A DNA stretch of 64,000 nt from Escherichia coli (GTDB lineage Bacteria > Pseudomonadota > Gammaproteobacteria > Enterobacterales > Enterobacteriaceae). The notes beneath the pieces were generated by a model. That model did not search any database and had not been told where the DNA came from. It saw only the letters and a list, made by a program, of their open reading frames with translations. The stretch lies in assembly GCF_044647545.1 (NCBI RefSeq), contig NZ_CP172818.1; one strand, given 5' to 3'. Shown here piece after piece: positions 1-64,000 of the stretch. The position numbers and the translations under genes were made by a program. Positions within the stretch are counted from its first letter, which is position 1. Every line of letters begins with the position of its first letter.

Positions 1-14547: not shown

Positions 14548-14582
14548 AAAAAAAGCACCCATACTCAGGAGCACTCTCAATT
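14548..14582 (+). promoter_or_regulatory. ptsG 5' leader including Shine-Dalgarno; region reported to be targeted by sRNA SgrS
   Basis: aaaaaagcacccatactcaggagcactctcaatt immediately upstream of ptsG ATG; the SgrS assignment is from literature memory, not tested here. Confidence 0.5.
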
Positions 14583-16016
14583 ATGTTTAAGAATGCATTT
14601 GCTAACCTGCAAAAGGTCGGTAAATCGCTGATGCTGCCGGTATCCGTACTGCCTATCGCAGGTATTCTGCTGGGCGTCGGTTCCGCGAATTTCAGCTGGC
14701 TGCCCGCCGTTGTATCGCATGTTATGGCAGAAGCAGGCGGTTCCGTCTTTGCAAACATGCCACTGATTTTTGCGATCGGTGTCGCCCTCGGCTTTACCAA
14801 TAACGATGGCGTATCCGCGCTGGCCGCAGTTGTTGCCTATGGCATCATGGTTAAAACCATGGCCGTGGTTGCGCCACTGGTACTGCATTTACCTGCTGAA
14901 GAAATCGCCTCTAAACACCTGGCGGATACTGGCGTACTCGGAGGGATTATCTCCGGTGCGATTGCAGCGTATATGTTTAACCGTTTCTACCGTATTAAGC
15001 TGCCTGAGTATCTTGGCTTCTTTGCCGGTAAACGCTTTGTGCCGATCATTTCTGGCCTGGCTGCCATCTTTACTGGCGTTGTGCTGTCCTTCATTTGGCC
15101 GCCGATTGGTTCTGCAATCCAGACCTTCTCTCAGTGGGCTGCTTACCAGAACCCGGTAGTTGCGTTTGGCATTTACGGTTTCATCGAACGTTGCCTGGTA
15201 CCGTTTGGTCTGCACCACATCTGGAACGTACCTTTCCAGATGCAAATTGGTGAATACACTAACGCAGCAGGTCAGGTTTTCCACGGCGACATTCCGCGTT
15301 ATATGGCGGGTGACCCGACTGCGGGTAAACTGTCTGGTGGCTTCCTGTTCAAAATGTACGGTCTGCCAGCTGCCGCAATTGCTATCTGGCACTCTGCTAA
15401 ACCAGAAAACCGCGCGAAAGTGGGCGGTATTATGATCTCCGCGGCGCTGACCTCGTTCCTGACCGGTATCACCGAGCCGATCGAGTTCTCCTTCATGTTC
15501 GTTGCGCCGATCCTGTACATCATCCACGCGATTCTGGCAGGCCTGGCATTCCCAATCTGTATTCTTTTGGGGATGCGTGACGGTACGTCGTTCTCGCACG
15601 GTCTGATCGACTTCATCGTTCTGTCTGGTAACAGCAGCAAACTGTGGCTGTTCCCGATCGTCGGTATCGGTTATGCGATTGTTTACTACACCATCTTCCG
15701 CGTGCTGATTAAAGCACTGGATCTGAAAACGCCGGGTCGTGAAGATGCGACTGAAGATGCAAAAGCGACAGGTACCAGCGAAATGGCACCGGCTCTGGTT
15801 GCTGCATTTGGTGGTAAAGAAAACATTACTAACCTCGACGCATGTATTACCCGTCTGCGCGTCAGCGTTGCTGATGTGTCTAAAGTGGATCAGGCTGGCC
15901 TGAAGAAACTGGGCGCAGCGGGCGTAGTGGTTGCTGGTTCTGGTGTTCAGGCGATTTTCGGTACTAAATCCGATAACCTGAAAACCGAGATGGATGAGTA
16001 CATCCGTAACCACTAA
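14583..16016 (+). CDS. ptsG: PTS glucose-specific EIICB component
   Basis: ORF track 477 aa, [27 protein letters not shown]...; EIIB Cys motif ITRLRV. Confidence 0.97.
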
Positions 16017-16038
16017 TCCGTAAGACGTTGGGGAGACT

Positions 16039-16066
16039 AAGGCAGCCAGATGGCTGCCTTTTTTAC
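16039..16066. terminator. bidirectional terminator between convergent ptsG and fhuE
   Basis: aaggcagccagatggctgcctttttt: perfect stem ggcagcca/tggctgcc with A-run and T-run flanks. Confidence 0.8.
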
Positions 16067-16075
16067 AGGTGTTAT

Positions 16076-18265
16076 TCAGAATTGATACGTGCCGGTAATG
16101 CTGAAATTACGCGGTGCGCCGTAGACGATAGAACCTTCCACGTTGGTATCGTAGGTTTTGTCGAACAGGTTATTGACGTTCCCCTGTAACGAGAAGTTTT
16201 TCGTCACCTGGTAGCGGGTGAAGAGATCCACCAGCGCGTAGCTACCTTGCTCGGCGCGGAAGGTGCCATACGGTGTCACGGTGTCGGTATACACGCGATT
16301 TTGCCAGTTAACACCACCGCCGACCGTCAACTCTGGCATGACAGGCAACCGATAGCTGGTGAACATTTTAACCGTGGAGCGTGGCAGATTAGGATTAACG
16401 GCGTTTCCTTCGTTATCTTCTGCAATATAGCGTGTTGCGCCAAACGTCAGCTGCCAGTTGTCGGTAATTGCGCCGTTGAGTTCAAATTCCACACCTTTAC
16501 TGACTGTCCCATCCACCGCTTTATAGGCGGTTTCGCCGTTGCTGCCGGGGATAGGTGTACCGGTGGACTGAGCTACATTATCCTGCTCAATACGGAAGAT
16601 GGCTAACGTGGTGGTCAGACGGCTATTCATCCAGTCCGATTTCAGACCCAGCTCGTAGTTGTTACCGGTGATTGGAGCCAGATATTTGCCTGAACTGTCA
16701 CGATCATTTTGCGGCTGGAAAATAGAGGTATAGCTGGCGTAGGTCGACCAGTTGTCATTGATGTCAAACACCAGACCAGCATAAGGCGTGGTGTGGTTTT
16801 TCTCCATGCTGTAAGTCAGCGTATCAACCCGCCAGTTGGTATAACGAGCGCCGAGGATCAGATGCAGCGGATCGGCAAGGGTGACACGAGTGGCAGCATA
16901 TAACGATTTCATATGTGTGGTATCGTCCTGCGCCAGGCTCTGTGGTGACCAGTCGGTTTGTGGGAAATTGCCATTAAAGTTGTAGAAACTGCCAATTTCA
17001 TCCGGGAAGATGTTGGCCCATGAACTGATGTAACGATTGTTTTGTTTGCTGTAACTGCCACCAAACATTAGATTGTGCTGACGACCAAACAATTCATAAC
17101 TACCGTCAGCAAACAAATCCAGCGCATCAACTTTACGTTTGCCGCTGTTCCAACCGGTGCCGCCGACATAATCAAAACCAGGTCCATAATTACTGTATGG
17201 CCCAACCAGCATACCATCCGCTTTGTTTACATAGGCATCGACATACATCATTTTACTGTCAAATTCGACTTCGGAGTGGGTGGCATTCAGTGTCGCTTGC
17301 CAGGTATCAGCAAACCGCTGCTTGAGGGTCATAAAGACCTTGTTGATCTCTTTATCGTTATACGCCCAGTCAGGTGCGGTACTGCGTGCGCGATCGTAAC
17401 TGTTGCTGCTGCCATCAGTATTCCAGCGCGGTAAACCGCCCCAGGTTGGGCTATTAACATCAATGCGCTGATATTCGTAACCGGCTGAAAGCATCGTAAG
17501 ATCGCCTAAATCAGCATCGACAATGCCGGAGAAGAAGGTCTTTTCACTGTTGTAGCGGTCCAGCCATGAGTCGTTATTCTGGTAGCCGCCGACAATTCGT
17601 GCGCGGATTTTACCATCTTCGGTGAGTGGGCTTTGTAAATCCGCCACATACCGTTCTTTGTTCCAGCTACCGTATTCCGCCGAGACATCGCCTTTAAATT
17701 CACGACTGGTCGCGTGTTTTCGAACCATATTAATTGCCGCAGATGGATTACCCGTCCCGGTCATGAGGCCTGTCGCGCCACGCACTACTTCTACGCGTTC
17801 AAACAGTGCCATATCAGAAAGTGCGTCGCCCAGATTCCAGCGCGATTCAAAATAGGTGGGGATACCATCAACCATATAGTTATCGATCTGGAATCCGCGG
17901 GAATAATAAAGAGCACGATCGGAATCCGCCTGACTTTTGCTGATCCCCAGCGTGTTTTCCATCACTTCGCCCAGCGTTTGTAACTGCTGATCTTCCATCC
18001 GCTGCTGGCTAACAATAGTGACCGACTGAGGAATATCACGTTGAGTCATCTGCATTTTTGTACCCGCAGAGGTAGACGTTACGTTGTAATCATTTTCGCC
18101 ATCATCTGGGGCTGTGGCTGAACCCTCAACAATCACCGTTTCTTCAGTGACTGGTGCAGCAAAAGCGGCGGAAGGTAATAGTGCCAGTGCTATGCAACCG
18201 GCAAGGAGTGACGGTTTGATGATAGCTTGATGTTGATTATCCCTGTTAAATTGTGTCGAAAGCAT
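16076..18265 (-). CDS. fhuE: TonB-dependent outer membrane ferric-coprogen/rhodotorulic acid receptor
   Basis: ORF track 729 aa; signal peptide, TonB box region, C-terminal ...GTYQF beta-barrel signature. Confidence 0.95.
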   Translation of the reverse strand: MLSTQFNRDNQHQAIIKPSLLAGCIALALLPSAAFAAPVTEETVIVEGSATAPDDGENDYNVTSTSAGTKMQMTQRDIPQSVTIVSQQRMEDQQLQTLGEVMENTLGISKSQADSDRALYYSRGFQIDNYMVDGIPTYFESRWNLGDALSDMALFERVEVVRGATGLMTGTGNPSAAINMVRKHATSREFKGDVSAEYGSWNKERYVADLQSPLTEDGKIRARIVGGYQNNDSWLDRYNSEKTFFSGIVDADLGDLTMLSAGYEYQRIDVNSPTWGGLPRWNTDGSSNSYDRARSTAPDWAYNDKEINKVFMTLKQRFADTWQATLNATHSEVEFDSKMMYVDAYVNKADGMLVGPYSNYGPGFDYVGGTGWNSGKRKVDALDLFADGSYELFGRQHNLMFGGSYSKQNNRYISSWANIFPDEIGSFYNFNGNFPQTDWSPQSLAQDDTTHMKSLYAATRVTLADPLHLILGARYTNWRVDTLTYSMEKNHTTPYAGLVFDINDNWSTYASYTSIFQPQNDRDSSGKYLAPITGNNYELGLKSDWMNSRLTTTLAIFRIEQDNVAQSTGTPIPGSNGETAYKAVDGTVSKGVEFELNGAITDNWQLTFGATRYIAEDNEGNAVNPNLPRSTVKMFTSYRLPVMPELTVGGGVNWQNRVYTDTVTPYGTFRAEQGSYALVDLFTRYQVTKNFSLQGNVNNLFDKTYDTNVEGSIVYGAPRNFSITGTYQF

Positions 18266-18598
18266 TTGAAATCTCTTGGTTTATGTTGGCGTCAGGCTCA
18301 TGCCGGAGCAGGGTGATGAGCGGTTATATTTAGTGTGCGAATAATTTTGTATGTAAATGCAAATGAGAAATATACGCATTCATATTTAGTGTGTAAACCA
18401 AACAGAGAATGTCTTTTCAGCGCATTCGCAGGCAGAAATGGGAATAATGGCGATATATACGGCAGCAAAACGATTTTTTGCTTAAGAAATCGTGAGTTAA
18501 GGTTGAAAGAGCAGGTTTAACTCGACCATACTCTATACTCGCAGTGTGGCGCGGCGTAGCATGGCGCAACGCATGGCTATTTGAAAAAGGAAAATGTC

Positions 18599-18958
18599 GT
18601 GGCAGAAGAAACTATATTCAGCAAAATTATTCGTCGTGAGATCCCCTCCGATATCGTCTACCAGGATGATCTGGTAACGGCGTTTCGCGATATTTCGCCG
18701 CAAGCGCCAACGCATATTCTGATCATTCCGAATATCCTCATTCCGACTGTGAACGACGTGTCTGCTGAGCATGAGCAGGCGCTGGGACGCATGATCACCG
18801 TAGCGGCAAAAATTGCTGAGCAAGAAGGTATTGCCGAAGATGGCTATCGTCTGATCATGAACACCAACCGCCACGGCGGACAAGAGGTTTACCACATCCA
18901 TATGCACTTGTTGGGTGGCCGTCCGCTGGGACCAATGCTGGCGCATAAAGGTCTGTAA
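18599..18958 (+). CDS. hinT: HIT-family purine nucleoside phosphoramidase HinT (119 aa, GTG start at 18599)
   Basis: ORF track 18581..18958; histidine triad HIHMHLLGG. Confidence 0.9.
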
Positions 18959-18960
18959 CG

Positions 18961-19338
18961 ATGAGAAAAGGATGCTTTGGGCTGGTGTCTCTGGCGTTGT
19001 TAGTGCTGGTGGGCTGTCGTACACATCCGGAAATTCCGGTGAATGATGAGCAATCGCTGGTGATGGAGTCATCTTTATTGGCTGCGGGCATCAGTGCAGA
19101 AAAGCCCGTCCTTTCGACGTCTGATATTCAACCTTCAGCATCCTCAACGCTTTATAACGAAAGGCAAGAACCCGTTACCGTTCATTATCGTTTTTACTGG
19201 TATGACGCCAGAGGGCTGGAGATGCATCCTCTGGAAAGGCCACGCAGCGTTACCATTCCCGCACATTCGGCGGTCACGCTGTACGGCAGCGCCAATTTTC
19301 TGGGGGCGCACAAAGTCAGACTTTATCTATATTTGTAA
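18961..19338 (+). CDS. ycfL: lipoprotein YcfL
   Basis: ORF track 125 aa; lipobox LLVLVGC. Confidence 0.85.
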   Translation: MRKGCFGLVSLALLVLVGCRTHPEIPVNDEQSLVMESSLLAAGISAEKPVLSTSDIQPSASSTLYNERQEPVTVHYRFYWYDARGLEMHPLERPRSVTIPAHSAVTLYGSANFLGAHKVRLYLYL

Positions 19339-19351
19339 GGGGTGAATCTTG

Positions 19352-19973
19352 ATGACAAAAATGAGTCGCTACGCCTTGATTACCGCGCTGGCGATGTTTC
19401 TCGCCGGGTGTGTGGGGCAACGTGAACCTGCGCCGGTAGAAGAAGTGAAACCAGCGCCGGAACAACCAGCCGAGCCGCAACAGCCTGTCCCCACAGTGCC
19501 ATCGGTGCCGACGATACCGCAGCAGCCAGGCCCAATTGAGCACGAAGATCAAACTGCACCGCCTGCGCCGCATATTCGCCATTATGACTGGAATGGCGCA
19601 ATGCAGCCGATGGTCAGTAAGATGCTTGGGGCTGATGGCGTGACTGCGGGTAGCGTCCTGCTGGTTGATAGCGTTAACAACCGTACTAACGGTTCGCTGA
19701 ATGCCGCAGAAGCGACCGAAACGCTGCGAAATGCGCTGGCTAATAACGGTAAATTTACCCTGGTTTCCGCCCAGCAGCTGTCGATGGCGAAGCAACAGTT
19801 AGGTTTGTCGCCGCAGGACAGTTTAGGTACCCGTAGTAAAGCCATAGGCATTGCCCGCAATGTCGGCGCTCATTACGTGCTGTACTCCAGCGCCTCTGGC
19901 AACGTTAACGCTCCGACCCTACAAATGCAGCTGATGCTGGTGCAGACGGGCGAAATTATCTGGTCAGGTAAAG

Positions 19974-19993
<20 letters not shown>
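19352..19993 (+). CDS. lpoB: outer membrane lipoprotein LpoB (PBP1B activator)
   Basis: ORF track 19349..19993; [20 protein letters not shown] lipobox, Pro-rich linker. Confidence 0.9.
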
Positions 19994-21834
<1,841 letters not shown>

Positions 21835-21856
21835 CCCTGGCTTATGTGAGGAAGCG

Positions 21857-22399
21857 ATGATTATCTATTTGCACGGTTTTGACTCTAACAGTCCGGGTAA
21901 CCACGAGAAAGTCTTACAATTGCAGTTTATTGACCCGGATGTACGGCTAATAAGCTACAGTACGCGGCATCCGAAACATGATATGCAGCATCTGCTCAAA
22001 GAAGTGGACAAAATGTTGCAACTGAACGTCGACGAGCGTCCGCTGATTTGCGGCGTTGGTCTGGGCGGATACTGGGCGGAACGGATTGGTTTTCTTTGCG
22101 ATATCCGCCAGGTGATCTTCAACCCTAATTTGTTCCCTTATGAGAACATGGAAGGCAAGATTGATCGCCCGGAAGAGTATGCCGATATTGCCACTAAGTG
22201 TGTGACCAACTTCCGCGAAAAGAATCGCGATCGTTGCCTGGTGATTTTGTCGCGTAATGATGAAGCGCTTAACAGCCAGCGGACATCTGAAGAGTTGCAT
22301 CATTATTACGAGATTGTCTGGGACGAAGAGCAGACGCACAAATTCAAGAATATCTCCCCGCATTTACAGCGCATTAAAGCGTTCAAAACCCTCGGGTAA
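21857..22399 (+). CDS. ycfP: alpha/beta hydrolase-fold esterase YcfP (180 aa from ATG at 21857)
   Basis: ORF track 21800..22399; [18 protein letters not shown] start, UPF0227 family. Confidence 0.88.
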
Positions 22400-22410
22400 A
22401 TGCCCTCGTC

Positions 22411-22524
22411 GCATCAGGTAACCTTGCCGGTACCTGATGCGCTCCGGATTCTGTGGGTCGGAAAAGGCGTTCACGCCGCATCCGACAGTCGAGCATCAAT
22501 GCCTGATGCGCTTCTTATCAGGAC
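22411..22524. repeat. REP/BIME palindromic repeat cluster
   Basis: gcatcaggtaaccttgccggtacctgatgc, ggcgttcacgccgc, gcctgatgcgcttcttatcaggac between ycfP and ndh. Confidence 0.8.
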
Positions 22525-22798
22525 TACCAAACGCCCTCCATACACACCTCACTCTATATCATTCTCACAAATCAGCTCAAATAATAAACAACAAACTCTG
22601 TTTTTTGATCTCACCCGGTAAAGTCGCCTATCTTTTCAGCAACAAAACTTGATTAACATCAATTTTGGTATGACCAATGCACCATTCATGTTATTCTCAT
22701 TAGCGAAGAACATTTTCATTGCTGTAACCTGTTGTTAATTAAGAGCTATGCCAATAACCATTAATTAACAATTGGTTAATAAATTTAAGGGGGTCACG

Positions 22799-24103
22799 TT
22801 GACTACGCCATTGAAAAAAATTGTGATTGTCGGCGGCGGTGCTGGTGGGCTGGAAATGGCAACACAGCTGGGGCATAAGCTGGGACGCAAGAAAAAAGCC
22901 AAAATTACGCTGGTCGATCGTAACCACAGCCACCTGTGGAAACCGCTGCTGCACGAAGTGGCGACTGGCTCGCTTGATGAAGGCGTCGATGCGTTGAGCT
23001 ATCTGGCCCATGCGCGTAATCATGGTTTCCAGTTCCAGCTGGGTTCCGTCATTGATATTGATCGTGAAGCGAAAACAATCACTATTGCAGAACTGCGCGA
23101 CGAAAAAGGTGAATTGCTGGTTCCGGAACGTAAAATCGCCTATGACACCCTGGTAATGGCGCTGGGTAGCACCTCTAACGATTTCAATACGCCAGGTGTC
23201 AAAGAGAACTGCATTTTCCTCGATAATCCGCACCAGGCGCGTCGCTTCCACCAGGAGATGCTGAATCTGTTTCTGAAATACTCCGCCAACCTGGGCGCGA
23301 ATGGCAAAGTGAACATTGCGATTGTCGGCGGCGGCGCGACGGGTGTAGAACTCTCCGCTGAATTGCACAACGCGGTCAAGCAACTGCACAGCTACGGCTA
23401 TAAAGGTCTGACCAACGAAGCCCTGAACGTAACGCTGGTAGAAGCGGGCGAACGTATTTTGCCTGCATTGCCGCCACGTATCTCTGCTGCGGCCCATAGT
23501 GAGTTAACGAAACTTGGCGTTCGCGTGCTGACGCAAACCATGGTCACCAGTGCTGATGAAGGCGGCCTGCATACTAAAGATGGCGAATATATTGAGGCTG
23601 ATCTGATGGTGTGGGCAGCCGGGATCAAAGCGCCAGACTTCCTGAAAGATATCGGTGGTCTTGAAACCAACCGTATCAACCAGCTGGTGGTGGAACCGAC
23701 GCTGCAAACCACCCGCGATCCAGACATTTACGCTATTGGCGATTGCGCGTCATGCCCGCGTCCGGAAGGGGGCTTTGTTCCGCCGCGCGCTCAGGCTGCA
23801 CACCAGATGGCAACTTGCGCAATGAACAACATTCTGGCGCAGATGAACGGTAAGCCGCTGAAAAGTTATCAGTATAAAGATCACGGTTCTCTGGTATCGC
23901 TGTCGAACTTCTCCACCGTCGGTAGCCTGATGGGTAACCTGACGCGCGGCTCAATGATGATTGAAGGACGAATTGCGCGCTTTGTATACATCTCGTTGTA
24001 CCGAATGCACCAGATTGCGCTGCATGGTTACTTTAAAACCGGATTAATGATGCTGGTGGGGAGTATTAACCGCGTTATCCGCCCACGTTTGAAGTTGCAT
24101 TAA
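22799..24103 (+). CDS. ndh: NADH:quinone oxidoreductase II (NDH-2), TTG start
   Basis: ORF track 22772..24103; [24 protein letters not shown]-binding GxGxxG. Confidence 0.93.
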
Positions 24104-24115
24104 TCGGCTTGTACT

Positions 24116-24202
24116 GGCGGATGGGGCATAAACGCCTCATCCGCCCTGGACAAATGGTACGAGCGGTAGGCCTGATAAGACGCGTTAAGCGTCGCATCAG
24201 GC
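24116..24202. repeat. REP/BIME palindromic repeat cluster
   Basis: ggcggatggggcataaacgcctcatccgcc and gcctgataagacgcgttaagcgtcgcatcaggc downstream of ndh. Confidence 0.8.
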
Positions 24203-24329
24203 ATTCCTTCAGACTCCTCCGAATCCTTAAGTATTTCCAGCCATTCTCGCGCTTTTCATCTTCTGTCTGATAGCTGCTTTTCTCCTTCGCTTGCATGATT
24301 GGCATAACAGCAAAGAAGGAGGTGTTCCC

Positions 24330-24869
24330 GTGAATAAATCAATGTTGGCGGGTATCGGGATTGGTGTCGCAGCTGCGCTGGGCGTAGCGGCAGTGGCCAG
24401 TCTGAACGTGTTTGAACGTGGCCCGCAATACGCTCAGGTTGTTTCTGCAACCCCAATCAAGGAAACGGTTAAAACACCGCGTCAGGAGTGTCGCAACGTC
24501 ACAGTGACCCATCGTCGACCGGTGCAGGATGAAAATCGCATTACCGGGTCGGTGCTCGGCGCTGTTGCTGGTGGCGTGATAGGGCATCAGTTTGGTGGTG
24601 GTCGCGGTAAAGATGTCGCTACTGTTGTGGGGGCGCTGGGTGGTGGATATGCCGGTAACCAGATCCAGGGCTCTCTCCAGGAAAGTGATACTTACACGAC
24701 TACGCAACAGCGTTGTAAAACGGTGTATGACAAGTCAGAAAAAATGCTCGGTTATGATGTGACCTATAAGATTGGCGATCAGCAGGGCAAAATCCGAATG
24801 GACCGCGATCCGGGTACGCAGATCCCGCTAGATAGCAACGGGCAGCTGATTTTGAATAACAAAGCATAA
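24330..24869 (+). CDS. ycfJ: glycine-zipper (Gly-rich) membrane/periplasmic protein YcfJ (GTG start)
   Basis: ORF track 24291..24869; MNKSMLAGIGIGVAAALGVAAVAS and Gly-rich repeats. Confidence 0.85.
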   Translation: MNKSMLAGIGIGVAAALGVAAVASLNVFERGPQYAQVVSATPIKETVKTPRQECRNVTVTHRRPVQDENRITGSVLGAVAGGVIGHQFGGGRGKDVATVVGALGGGYAGNQIQGSLQESDTYTTTQQRCKTVYDKSEKMLGYDVTYKIGDQQGKIRMDRDPGTQIPLDSNGQLILNNKA

Positions 24870-24890
24870 CAAGGTTGTACTCTGCAATTT

Positions 24891-24926
24891 AGCCCCTCAT
24901 TCGCTCAAGCTGAGGGGCTTTTTTTG
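24891..24926. terminator. bidirectional terminator between ycfJ and comR
   Basis: agcccctcattcgctcaagctgaggggctttttttg. Confidence 0.8.
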
Positions 24927-24930
24927 CGAC

Positions 24931-25563
24931 CTATTTCAGCAGTTCCGGCCATAAACGCAAAGTCGTTCGGGCAATCTGCATCAGTTTTTCCTGCGATGCA
25001 CCTTCGCGTGCGCTGATCGACATCCCCTGAATAATACAATTAAGGAATTCTGCCAGATGCGTCACGTCACAGTGGGTCGGGATTTCCCCGCGCGCTTGTC
25101 GTTGACATAAAAACTGCTGCAAAGTGCGCTCTTGCATCGCATGGCGTGATTTCAGCGTATTGGCGATATCTCCTGAATCCGGGGAGAGGGTGGTGCAGTT
25201 GTTGATCATGAAGCAGCCAGCCGGAGTGTCTTTGCTGGTAAAGCAGTTGGCGATGGCAGCAAAATAGTCAGCCAGCGCAGACTCCACGCTTTTCTCTTCA
25301 CAAAACAGCTGTGCTTCATGCTTAGCGGCAAAACGATCGATATAGCGGTCGAGTACGGCGCGGAATAACCCCTCTTTGTTGGTAAATTCCGCGTATAGCG
25401 TGGGCGCTTTAGCTCCGGTCGCTTCAACGAGGTCCGCAAGAGAAGTCGCTTCATAACCGTGCTGCCAGAACAATTTCATGGCCTTATCAAGCGCGGCATC
25501 CCTGTCGAACACTTTTGGGCGGCCACGGCTTTTTTTTATACATTGTGTTGAGTCAGTTGCCAT
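24931..25563 (-). CDS. comR: TetR-family transcriptional repressor ComR (YcfQ)
   Basis: ORF track 210 aa; N-terminal TetR HTH; divergent from bhsA. Confidence 0.88.
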   Translation of the reverse strand: MATDSTQCIKKSRGRPKVFDRDAALDKAMKLFWQHGYEATSLADLVEATGAKAPTLYAEFTNKEGLFRAVLDRYIDRFAAKHEAQLFCEEKSVESALADYFAAIANCFTSKDTPAGCFMINNCTTLSPDSGDIANTLKSRHAMQERTLQQFLCQRQARGEIPTHCDVTHLAEFLNCIIQGMSISAREGASQEKLMQIARTTLRLWPELLK

Positions 25564-25803
25564 GATGCCGTTGTACCTGGTGACTGTGAATTAAAGGTTA
25601 TTATAAAAATAATCACCTCCGTTCACCAGTCCAGAAACCATAAAAATAATCGCTTTCTATTTAACTGAAATTTAAAGATTTTTAAATTAATTAATGATTG
25701 TTATAAAAAATATCTTGTATGTGATCCAGATCACATCTATCATTTAGTTATCGATCGTTAAGTAATTGCTTGCGACGTCATTCATCTGCATAAGGCCACT
25801 ATT

Positions 25804-26061
25804 ATGAAAAACGTAAAAACCCTCATCGCTGCGGCGATTTTAAGCTCAATGTCATTTGCCAGCTTTGCGGCTGTCGAAGTTCAGTCAACGCCAGAAGGCC
25901 AACAAAAAGTCGGTACTATCAGTGCTAATGCGGGGACAAATCTGGGATCGCTGGAAGAGCAGCTGGCGCAAAAAGCGGATGAGATGGGCGCAAAATCTTT
26001 CCGTATTACTTCTGTAACCGGTCCGAATACCCTCCATGGAACAGCAGTAATTTATAAATAA
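25804..26061 (+). CDS. bhsA: stress-induced small secreted/outer-membrane protein BhsA (YcfR), YhcN family
   Basis: ORF track 85 aa, signal peptide MKNVKTLIAAAILSSMSFASFA. Confidence 0.9.
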   Translation: MKNVKTLIAAAILSSMSFASFAAVEVQSTPEGQQKVGTISANAGTNLGSLEEQLAQKADEMGAKSFRITSVTGPNTLHGTAVIYK

Positions 26062-26100
26062 GCATTAACCCTCATTAATGCCTGCTACTGCTGATTTTTT

Positions 26101-26134
26101 CCCCGCGACATGCCGTGTCGCGGGGATTTTTTTT
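26101..26134. terminator. terminator hairpin between bhsA and ldtC
   Basis: ccccgcgacatgccgtgtcgcggggattttttttat. Confidence 0.8.
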
Positions 26135-26143
26135 ATCCAGGAT

Positions 26144-27106
26144 TTACAAAGTTTGTGGGCTCACTTGATGACGGCGGACATCCACCGGCATCCCGGAACG
26201 GACATCCATCACATGTTGCATCACTTCAGCGTCAGTTTGTGCTGCATCTTTAAATGATTGCATTGCGCTATTCAGCGTAATTGGCAGCAGCTGCGGATCG
26301 TCATCAATCTTCTCTGACAGCGGTTGATGTACTTCAACCAGACGCGCACCGTTTGGTTCGGCAGAGACTTTTATCGGAATGTTGATGATATTCACTTTGG
26401 TGCCTGGGGTGACCTGGCTAAAGAGTGTTTTGATATCGTCATCCCGCAGACGAATACAGCCAGAACTTACCCGCATGCCAATGCCGAAATCGGCGTTCGT
26501 ACCGTGGAGCAAATAAACGCCGCCATAGGCCGCCAGGCGAATCGCATGATGGCCCATTGGATTATCCGGTCCAGCCGGCACTACCGCAGGCAACTCAATT
26601 CCCTGTGCTTTATAACGGGCGCGAATGTTTGCCGTTGGCGTCCAGATTGGGTTTGCACGTTTGTCTGAAACGGTGGTCACCATCGTTGGCGTCAGCGTGT
26701 CACCACCTAACTGACCAATGCCGATGGGATACACGGTTACCGAATTTTTACCCGGCGGGTAGTAATAGAGACGCAGCTCCGCAATGTTGATCACAATACC
26801 TTCGCGCGGCGCGTCTGGAAGTAGGGTTTGCAACGGGATCGTTAACACGCTACCCGCGCGCGGTACGTAAGGATCAACGCCGGGGTTGGCCTGTAACAGA
26901 GCGAGAAAGCCGACGTTATATTTTTTGGCGATCGCTTCCAGAGAGCCACTGTCATTTTCCACCACATGAAATTTGTTTTCACCAACCAGACGACTGCCCG
27001 CTGGCGGCAGCGGCCAGGTGTTGGCTTTTGCCGGTAGCGCCAGCGCCACGGCAGCGGCGAACGTAAAAAACGTTAGCCAGCGAGAAAAACGCGTTTTGAT
27101 CATCAC
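26144..27106 (-). CDS. ldtC: L,D-transpeptidase LdtC (YcfS), 320 aa from GTG at 27106
   Basis: ORF track 26144..27319; MMIKTRFSRWLTFFTFAAAVALALPAKA signal peptide; LysM and YkuD domain with catalytic SGCIRL. Confidence 0.88.
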   Translation of the reverse strand: MMIKTRFSRWLTFFTFAAAVALALPAKANTWPLPPAGSRLVGENKFHVVENDSGSLEAIAKKYNVGFLALLQANPGVDPYVPRAGSVLTIPLQTLLPDAPREGIVINIAELRLYYYPPGKNSVTVYPIGIGQLGGDTLTPTMVTTVSDKRANPIWTPTANIRARYKAQGIELPAVVPAGPDNPMGHHAIRLAAYGGVYLLHGTNADFGIGMRVSSGCIRLRDDDIKTLFSQVTPGTKVNIINIPIKVSAEPNGARLVEVHQPLSEKIDDDPQLLPITLNSAMQSFKDAAQTDAEVMQHVMDVRSGMPVDVRRHQVSPQTL

Positions 27107-27248
27107 CAAAGTCCATAATAAATATAAGGTTATTGTAATAAAAAGATAAGTCTGAATTATGGAGGGTGACAGTGTCGGATAGTGCAGGGAAGTGCAAAGA
27201 ATTTGTAAATGTTGCAGATGGGGGCGCAGAAACGCCCCCGATTTACCA

Positions 27249-30200
27249 TTAAGCGATCGCGTTCTCTTCCAGTTCACGCATAAACTGGCGTACCCATTCG
27301 ATACGCGTTTTCCGCTCACTCAAATCCTGAATAAATTTCAGGCGCGTCGGACCATCAAGACGGTAATGCTGCGGCTGTTTTTGCAGCAAACCAATCAACC
27401 AGGCCGGATTAACGTGATTCTTCTCGGCAAATTCGATCACGCCGCCTTTCTCATTACCTTCCAGCTTCCTGATCCCCAGTTTCTGCGCTTGCTGGCGCAG
27501 ACGGGCAATATCCAGCAGGGTACGCGCCGGATCCGGCAGCAGGCCGAAGCGATCGATAAGCTCGACTTTGATCTCTTCCAGTTCGTTTTCCGTTTTGGCG
27601 CTGGCAATACGTTTGTAGAACGACAGACGCGTGTTCACGTCAGGGATGAAATCATCTGGCAATAGCGACGGCATCCGCAGCTCGACTTCTGTTTGCTGGC
27701 TGGTGAGATCTTCCAGCGACGGCTCGCGTCCGGCTTTCAGTGCATCGACGGCGTTTTCCAGCAACTCCATATACAGCGAGAAACCGATGGTTTCCATTGA
27801 GCCGCTTTGTTCTTCGCCAAGCAGTTCACCCGCGCCGCGAATCTCCAGATCGTGCGTTGCCAGCGCAAAACCTGCCCCGAGATCTTCCAGCGAGGCAATC
27901 GCTTCAAGACGTTTTTGTGCATCGGTAGTCATCGCTTTTGGATGCGGTGTCAGCAACCATGCATATGCCTGATGATGCGAACGTCCGACGCGACCGCGCA
28001 ACTGGTGCAACTGTGCCAGACCGAAGTGATCCGCGCGTTCAATGATAATGGTGTTGGCGGTAGGAATGTCGATCCCGGTTTCGATAATGGTGGTACAAAC
28101 CAGCACGTTGAAACGTTGATGATGGAAATCATTCATCACCCGTTCCAGTTCGCGCTCACGCATCTGCCCGTGACCGATGGCAATCCGCGCTTCAGGTACC
28201 AGTTCTGCCAGCCGTTCGGCGGCTTTCTGGATGTTTTCCACATCATTGTAAAGATAATAAACCTGCCCCCCGCGCAAAATTTCACGCAGGATCGCCTCCC
28301 TGACCACCAGGCTGTCATACTCACGGACAAAGGTTTTAACTGCCAGACGACGGGCGGGCGGCGTGGCGATAATCGACAGGTCACGCATTCCGCTCATTGC
28401 CATATTCAGCGTACGTGGGATCGGCGTTGCGGTAAGTGTCAGAATATCCACGTTCGCCCGCATCGCTTTAATGCGCTCTTTATGACGCACCCCGAAGCGG
28501 TGTTCTTCATCGACAATCAGCAGACCTAAATCTTTAAACTTGACGTCATTTTGCAGCAGTTTGTGCGTACCGATCAGAATATCGATTTTCCCTTCCGCCA
28601 CTTCCGCAAGGATTTGCGTCTGCTCTTTGGCGCTGCGGAAACGGGAGATCATTTCGATACGTACCGGCCAGTTGGCGAAACGGTCGCGGAAGTTGTCGTA
28701 ATGCTGCTGCGCGAGAAGGGTGGTAGGCACCAGCACCGCCACCTGTTTGTGGTTATCTACCGCCAGGAAAGCGGCGCGCATCGCCACTTCTGTTTTACCA
28801 AAGCCAACATCGCCGCACACCAGACGATCCATTGCCAGCGGCTGACACATGTCGCTAAGCACCGCATTAATGGCCTGCGCCTGATCCGGCGTGGTTTCAA
28901 ACGGGAAGCTGTCGCAGAACAACTGATACTGCTCACGATCGTGTTTAAACGCGTAGCCCTCTTTGGCGGCGCGTTGCGCGTAGATATCCAGCAATTCTGC
29001 CGCCACATCACGCACTTTTTCCGCCGCTTTCTGCCGCGCGCGTGACCACGCATCGCCGCCAAGTTTATGCAGCGGGGCGTTTTCTTCCGCGCCACCTGCG
29101 TAACGGCTAATCAGATGCAGTGACGACACAGGAACATACAGTTTGGCGTCGTTGGCATAGGTGAGCATCAGGTACTCGCCAGTAATGCCGCCCGCTTCCA
29201 GCGTGGTCATTCCTGCATAACGACCGACACCGTGCTCCAGATGGACCACCGGCTGACCAATATGCAGCTCCGCGAGGTTACGGATCAGTGTATCGGGGTT
29301 GATGGCGCGGCGAGAATCCTGACGACGGCGGGCAACGCGTTCACCGAGCAGATCGCTTTCGCAGATCAGCGCCAGATTACGTACCGTATCGACAAAACCA
29401 TGTTCGGCAGCGCCAATCATCAGATAACGCCCACGGTCGCTGGCTTCATCAAGACGCATAATGCGTTGAGGAGCAATTTTAATTCGCGCGAGCAGTTCAC
29501 CCAGTGCTTCACGGCGACCTTCACTTTCTACCGAGAACACCACCGGACCGTCGAAAGACTCGAGGAACTTACGCAGCGCATCCAGCGGCGCTTTTTGTTG
29601 TGCCTGAACGGCCAGGTCTGGCAGCTTCTGAAAACCTAAATTGGCATTCGCTGCTTTTGTCGGTAAATGTTCAGTTTTTAGCTGCACCCGCGGCCAGTTT
29701 TTCAGCTCTGAGAAGAGATCGTCCACGCGCAGCCAGAGCGATTGTGGCGGTAATAGCGGGCGCATCGGATCGACGCCGCGATTTTCAAAACGCGCCAGCG
29801 TGTCAGTCTGGAAACGTTCGGCACTGTTTTCCAGATCGCCAGTATTCACCAACAGCGTATTGGCAGGGAAATAACTGAACAGTGGCGGCAGCGGTTCGCT
29901 GAAGAATAGCGGCTGCCAGTACTCGATCCCGGCAGGTAATGTGCCTTTACTCACTTGCTGATAAATATGTTCCGGATCGCGCTTCACTTCGAAGGTATCA
30001 CGCCACTGGCTGCGGAACAGTTCAATTGCCGCTTTATCGGTCGGAAATTCGTGCGCGGGCAGCAGATTGATCTCTTCTACTTCCTCCAGCGTGCGCTGGC
30101 TATCGACGTCAAACACTCGCAGGCTGTCGATTTCATCATCAAAGAAATCAAGACGATAAGGCAGCTCACTCCCCATCGGGAAGAGATCCAGCAACGCGCC

Positions 30201-30695
30201 GCGCGTGGCGTATTCGCCGTGCTCCATCACCTGGTCAACATGGCGATAACCGGCGCTGTCCAGTTGGGTTCGTAATGCATCTCGTGACAGGCGCTGACCT
30301 TTTTTCATCACCAGCGCATGACCGTGGAGAAAACTGTGCGGGCAAACGCGCTGCATAAGCGTATTCACCGGAACAATCAGTACGCCACGCTGCATCGTCG
30401 GTAGCTGGTAAAGGGTGGAAAGGCGCGAGGAGATAATGTCCTGATGAGGCGAAAAACTGTCATAGGGAAGGGTTTCCCAGTCCGCCAGATTCATCACCAT
30501 CTGATCGGTAAACTGGCTGATTTCATCATGCAAACGCAGAGCATTTTGCATATCTGGCGCAATAAGCACCACCGGTCCGGTGTGACGTTCGGCAATTTCC
30601 GCTACCAGCGTCGCACAGGCAGCGCCGGTTAACTCGCCCAGCAGACGCTGCTCACCCGCTTTGACGGGCAGCGTATAACGATATTGTTCAGGCAT
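27249..30695 (-). CDS. mfd: transcription-repair coupling factor Mfd (1148 aa from ATG at 30695)
   Basis: ORF track 27249..30758; MPEQYRYTLPVKAGEQ start; Walker A GDVGFGKTEVA, DEEH box. Confidence 0.95.
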   Translation of the reverse strand: MPEQYRYTLPVKAGEQRLLGELTGAACATLVAEIAERHTGPVVLIAPDMQNALRLHDEISQFTDQMVMNLADWETLPYDSFSPHQDIISSRLSTLYQLPTMQRGVLIVPVNTLMQRVCPHSFLHGHALVMKKGQRLSRDALRTQLDSAGYRHVDQVMEHGEYATRGALLDLFPMGSELPYRLDFFDDEIDSLRVFDVDSQRTLEEVEEINLLPAHEFPTDKAAIELFRSQWRDTFEVKRDPEHIYQQVSKGTLPAGIEYWQPLFFSEPLPPLFSYFPANTLLVNTGDLENSAERFQTDTLARFENRGVDPMRPLLPPQSLWLRVDDLFSELKNWPRVQLKTEHLPTKAANANLGFQKLPDLAVQAQQKAPLDALRKFLESFDGPVVFSVESEGRREALGELLARIKIAPQRIMRLDEASDRGRYLMIGAAEHGFVDTVRNLALICESDLLGERVARRRQDSRRAINPDTLIRNLAELHIGQPVVHLEHGVGRYAGMTTLEAGGITGEYLMLTYANDAKLYVPVSSLHLISRYAGGAEENAPLHKLGGDAWSRARQKAAEKVRDVAAELLDIYAQRAAKEGYAFKHDREQYQLFCDSFPFETTPDQAQAINAVLSDMCQPLAMDRLVCGDVGFGKTEVAMRAAFLAVDNHKQVAVLVPTTLLAQQHYDNFRDRFANWPVRIEMISRFRSAKEQTQILAEVAEGKIDILIGTHKLLQNDVKFKDLGLLIVDEEHRFGVRHKERIKAMRANVDILTLTATPIPRTLNMAMSGMRDLSIIATPPARRLAVKTFVREYDSLVVREAILREILRGGQVYYLYNDVENIQKAAERLAELVPEARIAIGHGQMRERELERVMNDFHHQRFNVLVCTTIIETGIDIPTANTIIIERADHFGLAQLHQLRGRVGRSHHQAYAWLLTPHPKAMTTDAQKRLEAIASLEDLGAGFALATHDLEIRGAGELLGEEQSGSMETIGFSLYMELLENAVDALKAGREPSLEDLTSQQTEVELRMPSLLPDDFIPDVNTRLSFYKRIASAKTENELEEIKVELIDRFGLLPDPARTLLDIARLRQQAQKLGIRKLEGNEKGGVIEFAEKNHVNPAWLIGLLQKQPQHYRLDGPTRLKFIQDLSERKTRIEWVRQFMRELEENAIA

Positions 30696-30799
30696 AACGG
30701 TTGTCAGATTCTCGTTAGGATACGCCTCAACATATGGGGGCATATCTCTGATAAGCAATGCTGTTCATTATCCGTAATCGACATGGTTTAGCAAATTGA

Positions 30800-30819
30800 A
30801 TCGCCCCGGCTGGGGCGAT
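30800..30819 (-). terminator. perfect inverted repeat downstream of ycfT (possible terminator)
   Basis: atcgccccggctggggcgat palindrome; weak U-tract on minus strand. Confidence 0.3.
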
Positions 30820-30822
30820 GGC

Positions 30823-31896
30823 TTAGCGGGAGTAACTGACGGCCGCGGGCAGAGAAGGCGGGGAGAACAACAGATCGCTGAATGCGCGCTGTGAAAGTTT
30901 TCTTACCAGCAAGCCCGCAACAGTACAGATGAACAAACTAACAAAGGGGTAAACCAGCAGGAGTGTCAGTTCGACTTGCGGCGACAAGCGTGCTGCGTTC
31001 ATTTGCGCAAGCAGAGTTAAGCTGAATATTTCAACCAGAATGCGATGGGTGGTGTAGATAGCAATGGTGTTGGAACCAATCACATTCAGCAGGCTGGTGG
31101 AGCGCATACCGAAACGTTGCTCGTATTGATAAAACAGCTTTATGATCACCACAATCGATACCAGCGACAACAGCAGCGAGATAGTACACAACCAGGCACC
31201 GACCGCCAGAACGGTCAGCAAAGAAGCCATCAGCAGATGGCGGCGCAACGGCACCTCTTTAACACAGGTCATTAATGTTGCGCCAAACCATGCGCCAAGG
31301 CTGTAATAAGGCAAATTGCGGATCACACTGTTCATTCCCCACCACGGCGTGGGAACGAAATTAACCGCCACACTCATCAGTACAAACAAGGCGAATAGTG
31401 GCAGCGCCAGACGGCTAAAAATTTTACATACCACGAAATAGACAATTAACGCATACAGATACCACAAACTGGTGCTGGCGGTGATCATCCCGTGCAGGAA
31501 CTCACCGGTGGAATCGGCATACGCGGCATTGGAGGCATTGCTTAAATCGCGCTCAGGTGCCAGCCACTGGTTCAACGCACTTAACGCCAGCCACTGCACC
31601 ACGCCCCAAAGCGCCAGCACCCAGAAGATGTTCCAGATGCGTTTATCGAGACAATTTCCCCACGGTACGCTGTCGATATAGCGGCGAATCAAATAGCCGG
31701 AAATAAAGAAAAAAACCGGCATACGAAAGGGGGCAAGGTAAAGATTGAAATAGATCCAGCATTTGCTCAGGACTTCCGATAACGGATGCTGAAAAGTGGT
31801 GAGATGCGGATAAAAGGTAATGACCGAGTGATAAATCACCACCAGACAAATACATAACCCTTTGATCTGGTTAATCCATAGCTCTTTTTGTTTCAT
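30823..31896 (-). CDS. ycfT: acyltransferase-3 family inner membrane protein YcfT
   Basis: ORF track 357 aa, multi-pass hydrophobic. Confidence 0.85.
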   Translation of the reverse strand: MKQKELWINQIKGLCICLVVIYHSVITFYPHLTTFQHPLSEVLSKCWIYFNLYLAPFRMPVFFFISGYLIRRYIDSVPWGNCLDKRIWNIFWVLALWGVVQWLALSALNQWLAPERDLSNASNAAYADSTGEFLHGMITASTSLWYLYALIVYFVVCKIFSRLALPLFALFVLMSVAVNFVPTPWWGMNSVIRNLPYYSLGAWFGATLMTCVKEVPLRRHLLMASLLTVLAVGAWLCTISLLLSLVSIVVIIKLFYQYEQRFGMRSTSLLNVIGSNTIAIYTTHRILVEIFSLTLLAQMNAARLSPQVELTLLLVYPFVSLFICTVAGLLVRKLSQRAFSDLLFSPPSLPAAVSYSR

Positions 31897-32045
31897 CAGG
31901 ACAACACGCTCTTTTTATTTAACATGCTGTTGATCCTGAGGGGCCAGTCGCGTGGTGTAATGCGTATCTGTCTGTATTTGGTTATTTTTCAGATAAAGAT
32001 CAGGCCACAAGGCCAATGAGATAATGAGGCCCTTTAGTCGATTGA

Positions 32046-35294
<3,249 letters not shown>

Positions 35295-35322
35295 AGGCAG
35301 TACATTAAAACAAGGAGCGGCA

Positions 35323-36234
35323 ATGTATTACGGGTTTGATATTGGTGGAACAAAAATTGCGCTAGGCGTGTTTGATAGCGGTCGGCAGTTGCAGTGGGAA
35401 AAGCGGGTGCCGACACCGCGTGACAGCTATGACGCATTTTTAGATGCAGTGTGTGAGCTGGTAGCTGAAGCTGACCAACGTTTTGGCTGTAAAGGCTCTG
35501 TCGGCATCGGTATTCCGGGAATGCCGGAAACAGAAGATGGTACGCTGTATGCCGCCAATGTCCCCGCTGCCAGCGGTAAACCGCTGCGTGCCGACCTGAG
35601 CGCACGTCTTGATCGCGATGTACGCCTTGATAACGATGCCAACTGTTTTGCCCTTTCAGAAGCCTGGGATGATGAATTTACTCAATATCCACTGGTGATG
35701 GGGTTGATTCTCGGCACCGGCGTTGGCGGTGGGCTGATTTTCAACGGCAAACCGATTACCGGTAAAAGCTACATTACCGGCGAGTTTGGCCATATGCGTC
35801 TGCCGGTTGATGCGTTAACCATGATGGGGTTGGATTTCCCGTTACGCCGCTGCGGCTGTGGTCAGCATGGCTGCATTGAAAATTATCTGTCTGGTCGCGG
35901 TTTTGCGTGGCTGTATCAACACTATTATCATCAACCGTTGCAGGCTCCTGAGATCATTGCGCTTTATGATCAAGGCGATGAGCAGGCAAGGGCGCACGTT
36001 GAGCGTTATCTGGATTTATTAGCGGTTTGTCTGGGAAATATCCTGACCATTGTTGACCCTGACCTGGTCGTCATTGGTGGTGGCTTATCGAATTTCCCGG
36101 CAATCACAACGCAACTGGCGGACAGGCTGCCTCGTCATCTCTTACCTGTAGCTCGTGTTCCGCGCATTGAACGCGCGCGCCACGGTGATGCGGGGGGAAT
36201 GCGTGGTGCGGCCTTCCTACATCTAACCGATTAA
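35323..36234 (+). CDS. nagK: N-acetyl-D-glucosamine kinase NagK (303 aa from ATG at 35323)
   Basis: ORF track 35263..36234; [21 protein letters not shown]-family start. Confidence 0.92.
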
Positions 36235-36249
36235 TCAACAGAGGTTGCT

Positions 36250-37071
36250 ATGCTGTCGCGTCGGGGTCATCGGTTAAGTCGTTTTCGTAAAAATAAACGC
36301 CGTCTGCGCGAGCGTTTGCGTCAGCGTATTTTTTTCAGAGATAAAGTGGTGCCGGAAGCAATGGAAAAACCAAGAGTACTCGTACTGACAGGGGCAGGGA
36401 TTTCTGCGGAATCAGGTATTCGTACCTTTCGCGCCGCAGATGGCCTGTGGGAAGAACATCGGGTTGAAGATGTGGCAACGCCGGAAGGTTTCGATCGCGA
36501 TCCTGAACTGGTACAAGCGTTTTATAACGCCCGTCGCCGACAGCTGCAGCAGCCAGAAATTCAGCCTAACGCCGCGCATCTTGCGCTGGCTAAACTGCAA
36601 GACGCCCTCGGCGATCGCTTTTTGCTGGTGACGCAGAATATCGACAACCTTCATGAGCGTGCCGGTAACACCAATGTTATTCATATGCATGGGGAACTGC
36701 TGAAAGTTCGTTGTTCACAAAGTGGTCAGGTTCTCGACTGGACCGGAGACGTTACCCCAGAAGATAAATGCCATTGCTGCCAGTTCCCGGCACCCTTGCG
36801 ACCGCACGTAGTGTGGTTTGGCGAAATGCCACTCGGCATGGATGAAATTTATATGGCGTTGTCGATGGCCGATATTTTCATTGCCATTGGTACTTCGGGG
36901 CATGTTTATCCAGCGGCTGGGTTTGTTCACGAAGCGAAACTGCATGGCGCGCACACCGTGGAACTGAATCTTGAACCAAGTCAGGTCGGTAATGAATTCG
37001 CCGAGAAATATTACGGCCCGGCAAGCCAGGTGGTGCCAGAATTTGTTGAAAAGTTGCTGAAGGGCTTATAA
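36250..37071 (+). CDS. cobB: NAD-dependent protein deacylase (sirtuin) CobB, long form with Arg-rich N-terminal extension
   Basis: ORF track 273 aa; [14 protein letters not shown] sirtuin motif; internal Met (MEKPRVLVL, nt 36361) would give the short isoform. Confidence 0.9.
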
Positions 37072-37084
37072 AGCGGGAAGCATT

Positions 37085-37180
37085 GCCTGATGCGCTACGC
37101 TTATCAGGCCTACAAGGGGACGCAATTAATTGAATTTGCGGGTTTTGTGGGCCAGATAAGGCGTTCGCGCCGCATCCGGC
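37085..37180. repeat. REP/BIME palindromic repeat cluster
   Basis: gcctgatgcgctacgcttatcaggc and gccagataaggcgttcgcgccgcatccggc between cobB and ycfZ. Confidence 0.8.
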
Positions 37181-37208
37181 ATAATAGACGCACACTTTAC
37201 TGCCTCTT

Positions 37209-37997
37209 TTACCGTTTACTCGTCAATAACAACGCGGCAATAAACGTACAGACACCAATCAGCCCTGCCCAGAGCGGCGATATTCTGGTAATTGCAAAGC
37301 TATTATCGATATACAGGCATAAAGCCTGATAGCCCATATTGGCAACAGTCATCGCCACTGCAAACTTTAATGCATAATTAAGGCGCGTCGTGTAGTTAAA
37401 AAATGCCGTAAAGACGATGAATGCAACCGCCCAGGCAAAAAGGCCTAATGTCGTGGTACTGCCGGGAGGATCATTCTCCTGCTGTTGTCCGGGATGCGGA
37501 TAATATGTCAGTGGCGGCGTCGGTTGTTTTAATATCTGTGCTTGTAAAACAGCCAATGCATTATTGATTCCCTGATACCAGAGATCTACATGTAAATAAG
37601 CCAGAGTGTGATTTTCTACCAGAAGGCCGAGATGTTTATCGTCCATACTGCTTTCGACCTGGCCGTTGGTTATCATAATTAACCGTGGCTCGCGGGTAGT
37701 AAAGAGTAACAGAACACTTCCTTTTACATTACTCATTGAAGATGCCGCATGCGCCAGCATCGCTTTGCCATTTTGCCTGAGACTGGCTTCATTATTAATG
37801 TCGGGTAAAACCACAATAAACGGTACAACTCCGGTTTGTTGGCGAAAAAGTTCGGCTTTATGCGCGATCTCTTCAGCATCTGGTACAGTACCGGTAACAT
37901 CCGTAAAAAGTGTCTTCATTATTGGAATTAAGGGCTTACTGATTGCCGTCAGAGGCAGGAACATCAGTAAACTGAGCAGTATCATGATTTTTTTCAT
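37209..37997 (-). CDS. ycfZ: inner membrane protein YcfZ
   Basis: ORF track 262 aa; N-terminal signal/TM and C-terminal TM segments. Confidence 0.85.
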
Positions 37998-38455
37998 GGG
38001 CGGGACTTCCGTTTCCTGCGTGTCTTTTTAGAGGAGGGCATACTGATTAATAAACCGACGGCGATAAAAATAACGCCCATAATGCCGATAAACCCCCATT
38101 TAAAAAAATTAACCCACGGGTTATTTATCTCAGCCTTTTCAGGATGTCCTGGAGAATAATAAACATTAACTTTATCGCCTTCGCTGTCTTCATAAAAATC
38201 GCTGCCAATACTCGAATTGAAAATTAGCGTGTAATCTGGCGTCGGACGAAAGGCAACGACGGGATACCACGAACCATTTTTACCCGTGCGATGAGAATGA
38301 CTGGAGTGCCAGACGGTATCAACAATGACGCCTTCAGTATGAATCGCGTCTTTGCTATAGGTGAACTGGTTATAAAAGATAACAACAGAAATGAGGATCA
38401 GTACCAGACCGATACCGAAGAATATACGAAAGAAAACTTTACTGTCCTGACTCAT
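37994..38455 (-). CDS. ymfA: inner membrane protein YmfA (153 aa from ATG at 38455; ORF track extends to 38497)
   Basis: ORF track 37994..38497; two TM helices; 4-nt overlap with ycfZ. Confidence 0.8.
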
Positions 38456-38474
38456 TAGCCACATCCTTGCTAAA

Positions 38475-38503
38475 TAAAAAACGGGCGGTAATACCACCGC
38501 CCG
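38475..38503 (-). terminator. rho-independent terminator after potD
   Basis: minus-strand hairpin cgggcggtggtattaccgcccg followed by U-run (plus strand aaaaaacgggcggtaataccaccgcccg). Confidence 0.7.
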
Positions 38504-38512
38504 CTTGCTGAA

Positions 38513-39559
38513 TTAACGTCCTGCTTTCAGCTTCTGATAATACTCTTCATAAATGCTGCTGGCTACGCCAACGTCATTCTGCCATTCACCATTTTTAATG
38601 GTTTCAGCATCCGGGTAGAGCGTTTTATCGTTCGCCACTTCCGGACTTAACAGCTTACGCGCCGCAAGGTTTGGCGTTGGATAACCGATAGTTTCAGCAA
38701 CCTGTTTTGCCACATCCGGGCGCAGCAGGAAGTTGATCAATTTCAGCGCGCCTTCTTTGTTTTTGGCATTTGCCGGGATCGCCAGGCTGTCCATCCAGAA
38801 AATGCCGCCTTCTTTCGGCCACACCACGTCAATTGGCGTACCCGACTGCCGTGCAACGAAAGCAGAACCGTTCCAGATCATGCCGAGGTTAACTTCGCCT
38901 TCCATATACGGGTTAGCGGGGTTATCGGAGTTAAACGCCGCGACGTTTGGCATCAGTTTTTTCAGCTCGTTGTATGCAGCTTCAATCTCTTTCGGATCGG
39001 TGGTGTTACCGGAGTAGCCTAGCTTACGCAGCGCCATCTGGAACACTTCACGGGCATCGTCGGTCAGCAGCAGGCTGCCTTTGTACTCAGGCTTCCACAG
39101 ATCGGCCCAGCTGGTAACGGATTTCGGATCTACCGCATCACCGTTAACGCCAATCGCCGTCGCCCCCCAGATATACGGAATGGAGTAATCGTTATTCGGG
39201 TCAAACGGCTTATTGAGCATGTCTGGATCGAGATTGCTGAAGTTCGTTAACTTCGACTTGTCGATCTTCTGGATCATCCCTTCTTTACGCATTTTATCGA
39301 CGTAATAGGTTGAAGGAACCACCAGGTCATAGGCACCGTCTTTGTACGTTTTCAGCTTGGCATACATGGTTTCGTTCGACTCGTAAGTCGAATAGATAAC
39401 CTTAATACCGGTTTCTTTGGTGAACTGTTCAAGCAGTCCTGGCGGCACGTACTCGGTCCAGTTGTAGAAATACAGCGTGTTGTTGTCATCGGCGTGAGCG
39501 GCGCTCATGCCCAGTGCCAGAGCACCCGCCGCGAGCAGGTGGCGTGACCATTTTTTCAT
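38513..39559 (-). CDS. potD: spermidine/putrescine ABC transporter periplasmic binding protein
   Basis: ORF track 348 aa, signal peptide MKKWSRHLLAAGALALGMSAAHA. Confidence 0.95.
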   Translation of the reverse strand: MKKWSRHLLAAGALALGMSAAHADDNNTLYFYNWTEYVPPGLLEQFTKETGIKVIYSTYESNETMYAKLKTYKDGAYDLVVPSTYYVDKMRKEGMIQKIDKSKLTNFSNLDPDMLNKPFDPNNDYSIPYIWGATAIGVNGDAVDPKSVTSWADLWKPEYKGSLLLTDDAREVFQMALRKLGYSGNTTDPKEIEAAYNELKKLMPNVAAFNSDNPANPYMEGEVNLGMIWNGSAFVARQSGTPIDVVWPKEGGIFWMDSLAIPANAKNKEGALKLINFLLRPDVAKQVAETIGYPTPNLAARKLLSPEVANDKTLYPDAETIKNGEWQNDVGVASSIYEEYYQKLKAGR

Positions 39560-40350
39560 TTAACGTCCCCTGTGTTACCTTTCGTTTTATCACGAGCAAT
39601 AAGCTGGCTGGCAATTACCATCACCAGCGACAGCACCAGTAATATGGTTGCCAGCGCGTTAACTTCCGGCGATACGCCGACTTTGACCATCGAATAAATT
39701 TTTAACGGCAGAATTTCATAACTCGGCCCGGTGACAAACGAAGAAACTACTACATCGTCCATCGACAGGGTAAAGCTTAACACCCAGCCCGCCGCTACCG
39801 CTGGCATTGCCAGTGGCAGAATGATTTTTCGCAGAATGGTAAATTCGCTGGCACCGAGATCTTTCGCCGCTTCCAGCATTCGCACGTCAAAACCTTTCAG
39901 GCGCGAATACACTGTCACTACCACAAATGGCAGGCAGAAGGTGATATGCGAGAACAGCAGCGACCAGAAGCCAAGCTGAATACCCAGCAGCATAAACAGC
40001 ACCAGCAGCGAAATCGCCATCACGATATCTGGTGACATCATCACCACAAACAGCATTCCGCTAACGAACGGCTTACCACGAAAGCGATAACGGTACAGCG
40101 CAACTGCCGTCAGTGAACCGATAAGCGTAGCAAACGTCGCCGAAAACACCGCCATTGTTAGTGAATGCTGCGCTGCCTGTAACAGGCTGTCGTTGTTCAT
40201 CAGCAGGCTATACCATTTGGTGGTAAAACCTTGCCAGTTGATGCCAAAGCGCGAGCTGTTAAAGGAGTTCACAATCAAAATAATGATTGGGATATACAGG
40301 TACGCGTAGATAGCGGTCATAAAACCGCCGCGAAGCAGTCGACCGATCAT
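39556..40350 (-). CDS. potC: spermidine/putrescine ABC transporter permease
   Basis: ORF track 264 aa; 4-nt overlap with potD. Confidence 0.95.
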   Translation of the reverse strand: MIGRLLRGGFMTAIYAYLYIPIIILIVNSFNSSRFGINWQGFTTKWYSLLMNNDSLLQAAQHSLTMAVFSATFATLIGSLTAVALYRYRFRGKPFVSGMLFVVMMSPDIVMAISLLVLFMLLGIQLGFWSLLFSHITFCLPFVVVTVYSRLKGFDVRMLEAAKDLGASEFTILRKIILPLAMPAVAAGWVLSFTLSMDDVVVSSFVTGPSYEILPLKIYSMVKVGVSPEVNALATILLVLSLVMVIASQLIARDKTKGNTGDVK

Positions 40351-41174
40351 TCGAGTTCCACCTTCTTATTCAGCAAACGAGAAGCGCGCCAGTAAACCAG
40401 CAACATCAGGCCCATTACGATAGTCAGCGTAATGCTGGTGGCTGCACCAAACGGCCAGTCACGAATATTGAGGAACTGTACTTTGATGACGTTACCGATC
40501 AGCAGGTTTTTCGCACCGCCCATCAGGTCGGACACATAGAACAGGCCCATCGCTGGCAGCATCACCAGCAGACATCCGGCAATAATCCCCGGCATCGTCA
40601 GTGGAATAATGATGCGGATAAAAGTCTGTAACTTGCTGGCACCGAGATCGCGCGCCGCCTCAAGCAACGGCTTATCCAGTTTTTCGATACTGGAGTACAG
40701 CGGCATCACCATAAACGGCAGCAGAATGTAAACCAGACCGATAATCACCGCACTGGGCGTGAACATGATGCGAATTGGTGTATCGATAACGCCCAGCCAG
40801 AGCAAAAACTCGTTGAGATAGCCTTTGGTGCTGAGGAAAATTTTCAGCCCGTAGATACGAATCAATGAGTTGGTCCAGAACGGAACAATCAGCAGAAACA
40901 GCAGCAGCGGACGCACCTTGTGTGGCAACTTCGCCAGAAACCAGGCAAAAGGATAGCCCAGCACCAGGCAGGCGAGGGTGGCGATCAGCGCCATATTCAG
41001 CGAGTGCAATAGCACTTCAAAATAGAGCGGATCGAGCAGACGCGTGTAGTTATCCAGCGTAAAGACCATTTTGACGAAACTGGCGTCGTCGCGGGTCAAA
41101 AAGCTGGTGCCAATGATCATCAGGTTGGGCAGAAAGACAAACAACACAAGCCAACCGACAATAGTGACAATCAC
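40347..41174 (-). CDS. potB: spermidine/putrescine ABC transporter permease (275 aa from GTG at 41174; ORF track extends to 41204)
   Basis: ORF track 40347..41204; 4-nt overlap with potC; start choice from remembered protein length. Confidence 0.88.
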   Translation of the reverse strand: MIVTIVGWLVLFVFLPNLMIIGTSFLTRDDASFVKMVFTLDNYTRLLDPLYFEVLLHSLNMALIATLACLVLGYPFAWFLAKLPHKVRPLLLFLLIVPFWTNSLIRIYGLKIFLSTKGYLNEFLLWLGVIDTPIRIMFTPSAVIIGLVYILLPFMVMPLYSSIEKLDKPLLEAARDLGASKLQTFIRIIIPLTMPGIIAGCLLVMLPAMGLFYVSDLMGGAKNLLIGNVIKVQFLNIRDWPFGAATSITLTIVMGLMLLVYWRASRLLNKKVELE

Positions 41175-41187
41175 TACATTCTGGAAC

Positions 41188-42324
41188 TTACTTGTGTTCT
41201 TCATCAGCCAGTACGACCTCCCAGCTTTCTACCCAATTAATGGCCATTTTTTGGTCGAGAGAGTGGTCAAAGTCAGGATCGTCTTCATTGAAGAATTCGC
41301 TGACCATCACCATCTTGCCATTTTCCAGTTCAACAACCGACTCCAGCGTCATGCCTTTGTAGTTACGCTCGCGAACGTAACCAATCAGCCCTTCAGCGTG
41401 GTTGTCGTCGTTAATCTCTTCAACACGTAAGTCTTCCGGGCGCAGCAGAACATGCAGTTTTTGCCCCGGTTCAACGGCGAAGTTAACGTAGATATTACAT
41501 TCGCGGCCTTCAACGTTGGCGCGTACGCGCTGCTCGTCGAGACGTTCGATGACAGTGGCGTTAAACATATTGATTTCGCCAATAAACCCAGCAACAAACA
41601 GGTTTTTCGGCTCTTCATAGATTTCACGCGGCGTGCCGTCTTGCTCAATGCGACCATCGCGCATCACCACGATCCTGTCCGACATGGTAAGTGCTTCTTC
41701 CTGGTCGTGAGTCACGAACACGAATGTAATGCCAAGCTTACGCTGTAACGCTTTCAGCTCGTTCTGCATTTGCTTGCGCAGTTTGTAATCCAGCGCTGAG
41801 AGCGACTCATCCAGCAACAACAGACGAGGCTTGTTAACCACCGCGCGAGCAATGGCGACGCGTTGCTGTTGACCACCAGAGAGCTGATGCGGTTTGCGTT
41901 GAGCGAAGGTTTCCAGCTGCACCATCCGCAGGGCTTCCATCACGCGGGGCGTAATTTCAGCAGCGGGGGTTTTTTGCATGCGCAACCCAAAGGCCACATT
42001 TTCGAACACGGTCATGTGGGGGAAAAGTGCGTAGCTTTGGAAAACAGTATTCACATAGCGGTTTTCCGCCGGAACGTGGGTGATGTCCTCGTTATCCAGC
42101 ATGATACGTCCGGAATCAACAGTTTCCAGACCTGCAATCAGGCGAAGAACGGTTGTTTTACCGCAGCCAGAAGGGCCAAGCAGCGTGAGGAACTCGCCAT
42201 TGTTGATAGTCAGATCCAGCTGGGGAATGACCTCTTTACCATCAAAGCATTTGCGAATTCCCGCCAATTGCACCAGCGGTGAAAGCGAACTCGGTTGTTT
42301 ATTCAATTTTTTACTCTGTCCCAT
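41188..42324 (-). CDS. potA: spermidine/putrescine ABC transporter ATPase
   Basis: ORF track 378 aa; Walker [10 protein letters not shown], signature LSGGQQQR. Confidence 0.95.
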
Positions 42325-42573
42325 GTAAACGCAACGGATGGCTTACCGATGCGGGGTTTGTGGTTAACCACCTTGGTGACTCTTAATGAGGGCGGTAATT
42401 CTACGGCAAACCGCTTGAATCGCCAATCTTTGTTGTGAATTACTGGCTTAGCTTTATATTCATTAAGGTAATGCTGATAAATATTCCCGCTTGCAGGGGT
42501 AAAAGTGACCTGACGCAATATTTGTCTTTTCTTGCTTCTTAATAATGTTGTCACAAAAAGTGAGGGTGACTAC

Positions 42574-43800
42574 ATGGATAAACTACTTGAGCGATTTTTG
42601 AACTACGTGTCTCTGGATACCCAATCAAAGGCAGGGGTGAGACAGGTTCCCAGCACGGAAGGCCAATGGAAGTTATTGCATCTGCTGAAAGAGCAGCTCG
42701 AAGAGATGGGGCTTATCAATGTGACCTTAAGTGAGAAGGGCACTTTGATGGCGACGTTACCGGCTAACGTCCCTGGCGATATCCCGGCGATTGGCTTTAT
42801 TTCTCATGTGGATACCTCACCGGATTGCAGCGGCAAAAATGTGAATCCGCAAATTGTTGAAAACTATCGCGGTGGCGATATTGCGCTGGGTATCGGCGAT
42901 GAAGTTTTATCACCGGTTATGTTCCCGGTGCTGCATCAGCTACTGGGTCAGACGCTGATTACCACCGATGGTAAAACCTTGTTAGGTGCCGATGACAAAG
43001 CAGGTATTGCAGAAATCATGACCGCGCTGGCGGTATTGCAACAAAAAAACATTCCGCATGGTGATATTCGCGTCGCCTTTACCCCGGATGAAGAAGTGGG
43101 CAAAGGGGCGAAACATTTTGATGTTGACGCCTTCGATGCCCGCTGGGCTTACACTGTTGATGGTGGTGGCGTAGGCGAACTGGAGTTTGAAAACTTCAAC
43201 GCCGCGTCGGTCAATATCAAAATTGTCGGTAACAATGTTCATCCGGGCACGGCGAAAGGCGTGATGGTAAATGCGCTGTCGCTGGCGGCACGTATTCATG
43301 CGGAAGTTCCGGCGGATGAAAGCCCGGAAATGACAGAAGGCTATGAAGGTTTCTATCACCTGGCGAGCATGAAAGGCACCGTTGAACGGGCCGATATGCA
43401 CTACATCATCCGTGATTTCGACCGTAAACAGTTTGAAGCGCGTAAACGTAAAATGATGGAGATCGCCAAAAAAGTGGGCAAAGGGTTACATCCTGATTGC
43501 TACATTGAACTGGTGATTGAAGACAGTTACTACAATATGCGCGAGAAAGTGGTTGAGCATCCGCATATTCTCGATATCGCCCAGCAGGCGATGCGTGACT
43601 GCGATATTGAACCGGAACTGAAACCGATCCGCGGCGGTACCGACGGCGCGCAGTTGTCGTTTATGGGATTACCGTGCCCGAACCTGTTCACTGGCGGTTA
43701 CAACTATCATGGTAAGCATGAGTTTGTGACTCTGGAAGGTATGGAAAAAGCGGTGCAGGTGATCGTCCGTATTGCCGAGTTGACGGCGCAACGGAAGTAA
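42574..43800 (+). CDS. pepT: peptidase T (tripeptide aminopeptidase), 408 aa from ATG at 42574
   Basis: ORF track 42532..43800; [22 protein letters not shown]20 family. Confidence 0.93.
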
Positions 43801-43808
43801 GCGAAAAG

Positions 43809-43835
43809 GGATGCGGCATGTGATGCCGCATCCGG
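43809..43835. repeat. REP palindromic unit
   Basis: ggatgcggcatgtgatgccgcatccgg between pepT and roxA. Confidence 0.8.
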
Positions 43836-43848
43836 CTTAAATCCAAAC

Positions 43849-44970
43849 TTACCCTTCGAAGAACCAGTATCCGCTATTGACCAGCGCCGCGAGCATCGCG
43901 AGGAATGACGGATCTTCCAGCGCATCGCCAAAATTCTCCGCGGTCAGCGCAATGTTGCTGGCGAGCGCATCCAGTGCCGGACGGTGCGGGGAATCGATCT
44001 TCTCACCATTGGCATACACATCGTCGCCAATGCGCAATACGCGCAGACCCCCCAGGCGCACCAGCACATCACCTTGTTTCAGCGCATCGTAGATTTCATC
44101 CGGCTGATAAGGCGGCTCTGGCGGCGCGATATCCAGTTCATGACGTGACTGGGATATAAACTCGCCAAACCATTGCTTAAAATGTTCCGGCTGGTTGATC
44201 AATTCGAGCATCATCTCACGCAGTTTATCCATCTCTTGCGGCAGAACGTCCGCAGGATGAGCGCGAGGTGGAACATCAGGATCGCTGTAGTAGTTGCCGC
44301 CCAGTTCACGTTGCAGCACATAATCGGCAAATCCACTAATCAGTTCCCGCGTATTTGGCGCGCGAAAACCTACGGAATAGTTCATCGCATTTTCCAGCGC
44401 GTAGCCTTCATGCGGGAATCCTGGCGGAATATAAAGAATATCACCAGGCTCCAGCTCTTCATCGATGATGGCTTCGAACGGATCGACCTGTAACAGATCC
44501 GGATGTGGGCAGTGCTGTTTCATTTGCAGCTTTTCACCCACTCGCCAGCGACGACGTCCGGTACCCTGAATAATAAACACGTCGTACTGATCGAGATGTG
44601 GGCCGACGCCGCCGCCAGGTACGGAAAAAGAGATCATCAGGTCATCAATACGCCAGTCCGGTAGTTCACGGAACGGTCGCATTAGCGCGGCGGTCGGCTC
44701 ATGCCAGTGGTTCACTGCCTGTACCAGTAACGACCAGTTGGTTTCACCGAGATGATCGTAGCTTTCGAACGGGCCGTGGCTGACCTGCCATTTGCCATCC
44801 TGGTGACTGACCAGTCGACTGTCGACTTCGCTTTCCATCGCCAGACCCGCCAACTCGTCTGGAGAGATCGGGTCAATAAAATTATTAAAGCCGCGTTTTA
44901 ACACCACCGGGCGTTTCTGCCAGTGACGTTCAAGAAAATCGGGCCAGTTAAGAGTGAGTTGGTATTCCAT
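43849..44970 (-). CDS. roxA: JmjC-domain ribosomal protein L16 arginine hydroxylase RoxA (YcfD), 373 aa
   Basis: ORF track 43849..44979; MEYQLTLNWPDFLERHWQKRP start; cupin/JmjC HxD...H pattern. Confidence 0.88.
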   Translation of the reverse strand: MEYQLTLNWPDFLERHWQKRPVVLKRGFNNFIDPISPDELAGLAMESEVDSRLVSHQDGKWQVSHGPFESYDHLGETNWSLLVQAVNHWHEPTAALMRPFRELPDWRIDDLMISFSVPGGGVGPHLDQYDVFIIQGTGRRRWRVGEKLQMKQHCPHPDLLQVDPFEAIIDEELEPGDILYIPPGFPHEGYALENAMNYSVGFRAPNTRELISGFADYVLQRELGGNYYSDPDVPPRAHPADVLPQEMDKLREMMLELINQPEHFKQWFGEFISQSRHELDIAPPEPPYQPDEIYDALKQGDVLVRLGGLRVLRIGDDVYANGEKIDSPHRPALDALASNIALTAENFGDALEDPSFLAMLAALVNSGYWFFEG

Positions 44971-45045
44971 GTTAAGCATCCACAGGCTGGTATCTGCAAC
45001 CGATTATAACGGATGCTTAACGTAATGCGTGAAGTATGGACATAT

Positions 45046-46506
45046 TTATTCATCTTTCGGCGCAGAATGCTGGCGACCAAAAATCACCTCCATCCGCGCA
45101 CCGCCCATCATGCTCTCTCCGGCGACGATTTTACCCTCATATTGCTCGGTGATTTCGCGGGCTACCGCCAGCCCCACACCTTGCCCAGGGCGTAAAGTAT
45201 CAACCCGTTGACCACGGTCGAAAATGACCTCTCGCTTGCTTAATGGAATACCGGGGCCATCATCCTCGACCACAATATAGAGATGCTCGTCGGTTTGCCT
45301 TGCAGAAATTTCGACAAACTCGAGGCAATATTTACAGGCATTATCCAGCACATTGCCCATCACCTCGACAAAATCGTTCTGCTCACCAACAAAGCTGATC
45401 TCTGGCGAAATATCGAGAGAGATATTGACCCCTTTGCGTTGATACACTTTGTTCAGCGCCGAGGTGAGATTGTCCAGCAGTGGGGCGACCGGATGCAGTT
45501 CGCGGCTGAGCAATGTCCCGCCGCGCATACTGGCACGATGCAGGTAGTAGCCAATTTGCTGTGAAATGCGGCTGATTTGCTCCAGCATTACCGGCTCAGC
45601 ATCACTGACGCTCATCTTCTCACTACGCAGAGAACGCAGCGTACTTTGCAGCACCGCCAGTGGCGTTTTCAGACTATGGGTCAGGTCGGTGAGCGTTGTA
45701 CGATATTTGTCGTAACGTTCGCGTTCACTTTTTAACAATCGGTTCAGGTTTCGTACCAGACTTGTCAGTTCTCGCGTTGTGGCTGGATTGAGCAATTCGC
45801 GGTTATGTTCTTCCAGTTCGCGGACTTCTTTTGCCAGGGCTTCGATGGGGCGTAAACTCCACCAGGCGGCGACCCACAGCAGCGGGATCACTAACAGCAG
45901 ATTGGCTGAGAGCACATAGATAAACCAGCTCCAGACCATATAGGAACTTTTTAGCTCCACCGGAATGGTATCCACCACCACAATGGTTAACTTTGGCATC
46001 CGCGATGTTGCCGGGTAGACGTTTACCGCCACCGAGTGGGTCATCTCCGCGTCGTCATCATCTTCCCGCACTTCCTGCAACTGTTGCTGTATCGAATGAT
46101 CTCCACTCAGCAAGAGGCTGGTATCGTTAACATCCGCTTCAATTTCATGAAAACCATTCGATTTCAGCCAGTCAGGCTGGATCATCTTCATCAGCCAGGG
46201 CACGTCACGTTGCGCCCATAAAAGCTGCCCGTTCTCATCATAAATTAGCGTCATGGTGGGGCTTTGCTTGTCGATATTTTCGGGTAACTCGACATGCAAC
46301 TTATTGTTTTCCCACTTCGCAAGGGTATAGAACAGATTGCTCTCGCCACGTAACAGCCGAAACGTAGTTTTATCGAAACTGACGCTATAACCGATCAGCG
46401 CGACCATTCCGTAGGCAAGCGAAAGCACCAGTACTACCGCTGCCGTTGCCAACAGAAAACGTACCCGCAGCGAGAGCGGGAAAAAAAGACGCAGTAATTT
46501 TTTCAT
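45046..46506 (-). CDS. phoQ: sensor histidine kinase PhoQ
   Basis: ORF track 486 aa; two TM segments flanking periplasmic domain, H-box, ATPase domain. Confidence 0.95.
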
Positions 46507-47177
46507 CAGCGCAATTCGAACAGATAGCCCTGGCCGCGAACGGTGGTAATCACTTCTTGCGGATATTGTGCCTGAATTTTTTTGCGCAGACGTCCCATCA
46601 GTACATCAATGGTATGGCTTTCCCGCAGCTCCGCATCCGGGTAGAGTTGTAGCATTAACGAATCTTTGCTGACCACTTTGCCATTATTGCGTATCAACGT
46701 TTCCATAATGGTGTATTCGAACGCGGTCAGTTTGATCACTTCGTCATTAATAGATAATTCACGGCGGGAGAGATCAACCTGAAACGGTGGTAGCGAAATG
46801 ACCTGTGAAGCCAGACCGCTATTACGCCGCATTAATGCCTGCATTCGCGCCATCACCTCTTCAATATGAAACGGTTTAGTCACGTAATCATCAGCACCGG
46901 CACTTAATACTTCGACTTTGTCCTGCCAGCTTTCACGGGCGGTTAATACCAGAATCGGCAGTGAAACATCATTGCTACGCCAGCGGCGAATCAGTGACAG
47001 ACCATCCTCGTCAGGCAATCCGAGATCGACAATCGCAATATCCGGTAAATGTTCATTGAGATAATAATCGGCTTCTTTGGCATCTTCTGCGTCATCGACC
47101 TGATGACCAGCATCCTGAATCTGAACTTTAAGGTGGTGACGTAACAACGCATTGTCTTCAACAACCAGTACGCGCAT
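46506..47177 (-). CDS. phoP: response regulator PhoP (OmpR family)
   Basis: ORF track 223 aa, [40 protein letters not shown]; 1-nt overlap with phoQ. Confidence 0.97.
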
Positions 47178-47237
47178 TTTTATTTCTCCCTGTCTTAATT
47201 ATTAAAATAGTGTAACGCGATTATGTGGTTATGGGGG

Positions 47238-47254
47238 TAAACATTAAATAAACC
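47238..47254 (-). promoter_or_regulatory. PhoP box (direct hexamer repeat) in phoPQ autoregulated promoter
   Basis: plus strand taaaca-ttaaa-taaacc = minus strand GGTTTA-TTTAA-TGTTTA, matching (T/G)GTTTA-N5-(T/G)GTTTA about 60 nt upstream of phoP ATG. Confidence 0.75.
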
Positions 47255-47310
47255 AGCGGGGGAGGGGAGGTAAAGTGAAAAAATAAAAAGCGGATAATCT
47301 TAATAAGCAG

Positions 47311-47333
47311 GCCGGACAGCATCGCTATCCGGC
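47311..47333. repeat. REP-like palindrome / terminator downstream of purB
   Basis: gccggacagcatcgctatccggc. Confidence 0.65.
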
Positions 47334-47345
47334 ACTGATACGAGT

Positions 47346-48719
<1,374 letters not shown>

Positions 48720-49361
48720 TCACAACTCCGGGGTTAAATGAGCAAGAATTTGTTTTGCCTGAGTGGTCAGGCGATTACGAGAAAACATCAGTTGCAGACG
48801 TCCGCCGCCAACCTGGTGCCAGAGCACGGCGGCGCGAATGCCTGCCAGCAGGGTTGCGCGAACTTTCGCCTGCACTTGTGGGCTTTGCAGTACAGCAGGG
48901 GAACCGGTTACCTGAATGCGCGGGCCAAGCGGGCTAATCACATCAACATAGATAGCAGCCATCGCGCTCATCAGCGTTTCGGACTGTAAATCGAAGTGTT
49001 CGAGCTGGCGTTGCAGGCCGTTGATCCGGTTGCCCAGAGTGTCGAGCGCACCTTTCGCTGAGGAGAGTTTGCGCTCAAGCACCATCAGGCTGAGTGTGTA
49101 GCGGGTTAATTCAGCGTTTAAGCCCTGGCGACTGCTGGCATTGAGCACGCCGAGCAGGGTTTCCAGCCCGACGCGCAGGTTGGCTTCGCTGCCGCCAAAA
49201 ACCGCCAGCGTTGAGCTGGGGTTCATATCGATAATACTGTTGAGTGAGACGTGTAGCGCATCGCCATCACAATGCCCCTGGTGAGCGAGTTGTTGCACCA
49301 GGCGTGCCGACTGACAAATACCGGCCAGGGCGAGGGTGATGTCATAGTAATTCTTTGCCAC
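48720..49361 (-). CDS. hflD: lysogenization regulator HflD (GTG start, 213 aa)
   Basis: ORF track 48720..49367; [29 protein letters not shown]. Confidence 0.9.
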
Positions 49362-49396
49362 GTTCACTGCTTCCTTGTTTTAAGTAAAGATAATAA

Positions 49397-51018
<1,622 letters not shown>

Positions 51019-51027
51019 TTTGCATCC

Positions 51028-51681
51028 TTAATCTGTCGCGTCTCGCCATTCGCCATTGGCAAGATTATCCAAAGAGTAATCACCCATCGCATAGCGAATC
51101 AGTCGCAGCGTGGGGAAACCAACATGGGCGGTCATGCGGCGCACCTGGCGATTACGTCCTTCATATAAGGTGATCTTCAGCCAGCTGGTGGGAATACTTT
51201 TGCGTTCACGAATTGGTGGATTCCGCGGCCATAACCACGCGGGTTCGTCAACCAGCTCTACGCCTGCGGGCAGGGTAGGGCCATCATTTAAGGTTACGCC
51301 ATTGCGCAAGGCTTCAAGTGCGTCTTGTGTGGGAATACCTTCCACCTGCACATAATAGATTTTTCCGGTGCGTTTACCCGGCTGGGTTAAACGCGCCTGC
51401 AACGCGCCGTTATTGGTCAGCACCAGTAACCCTTCGCTATCGCGGTCAAGACGACCTGCTGCATAAACGCCCTGAACCGGGATGAATTCTTTTAATGTTT
51501 TGCGTCCGGCTTCATCGGTGAACTGCGGAAGAACATCGTAGGGTTTATTGAACAGGATCACACGCGTGGGCTGGTTTTCAGGTTTACGCTTAGTGGAGTG
51601 TTGCGAGTTTAGTCGACTAACCTGTTTTTTTCTAAAAGAAGTTTTTTGCATGGTATTTTCAGAGATTATGAATTGCCGCAT
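51028..51681 (-). CDS. rluE: 23S rRNA pseudouridine synthase RluE
   Basis: ORF track 217 aa; RsuA-family core [17 protein letters not shown]. Confidence 0.9.
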
Positions 51682-51852
51682 TATAGCCTAATAACGCGCA
51701 TCTTTCATGACGGCAAACAATAGGGTAGTATTGACAAGCCAATTACAAATCATTAACAAAAAATTGCTCTAAAGCATCCGTATCGCAGGACGCAAACGCA
51801 TATGCAACGTGGTGGCAGACGAGCAAACCAGTAGCGCTCGAAGGAGAGGTGA

Positions 51853-53103
51853 ATGGAAAGTAAAGTAGTTGTTCCGGCACAAGGCAAGAAGATCACCCTG
51901 CAAAACGGCAAACTCAACGTTCCTGAAAATCCGATTATCCCTTACATTGAAGGTGATGGAATCGGTGTAGATGTAACCCCAGCCATGCTGAAAGTGGTCG
52001 ACGCTGCAGTCGAGAAAGCCTATAAAGGCGAGCGTAAAATCTCCTGGATGGAAATTTACACCGGTGAAAAATCCACACAGGTTTATGGTCAGGATGTCTG
52101 GCTACCTGCTGAAACCCTTGATCTGATTCGTGAATATCGCGTTGCCATCAAAGGCCCGCTGACCACTCCGGTTGGTGGTGGTATTCGCTCTCTCAACGTT
52201 GCTCTGCGCCAGGAACTGGATCTCTACATCTGCCTGCGTCCGGTACGTTACTATCAGGGCACTCCAAGCCCGGTTAAACACCCTGAACTGACCGATATGG
52301 TTATCTTCCGTGAAAACTCGGAAGACATTTATGCGGGTATCGAATGGAAAGCAGACTCTGCCGACGCTGAGAAAGTGATTAAATTCCTGCGTGAAGAGAT
52401 GGGCGTGAAGAAAATTCGCTTCCCGGAACATTGCGGCATCGGTATTAAGCCGTGTTCTGAAGAAGGCACCAAACGTCTGGTTCGTGCAGCGATCGAATAC
52501 GCAATTGCTAACGATCGTGACTCTGTGACCCTGGTGCACAAAGGCAACATCATGAAGTTCACCGAAGGCGCGTTTAAAGACTGGGGCTACCAGCTGGCGC
52601 GTGAAGAGTTTGGCGGTGAACTGATCGACGGCGGCCCGTGGCTGAAAGTTAAAAACCCGAACACCGGCAAAGAGATCGTCATTAAAGACGTGATTGCTGA
52701 TGCATTCCTGCAACAGATCCTGCTGCGTCCGGCTGAATATGATGTTATCGCCTGTATGAACCTGAACGGTGACTACATTTCTGACGCCCTGGCAGCGCAG
52801 GTTGGCGGTATCGGTATCGCCCCTGGCGCAAACATCGGTGACGAATGCGCCCTGTTTGAAGCCACCCACGGTACTGCGCCGAAATATGCCGGTCAGGACA
52901 AAGTAAACCCAGGCTCTATTATTCTCTCCGCTGAGATGATGTTACGCCATATGGGCTGGACTGAAGCCGCAGACTTGATTGTTAAAGGTATGGAAGGCGC
53001 AATCAACGCCAAGACTGTAACCTATGACTTCGAACGTCTGATGGAAGGCGCTAAACTGCTGAAATGTTCAGAGTTTGGTGACGCGATCATCAAGAATATG
53101 TAA
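51853..53103 (+). CDS. icd: isocitrate dehydrogenase (NADP); 3' end carries the e14 attachment junction
   Basis: ORF track 416 aa, [38 protein letters not shown]. Confidence 0.97.
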
Positions 53104-53126
53104 TTACTACATGTGTTAAATATTGT

Positions 53127-53157
53127 AACGGGCGTATAACACGCCCGTTGTTTTTTG
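53127..53157 (+). terminator. rho-independent terminator after icd
   Basis: aacgggcg-tataaca-cgcccgtt followed by ttgtttttt. Confidence 0.8.
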
Positions 53158-53172
53158 TTAGGCTGCTAACGG

Positions 53173-53205
53173 TTATCAAAATTTTATCAAAAAAAGTTAT
53201 CAAAA
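53173..53205 (+). repeat. three direct repeats of TTATCAAAA (candidate integrase arm-type or accessory-factor sites near attL)
   Basis: ttatcaaaa at 53173-53181, 53184-53192 and 53197-53205 in the icd-ymfD intergenic region. Confidence 0.4.
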
Positions 53206-53520
53206 CCCCTCGGTAGTTTTGGGGTAGGCTGGCCGGTCAGGTGGTAGTTCTACTACTAGTCTCCCACATAGATATTCCTTAGCTTTTTATTATTGCTGGC
53301 GGACGCTCGTTAATATTTAAGGTCTTCATTGATTAAGACATCCCCAAAGTTAGTTATGTATTCACTGTTATTAGGACAATTATGAATTACCACTCCTTAC
53401 ACCCGCTCAAATATTGTTAAATTGCCGGTTTTGTATCAACTACTCACCCGGGACTCGCCAGGGGACAGCCAACAGGCATTGGGTGCAATCACCTTAGCGT
53501 TCAGGTACATGCGGAATGTA

Positions 53521-53543
53521 AAAAAGGCCGCGAGCGCGGCCCC
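53521..53543 (-). terminator. rho-independent terminator after ymfD
   Basis: plus strand aaaaaggccgcgagcgcggcccc; on minus strand a GC hairpin followed by UUUUU. Confidence 0.7.
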
Positions 53544-53596
53544 TTCACATACATCTTTAGTACTGAGACTGTTTAACCTAGGGAATTATTATCGTA

Positions 53597-54262
53597 TTAT
53601 ATTGCATTACAACTCCCAACAGTGACATATGAACTTCCTGCTTTACTCCACGACTTTAATATTTCAAGGCCATGTGAAGAACATATTTCTTGCACTGCGA
53701 GTTCATCGAGTAATCCATAGTAAGAAACACTTTTTGAATTTTTGTAAATGTATCCGTAAAGATGTTTTCTTCCTGTTTCGTATTTTTTGAAGTATGAGCT
53801 TTTATATTGATTTACAATAAGAGTCTCACCTCCTGATTTTAGTAATCTCTTGATGCTAAGAACTATTTTGTCGATTGTATCCCGACAAGGAACGGCAGAG
53901 AGAACATTAGAGCAAAGGATGAAATCGTAACCCCCAATTATTTTGTCGACATCCTCGAAAGCAACTGTATTTGCATTTTTATAATATCGTGGGACATAGT
54001 CAATAATTTTAGTTTTAATTCCTCTAATAATTTGCTCTCTTTCAAGTTGCCTTTTCGAGTCTAGAAAAGTAACTTCATCAAATTTACTGATTAATTCATC
54101 AGAATATCTAAGTTTTCCGCAGCCAAAATCAAGGGCGTGGCCATTTTTCTCAATGCTTCTAATATACTCGCAAAGATATCTAGAGGGCATCGTATGAGGT
54201 TTTGCTGCATTCTCTGAGCGAATATTAACTCCGTGCATATTATAGTTCAAAGCAAGTACCAT
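53597..54262 (-). CDS. ymfD: e14 putative class I SAM-dependent methyltransferase
   Basis: ORF track 221 aa; motif I ALDFGCGKL, acidic beta-2 end VTFLD, DFILCSNVL; AT-rich; start abuts ymfE stop with 0-nt gap. Confidence 0.85.
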   Translation of the reverse strand: MVLALNYNMHGVNIRSENAAKPHTMPSRYLCEYIRSIEKNGHALDFGCGKLRYSDELISKFDEVTFLDSKRQLEREQIIRGIKTKIIDYVPRYYKNANTVAFEDVDKIIGGYDFILCSNVLSAVPCRDTIDKIVLSIKRLLKSGGETLIVNQYKSSYFKKYETGRKHLYGYIYKNSKSVSYYGLLDELAVQEICSSHGLEILKSWSKAGSSYVTVGSCNAI

Positions 54263-54976
54263 TCAATTAATGTTATTTTTAGTGAAAAATTCTTTTATTT
54301 TATCGTCCGGGATTTTTCCGACTTGACTTTCAGTTCTGGGCTTAACTGTCAAAGCAAAGATAATACCACTCACTGAGAATGATAAAATTACAAAAAAGAA
54401 TAAAGACAGCAAAGAACCTTCAACATGAAAAATATCCATTTGTTTGCAAAAAAAGATTATTAGGAAGGAAATTAATGCAATTATCGAAAATTCAAAAAAT
54501 ATCCAAAAATAGTATACTTTATTCCAGAAGAGTTCAATATAATGTTTGTCTTCAATTTTTCTTACTTCAGGGTAATATAGATTGCTCATTACATTGTGAG
54601 CTTCATCTTTATTTAATTTTCTGTTGACTCCAGCTCTCCGTGATAACGGTTTTATAATTAGATGCTTATCCCAAAGATATCGCACCCGAAGTAGTTTGGC
54701 TGCATTGTTATGTAGGTCTAACGCACCGCTAATTAAATATGCAAAAATCGCAAAAGCACAAGGTAATATACCAAAAGATAGTGCCCAATTAATAAAGCTC
54801 TCATGATCTTTAATAGGTGGGACATACTTGGTTGGTAATGTTATTAAAGGGATGTATTCGTAAATAACTAGAAGTATGCAATATATTAGCGTATTTAAGA
54901 AAGTTGCTTTATGAAGTTTAGGCAACATTTCATTATAATTTTTGGGGGGTTCGAACATATTATTCACCTGAGTCAC
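54263..54976 (-). CDS. ymfE: e14 multi-pass inner membrane protein (start ambiguous: ATG 54976 or GTG 54967)
   Basis: ORF track 237 aa; several hydrophobic helices; AT-rich. Confidence 0.8.
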   Translation of the reverse strand: MTQVNNMFEPPKNYNEMLPKLHKATFLNTLIYCILLVIYEYIPLITLPTKYVPPIKDHESFINWALSFGILPCAFAIFAYLISGALDLHNNAAKLLRVRYLWDKHLIIKPLSRRAGVNRKLNKDEAHNVMSNLYYPEVRKIEDKHYIELFWNKVYYFWIFFEFSIIALISFLIIFFCKQMDIFHVEGSLLSLFFFVILSFSVSGIIFALTVKPRTESQVGKIPDDKIKEFFTKNNIN

Positions 54977-55167
54977 GCTTTAGGATAGTGTAATGGTAAT
55001 ATTTAATTAAGTGTCATTATATACTTTTCAGTAGGTTAGTTACAATTTTTTGTATCTGTTCAGGCTGACCTAGCTTCGCTGACAGACAATATTGTGATCA
55101 GTAGCACGTATCGAGGAGGAGTAGCGCTACAAATTTGACGCTGGGTGAGAATCTGAAATTGATAGAA

Positions 55168-55235
55168 ATGAAATAATGAAATAATGAAATGATGAAATGA
55201 TGAAATGATGAAATGATGAAATGATGAAATGATGA
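55168..55235. repeat. octanucleotide tandem repeat (ATGAAATR) x8.5 in ymfE/lit divergent intergenic region
   Basis: atgaaat recurs with exact 8-nt period at 55168, 55176, 55184, 55192, 55200, 55208, 55216 and 55224, then a partial atga; spacer base a (x2) then g (x6). Confidence 0.9.
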
Positions 55236-55424
55236 CAGAGTGTCCAGTGGGCACGGATGGTGTCTTACGACATGCTTACCTTAATCGTTCCCAGTGTGCC
55301 TATAGCAGATATTCTAAACATGTCGATAATTCATTACGCATATAGTATCGAACATAGAAAAAACTGAAGATTCATCTTATTTTGTATATACTACCTAGCC
55401 CAACAATGTAGAGGTTAACGAAAA

Positions 55425-63633: not shown

Positions 63634-64000
63634 CAAACGATGATTACATCCGCCTGTTATCGGCACTGTTGCCGCCCGGTCCTGCATGGTCAGCCAGCGA
63701 TCCGGCGATTGCCGGTGCGGCACCTTCATTAACCCGCGTTCATCAGCGTGCGGATGCCCTGATGCGGGAGCTGGATCCGCGCACCACCACTGAACTGATA
63801 AACCGCTGGGAGCGTCTGTGCGGTCTGCCGGATGAATGTATTCCCGCAGGGACACAGACCCTTCGCCAGCGTCAGCAACGGCTGGATGCGAAGGTTAATC
63901 TGGCGGGCGGCATCAATGAGGATTTTTACCTTGCACAGCTTGCTGCCCTGGGCAGACCAGACGCCACTATCACGCGATACGATAAAAGCACGTTCACCTG
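63624..64000 (+). CDS. ymfQ: phage tail/baseplate protein (partial, continues past window end)
   Basis: ATG 63624 overlapping jayE stop (ATGGACGTGA); [23 protein letters not shown]...; no stop in window. Confidence 0.7.

Follow-up and report, generated by a model that had tools for sequence, protein, structure and literature searches.

The window analysed here is a stretch of 64,000 nucleotides from Escherichia coli (contig NZ_CP172818.1). On its forward strand, positions 36250 to 37071 hold an open reading frame with an ATG start that encodes 273 amino acids, as read from the sequence and the ORF translation. The gene order around the locus is lolE-nagK-cobB-ycfZ-ymfA-potD. The coding features of cobB are the following.

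36250 to 37071 including the stop, forward strand: the long ORF of cobB, encoding CobB-L (273 aa including the extension); the identical sequence in RefSeq is cobB, WP_000952736.1.
36361 to 37071, forward strand: the CobB-S ORF (236 aa), the sirtuin catalytic core from Met38, assigned from Pfam SIR2, the identity to PDB entries and the 'CobB-S' CDS of K-12.
36250 to 36360, forward strand: the stretch coding for the extension, 37 Arg-rich residues; according to PMC6209979 it also contains the CobB-S promoter.

The gene is E. coli cobB, encoding an NAD+-dependent protein lysine deacylase of the Sir2 family. The protein matches the NCBIfam equivalog NF001755 ('Sir2 family NAD+-dependent deacetylase') with 597.9 bits over residues 1-272, extension included (cutoff 318 bits), and the Pfam family SIR2 (PF02146) with 183.6 bits over residues 48-221 (cutoff 24 bits). 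From residue 39 or 40 to residue 273 it is 100% identical to the crystal structures of E. coli CobB, 1S5P and 6RXJ. G48-A49-G50-I51-S52 (GAGxS), H147 and C155/C174/C176/C177 are all present and are invariant in 30 orthologues. We take these residues to be the NAD-binding motif, the catalytic histidine and the four cysteines of the zinc ribbon, following established knowledge of sirtuins and structure 1S5P. A 1.1-kb region covering the locus is present in 5403 of the 5426 complete E. coli genomes, where it is annotated nagK-cobB-ycfZ, and it is 100% identical in several strains, including FDAARGOS_497 and ST648, in which the CDS is the same 273-residue WP_000952736.1. Judging from its identity to the characterised K-12 enzyme, the CobB of the window should be an active deacylase. 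As the isoforms of CobB, the main protein deacylase of E. coli, differ in binding of polyphosphate (polyP) and DNA, in oligomerisation and in regulation, the right annotation of both starts matters for acetylome work.

The first-pass annotation described an arginine-rich N-terminal extension of 37 residues in front of an internal alternative start, and related the two to the long and short CobB isoforms of the literature. The sequence is exactly as quoted there, 37 residues and then the 20 that follow. The extension contains 12 Arg, 3 Lys and 1 His (15 Arg and Lys together) and is followed by Met38, encoded by the in-frame ATG at 36361-36363, and the next 19 residues onward. At the protein level it is identical to the extension of K-12. 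RefSeq gives two CDS for the gene (b1120) in K-12 MG1655. The long one spans 1179520-1180359, and the other, 'CobB-S' (1179631-1180359), starts 111 nt further downstream, at the Met that corresponds to Met38. Two starts are thus annotated in the reference, and both isoforms have been detected in E. coli (PMC6209979, PMC12926920). A cobB with two isoforms is already published and part of the K-12 reference annotation; the observation is correct and it is not new.

For the comparative analysis we used 80 Enterobacteriaceae loci from one scan of species-representative genomes, in which the match spans approximately the full length of the protein, with complete coverage of residues 1-273 in 74. 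The dN/dS values were obtained from 70 ungapped orthologues of 273 codons, i.e. 69 of these loci and the window. The pooled dN/dS of the extension is 0.12 for codons 2-31 and 0.16 for codons 2-37, compared with 0.04 for the core. In the same 70 orthologues the diversity at third positions of the extension is 0.39 versus 0.11-0.15 at positions 1 and 2, an excess of about three-fold. The extension is therefore translated and constrained, although less tightly than the core. In an alignment of 30 species thirteen of its positions are invariant.

The long start is preceded by a ribosome-binding site.

36240 to 36244, forward strand: Shine-Dalgarno AGAGG of the long start, with 5 nt between it and the ATG downstream, and another 5 nt between it and the nagK stop (36232-36234) upstream.

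An ATG with a Shine-Dalgarno-like purine-rich core (GAGG, GGAG or GGGG) in the same place is found in 80 of the 80 other species. Together with the low dN/dS, the clear third-position excess and the near invariance of thirteen positions, this argues against an over-called start, in which Met38 alone would be used and the upstream stretch would be a 5' leader open by chance. Such a reading would fit the crystal constructs, which begin at residues 39/40, and the finding that CobB-S is catalytically sufficient and more active (PMC10965786). However, the curated equivalog model NF001755 spans the extension, and a species of 31.5 kDa is recognised by an anti-CobB antibody (PMC12926920). For Salmonella, the N-terminal peptide of the long form or its acetylated version has been reported (PMC8603916, PMC12299546). 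An over-called start is poorly supported, and we give it almost no credence. A chance ORF was rejected as well, on the NF001755 match through the extension and the purifying selection on it across the 70 orthologues.

The internal start is conserved too. At Met38, 76 of the 81 sequences have ATG. In the other five (codon 38/39), three Citrobacter (L018, L020, L022) have GTG and two sequences have a non-start codon, GTA in Yokenella regensburgei (L064) and ATA in a Klebsiella MAG (L070). This suggests that the last two may be lineages with the long isoform only, as is reported for Erwinia. Erwinia-type CobB reportedly exists as the long isoform only, without a usable internal start; its sirtuin core is the same as that of the protein in the window and likewise carries an Arg-rich extension. 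The cobB of the window keeps the ATG at Met38. Upstream of ATG 36361 a canonical Shine-Dalgarno sequence at the usual spacing is lacking; a GGAAG ends 2 nt before the ATG.

Synonymous diversity along the gene was measured among sequences sharing the majority residue in the 70 species. The region with the lowest values flanks the internal start.

36322 to 36372, forward strand: codons 25-41, with the lowest synonymous diversity in the gene in 9-codon windows, flanking the internal start.

The nine windows starting at codons 25-33 are among the 12 lowest of 265, and the other three are found at codons 1-12 (36250-36285); the sequences are phylogenetically related and this ranking comes with no formal significance test. 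At codons 30, 32 and 42 Arg is encoded by the rare AGA, which is conserved; CGN codons are used for the other Arg residues. The two troughs probably reflect a constraint at the nucleotide level, from an embedded promoter and/or the translation-initiation region of CobB-S; an internal promoter would fit the trough at codons 25-41.

The conservation of the internal start also bears on how the short form is made. It could in principle arise by proteolytic trimming of CobB-L in a flexible linker instead of initiation at Met38; the lack of a good Shine-Dalgarno sequence before ATG 36361 would fit, and the linker predicted as disordered at residues 32-41 (see below) would be a plausible protease site. 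However, ATG or GTG is kept at the Met38 position in 79 of the 81 sequences, with the most constrained synonymous sites of the gene around it. Further, in K-12, constructs that had 30 nt of upstream sequence or only the long ORF made CobB-S and no CobB-L, so that the short form is made independently of the long one (PMC6209979). Trimming is poorly supported, and we regard it as very improbable.

These constructs come from the work of Umehara et al. 2018 (PMC6209979), who expressed C-terminally His-tagged cobB with nested upstream regions and detected two bands in E. coli. [quoted passage not shown] Shortening it to 30 nt, or to none in front of the long ORF, left CobB-S as the only band, and a construct that began at Met38 gave no product (PMC6209979). 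The authors concluded that the CobB-L promoter lies within nagK, between -417 and -30, and the CobB-S promoter within cobB, between +1 and +111. They predicted the corresponding boxes with BPROM, at -347..-319 and +51..+83, respectively (PMC6209979). Transferred to the window, these boxes are the following.

35903 to 35931, forward strand: candidate promoter of the CobB-L mRNA inside nagK, TTGCGT-N17-TATCAT, equal to the BPROM box at -347..-319 (PMC6209979); identical to K-12 and below the threshold of our consensus scan.
36300 to 36332, forward strand: BPROM-predicted -35/-10 region of the CobB-S transcript, +51..+83 (PMC6209979); identical to K-12 apart from a synonymous change at 36303 (T in the window, C in K-12).

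Both boxes are candidates, as they are BPROM predictions inside experimentally delimited intervals. Over the whole stretch from -417 to +111 the window differs from K-12 at 7 nucleotides. Only two of these lie between the nagK stop and Met38: the one at 36303, which falls in the predicted box of the CobB-S promoter and is a synonymous CGT/CGC difference in codon 18, and a T/A difference at 36235, in the 15-nt spacer between nagK and cobB. A run of seven T is found at 36329-36335 (ATT TTT TTC, Ile27-Phe28-Phe29) in the region coding for the extension, overlapping the TATTTT at the end of the internal promoter box predicted in the literature. The run is possibly a -10-like element or a homopolymer prone to slippage.

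It is possible to account for both isoforms without an internal promoter, if alternative translation initiation on a single nagK-cobB or cobB mRNA makes them both. A 2026 paper in NAR, which found species of 31.5 and 26.7 kDa in anti-CobB Western blots of MG1655, ascribes them to 'alternative translation start codons' (PMC12926920). Our sigma-70 consensus scan of 35200-37300 found no promoter-like site, inside cobB or elsewhere in that interval, and terminators at chance level only; an earlier study cited by Umehara et al. had found promoter activity absent in -400..+151 (PMC6209979). However, promoter-less plasmids with the long ORF alone made CobB-S, whereas those with the ORF starting at Met38 made nothing (PMC6209979). 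The low synonymous diversity, moreover, reaches about 13 codons upstream of Met38, which is beyond the needs of a ribosome-binding site. We consider translation alone unlikely, and the two mechanisms are not mutually exclusive. The main text of a preprint on ribosome profiling with retapamulin does not mention cobB. The share of CobB-S that comes from an internal promoter, as opposed to internal initiation on the longer mRNA, is the main uncertainty; the consensus scan finds no promoter, and no well-spaced Shine-Dalgarno precedes ATG 36361.

To obtain a structural view of the extension we used AlphaFold2 with a 30-sequence alignment. The core is predicted well, with pLDDT mostly 80-98. In the extension, residues 2-31 are modelled with low confidence as one helix (pLDDT 51-68 as block means), and residues 32-41 as a disordered linker. 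According to this model the extension is a basic segment that is probably helical. In a simple Eisenberg calculation, a crude measure, the maximum hydrophobic moment of the extension is not above that of shuffled versions, and the idea of an amphipathic helix was dropped for this reason.

The functions of the extension are known from related proteins. For MG1655, polyP and dsDNA are bound by CobB-L and not by CobB-S, and the authors credit this to the arginine-rich N-terminus (PMC12926920). In Salmonella, CobBL (273 aa) and CobBS (236 aa) are both active, the short form more so, and the N-terminal domain mediates oligomerisation and tighter binding of Zn2+ (PMC10965786). The long isoform is less active when it is N-alpha-acetylated by YiaC/NatB (PMC8603916, PMC12299546).

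The CobB of Salmonella enterica shares with that of the window the lengths of both isoforms, the 37-residue Arg-rich extension, the KGL end and the nagK-cobB arrangement. The two proteins are about 90% identical and differ by several substitutions, for example MQSRRFHRL... and a Met-Met pair at positions 37-38 in the Salmonella protein. The isoform biology, with two transcription starts, acetylation by NatB/YiaC and oligomerisation, has been established with the Salmonella protein. The K-12 protein (b1120; NP_415638.3 for the long form, YP_010051180.1 for CobB-S; 1S5P) has the same gene, locus, extension and internal Met as the window.

Taken together, we propose, with a probability of roughly 93%, that one reading frame gives two products at this locus, CobB-L from ATG 36250, with an mRNA that begins in nagK, and CobB-S from ATG 36361, largely with an mRNA that begins in the region coding for the extension, and that the extension is a module for polyanion binding and self-association that is regulated by acetylation. 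In this scheme CobB-L (273 aa) would be translated from behind the conserved Shine-Dalgarno sequence and transcribed from the promoter inside nagK. CobB-S (236 aa) would start at the in-frame Met38, at least partly by way of a second promoter in the first 111 nt of cobB, and both isoforms would carry the complete catalytic core. The Arg/Lys-rich head of CobB-L, probably a long helix joined by a flexible linker, would bind polyanions, mediate self-association and serve as a regulatory handle, in line with polyP and DNA binding, oligomerisation and inhibitory N-alpha-acetylation of the K-12 and Salmonella proteins (PMC12926920, PMC10965786, PMC8603916, PMC12299546). That both isoforms are made, where the promoters lie and what the extension does would carry over from literature on K-12 derivatives and Salmonella. 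The present analysis itself shows the ORF and its identity, the coding constraint on the extension, the conservation of the two starts and the nucleotide-level constraint near the internal one. We infer that the strain of the window behaves like K-12, because the extension is identical at the protein level and the region from -417 to +111 holds only the 7 nucleotide differences given above.

At the other end of the gene the window and K-12 differ. The first-pass annotation read the stop as TAA, which is what the sequence has, and left it undecided whether the C-terminal end matches the reference length. Aligned to the reference CobB, the N-terminus agrees in every amino acid and the C-terminus does not, with 273 residues in the window versus 279 in K-12.

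37069 to 37071, forward strand: TAA stop, of which K-12-type strains lack the T at 37069.

In the alignment to K-12 the window has one extra T, which completes the TAA. K-12 reads TTA-AAA-GCG-GGA-AGC-ATT-GCC-TGA instead and gains six codons, KAGSIA, before a TGA equivalent to 37088-37090 of the window (K-12 L001 10340-10360). The missing T therefore gives isoforms of 279 and 242 aa in K-12, versus 273 and 236 aa in the window. The K-12 protein used in most studies carries a lineage-specific tail of six residues that is absent from the strain of the window.

O157:H7, UTI89, M15 and the divergent EC42405 all have the TAA form. In a search with exact 30-mers the K-12 type was found in 1703 genomes, about 31% of the complete E. 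coli genomes. In an evenly spaced sample of the ranking it made up 12 of 40 rows. The first 30-mer of the TAA type was found in 94 genomes, which made the allele look rare; this was rejected, as nearby SNPs split the TAA class and two further 30-mers added 1843 and 1097. The total of 3034 TAA genomes is a lower bound, since about 650 genomes that have cobB stay unclassified owing to other SNPs nearby. The delta-T 30-mer with GGC-TTA-AAAGC had zero matches.

Outside E. coli, 69 of the 80 Enterobacteriaceae loci encode exactly 273 aa and 75 end in KGL, an ending also seen in Salmonella, Citrobacter, Enterobacter and most other genera examined. As the KGL/TAA ending is the one of most E. coli and of the other genera, the state of the window is ancestral and in the majority, and that of K-12 is derived. 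The K-12 alignment, the allele counts in E. coli and the other genera together answer the question of C-terminal length: the common ending, which is ancestral, is that of the window, and K-12 has the variant one.

Nearly all of the biochemistry of E. coli CobB concerns the atypical tailed allele, and one could speculate that the tail is functionally meaningful and that codons 25-41 with their AGA codons form an element regulating the isoform ratio, beyond a simple promoter or ribosome-binding site. We find this doubtful. The population view of the stop polymorphism and the profile of synonymous constraint are the only additions to the known picture, and neither alters it.

The first-pass annotation placed REP elements directly after the stop, which is essentially right.

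37085 to 37113, forward strand: REP element 1, starting 13 nt after the stop; the K-12-type ORF ends within it.
37147 to 37180, reverse strand: REP element 2, opposite in orientation to REP 1, with which it makes a BIME-like pair.

The elements were searched for with REP consensus patterns. REP/BIME elements are imperfect palindromes of about 30-35 nt that are multicopy and often come in inverted pairs. The arms here are inverted palindromes and the sequence is multicopy; for a query including the REP region, the median number of matching places in an E. coli genome is 14. The pair folds with -52.6 kcal/mol (z = -3.5).

Beside the REP pair there is a further polymorphism. The ycfZ-ymfA pair (37209-38497 in the window) is present in the window and in K-12, and absent from O157:H7 SS TX 313-1 (L003) and EC42405 (L006). 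In these two strains potD follows directly after cobB, at 1073-1983 and 1073-1979 of the respective loci.

What the first reader, a model, noticed from the sequence alone, without database searches (positions are those of the whole stretch)
53104..53596. icd-ymfD intergenic region: direct repeats and hairpins near the prophage left junction
Just after the icd terminator there are three direct repeats of TTATCAAAA (53173-53205) at 11-13 bp spacing. That pattern is expected for integrase arm-type sites or accessory-factor sites near attL. The roughly 490-bp AT-rich non-coding region also ends with a strong minus-strand terminator for ymfD (53521-53543). From memory, K-12 annotation places a candidate small RNA (C0293) in this intergenic region; I cannot verify its coordinates from sequence alone.
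Basis: partly seen in the sequence, partly recalled or inferred. Interest (0 to 1): 0.35.

Follow-up and report, generated by a model that had tools for sequence, protein, structure and literature searches.

The report
e14 integrase arm-binding sites beside icd
The three TTATCAAAA repeats just after the icd terminator are almost certainly the sites where the e14 prophage integrase grips one arm of its attachment site; this is an ordinary, textbook feature of lambda-type prophages.

Summary
(G/T)TTATCAAAA occurs three times at 53172-53205, spaced 11 and 13 bp, and these are the only exact copies in 64 kb. The icd terminator (53125-53157), the annotated sRNA C0293 (53441-53512, +) and a minus-strand ymfD terminator (53521-53543) are all present.

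The repeats are best read as the P'1-P'3 arm-type sites of the e14 integrase IntE.
- A fourth copy lies in the other arm of e14, 128 bp from the core.
- Phage 21 uses the same icd site and has the same geometry (-129; +231, +243, +256, against e14's -128; +233, +244, +257). Its motif differs (TTCCCCAAAA) and GenBank annotates it as attP subsites.
- Five further relatives carry three ...CAAAA repeats next to int.
- IntE has a lambda-type arm-DNA-binding domain, and one segment of it changes along with the motif.
- In IMG/VR the triple repeat sits about 71-72 bp after an icd fragment, upstream of an IntE-like gene.

Homology between elements ends right after the third repeat. A variable slot of anti-phage defence genes begins there (ymfD-ymfE-lit in this window). 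The right 390 bp of the flagged region, including C0293, is the edge of that cargo.

Binding itself is inferred, not shown. This is ordinary, essentially known biology.

The parts
52939..52949 (+). Position of the 11-bp e14 core (attL crossover site) inside icd. Here it reads ATGTTACGCCA, two synonymous changes away from the K-12 core ATGCTGCGCCA.
   Evidence: The MG1655 e14 feature starts at 1196209, which is this position. BS-04 has the same variant at attL but the K-12 form at attR.
52939..53103 (+). Last 165 bp of icd. In K-12 this is the prophage-borne replacement 3' end. In this window it is a different allele.
   Evidence: With the terminator (52939-53157), it is 85.8% identical to the MG1655 e14 copy, 90.9% to MG1655 icdC and 94.1% to the phage 21 copy. 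All differences from MG1655 stop at 53143.
53125..53157 (+). icd intrinsic terminator: a 10-bp stem (53127-53149) followed by a T-run. This segment lies between the core and the P' arm in all icd-integrating elements examined.
   Evidence: (inverted repeat I2). A terminator is annotated at the equivalent place in phage 21.
53172..53181 (+). P'1, putative IntE arm-type site GTTATCAAAA. Together with the next bases it also fits the IHF consensus (TATCAAAATTTTA, 53174-53186).
53183..53192 (+). P'2, putative IntE arm-type site TTTATCAAAA.
53196..53205 (+). P'3, putative IntE arm-type site GTTATCAAAA. Homology among e14-type elements ends just after it.
53206..53325 (.). About 120 bp of unknown role. 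It is shared at roughly 77-85% identity with about 100 other E. coli e14-type elements that carry different cargo, and is absent from most others. On the minus strand it aligns weakly with the 5' part of the Rfam STnc150 model.
   Evidence: (H3). No fold signal on either strand.
53441..53512 (+). C0293, an annotated candidate sRNA (b4806) of unknown function, restricted to the K-12-type e14.
   Evidence: Annotation. Full-length region found in only 282 of 5426 genomes. Papers report it as K-12-only and of unknown function, with no phenotype on overexpression. No Rfam family matched at gathering score. Fold z-score +0.19. No terminator on the + strand.
53521..53543 (-). Intrinsic terminator downstream of ymfD: GGCCGCG-loop-CGCGGCC followed by UUUUUU.
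   Evidence: fold of 53505-53600, minus strand.
53597..56318 (.). Cargo inserted between the P' arm and intE: ymfD (methyltransferase fold, -), ymfE (-) and lit (Peptidase_U49 / PADLOC Lit, +).
   Evidence: In Kp4865-4 and about 30 IMG/VR contigs int directly abuts the P' arm, 12-23 bp away.
56409..57536 (-). intE, a 375-aa tyrosine integrase with an N-terminal lambda-type arm-DNA-binding domain. It is the presumed reader of the repeats.
   Evidence: Pfam PF09003, E=1.2e-37, residues 1-73, plus PF00589. Alignment with lambda Int and Int21.
57517..57762 (-). xisE, the excisionase.
   Evidence: Pfam PF07825.

Best explanation
The three direct repeats (G/T)TTATCAAAA at 53172-53205 are the P'1-P'3 arm-type binding sites of the e14 attachment site. 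They are recognised by the N-terminal arm-binding domain of the integrase IntE, encoded 3.2 kb to the right.

As in lambda, Int protomers would bind an arm site with the N-domain and the core (52939, inside icd) with the catalytic domains. Together with the single P-arm copy at the far end of the prophage, this would build the higher-order complex for integration and, with XisE, excision.

The unusually long core-to-P' distance (233-257 bp) exists because the element must carry a replacement icd 3' end and its terminator between the core and the arm.

What is shown: the repeats exist, their phasing is conserved, they recur in the other arm, they sit at the position of the phage 21 sites, they co-occur with IntE-type integrases, and IntE has the arm-binding domain. 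What is inferred: actual IntE binding, the bridging mechanism and the role of any bending protein.

The remaining 390 bp of the flagged interval is the left edge of a variable defence-gene cargo slot. It holds the weakly supported sRNA C0293 and the ymfD terminator.
For: 1. Non-random: the three copies are the only exact ones in 64 kb and all lie within 33 bp.

2. Both arms: GGTTATCAAAAC occurs once in the P arm, 128 bp from the core, in MG1655, BS-04 and 689R6. It also occurs in Klebsiella phage Kp4865-4, about 125 bp from the record end, with different flanks.

3. Positional homology with phage 21, which uses the same icd site. Its sites lie at -129 and at +231, +243, +256, against e14's -128 and +233, +244, +257. 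The phage 21 record OL657228.1 annotates those three repeats as attP subsites P1P2P3 with consensus YYTTCCCCAAAA.

4. Family-wide architecture: Providencia PSTCR8lys, PPompW, ST13-OXA48phi12.4 and vB_EcoS-640R1 (integrases 47-56% identical to IntE) each have three direct ...CAAAA repeats immediately downstream of the int stop.

5. IntE has Pfam Arm-DNA-bind_1 (E=1.2e-37) and aligns with lambda Int from the N-terminus.

6. Covariation: 30 distinct N-domains of integrases associated with TTATCAAAA, down to 69.6% overall identity, keep PNLYPL[YFL]SR[KT]. The CCCCAAAA and CTGCAAAA users have x[KY][LF]D[KR]R at the same place.

7. Specific association: of 80 IMG/VR loci analysed that carry the triple repeat, 56 have an icd C-terminal fragment ending 71-72 bp upstream. 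51 have an IntE homologue downstream on the opposite strand, 12 bp to 3.7 kb away. The other roughly 20 are unrelated simple tandem arrays.

8. Binding-site signature: the 2-nt and 4-nt spacers vary freely (8 and 16 variants) while their length is fixed, and sequence conservation collapses right after repeat 3.
Against: The P' sites lie 233-257 bp from the core, far more than in lambda (from memory roughly +50 to +90), and no bending-protein sites between them were identified.

Repeat 1 plus its spacer fits the IHF consensus WATCAANNNNTTR exactly, so IHF could also bind there.

The conservation statistics come from loci found by exact motif match, so motif conservation there is circular. Only the smaller sets are free of that bias; one of them (L026) shows variants TTATCAAAT and TTATCAAAG.

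The covariation rests on essentially two clades.

In this window the attL core differs by 2 of 11 bases from the K-12 core. The sites may therefore no longer serve excision in this strain.
Confidence: 0.85

Rival explanations
1. The repeats are IHF (or other nucleoid-protein) binding sites that bend the P' arm, rather than integrase arm-type sites.
For: TTATCAA contains the IHF core WATCAA. 53174-53186 (TATCAAAATTTTA) is one of only six exact matches to WATCAANNNNTTR in 64 kb, against 2.8 expected. A long attP would plausibly need bends.
Against: Only the first repeat fits. The fit follows automatically from two TTATCAAAA units spaced 11 bp apart. Three IHF sites at 11-13 bp spacing cannot be occupied together, because an IHF footprint is about 35 bp (established knowledge). 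The positionally equivalent repeats in phage 21 and four other relatives (TTCCCCAAAA, CTCTGCAAAA) do not resemble IHF sites at all. The motif tracks the integrase lineage, whereas IHF is a host constant.
Confidence: 0.05
2. The conserved block is maintained because it encodes the 3' part of a minus-strand small RNA homologous to Salmonella STnc150. That RNA would end at the reverse side of the icd terminator, with the UUUUGAUAA repeats acting as RNA elements.
For: Rfam STnc150 (RF01402) aligns to 53117-53322 (-) at 27.5 bits, E=0.002, covering the terminator and repeats. It also aligns to five other e14-type P' arms at 31-42 bits. In Salmonella STnc150 lies between icdA and STM1239 on the strand opposite icdA and is detected as a band of about 90 nt on Northern blots. 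It is a ProQ-associated RNA.
Against: All scores are far below the family threshold of 60 bits. In e14 the minus-strand side of the hairpin is followed by ACAAUAUUUAAC, not the U-run seen in the Salmonella consensus. No convincing minus-strand promoter lies just upstream (and inspection). No fold signal was found (z=-1.16 for 53104-53215 minus). An RNA role does not explain the extra copy in the P arm or the different motif at the same place in phage 21. The similarity is more simply explained if the Salmonella locus is a relic of an e14-type P' arm.
Confidence: 0.05
3. The repeats bind another phage protein (excisionase, repressor or a replication/partition factor), or are a chance AT-rich low-complexity array.
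For: The region is AT-rich (41.8% GC). About 20 unrelated AT-rich viral contigs contain similar tandem arrays by chance.
Against: In lambda-type attP the Xis and Fis sites lie in the P arm, not between the core and int (established knowledge). Candidate Xis-type direct repeats (AATGAGTTATA twice, 26 bp apart) are indeed visible in the e14 P arm instead. Chance is excluded by exact conservation across Escherichia and Klebsiella elements, and across further IMG/VR contigs whose integrases are down to about 70% identical, at fixed spacing and a fixed distance from icd.
Confidence: 0.04

Closest known systems
Phage lambda attP arm-type sites P'1-P'3 (with P1 and P2), bound by the Int N-terminal domain
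   Same: Both have three directly repeated sites of about 10 bp in the int-proximal arm and at least one more copy in the other arm. In both the sites are unrelated to the core sequence. The cognate integrase has the same N-terminal Arm-DNA-bind_1 domain.
   Different: The motif is GTTATCAAAA, not lambda's C/AAGTCACTAT (lambda consensus from memory). The P' sites are 233-257 bp from the core because an icd 3' end and terminator intervene. Only one clear P-arm copy was found. In e14, 3.2 kb of cargo separates the arm from int.
Phage 21 attP repeated dodecamers (GenBank OL657228.1 misc_feature 'P1P2P3, consensus YYTTCCCCAAAA')
   Same: The target is the same (icd) and the core is the same 11-bp core as K-12 e14. 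Both have the icd' segment, then the terminator, then three repeats. The geometry is almost identical: -129; +231, +243, +256 against -128; +233, +244, +257. The integrases are 60% identical. Both motifs end in CAAAA.
   Different: The motif core differs (TTCCCC against GTTATC). This matches a divergent segment of the Int N-domain (CKLDKRTG against PLYSRKVN). From memory (Wang et al. 1997, J Bacteriol 179:5705, not readable here), it also matches the reported poor cross-excision between 21 and e14. In phage 21 int abuts the arm.
Rfam RF01402 STnc150 (Salmonella sRNA between icdA and STM1239)
   Same: It occupies the same genomic position (just downstream of icd, opposite strand). Its 3' third aligns with the icd terminator plus UUUUGAUAA repeats.
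   Different: The score is 27.5 bits against a threshold of 60. The middle of the model is replaced or deleted, and e14 lacks the U-run after the hairpin on the minus strand. Nothing here shows a transcript in E. coli.
C0293 (b4806), an E. coli K-12 candidate sRNA
   Same: The coordinates and sequence are identical.
   Different: There is nothing to add. Function is unknown and no promoter, terminator or structure signal was found here.

Membership tests
Arm-type sites of a lambda-family tyrosine integrase | Two or more direct repeats of about 10 bp in the int-proximal (P') arm | tested here: met
   Three 10-mers at 53172, 53183 and 53196, spaced 11 and 13 bp.
Arm-type sites of a lambda-family tyrosine integrase | The same motif is also present in the other (P) arm | tested here: met
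   GGTTATCAAAAC lies 128 bp from the core at attR of MG1655, BS-04 and 689R6, and about 125 bp from the record end in Kp4865-4. The attR of the window's own strain lies beyond the window.
Arm-type sites of a lambda-family tyrosine integrase | The motif is distinct from the core-type sequence | tested here: met
   The core is ATG(C/T)T(G/A)CGCCA. It has no resemblance to GTTATCAAAA.
Arm-type sites of a lambda-family tyrosine integrase | The cognate integrase carries an N-terminal arm-DNA-binding domain | tested here: met
   PF09003 Arm-DNA-bind_1, E=1.2e-37, residues 1-73 of IntE.
Arm-type sites of a lambda-family tyrosine integrase | The motif is conserved with, and changes with, the integrase lineage | tested here: met
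   TTATCAAAA goes with all IntE-type integrases 70-100% identical. TTCCCCAAAA or CTCTGCAAAA goes with relatives 47-60% identical. An N-domain segment covaries. In effect only two clades are compared.
Arm-type sites of a lambda-family tyrosine integrase | Bound by the Int N-domain and required for recombination | not testable with these tools
   This needs EMSA or footprinting and excision/integration assays.
Rfam RF01402 STnc150 | Covariance-model score at or above the gathering threshold (60 bits) | tested here: not met
   27.5 bits in the window and 31-42 bits in related loci.
Rfam RF01402 STnc150 | A discrete minus-strand transcript | not testable with these tools
   No expression data are available. 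The promoter scan found only weak minus-strand candidates.
IHF binding site | Match to WATCAANNNNTTR | tested here: inconclusive
   Repeat 1 fits (53174-53186) but repeats 2 and 3 and the P-arm copy do not. The fit is a by-product of the 11-bp repeat spacing.
Rho-independent terminators (icd and ymfD) | GC-rich hairpin followed by a U-run on the transcribed strand | tested here: met
   icd. ymfD: although the scan did not report it.
C0293 sRNA | Sequence and coordinates of the annotated gene | tested here: met
   b4806 at 1196711-1196782 maps to 53441-53512, and the sequence is 100% identical.
C0293 sRNA | Independent signals of an sRNA gene (promoter, terminator, stable or conserved structure) | tested here: not met
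   No + strand promoter-like site lies upstream and no + strand terminator was found. Fold z=+0.19. No Rfam family matched at gathering score.

The most novel reading that the evidence does not exclude
The e14-type P' arm plus the icd terminator may double as the template of a minus-strand small RNA. On this reading the Salmonella sRNA STnc150 is a domesticated relic of such an attachment-site arm, and e14-carrying E. coli make a related RNA whose UUUUGAUAA repeats are the transcribed integrase arm sites. That would be an sRNA gene born from a prophage attachment site.
Probability: 0.12. Interest if true: 0.5.

Novelty: already known. Interest (0 to 1): 0.2.

Why it matters
It matters little for discovery. 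It assigns a concrete function to an unannotated repeat in one of the best-studied bacterial genomes: MG1655 RefSeq lists no feature there. It also explains why e14 and phage 21 share a target yet, from memory of the literature, do not cross-excise well: the core is the same but the arm motif and the Int N-domain segment differ.

In practice the (G)GTTATCAAAA(C) triplet, about 71-72 bp after an icd 3' end, is a precise landmark for delimiting e14-type prophages. It also marks the start of a variable defence-gene slot between the arm and int.

Tried and rejected
It gave nothing useful and used the only scan of that collection. A stricter three-copy pattern on viral contigs worked.

2. IntE-based retrieval from IMG/VR mostly returned prophage predictions cut off at or near int. 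Only 5 of 34 loci with downstream sequence reached the arm.

3. The primary att-site papers were not held: Wang et al. 1997, Brody and Hill 1988, Mehta et al. 2004. A text search for arm-type plus phage 21 found nothing. What I say about the phage 21 minimal attP (366-418 bp) and about e14/21 cross-excision is therefore from memory only.

4. A paper hit for 'c0293' as the anti-conjugation gene abjA refers to a CFT073 locus tag and is unrelated.

5. An inverted 11/12 match to the phage 21 dodecamer at 53216-53227 (minus strand CCTACCCCAAAA) looked like a fourth, heterologous arm site. It is not conserved in the related element L210, so I treat it as chance.

6. A 28-nt imperfect direct repeat flanking the triplet (family D1, 71% identity) is likewise not conserved.

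7. I first suspected that Kp4865-4 uses a different target with a compact attP. I dropped this when its terminator matched the Klebsiella-type sequence just downstream of the icd stop seen in L071.

Full report
**What is in the sequence**

The window carries icd (51853-53103, +) followed by an e14-type prophage: ymfD (53597-54262, -), ymfE, lit (55425-56318, +), intE (56409-57536, -) and xisE. It aligns with MG1655 e14 over 12.3 kb at 98.3% identity.

In MG1655 the e14 feature begins 165 bp before the icd stop, and C0293 (b4806) is annotated at 1196711-1196782. These map to window 52939 and 53441-53512.

- Exact TTATCAAAA lies at 53173, 53184 and 53197. These are the only exact copies in 64 kb.
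- They extend to the 10-mers GTTATCAAAA, TTTATCAAAA and GTTATCAAAA, spaced 11 and 13 bp.
- The icd terminator is at 53125-53157.
- The interval has 41.8% GC, against 50.3% for the whole window.
- A GC hairpin followed by U6 lies on the minus strand at 53521-53543, downstream of ymfD.

**The repeats compared with the other prophage end and with phage 21**

The attR end is outside the window, so I fetched it from MG1655 (L001), BS-04 (L212) and phage record 689R6 (L211). Each has a single GGTTATCAAAAC in the P arm, 128 bp from the 11-bp core.

Klebsiella phage Kp4865-4 has an integrase 84% identical to IntE. It carries the same triple repeat after a different terminator, with int starting 15 bp later. 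It also has the same P-arm copy within otherwise unrelated flanks.

Phage 21 integrates at the same icd core. It has three tandem dodecamers at exactly the same place after the terminator and one copy in its P arm. Positions relative to the core are -129; +231, +243, +256, against -128; +233, +244, +257 in e14. The phage 21 GenBank record annotates those repeats as 'attP ... 3 subsites P1P2P3; consensus YYTTCCCCAAAA'.

From memory, Wang et al. 1997 placed the phage 21 minimal attP between 366 and 418 bp, bounded by such dodecamers. The span measured here is 397 bp for phage 21 and 395 bp for e14. I could not read that paper.

**The integrase family**

IntE has Pfam Arm-DNA-bind_1 over residues 1-73 (E=1.2e-37), plus the catalytic domain. 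It aligns with lambda Int (36% identity) and Int21 (60%) from the N-terminus.

Four further relatives, 47-56% identical, use other targets: Providencia PSTCR8lys, PPompW at ompW, ST13-OXA48phi12.4 and vB_EcoS-640R1. Each shows three direct repeats ending in CAAAA immediately downstream of its int stop. The e14 triplet is therefore the local version of a family-wide P' arm.

The motif tracks the protein. Thirty distinct N-domains from TTATCAAAA-associated integrases, down to 69.6% overall identity, keep PNLYPL[YFL]SR[KT]. The CCCCAAAA and CTGCAAAA users have x[KY][LF]D[KR]R at that position. This is suggestive covariation, but it rests on only two clades.

**Specificity of the association**

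A three-copy pattern search of IMG/VR returned 88 stretches, of which 80 loci were analysed.
- 56 have an icd C-terminal fragment ending 71-72 bp upstream of repeat 1.
- 51 have an IntE homologue (70-97% identity) downstream on the opposite strand.
- The remaining roughly 20 are unrelated perfect tandem arrays in AT-rich contigs.

Among 56 distinct icd-linked segments the spacer lengths (2 and 4 nt) are invariant while their sequences vary (8 and 16 variants). Conservation collapses from the first bases after repeat 3.

Because those loci were selected by the exact motif, motif conservation there is circular. The smaller sets free of that bias agree (blastn and IntE-based). One of them shows variants TTATCAAAT and TTATCAAAG.

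**Mechanism**

The best-supported reading is that the repeats are IntE arm-type sites P'1-P'3. With the P-arm copy, they let Int protomers bridge arm and core in the recombination complex. The long core-to-arm distance is imposed by the icd 3' end and terminator that the element must carry.

Binding, bridging and the bending factors are inferred. I give this reading a confidence of 0.85.

**Rivals**

- IHF: repeat 1 plus its spacer matches WATCAANNNNTTR. This follows automatically from the 11-bp spacing. It fails for repeats 2 and 3 and has no counterpart in the phage 21-type motifs.
- A minus-strand STnc150-like sRNA: the Rfam model aligns here and at every e14-type P' arm tested, but at 27-42 bits against a threshold of 60. 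E. coli lacks the U-run that follows the hairpin in the Salmonella consensus. The simpler reading is that the Salmonella locus, between icdA and STM1239, is a relic of such an arm.
- Chance, or an accessory protein: excluded or unlikely, as set out in the Rival explanations section.

**The rest of the interval**

Homology among e14-type elements ends just after repeat 3. In Kp4865-4 and about 30 viral contigs int follows within 12-23 bp. Elsewhere up to 3.7 kb of unrelated genes is inserted.

These insertions are largely anti-phage defence genes:
- Lit in this window;
- a PtuA/PDC-M01 pair in L210;
- an NsnA-like DUF262 protein in 689R6;
- TIR-NLR, DarT, dCTP deaminase, AbiU-like and SIR2 proteins in other contigs.

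So 53206-53596 is the left edge of the K-12-type cargo. The full segment occurs in only 282 of 5426 E. coli genomes.

C0293 lies inside this segment. It is annotated, reported as K-12-only, and of unknown function, with no overexpression phenotype. It shows no promoter, terminator or fold signal, and no Rfam family matched the window there at gathering score.

The sub-segment 53206-53325 is shared at about 77-85% identity with about 100 other elements that carry different cargo. I have no function for it.

**A mosaic left end**

All differences from MG1655 on the left side stop at 53143, inside the terminator. From 53144 to about 57500 the window is identical to K-12.

The icd' plus terminator segment is closer to phage 21's (94%) and to K-12 icdC (91%) than to K-12 e14's own copy (86%). 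The core reads ATGTTACGCCA. BS-04 has that variant at attL but ATGCTGCGCCA at attR.

This suggests the element reached this lineage, or was repaired, by homologous recombination with a crossover in the terminator. Excision may be impaired as a result.

**Verdict**

The feature is an ordinary instance of a well-known kind. Its direct homologue in phage 21 is already annotated, and e14 itself has been studied for decades. Interest is low, at 0.2.

Noticed in passing
window 51853-53143 versus 53144-57500: There is a mosaic boundary inside the icd terminator. Everything left of 53144 (icd, the prophage-side icd 3' end, the terminator stem) is a different allele from MG1655, while 53144 to about 57500 is identical to it. 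The core reads ATGTTACGCCA, not ATGCTGCGCCA. In the similar strain BS-04 the attL and attR cores differ by 2 of 11 bases, which could block Int-mediated excision.
   Followed up: partly
window 53206-56408; L210 6210-9077; L002 3278-5110; IMG/VR loci L221, L239, L248, L250, L262, L267, L270, L281: The slot between the third arm site and the int stop is empty (12-23 bp) in many elements. Elsewhere it holds 0.5-3.7 kb of unrelated anti-phage genes: Lit, a PtuA/PDC-M01 pair, NsnA-like DUF262, TIR-NLR, DarT, dCTP deaminase, AbiU-like and SIR2. This is a defence-cargo hotspot with a sharply defined left border.
   Followed up: partly
window 53117-53322 (-); L004 15-87; L026 8278-8433; L036 9773-9910; L071 8411-8552; L210 6012-6258: The Rfam STnc150 model (Salmonella, icdA/STM1239 spacer) hits every e14-type P' arm at 27-42 bits, below the threshold of 60. 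This suggests the Salmonella sRNA locus is a relic of an e14-type attachment-site arm.
   Followed up: partly
L001 (MG1655) about 16316-16360; L212 (BS-04) about 16600-16650, outside the window: The e14 P arm contains a direct repeat AATGAGTTATA twice, 26 bp apart, between the arm-type copy and the core. These are candidate XisE binding sites.
   Followed up: no
window 53216-53227 (-): CCTACCCCAAAA is an 11/12 match to the phage 21 arm dodecamer, in inverted orientation, right after the e14 sites. It is not conserved in the related element L210 and is probably chance.
   Followed up: yes
window 55168-55235: A perfect tandem array of an 8-bp unit (ATGAAATG, 8.5 copies, 98% matches) lies in the ymfE-lit spacer. 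It produces the repetitive 'HHFIISSF' spurious ORF.
   Followed up: no
L036 4749-4972; L026 3456-3667; L004 2720-2928: There are near-threshold matches (36-44 bits against a threshold of 47) to Rfam STnc100, 1-2.5 kb from int on its xis side, in e14-type elements of other hosts. The window's own e14 was not scanned for STnc100 at a sub-threshold E-value.
   Followed up: no
window 1106-1442 (-) and 3303-3471 (+): The rne 5' UTR element and SraB are the only Rfam families reaching their gathering score in the window. This is ordinary chromosomal context.
   Followed up: no
window 53521-53543 (-): The consensus terminator scan missed the clear ymfD terminator that folding shows. This is a reminder that a negative from that scan is weak evidence.
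   Followed up: yes

Follow-up and report, generated by a model that had tools for sequence, protein, structure and literature searches.

Kiwa is a membrane-embedded complex that senses phage-induced changes of the membrane (bioRxiv 10.1101/2023.02.26.530102). It is encoded by a two-gene cassette in which the gene for a four-transmembrane protein of about 200 aa is followed by that for a cytoplasmic partner, and in this respect it resembles the ymfE-ymfD pair (YmfED) of prophage e14 that is the subject of this work. The likeness extends to location: one and the same slot of Qin/Rac-like prophages, between hokD and a DUF977 gene, holds either Kiwa or a YmfED-like pair. Membership of YmfED in the Kiwa family was nevertheless rejected for want of homology, as hhalign comparison of the YmfE profile with KwaA gave a probability of 0.35% and PADLOC returned no KwaA or KwaB match. 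Furthermore, the Kiwa partner is a DNA-binding DUF4868 protein, whereas that of YmfE is a predicted SAM-dependent methyltransferase.

The combination of a membrane-protein gene with a gene for a class I SAM-dependent methyltransferase is shared with the tehA/tehB operon. However, TehA is a ten-transmembrane protein of the SLAC1/TDT family while YmfE has four predicted helices and no Pfam match, and TehA/TehB is a chromosomal core operon whereas prophages and islands carry YmfED as mobile cargo. Orthology with TehAB was rejected on the basis of the YmfD scores against the TehB models, which are 30.4 bits for NF008405 (cut-off 218), 21.6 for NF008992 (cut-off 303) and 16.5 for TIGR00477 (cut-off 219.5). 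SAM-dependent methyltransferases and a location in defense islands are likewise common to YmfED and to restriction-modification (R-M), BREX, DISARM and MADS systems, and YmfD weakly matches the MADS methyltransferase mad2 in its methyltransferase core (8.6e-5, the only match in PADLOC-DB v2.0.0). The enzymes of these systems methylate DNA and have target-recognition domains as well as DPPY or PCQ/ENV motifs, all of which YmfD lacks, and YmfED comes without a nuclease or ATPase, its sole partner being a membrane protein.

Serotype-converting cassettes such as gtrABC and oac lie next to int/attP in temperate phages. Like YmfED they are accessory genes that lie in the att-int interval, encode a small multi-pass membrane protein and are expressed by the prophage. 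YmfED differs from them in that it contains neither a glycosyltransferase nor an acyltransferase, that the conserved residues of YmfE are predicted to face the cytoplasm, and that the pair also occurs outside prophages, beside Hachiman and CBASS. With regard to location, the closest parallel is offered by the variable defense hotspots in P2/P4-type cargo slots of temperate phages and satellites, which Rousset and colleagues reportedly described in 2022. The slots that harbor YmfED equally combine conserved flanks (here icd/intE and hokD/DUF977) with mutually exclusive cargo that includes known defense systems, and this cargo, too, is AT-rich and has promoter-like and terminator-like signals of its own; unlike the P2/P4-type sites, they reside in lambdoid e14-type and in Qin/Rac-type prophages.

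The window, that is the entire stretch of 64,000 nucleotides analyzed here, represents the icd/e14 region of E. coli K-12 and is 100% identical to MG1655-type genomes. Integration of e14 in icd has been stated previously (PMC3105296). The ymfE-ymfD pair is situated on the minus strand between icd/attL and lit/intE of e14 (Table 1), and its GC content of 29-35%, compared with about 50% in icd, agrees with its earlier description as an AT-rich pair between attL and the integrase with lit oriented divergently. The lit gene itself is context and lies outside the ymfE-ymfD module.

Table 1. Features of the ymfE-ymfD locus and its surroundings (positions refer to the window).
Feature	Position	Strand	Remarks
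icd	51853..53103	+	left-hand slot boundary; e14 attachment site at icd 3' end
terminator-like hairpin	53520..53547	-	GGGGCCGCG-CUCG-CGCGGCC followed by U6; about 50 nt 3' of ymfD stop
ymfD	53597..54262	-	221 aa; predicted soluble class I SAM-dependent methyltransferase
TGAATG junction	54260..54265	-	ymfE stop abuts ymfD start; probable translational coupling
ymfE	54263..54958	-	231 aa; four predicted transmembrane helices, undescribed family
Shine-Dalgarno-like AGGTGA	54964..54969	-	5 nt 5' of ATG 54958; read from sequence
sigma-70-like promoter candidate, ymfE-ymfD	55016..55045	-	TTGTAA, 18-nt spacer, TATAAT; 10/12 matches; from consensus scan only
lit	55425..56318	+	divergent neighbor, known defense gene; PADLOC Lit 8.5e-124; RefSeq 'cell death peptidase Lit'
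intE	56409..57536	-	right-hand boundary of variable cargo slot

The plus strand reads 'cattca' at positions 54260-54265, so that on the minus strand the ymfE stop codon (54265-54263) is joined to the ymfD ATG (54262-54260) as TGA ATG with zero gap, just as the first-pass annotation had stated. The same annotation had extended ymfE to 54976, and this holds for the longest open reading frame, which begins with GTG. RefSeq places the start at the GTG at 54967, a codon that is overlapped by the AGGTGA sequence at 54969-54964. As both the homologues and this Shine-Dalgarno sequence favor the ATG at 54958, the latter is the likely start and the protein would comprise 231 aa. The promoter candidate upstream of ymfE counts as weak evidence when taken alone, because shuffled sequence yields promoter-like sites in numbers no lower than those in the region. 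The intergenic region upstream of the pair has been described as an H-NS-bound 'promoter island' (PMC3661553). On the 3' side, folding of the putative terminator gives a GC-rich stem followed by a run of U, with a z-score of only -1.5 for the whole 96-nt stretch; the element was missing from the output of the consensus scan. The pair is not part of the SOS/lytic regulon of e14, its log2 change being at most 0.6 compared with 4-5 for ymfJ and ymfM (PMC11002266).

The two genes form a strictly conserved cassette. In each of the 43 loci with downstream DNA, a YmfD homologue is encoded 3' of the YmfE homologue on the same strand, the gap ranging from -71 to +14 nt overall and from -26 to +14 nt in intact copies; the value of -71 nt stems from a single locus in which the ymfE reading frame is extended at its C-terminal end. 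Because it recurs in all of these loci, the tight junction is not due to chance. Paired loci span the range from Enterobacterales to a Bradyrhizobium plasmid, and a distant branch (L019, L045, L046, L047 and L049) that joins YmfE only at the profile level (hhalign 99.9%) likewise carries the pairing. Pairwise identities of YmfE and YmfD correlate with r = 0.98, and median dN/dS values of 0.11 for ymfE and 0.19 for ymfD indicate purifying selection on both. The earlier proposal that ymfE and ymfD are one unit is thus well supported. A conserved third component was sought in 18 representative loci and rejected, as was a natural YmfE-YmfD fusion, since none occurred among the best 150 representatives, all of which are at most 289 aa long. 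As a stand-in for complex prediction, a fused chain consisting of YmfE, a 30-aa Gly/Ser linker and YmfD was modeled with AF2 using 14 paired sequences, the output comprising neither PAE nor contacts. Both halves were well folded in the model, which reached a pLDDT of 81, and in view of its pTM of 0.48 it defines no confident YmfE-YmfD interface. Some E. coli copies have a frameshifted or interrupted ymfE (L005, L006, L043); in K-12 both genes are intact and all family-invariant residues are kept.

Judging by its sequence, YmfE is a four-helix inner-membrane protein of an undescribed family, in line with its original designation as a multi-pass membrane protein. Hydropathy analysis places the helices at about residues 23-41, 62-80, 153-171 and 183-201. 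The central loop of 72 aa is probably cytoplasmic because its lysines and arginines (14) outnumber its aspartates and glutamates (8). Conserved polar residues (Y8, H83, R93, D97, Y129, H139, W152, E/D156) all map to the cytoplasmic side or to the membrane interface, and such motifs would point to a sensor or pore no more strongly than to an enzyme or a subunit that binds the substrate. YmfE has no match in Pfam, NCBIfam, PHROGs or PADLOC (0 families at E <= 1 in PADLOC-DB v2.0.0), and a Pfam search with 20 distant relatives also gave no match. Its AF2 model (pLDDT 87) found no clear structural relatives beyond its own family; Foldseek against AFDB50 returned one DUF4231 protein (E = 3e-3, TM-score 0.42-0.49) and one SLATT-named protein (E = 0.52).

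YmfD is predicted to be a generic class I Rossmann-fold SAM-dependent methyltransferase. It matches Methyltransf_12 (1.9e-7), Methyltransf_23 (4.3e-6), Methyltransf_11 and TehB in Pfam, and the SAM-binding motifs noted at the outset are present: motif I reads LDFGCGKL, with D45, G47, C48 and G49 invariant among 14 divergent pairs, and a conserved acidic residue is found in FLD at the end of strand beta-2, D68 and S69 being invariant. The family is further marked by the N-terminal motif IR(S/T)ENAAKP and by the invariant basic residues R15, K21, R52 and R75. In the fused-chain model the YmfD part forms a single domain of alternating strands and helices with a pLDDT of 85-95. A Foldseek search against the PDB yielded 805 matches at E <= 1e-3, the best 50 of which are methyltransferases or close fold relatives, with the tRNA methyltransferase Trm9 on top (2.8e-9) and NNMT, DhpI and NodS also among the nearest folds, which are those of methyltransferases acting on tRNA side chains or small molecules. 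As these relatives are generic methyltransferases at about 15% identity, they do not allow a substrate to be assigned. Pfam and NCBIfam matches are restricted to generic or small-molecule families, and YmfD stays far below every curated NCBIfam equivalog cut-off, which argues against its being the orthologue of a housekeeping methyltransferase. A regex scan found neither a DPPY-type motif nor ENV. The first-pass annotation had also denied a PC motif; a 'PC' dipeptide does exist at residues 125-126, but its cysteine is replaced by F, S, D, K or L in relatives, and since it is not conserved in the family and ENV and DPPY are absent, the lack of a DNA-methyltransferase motif stands. With 221 aa YmfD has no target-recognition domain either. 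An R-M type DNA methyltransferase was therefore rejected, and the substrate is probably not DNA in the R-M sense, as had been suggested.

The pair resides in variable prophage cargo sites with conserved flanks and mutually exclusive cargo. In e14-type prophages the icd-intE slot was found to contain eight different cargos. Besides Lit, the known defense genes found there include, in other strains, DarT/DarG (2e-31 and 6.6e-58), Septu PtuA (2e-239) together with PDC-M01B, and an AriA-like (PARIS-like) ATPase (8.6e-27) whose partner has no PADLOC match; an Sll1717 P-loop ATPase and various hypothetical proteins also occur. The unrelated hokD-DUF977 slot of Qin/Rac-like prophages contains a YmfED-like pair in 151 of 5426 genomes, and elsewhere Kiwa (KwaA 1e-101, KwaB 3e-159), an AbiU-like AIPR protein or PDC-S39. 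The cargo is not solely defensive, as QueH and toxin-antitoxin genes are present as well. The claim that the pair occupies a position typical of morons and defense genes has thereby become stronger than originally put forward, with two independent slots holding bona fide systems in other strains. A description of either slot as a hotspot was not found in the searchable literature. Further uncharacterized cargo of the slots comprises a 1040-aa protein, a 348-aa protein, the Sll1717 ATPase and a SMEK-domain protein.

The distribution of YmfED is sparse and patchy, the common allele being present in 2.8% of natural E. coli genomes. A pattern-based scan of genome contigs returned at least six loci, and both YmfE and YmfD are absent from 50,697 deposited phage genomes. 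Hachiman hamAB lies directly upstream of the pair in one Pseudomonas genome, CBASS and a pAgo-associated nuclease flank it on the Bradyrhizobium plasmid, and one E. coli prophage carries RosmerTA in the vicinity. No defense neighbor is recognizable in about half of the independent contexts outside prophages (Neptuniibacter, Marinomonas and two metagenome contigs). In the searchable literature ymfD and ymfE appear only in screens, deletions and expression tables; neither a published phage assay of the pair nor anything relevant on defense systems composed of a methyltransferase and a membrane protein was found there, and as a defense system ymfE-ymfD is absent from PADLOC and from this literature.

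Because the slots carry known anti-phage systems in other strains, ymfE-ymfD is, on sequence grounds, a good candidate for a new phage-defense or exclusion system. We regard the pair as a self-contained module of two genes that spreads horizontally and whose most likely role is to shield the lysogen from other phages, a view for which we see about an even chance. The module would be equipped with a promoter-like site and a terminator-like hairpin of its own. YmfE would be an integral inner-membrane protein with four transmembrane helices and both termini inside the cell, and YmfD a soluble SAM-dependent methyltransferase produced by coupled translation from the shared mRNA. Both may act jointly on the cytoplasmic side of the inner membrane, where YmfE could recruit YmfD, present a substrate to it or gate its activity. 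The target of YmfD would be something other than DNA, be it a small molecule, a lipid-linked or membrane-associated compound, RNA or a protein component, and the lysogen might be protected by envelope exclusion or by a Kiwa-like arrangement of membrane sensor and cytoplasmic effector. More tentatively, and with some doubt, it is conceivable that YmfED is the founding member of an unrecognized two-gene anti-phage system, silenced by H-NS in K-12, in which YmfE senses infection at the envelope and controls YmfD, which in turn methylates a non-DNA target and thereby disables the invader or the infected cell. To our knowledge, such methylation of a non-DNA target has not been described as effector chemistry in bacterial immunity.

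Protection against phages has to be weighed against other explanations. It is rather unlikely, though deserving of attention, that YmfED serves lysogenic conversion or non-phage resistance as a TehA/TehB-like or envelope-modifying module. In that case the substrate of YmfD would be a toxic anion, an antimicrobial, a lipid or a precursor of the envelope, YmfE would serve for transport, anchoring or substrate binding, and the host would gain stress tolerance, biofilm formation or colonization instead of immunity. In favor of this, the best specific matches of YmfD are TehB and other small-molecule methyltransferases, the tehAB operon with its membrane protein and SAM-dependent methyltransferase has a similar layout, the serotype-converting cassettes of temperate phages also adjoin int/att, the polar residues of YmfE face the cytoplasm as in a binding or catalytic site, and several contexts are devoid of defense neighbors. 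In addition, deletion of ymfD reduces early biofilm and the gene is induced in mature biofilm (PMC3105296). On the other hand, TehB equivalog scores of 16-30 bits fall far short of the cut-offs of 218-303, YmfE resembles no Pfam family, TehA/SLAC1 included, and the defense systems in both prophage slots as well as the patchy distribution speak against lysogenic conversion. An addiction or toxin-antitoxin-like function, with YmfE as a membrane-damaging toxin checked by YmfD or the reverse, stabilizing the mobile element or causing abortive infection once the balance is lost, would fit a cassette of two tightly coupled genes that resides on mobile elements, adjoins Hok/Gef and RosmerTA in E. coli prophages, has toxin-antitoxin genes as alternative cargo in the hokD-DUF977 slot and suffers interruptions of ymfE in some copies. 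We give it little credence, since we know of no methyltransferase antitoxin paired with a membrane toxin, and many conserved polar residues and a dN/dS of 0.11 set YmfE apart from simple pore-forming toxins. The Keio ymfD deletion is viable and grows normally (PMC12096079; PMC3936739), which is weak evidence on toxicity because native expression is silenced by H-NS and toxicity may thus be masked.

It appears equally improbable that YmfD methylates DNA or RNA, for example adenines of mRNA or rRNA to m6A or a tRNA base, in epigenetic control or anti-restriction, with YmfE as an unrelated or merely localizing partner. The proximity to Trm9, the invariant arginines and lysine that could bind phosphate groups and the faint similarity to mad2 point in this direction, and a ymfD knockout retained 32 m6A-seq peaks compared with 602 in the wild type (PMC12096079). 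However, peak numbers fell to a similar extent in each of the four unrelated knockouts of that study, whose authors ruled all of them out as m6A writer (PMC12096079), m6A2030 of 23S rRNA is unchanged in a ymfD deletion (PMC3936739), DPPY and conserved PCQ/ENV motifs are missing in a protein whose size leaves no room for a target-recognition domain, and the obligatory membrane partner would be left unexplained. The notion that ymfE and ymfD are two functionless leftover reading frames of a decaying prophage is disfavored and seems very improbable to us: e14 is cryptic, the locus is bound by H-NS and shows little expression, disrupted copies occur in some E. coli and several screens gave no phenotype, but K-12 has intact copies of both genes, purifying selection acts on each of them and conservation of the pair extends from Gammaproteobacteria to Alphaproteobacteria.

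Protection of the lysogen by YmfED, the reading preferred here, lends itself to rapid examination. The cassette is present in E. coli K-12, and with the Keio collection, ASKA clones, e14-free strains and standard phage panels it can be tested within weeks. Whatever the function of the pair, the icd-intE and hokD-DUF977 cargo slots have been identified as sites where known systems stand beside uncharacterized candidates. Should the pair prove protective, it would constitute a new system of defense or exclusion whose effector, a methyltransferase of the small-molecule type that a membrane protein tethers or gates, has no precedent, and would add a new family of membrane proteins. If a lipid or metabolite is modified instead, YmfED would represent a new chemistry of lysogenic conversion.

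The ymfE and ymfD genes, long annotated as 'function unknown', form a mobile, selected and translationally coupled two-gene module that occurs repeatedly in slots otherwise carrying anti-phage systems. The region corresponds to the E. coli K-12 chromosome at icd and the cryptic lambdoid prophage e14. A 2.1-kb stretch containing both genes matches MG1655-type genomes at 100% identity; of 5426 complete E. coli genomes, just 282 carry it at ≥99%, and these are in essence the K-12 lineage. The plus strand at 54260-54265 reads 'cattca', that is TGA followed by ATG on the coding strand with no spacer, and the GC content is 29-35% across ymfD, ymfE and lit, compared with about 50% in icd; the abutting, AT-rich pair described in the first-pass annotation is therefore real. 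The 5' end given there for ymfE, 54976, is indeed the GTG of the longest open reading frame, but homologues and a Shine-Dalgarno-like sequence favour the ATG at 54958. Its equivalent is the start in all homologues, yielding a protein of 231 aa, and an AGGTGA lies 5 nt 5' of it, with the GTG at 54967 used by RefSeq inside or overlapping this sequence. For ymfD, alternative in-frame starts exist at TTG codon 5 and ATG codon 9, both 5' of the conserved IRSENAAKP motif.

HMMs for the two families were run against the stop-to-stop ORFs of all fetched loci. In each of the 43 loci with downstream DNA (43 of 43), the YmfE homologue is immediately followed, on its own strand, by a YmfD homologue; the sole exception is a contig that ends at the gene. 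This holds for Enterobacterales, Pseudomonas, Neptuniibacter, Marinomonas and four members of a distant branch, including one on a Bradyrhizobium plasmid, whose methyltransferase shares 33% identity with YmfD, keeps the IRSENAAKP motif intact and has no precomputed Pfam match. With start codons assigned, junctions range from -26 to +14 nt in intact pairs; at one locus, where the ymfE frame is extended at its C-terminal end, the value is -71 nt. Pairwise identities of YmfE and YmfD are correlated with r = 0.98 (25 distinct pairs); together with strict adjacency and the abutting junction, this bears out the proposal that the two constitute one unit. An all-against-all comparison of flanking ORFs from 18 representative loci yielded no third conserved gene, and no natural YmfE-YmfD fusion was seen among the best 150 representatives. 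A fused-chain AF2 model from 14 paired sequences folded both halves well but gave no confident interface (pTM 0.48). In a few E. coli copies (L005, L006, L043) the ymfE homologue is frameshifted or interrupted and the methyltransferase gene intact, which suggests occasional inactivation of the membrane partner.

YmfE has no match in Pfam, NCBIfam, PHROGs or PADLOC, nor do 20 distant relatives scanned singly. As anticipated, it is a predicted multi-pass membrane protein with four transmembrane segments by hydropathy; its 72-aa central loop contains 14 K/R versus 8 D/E, so both termini and this loop are predicted to be cytoplasmic. Searched exhaustively with a profile, 1.84 billion representatives yielded 238 relatives at E ≤ 1e-3, only 15 of them reaching 1e-30, and the distant branch joins the family at 99.9% hhalign probability. 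By alignment and predicted topology, the invariant or near-invariant residues lie without exception in the cytoplasm or at the membrane interface: Y8, H83, R93, D97, P104, Y129, H139, W152 and, at 156, an acidic residue. Such a pattern fits a surface for binding or catalysis more readily than a simple pore.

The Pfam matches of YmfD are confined to class I methyltransferase families of a generic kind (Methyltransf_12, _23, _11) and, weakly, TehB; the best NCBIfam matches (OvoA C-terminal domain, TehB, CpaM, BioC) score 15-32 bits against cut-offs of 170-303. Sequence comparison with solved structures puts TehB and an uncharacterised archaeal methyltransferase closest (E ~1e-3); Foldseek neighbours of the AF2 model, all at ~15% identity, are Trm9, nicotinamide N-methyltransferase, the phosphonate O-methyltransferase DhpI, NodS and natural-product O-methyltransferases. 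The family signature, taken from an alignment of 14 divergent members, consists of an N-terminal IR(S/T)ENAAKP, D45-x-G-C-G followed by R52 and Y53, D68, S69, Q72, R75, Y112, V-L-S-x-x-P125, G170, Y182 and G183. Family matches, fold neighbours and signature point to a genuine methyltransferase in a subfamily of its own. The first-pass annotation had missed a 'PC' dipeptide at residues 125-126, but its cysteine varies within the family and DPPY-type and ENV motifs are absent, so that a DNA methyltransferase of the restriction-modification type was rejected.

Features of the ymfE-ymfD locus and of comparable cargo slots (PADLOC values in brackets)
Feature	Position	Strand	Description
RefSeq gene order			icd, ymfD and ymfE (both -), lit (+), intE plus xisE (both -)
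ymfD	53597-54262	-	SAM methyltransferase
ymfE	54263-54958	-	membrane protein
Sigma-70-like site	~58 nt upstream of ymfE ATG		TTGTAA, 18-nt spacer, TATAAT; consensus match only
Second sigma-70-like site	54239-54266	-	TTGAAT, 16-nt spacer, TATAAT; 10/12 matches; spans ymfE/ymfD junction
Hairpin	~50 nt downstream of ymfD stop		GC-rich stem, then U6
Tandem repeat	55168-55235		ymfE-lit intergenic
Spurious ORF	55060-55254	-	64 aa
icd-intE slot	53104-56408		window equivalent
MDR_56	icd-intE		DarT/DarG (2e-31 and 6.6e-58)
FDAARGOS_536	icd-intE		Septu PtuA (2e-239) with PDC-M01B
G47-1	icd-intE		AriA-like (PARIS-like) ATPase (8.6e-27) and 188-aa protein
A42	icd-intE		Sll1717-family P-loop ATPase
CDF6	icd-intE		348-aa hypothetical protein
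A8	icd-intE		1040-aa and 155-aa hypothetical proteins
JNE070796	icd-intE		three hypothetical proteins
Other strains	hokD-DUF977		complete Kiwa (KwaA 1.3e-101, KwaB 2.8e-159)
Other strains	hokD-DUF977		AbiU-like AIPR protein (8.8e-24)
Other strains	hokD-DUF977		PADLOC candidate PDC-S39 (2e-102)
Other strains	hokD-DUF977		QueH, toxin-antitoxin genes or other
RosmerTA, E. coli prophage L001	L001:4435-6169		RmrA 6e-105, RmrT 5e-25
SMEK_N-domain protein, prophage L002	L002:8909-9808	-	299 aa
Hachiman and pair, Pseudomonas sp. PICF141	L009:386-5334		same strand

The pair appears to be a moron in its own right, normally silenced, and not a component of the phage lytic programme, since it has promoter-like and hairpin signals of its own, is described as an H-NS-bound 'promoter island' (PMC3661553) and is not induced with the e14 SOS regulon (log2 change ≤0.6, compared with 4-5 for ymfJ and ymfM; PMC11002266). 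In one published transcriptome ymfD rose by 1.7 log2 with no change in ymfE. Between ymfE and lit, an 8-bp tandem repeat that looks perfect (ATGAAATG x 8.5, 98% matches) produces the spurious ORF and might alter lit or ymfE promoter activity or change length by slippage.

In K-12, Lit (PADLOC 8.5e-124) lies together with the module in one attL-int interval. An e14-type integrase (80-95% identity) is present in about 220 genomes outside K-12, and in seven sampled from them (L050-L056) the icd-intE cargo differs in each, which makes this interval a hypervariable slot of e14-type prophages. Two records of E. coli 'plasmids', OR902851.1 and OR902858.1, contain ymfE with 98.6-100% identity; at about 15.2 kb they correspond in size to e14 excised as a circle, and not to a true plasmid. 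The common E. coli allele, a second one with 60-68% identity to that of K-12, is present in 151 of 5426 genomes; it resides in Qin/Rac-like lambdoid prophages, flanked by hokD/rem on one side and a DUF977 gene on the other, and adjoins a SMEK-domain gene. This interval is a second variable cargo slot (loci L001-L008 and L057-L059). Given the DarTG, Septu and Kiwa systems that other strains hold in the two slots, the suspected moron and defence position is confirmed. In several enterobacterial prophages the SMEK_N protein and the YmfD homologue are encoded convergently; the N-terminal part of the SMEK_N protein matches the PADLOC model Aga_REase-PNTD1-PNTD2 (1e-20), and this protein is truncated in L001, a prophage that has both a YmfED-like pair and RosmerTA, the latter between rem and hok.

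Elsewhere, in Pseudomonas sp. PICF141, Hachiman hamA-hamB precedes the pair by 170 nt in the same orientation, so that the genes may be co-transcribed, and on the Bradyrhizobium plasmid the pair is next to CBASS and a pAgo-associated nuclease. It also follows a lambda-P-like replication gene in another prophage, sits within an integrase-bounded islet in Enterobacter and adjoins a weak Abi_C protein and a transposase on a metagenome contig; four contexts lack a recognisable defence neighbour. A set of 50,697 deposited phage genomes encodes neither protein, and 25 IMG/VR prophage regions carry the pair.

The module combines a predicted inner-membrane protein, whose cytoplasmic face is conserved, with a soluble methyltransferase that is not of the DNA type. 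From these properties, its mobility, coupling and selection, and its placement in anti-phage slots, we give even chances to the two proteins acting jointly at the inner face of the membrane and protecting the lysogen from other phages. They might do so through exclusion, by methylation of a membrane-associated or incoming non-DNA target, or, as in Kiwa, with a sensor in the membrane and an effector in the cytoplasm. YmfED resembles Kiwa in architecture and genomic slot, but hhalign detects no homology of YmfE to KwaA, and Kiwa identity was rejected. The module belongs to no PADLOC v2 system or candidate, and without the relevant motifs YmfD does not fit R-M, BREX or MADS-type methyltransferase systems.

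The likeness to tehAB in gene content, the small-molecule type of the methyltransferase, the conserved polar residues of YmfE and the biofilm phenotype of a ymfD deletion (PMC3105296) could instead be explained by a TehAB-like module for conversion or resistance without a role in immunity; this is rather unlikely, as placement in the hotspots speaks against it and membership failed for both TehB and TehA, the low NCBIfam scores of YmfD excluding TehAB identity itself. It is improbable that the pair works like a toxin-antitoxin module, the viability of a ymfD deletion being a weak argument to the contrary, and we attach equally little probability to methylation of nucleic acids, since the loss of m6A-seq peaks was non-specific, being common to four knockouts, and rRNA m6A2030 was unchanged. 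Purifying selection on both genes (median dN/dS 0.11 for ymfE and 0.19 for ymfD) makes a non-functional remnant very improbable.

New here are the finding that the pair is strictly conserved, the delimitation of the YmfE family and of the YmfD signature, and the two hotspot contexts. The hypothetical icd-intE cargos of A8, CDF6 and JNE070796, none of which matches PADLOC, are further uncharacterised candidates. The ymfE-ymfD module is prophage hotspot cargo and a candidate defence system, and may possibly, though this is doubtful, prove to be a new system with new effector chemistry.

What the first reader, a model, noticed from the sequence alone, without database searches (positions are those of the whole stretch)
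55168..55235. Octanucleotide tandem repeat (ATGAAATR x8.5) in the ymfE/lit divergent control region
Eight and a half perfectly phased copies of an 8-bp unit lie about 190 bp upstream of both the ymfE and lit start codons. The unit is not a multiple of three and lies outside the credible genes. Short tandem repeats in promoter regions can act as slipped-strand contingency switches or as arrays of regulator binding sites. The two spacer variants (a x2, then g x6) look like recent unit-by-unit expansion.
Basis: seen in the sequence. Interest (0 to 1): 0.55.

Follow-up and report, generated by a model that had tools for sequence, protein, structure and literature searches.

The report
Variable octamer repeat upstream of lit
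An 8-base motif repeated 8.5 times between two genes of the E. coli K-12 e14 prophage is real and varies in copy number between strains, but it looks like a by-product of replication slippage in junction DNA rather than a genetic switch.

Summary
Window 55168-55235 holds 2x ATGAAATA, 6x ATGAAATG and ATGA. This is the strongest tandem repeat in the window and is far beyond chance. It lies in the 457-bp spacer between the divergent e14 prophage genes ymfE and lit.

It is a true VNTR. Across public assemblies I found alleles AGG, AAGG, AAGGGGGG, AAAGGGGGG and AAGGGAGG (3.5 to 9.5 copies), all with identical flanks.

The contingency-switch reading is not supported:
- All 281 K-12-derived complete genomes, including long-separated sublineages and evolved lines, carry the same 8.5-copy allele.
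- Published cap-based TSS maps place the ymfED start at 55008 (and 54986) and the lit start at 55401. Each follows its own -10 hexamer, and the starts lie 160-233 bp from the array.
- The array is absent upstream of the closest lit relatives and of ymfDE relatives. Homology to lit relatives stops before it.
- The octamer is not enriched elsewhere, forms no structure, and encodes no conserved peptide.

The best reading is a lineage-specific slippage product in junction DNA between two accessory modules. It is probably neutral, or at most a modest spacing modifier. It is an ordinary VNTR and of low interest.

The parts
55168..55235 (.). Octanucleotide tandem array, 8.5 copies (the finding). It is a VNTR.
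   Evidence: alleles
55168..55183 (.). Two A-type units (ATGAAATA). Copy number is 1, 2 or 3 in other alleles.
55184..55231 (.). Six G-type units (ATGAAATG). There are 2 in the wild lineage. One allele has a G-to-A change in unit 6.
55232..55235 (.). Terminal half unit ATGA, present in every allele.
55153..55167 (.). Degenerate proto-repeat CTGAAATT GATAGAA flanking the array on the left. It is a likely seed for slippage.
   Evidence: copy at 55160-55191 is 78% identical to the reference
55016..55045 (-). ymfED sigma-70 promoter: TTGTAA (55045-55040), 18-nt spacer, TATAAT (55021-55016).
   Evidence: the same hexamers are given by Shimada 2014, PMC3946193
55008..55008 (-). Mapped ymfED transcription start (U00096.3 1198278, reverse). 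The array lies at -160 to -227 relative to it.
   Evidence: PMC6131387, Suppl. Data 2; coordinates checked
54986..54986 (-). Second reported ymfE 5' end (NC_000913.2 1197479, minus strand).
   Evidence: PMC3415461 supplement
55387..55392 (+). Probable lit -10 hexamer TATACT. The -35 is weak (CTGAAG, 55364-55369).
   Evidence: read from the sequence; position fits the TSS; inference
55401..55401 (+). Mapped lit transcription start (U00096.3 1198671, forward), 24 nt before the ATG. The array lies at -233 to -166 relative to it.
55159..55185 (+). TTGATA (55159-55164), 15-nt spacer, AATAAT (55180-55185). This is the lit promoter guessed from a genomic SELEX peak. Its -10 lies in the second A-unit. 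No mapped TSS supports it.
   Evidence: guess; no start there
55425..56318 (+). lit, the cell-death peptidase (Peptidase_U49) and T4 exclusion gene.
54263..54967 (-). ymfE, an uncharacterised membrane protein, co-transcribed with ymfD (53597-54262).
55229..55345 (+). 38-codon ORF opened by the last ATGATGA of the array. Judged not to be a gene.
   Evidence: no family or collection entry; no TSS upstream
55060..55254 (-). 64-codon ORF that reads through the array on the minus strand. Judged not to be a gene.
   Evidence: allele length differences of 8 and 40 bp shift its frame

Best explanation
The array is a lineage-specific variable-number tandem repeat. It arose by replication slippage (slipped-strand mispairing) from a short proto-repeat (CTGAAATT..ATGAAATA). 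It sits in the non-conserved junction DNA between two independently acquired accessory modules of the e14 prophage: ymfDE on one side, and lit with its own proximal promoter on the other. It gains or loses whole 8-bp units rarely. That is often enough to differ between natural lineages (3.5 to 9.5 copies), but too rarely to vary among laboratory K-12 sublineages. It is not part of either core promoter, of any transcript detected so far, or of any coding sequence. Its only mechanical effect is to change the length of the spacer between the divergent ymfED and lit promoters: 393 bp between starts in K-12 and 353 bp in the wild lineage. I infer that this effect is neutral or nearly so. Shown here: the repeat, its alleles, its stability in K-12, its distance from the mapped starts, and its absence from relatives. 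Inferred: slippage as the origin, and neutrality.
For: Alleles differ only by whole units and have identical flanks: AGG (complete genome 1297KP, a Hadza gut metagenome, three NCBI assemblies and Logan assemblies), AAGG, AAGGGGGG, AAAGGGGGG and AAGGGAGG. Single-step variants occur within both haplotype backgrounds (AGG to AAGG; AAGGGGGG to AAAGGGGGG), as slippage predicts.

281 of 282 complete genomes that carry the spacer are at least 99% identical over 201 bp spanning the array, so none has an 8-bp indel. They include separate K-12 sublineages and evolved lines.

SMRT-Cappable-seq gives one TSS for ymfED (55008, minus) and one for lit (55401, plus). Kim 2012 gives 54986 (minus). None lies in or next to the array.

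Upstream homology with the nearest lit relatives (73-74% aa) covers only about 130-160 bp before the ATG, and neither relative has an array. The ymfDE homologs on a Citrobacter plasmid have no repeat upstream, and DNA homology there stops at the ymfE start codon.

Outside the array the octamer occurs 5 times in 64 kb, against about 6 expected in total. Neither strand forms structure (z = 0.44 and -0.40). The same octamer has expanded independently in many unrelated genomes, so such arrays arise readily.
Against: Neutrality is inferred, not measured. No expression data compare the alleles. The array lies in a spacer that binds RNA polymerase sigma-70 holoenzyme in vitro (genomic SELEX), and the peak is too broad to exclude the array. 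The TSS datasets I could read are not the most sensitive: the Ettwiller list was truncated in storage, and Thomason 2015 and the lit(Con) papers are not held. The perfect identity of the units shows recent expansion, which does not by itself discriminate neutral from selected change. Some 'complete' K-12 genomes may be reference-guided, which would inflate the apparent invariance.
Confidence: 0.72

Rival explanations
1. Upstream modulator. Copy number tunes lit and/or ymfED transcription from a distance. It could do so by changing the spacing and rotational phase (8 bp is about 0.76 helical turn per unit) between the two divergent promoters or between a bound factor and a promoter. This would resemble the TAAA tract upstream of Neisseria nadA. 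Alternatively, the array could itself be a multi-site platform for an unidentified DNA-binding protein.
For: The array sits between two divergent mapped promoters. Natural alleles differ by 8 to 48 bp. The spacer is an in vitro RNAP-binding region. Lit dosage matters biologically: from my own knowledge of Kao, Gumbs & Snyder 1987 and its citation in PMC5811629, lit(Con) up-promoter mutations are needed for strong T4 exclusion.
Against: The array is not conserved upstream of lit or ymfDE relatives. The octamer is not enriched elsewhere. No DNA-binding gene is adjacent. The 8-bp period places successive units on different faces of the helix. No TF-target table in the searchable literature lists this spacer apart from RNAP. 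The array is 160-233 bp from either start, beyond usual activator or UP-element range.
Confidence: 0.15
2. Cryptic or alternative lit promoter. TTGATA (55159-55164) plus the AATAAT created by the second A-unit (55180-55185) form a sigma-70 promoter. Its existence would depend on the number of A-units, giving spacers of 7, 15 or 23 bp for 1, 2 or 3 units. It would yield a long lit leader containing AUG-AAA-UGA mini-ORFs.
For: Shimada 2014 proposed exactly these hexamers for lit from a SELEX peak. The hexamer match is 10 of 12, better than the mapped lit promoter. The one-A-unit wild allele lacks it.
Against: A 15-bp spacer is strongly suboptimal (established promoter knowledge), and no allele gives 16-18 bp. 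The consensus scan did not report it. Full-length cap-selected reads give a single lit start at 55401 and none near 55192. Kim 2012 shows none either. The SELEX peak is explained by the two mapped promoters.
Confidence: 0.06
3. Classical high-frequency contingency (phase-variation) locus switching lit or ymfED ON and OFF.
For: It is a perfect short-unit repeat next to a phage-defence gene, and copy number differs between lineages.
Against: 281 of 281 K-12-derived genomes are invariant, including evolved populations. The array is outside any ORF, core promoter or 5' UTR. There are only 6 identical units, far fewer than the 15 or more typical of fast-switching tracts (established knowledge). E. 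coli has intact mismatch repair.
Confidence: 0.03
4. Coding or translational element. Either the minus-strand 64-codon ORF or the plus-strand 38-codon ORF is a small protein, or the AUG-AAA-UGA units act as coupled uORFs.
For: The minus strand of the array is open in all frames. The plus-strand units form overlapping stop-start UGAUG motifs. The array ends in ATGATGA, which opens a 38-codon ORF. In a few unrelated genomes the same array abuts real lipoprotein gene starts.
Against: Allele differences of 8 and 40 bp are not multiples of 3. Neither peptide is in a 15-billion-protein collection or matches PHROGs or PADLOC. There is no Shine-Dalgarno sequence and no transcript start upstream. Across 69 arrays elsewhere, 23% are followed by an ORF of at least 60 codons, against 21% for random ATGs.
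Confidence: 0.02

Closest known systems
Intergenic VNTR / MLVA-type tandem repeats of E. coli (short-unit, copy-number-polymorphic, selectively near-neutral)
   Same: It is a perfect head-to-tail short units in non-coding DNA. It has stepwise whole-unit alleles with identical flanks and internal unit variants that record its history. It is stable within a clone and differs between lineages.
   Different: It is present only in the few strains that carry this e14 left end: 282 of 5426 complete genomes, 281 of them K-12 derivatives. That makes it useless as a general typing marker. I found no paper describing it.
Haemophilus influenzae hifA/hifB TA-repeat switch (repeat in a divergent promoter region)
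   Same: A simple repeat sits between two divergently transcribed genes, and copy number changes spacing.
   Different: From established knowledge, the hif repeat lies between the -10 and -35 of the overlapping core promoters and switches at high frequency. Here the array is 160-233 bp from both starts and is invariant in 281 K-12 genomes.
Neisseria meningitidis nadA upstream TAAA tract (distal repeat modulating promoter output)
   Same: The repeat is upstream of the core promoter, so any effect would come through distance, phasing or factor binding rather than reading frame. This is the nearest mechanistic analogue for the residual novel case.
   Different: The nadA tract is close to the -35, is flanked by defined NadR and IHF sites, and has a measured effect on expression (established knowledge). 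None of these is shown here, and the array is further away.
MetJ operator arrays (tandem 8-bp metboxes AGACGTCT)
   Same: Both are tandem arrays with an 8-bp period, so an 8-bp period is not incompatible with cooperative protein binding.
   Different: The unit ATGAAATG matches the metbox at 1 of 8 positions and is not palindromic (read from the sequence). There is no link to methionine genes.
Replication-origin or plasmid iterons
   Same: Both are direct repeats in AT-rich DNA of a mobile element.
   Different: Iterons are about 17-22 bp, helically phased, and lie next to a rep gene and DnaA boxes. None of these features is present here.

Membership tests
VNTR / tandem repeat generated by slippage | Head-to-tail copies of one short unit, beyond chance | tested here: met
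   TRF period 8, 8.5 copies, score 122; 8 matches against 0.23 expected
VNTR / tandem repeat generated by slippage | Alleles differ by whole units while the flanks are conserved | tested here: met
   AGG, AAGG, AAGGGGGG, AAAGGGGGG and AAGGGAGG have identical 25-30 nt flanks
VNTR / tandem repeat generated by slippage | No requirement for the sequence: absent from orthologous or related contexts | tested here: met
   No array upstream of lit relatives or ymfDE relatives
Simple-sequence contingency (phase-variation) locus | Repeat lies inside an ORF, between -35 and -10, or otherwise within the core promoter or 5' UTR of the controlled gene | tested here: not met
   Mapped TSSs are at 55008/54986 (minus) and 55401 (plus). 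The array is at -160 to -227 and -233 to -166
Simple-sequence contingency (phase-variation) locus | High-frequency, reversible copy-number change, so that clonal relatives differ | tested here: not met
   281 of 281 K-12-derived complete genomes are identical across the array. Only about 3 variant alleles were seen among other K-12-like assemblies, and one of those is doubtful. Within-culture heterogeneity is not testable here.
Simple-sequence contingency (phase-variation) locus | Copy number determines ON/OFF or graded expression | not testable with these tools
   No expression data by allele. This needs reporter fusions or isogenic strains.
Regulator-binding site array / iterons | Unit matches a known binding motif, or the motif recurs at other targets | tested here: not met
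   The octamer is not enriched outside the array (5 occurrences, about 6 expected overall). Manual comparison found no similarity to metbox, Fur, CRP or IHF consensus (plus established consensus sequences; no motif library was available).
Regulator-binding site array / iterons | Array conserved with the regulated gene in relatives | tested here: not met
Regulator-binding site array / iterons | Direct evidence of protein binding | not testable with these tools
   Only RNAP holoenzyme SELEX covers the spacer, at low resolution. No TF-target list names it.
Sigma-70 promoter (the Shimada-predicted lit promoter overlapping the array) | -35 and -10 hexamers with a 16-18 bp spacer and a transcription start 5-9 nt downstream | tested here: not met
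   The spacer is 15 bp (7 or 23 in other alleles). The site was not returned by the scan. No TSS near 55192.
Small protein gene / uORF | Reading frame preserved among alleles; product recognisable or called elsewhere | tested here: not met
   8- and 40-bp length differences; no entries or family hits

The most novel reading that the evidence does not exclude
Copy number of the octamer array acts as a slow evolutionary rheostat for the abortive-infection protease Lit and/or the divergent ymfED module. By changing the distance and helical phase between the two divergent promoters, or the occupancy of an unidentified AT-binding protein, different e14 lineages (3.5 versus 8.5-9.5 copies) would set different basal Lit levels. 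They would therefore strike different trade-offs between T4 exclusion and self-toxicity.
Probability: 0.1. Interest if true: 0.5.

Novelty: new member of a known kind. Interest (0 to 1): 0.15.

Why it matters
If the array did tune lit, it would be a rare example in E. coli K-12 of repeat-length control of an abortive-infection toxin. It would also explain why wild-type lit is nearly silent. As the evidence stands, its value is modest. It is a clean, previously undescribed VNTR that marks e14 lineages and has a readable unit history of A- and G-type units. It also shows that a perfect repeat in a divergent 'control region' need not be regulatory: the mapped promoters, the comparative data and 281 invariant genomes all point to a bystander. 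It has a practical side too, because k=31 assemblies (Logan) systematically break at the K-12 allele.

Tried and rejected
1. Hypermutable switch. Rejected on the invariance of 281 K-12-derived genomes.
2. Core-promoter spacer repeat. Rejected on the mapped TSSs.
3. Shimada's TTGATA-15-AATAAT lit promoter. It is located exactly at the array edge, but no TSS supports it and no allele has a usable spacer.
4. Conserved regulatory feature of lit or ymfDE. Rejected, because the nearest relatives lack it.
5. Dispersed binding motif. The octamer is not enriched.
6. Structured DNA or RNA. There is no fold and no Rfam hit in the spacer.
7. Small protein. Neither ORF is in any collection or family, and frames are not preserved.
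8. Start-codon duplication or coupled uORF array as a general class. The idea was prompted by the same octamer abutting lipoprotein starts in other phyla. It failed as a general rule: 16 of 69 arrays against a 21% control.
9. IntE or Xis arm sites, or an origin. The array is 2.2 kb from the attL core (e14 starts at window 52939) and has no rep gene nearby. Rejected by position.
10. T4 late promoter mimic (TATAAATA). The units match only 5 of 8 positions, so this was rejected by inspection.

Dead ends: phage collection, no hit. Viral contigs with the flank pattern, no hit. Kao & Snyder 1987/1988, Mehta 2004 and Thomason 2015 are not held. The Ettwiller TSS file was truncated in storage. Supplements for Conway 2014 and Singh 2014 are not held, and the held Urtecho supplements had no entry for this region.

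Full report
**Observation**

Window 55168-55235 reads ATGAAATA x2, ATGAAATG x6, then ATGA. Tandem Repeats Finder reports period 8, 8.5 copies, 98% matches, no indels and score 122. The next best array in the 64-kb window scores 49. A two-unit pattern with up to two mismatches matches 8 times, all inside the array, against 0.23 expected, and no shuffle out of 100 reaches 8. The repeat is real, correctly placed and far beyond chance. A degenerate proto-unit (CTGAAATT GATAGAA, 55153-55167) abuts its left end.

**Context**

The region is the left end of the cryptic prophage e14 of E. coli K-12. The genes are:
- ymfD, 53597-54262, minus strand
- ymfE, 54263-54967, minus strand
- lit, 55425-56318, plus strand
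- intE, 56409-57536, minus strand

Window 53230-57530 is identical to NC_000913.3 1196500-1200800 (0 differences in 4301 bp). Window coordinate plus 1,143,270 therefore gives the U00096.3 coordinate, and the array is 1198438-1198505. The MG1655 record annotates nothing in the ymfE-lit spacer, and Rfam has no match there. The array ends 189 nt before the lit ATG and starts 200 nt before the ymfE ATG.

**Does copy number vary?**

In 5,426 complete E. coli genomes the spacer occurs in only 282. Over a 201-bp query spanning the array, 281 are at least 99% identical, so none has even one 8-bp indel, which would give about 96%. As far as the listings show, all of these are K-12 derivatives. They include MG1655, W3110, C600, AB1157, HB101, J53, BW25113, S17-1 and TG1. 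They also include DH5alpha, XL1-Blue and TOP10, in which IS elements have removed most of e14 but left ymfD-ymfE-lit. Mouse-gut-evolved and laboratory-evolved lines are there too.

The single non-K-12 genome is the clinical isolate 1297KP. It has 3.5 copies (one A-unit and two G-units), is 40 bp shorter, and has nearly identical flanks.

A metagenome scan and exact-protein look-ups added more lineages:
- The 1297KP-type haplotype differs from K-12 by about 40 SNPs in 4.5 kb. It carries AGG in a Hadza gut metagenome, three NCBI assemblies and four Logan assemblies, and AAGG in one Logan assembly.
- K-12-like backgrounds gave AAAGGGGGG (ENA OEPP01000063.1) and AAGGGAGG (SRR7749091, which also carries a Lit substitution).
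- A JGI mock-community SOAP assembly gave AAGGGGGGG, which I treat as doubtful.

The short alleles cannot be assembly collapses, because their periodic run (20 nt) is shorter than k=31. The long K-12 allele, in contrast, makes Logan contigs end 30 nt inside the array.

So the array is a genuine VNTR with single-unit steps in both haplotype backgrounds. It changes rarely. Some 'complete' K-12 genomes may be reference-guided, which would overstate the invariance.

**Where are the promoters?**

SMRT-Cappable-seq (Yan et al. 2018, PMC6131387, Supplementary Data 2) lists one start for b1138|b1137 at 1198278 (reverse) and one for b1139 at 1198671 (forward). These are window 55008 (minus) and 55401 (plus).
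- The first is 8 nt downstream of TATAAT in the site TTGTAA-18-TATAAT (55045-55016). The consensus scan and Shimada et al. 2014 (PMC3946193) both pick this site.
- The second is 24 nt before the lit ATG and 9 nt downstream of TATACT (55387-55392). This hexamer assignment is my reading of the sequence.
- Kim et al. 2012 (PMC3415461) report a ymfE 5' end at NC_000913.2 1197479, which is window 54986, and nothing else in the spacer.

Relative to these starts the array lies at -160 to -227 for ymfED and at -233 to -166 for lit. That is outside both core promoters and both leaders.

Shimada et al. guessed a lit promoter, TTGATA-15-AATAAT, from a genomic SELEX peak. I located it at 55159-55164 and 55180-55185, so its -10 lies in the second A-unit. 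No mapped start supports it. Its spacer is 15 bp, or 7 and 23 bp in the other alleles, and never 16-18 bp. The two mapped promoters are enough to explain the SELEX peak.

The more sensitive TSS tables could not be read, so a weak or conditional start cannot be excluded.

**Comparative evidence**

- No phage record matches the ymfD-lit region.
- A Citrobacter koseri IncHI2 plasmid carries ymfD-ymfE homologs at 68.5% nucleotide identity. Homology stops at the ymfE start codon, and there is no tandem repeat upstream.
- The nearest Lit relatives outside the e14 cluster (73-74% amino-acid identity) align with e14 only over about 130-160 bp before the ATG. That stretch includes the mapped promoter and the Shine-Dalgarno region. 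Further upstream they carry an unrelated element and no octamer array.

The array therefore sits in lineage-specific junction DNA between two separately mobile modules.

**Other tests**

- Outside the array the octamer occurs 5 times in 64 kb, with about 6 expected in total.
- Neither strand of the array forms secondary structure (z = 0.44 and -0.40).
- The plus strand of the array has TGA in all frames. The minus strand is open, giving a mechanical 64-codon ORF, and the final ATGATGA opens a 38-codon ORF.
- Allele length differences of 8 and 40 bp destroy both frames. Neither peptide is in a 15-billion-sequence collection or matches PHROGs or PADLOC.

**A side lead, tested and rejected**

The exact octamer array occurs independently in 57 loci of species-representative genomes and 9 viral contigs. 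It reaches 9 copies, and none of these loci is e14-related. In several it abuts obvious lipoprotein or signal-peptide starts. I tested whether the arrays are systematically start-codon duplications. 16 of 69 are followed in phase by an ORF of at least 60 codons, against 21% for random ATGs in the same loci. I reject this as a general rule. The result does show that this AT-rich octamer expands readily by itself.

**Interpretation**

The best-supported explanation (confidence about 0.7) is a slippage-generated, lineage-specific VNTR in non-conserved junction DNA. It is probably neutral. Its only certain effect is to change the distance between the divergent ymfED and lit starts: 393 bp in K-12 and 353 bp in the wild lineage.

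The rivals are:
- A distal spacing, phasing or factor-binding modulator, analogous to the nadA TAAA tract (about 0.15)
- A cryptic promoter dependent on A-unit number (about 0.06)
- A classical contingency locus (about 0.03)
- A coding or uORF role (about 0.02)

The contingency-switch and binding-array ideas are not supported.

**Novelty and interest**

I found no paper in the searchable library that mentions the repeat. The key older e14 and lit papers were not available. As a kind of feature it is an ordinary VNTR, so I class it as a new member of a known kind, with interest of about 0.15. The most novel reading still open is a slow copy-number rheostat on the Lit abortive-infection protease. 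I give that about 0.1 probability, and it would be moderately interesting if true.

Noticed in passing
window 52908-53143 (icd 3' end / e14 attL): The window differs from MG1655 at 33 positions here, although it is identical to MG1655 from 53230 to 57530. Its version (...ATCAAGAATATGTAATTACTACATG...) is neither the MG1655 attL icd end (93.1% identity) nor the icdC pseudogene (91.7%). The best of 5,426 complete genomes is only 98.4% identical (strain BS-04). All other fetched e14 loci carry the MG1655-type end. A few K-12 records show intermediate identities (95.6-96.4%), which suggests mosaic or gene-converted icd ends.
   Followed up: partly
L051, L053, L055, L064, L067, L073, L083, L086, L090, L096 (genome contigs); L028-L036 (viral contigs): The identical octamer array (ATGAAATG)n, with 3 to 9 copies, has arisen independently in Verrucomicrobiales, Hymenobacter, Providencia, Legionella, Bacteroidales, giant-virus MAGs and others. 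In several cases (L087, L089/L066, L096, L106) it runs straight into a lipoprotein or signal-peptide start (MKK..., MKHLL...). There each unit is an AUG-AAA-UGA mini-ORF whose stop overlaps the next AUG. The association with gene starts is not significant overall (23% against 21%), but individual cases might be translational-spacing repeats.
   Followed up: partly
window 53597-54967; L002 2482-3843: ymfD (a SAM methyltransferase, with a weak PADLOC hit to mad2, E = 8.6e-5) and ymfE (a membrane protein with no family) travel as a pair. A 68.5%-identical pair sits on a Citrobacter koseri IncHI2 plasmid among SMEK-domain, DUF4145 and recombinase genes. That looks like a defence island, so ymfDE may be an uncharacterised defence module next to lit.
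   Followed up: partly
L021, L044, L045, L047, L048 (Logan contigs): k=31 Logan contigs of K-12-type e14 end about 30 nt inside the six-unit G-run. Many contigs of about 9,117 bp start there. Short-read de Bruijn assemblies therefore under-report long alleles of this VNTR.
   Followed up: yes
L037 2225-2310; L038 98-180; L002 about 4090-4120 and 4385-4420: A shared GC-rich element (cttccgc.tctcgctcgtcgcagac...gtaccagaagcggacttcacactc) lies upstream of both lit relatives. Similar 'ttcctcgctca..cggac' motifs occur upstream of the Citrobacter ymfE homolog. It may be a small repeated or mobile intergenic element, and it occupies the position that the octamer array has in e14.
   Followed up: no
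window 55093-55108 and 55121-55130: A CRP-like half-palindrome TGTGA-N6-GCACG and a perfect 10-bp palindrome GTAGCGCTAC lie in the GC-richer centre of the spacer, between the ymfED promoter and the array. An imperfect palindrome GTGTCCAGTGGGCAC follows the array at 55241-55255 (read).
   Followed up: no
window about 54172-54594 (ymfD/ymfE junction): Panyukov & Ozoline 2013 (PMC3661553) list a 422-bp 'promoter island' at U00096.2 1196665, flagged as H-NS-bound, inside ymfD/ymfE. Shimada 2017 (PMC5493296) lists a minor-sigma SELEX peak at 1198640 inside lit. Both are close to the array but neither covers it.
   Followed up: no
L015-L019, L022, L043 (DH5alpha, XL1-Blue, TOP10 genomes): In the 'e14-minus' cloning strains the prophage is not fully gone. 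ymfD-ymfE-lit and the 8.5-copy array remain, truncated just after lit by IS3 or, in some XL1-Blue and TOP10 records, joined to a tssD/yrhA region. These strains also carry a YmfE substitution (window 54367 C to T).
   Followed up: partly
window 53117-53322 (-): A sub-threshold Rfam match to STnc150 (27.5 bits against a gathering score of 60, E = 0.006) lies between icd and ymfD. It is near but does not overlap the annotated sRNA C0293 (window 53441-53512).
   Followed up: no
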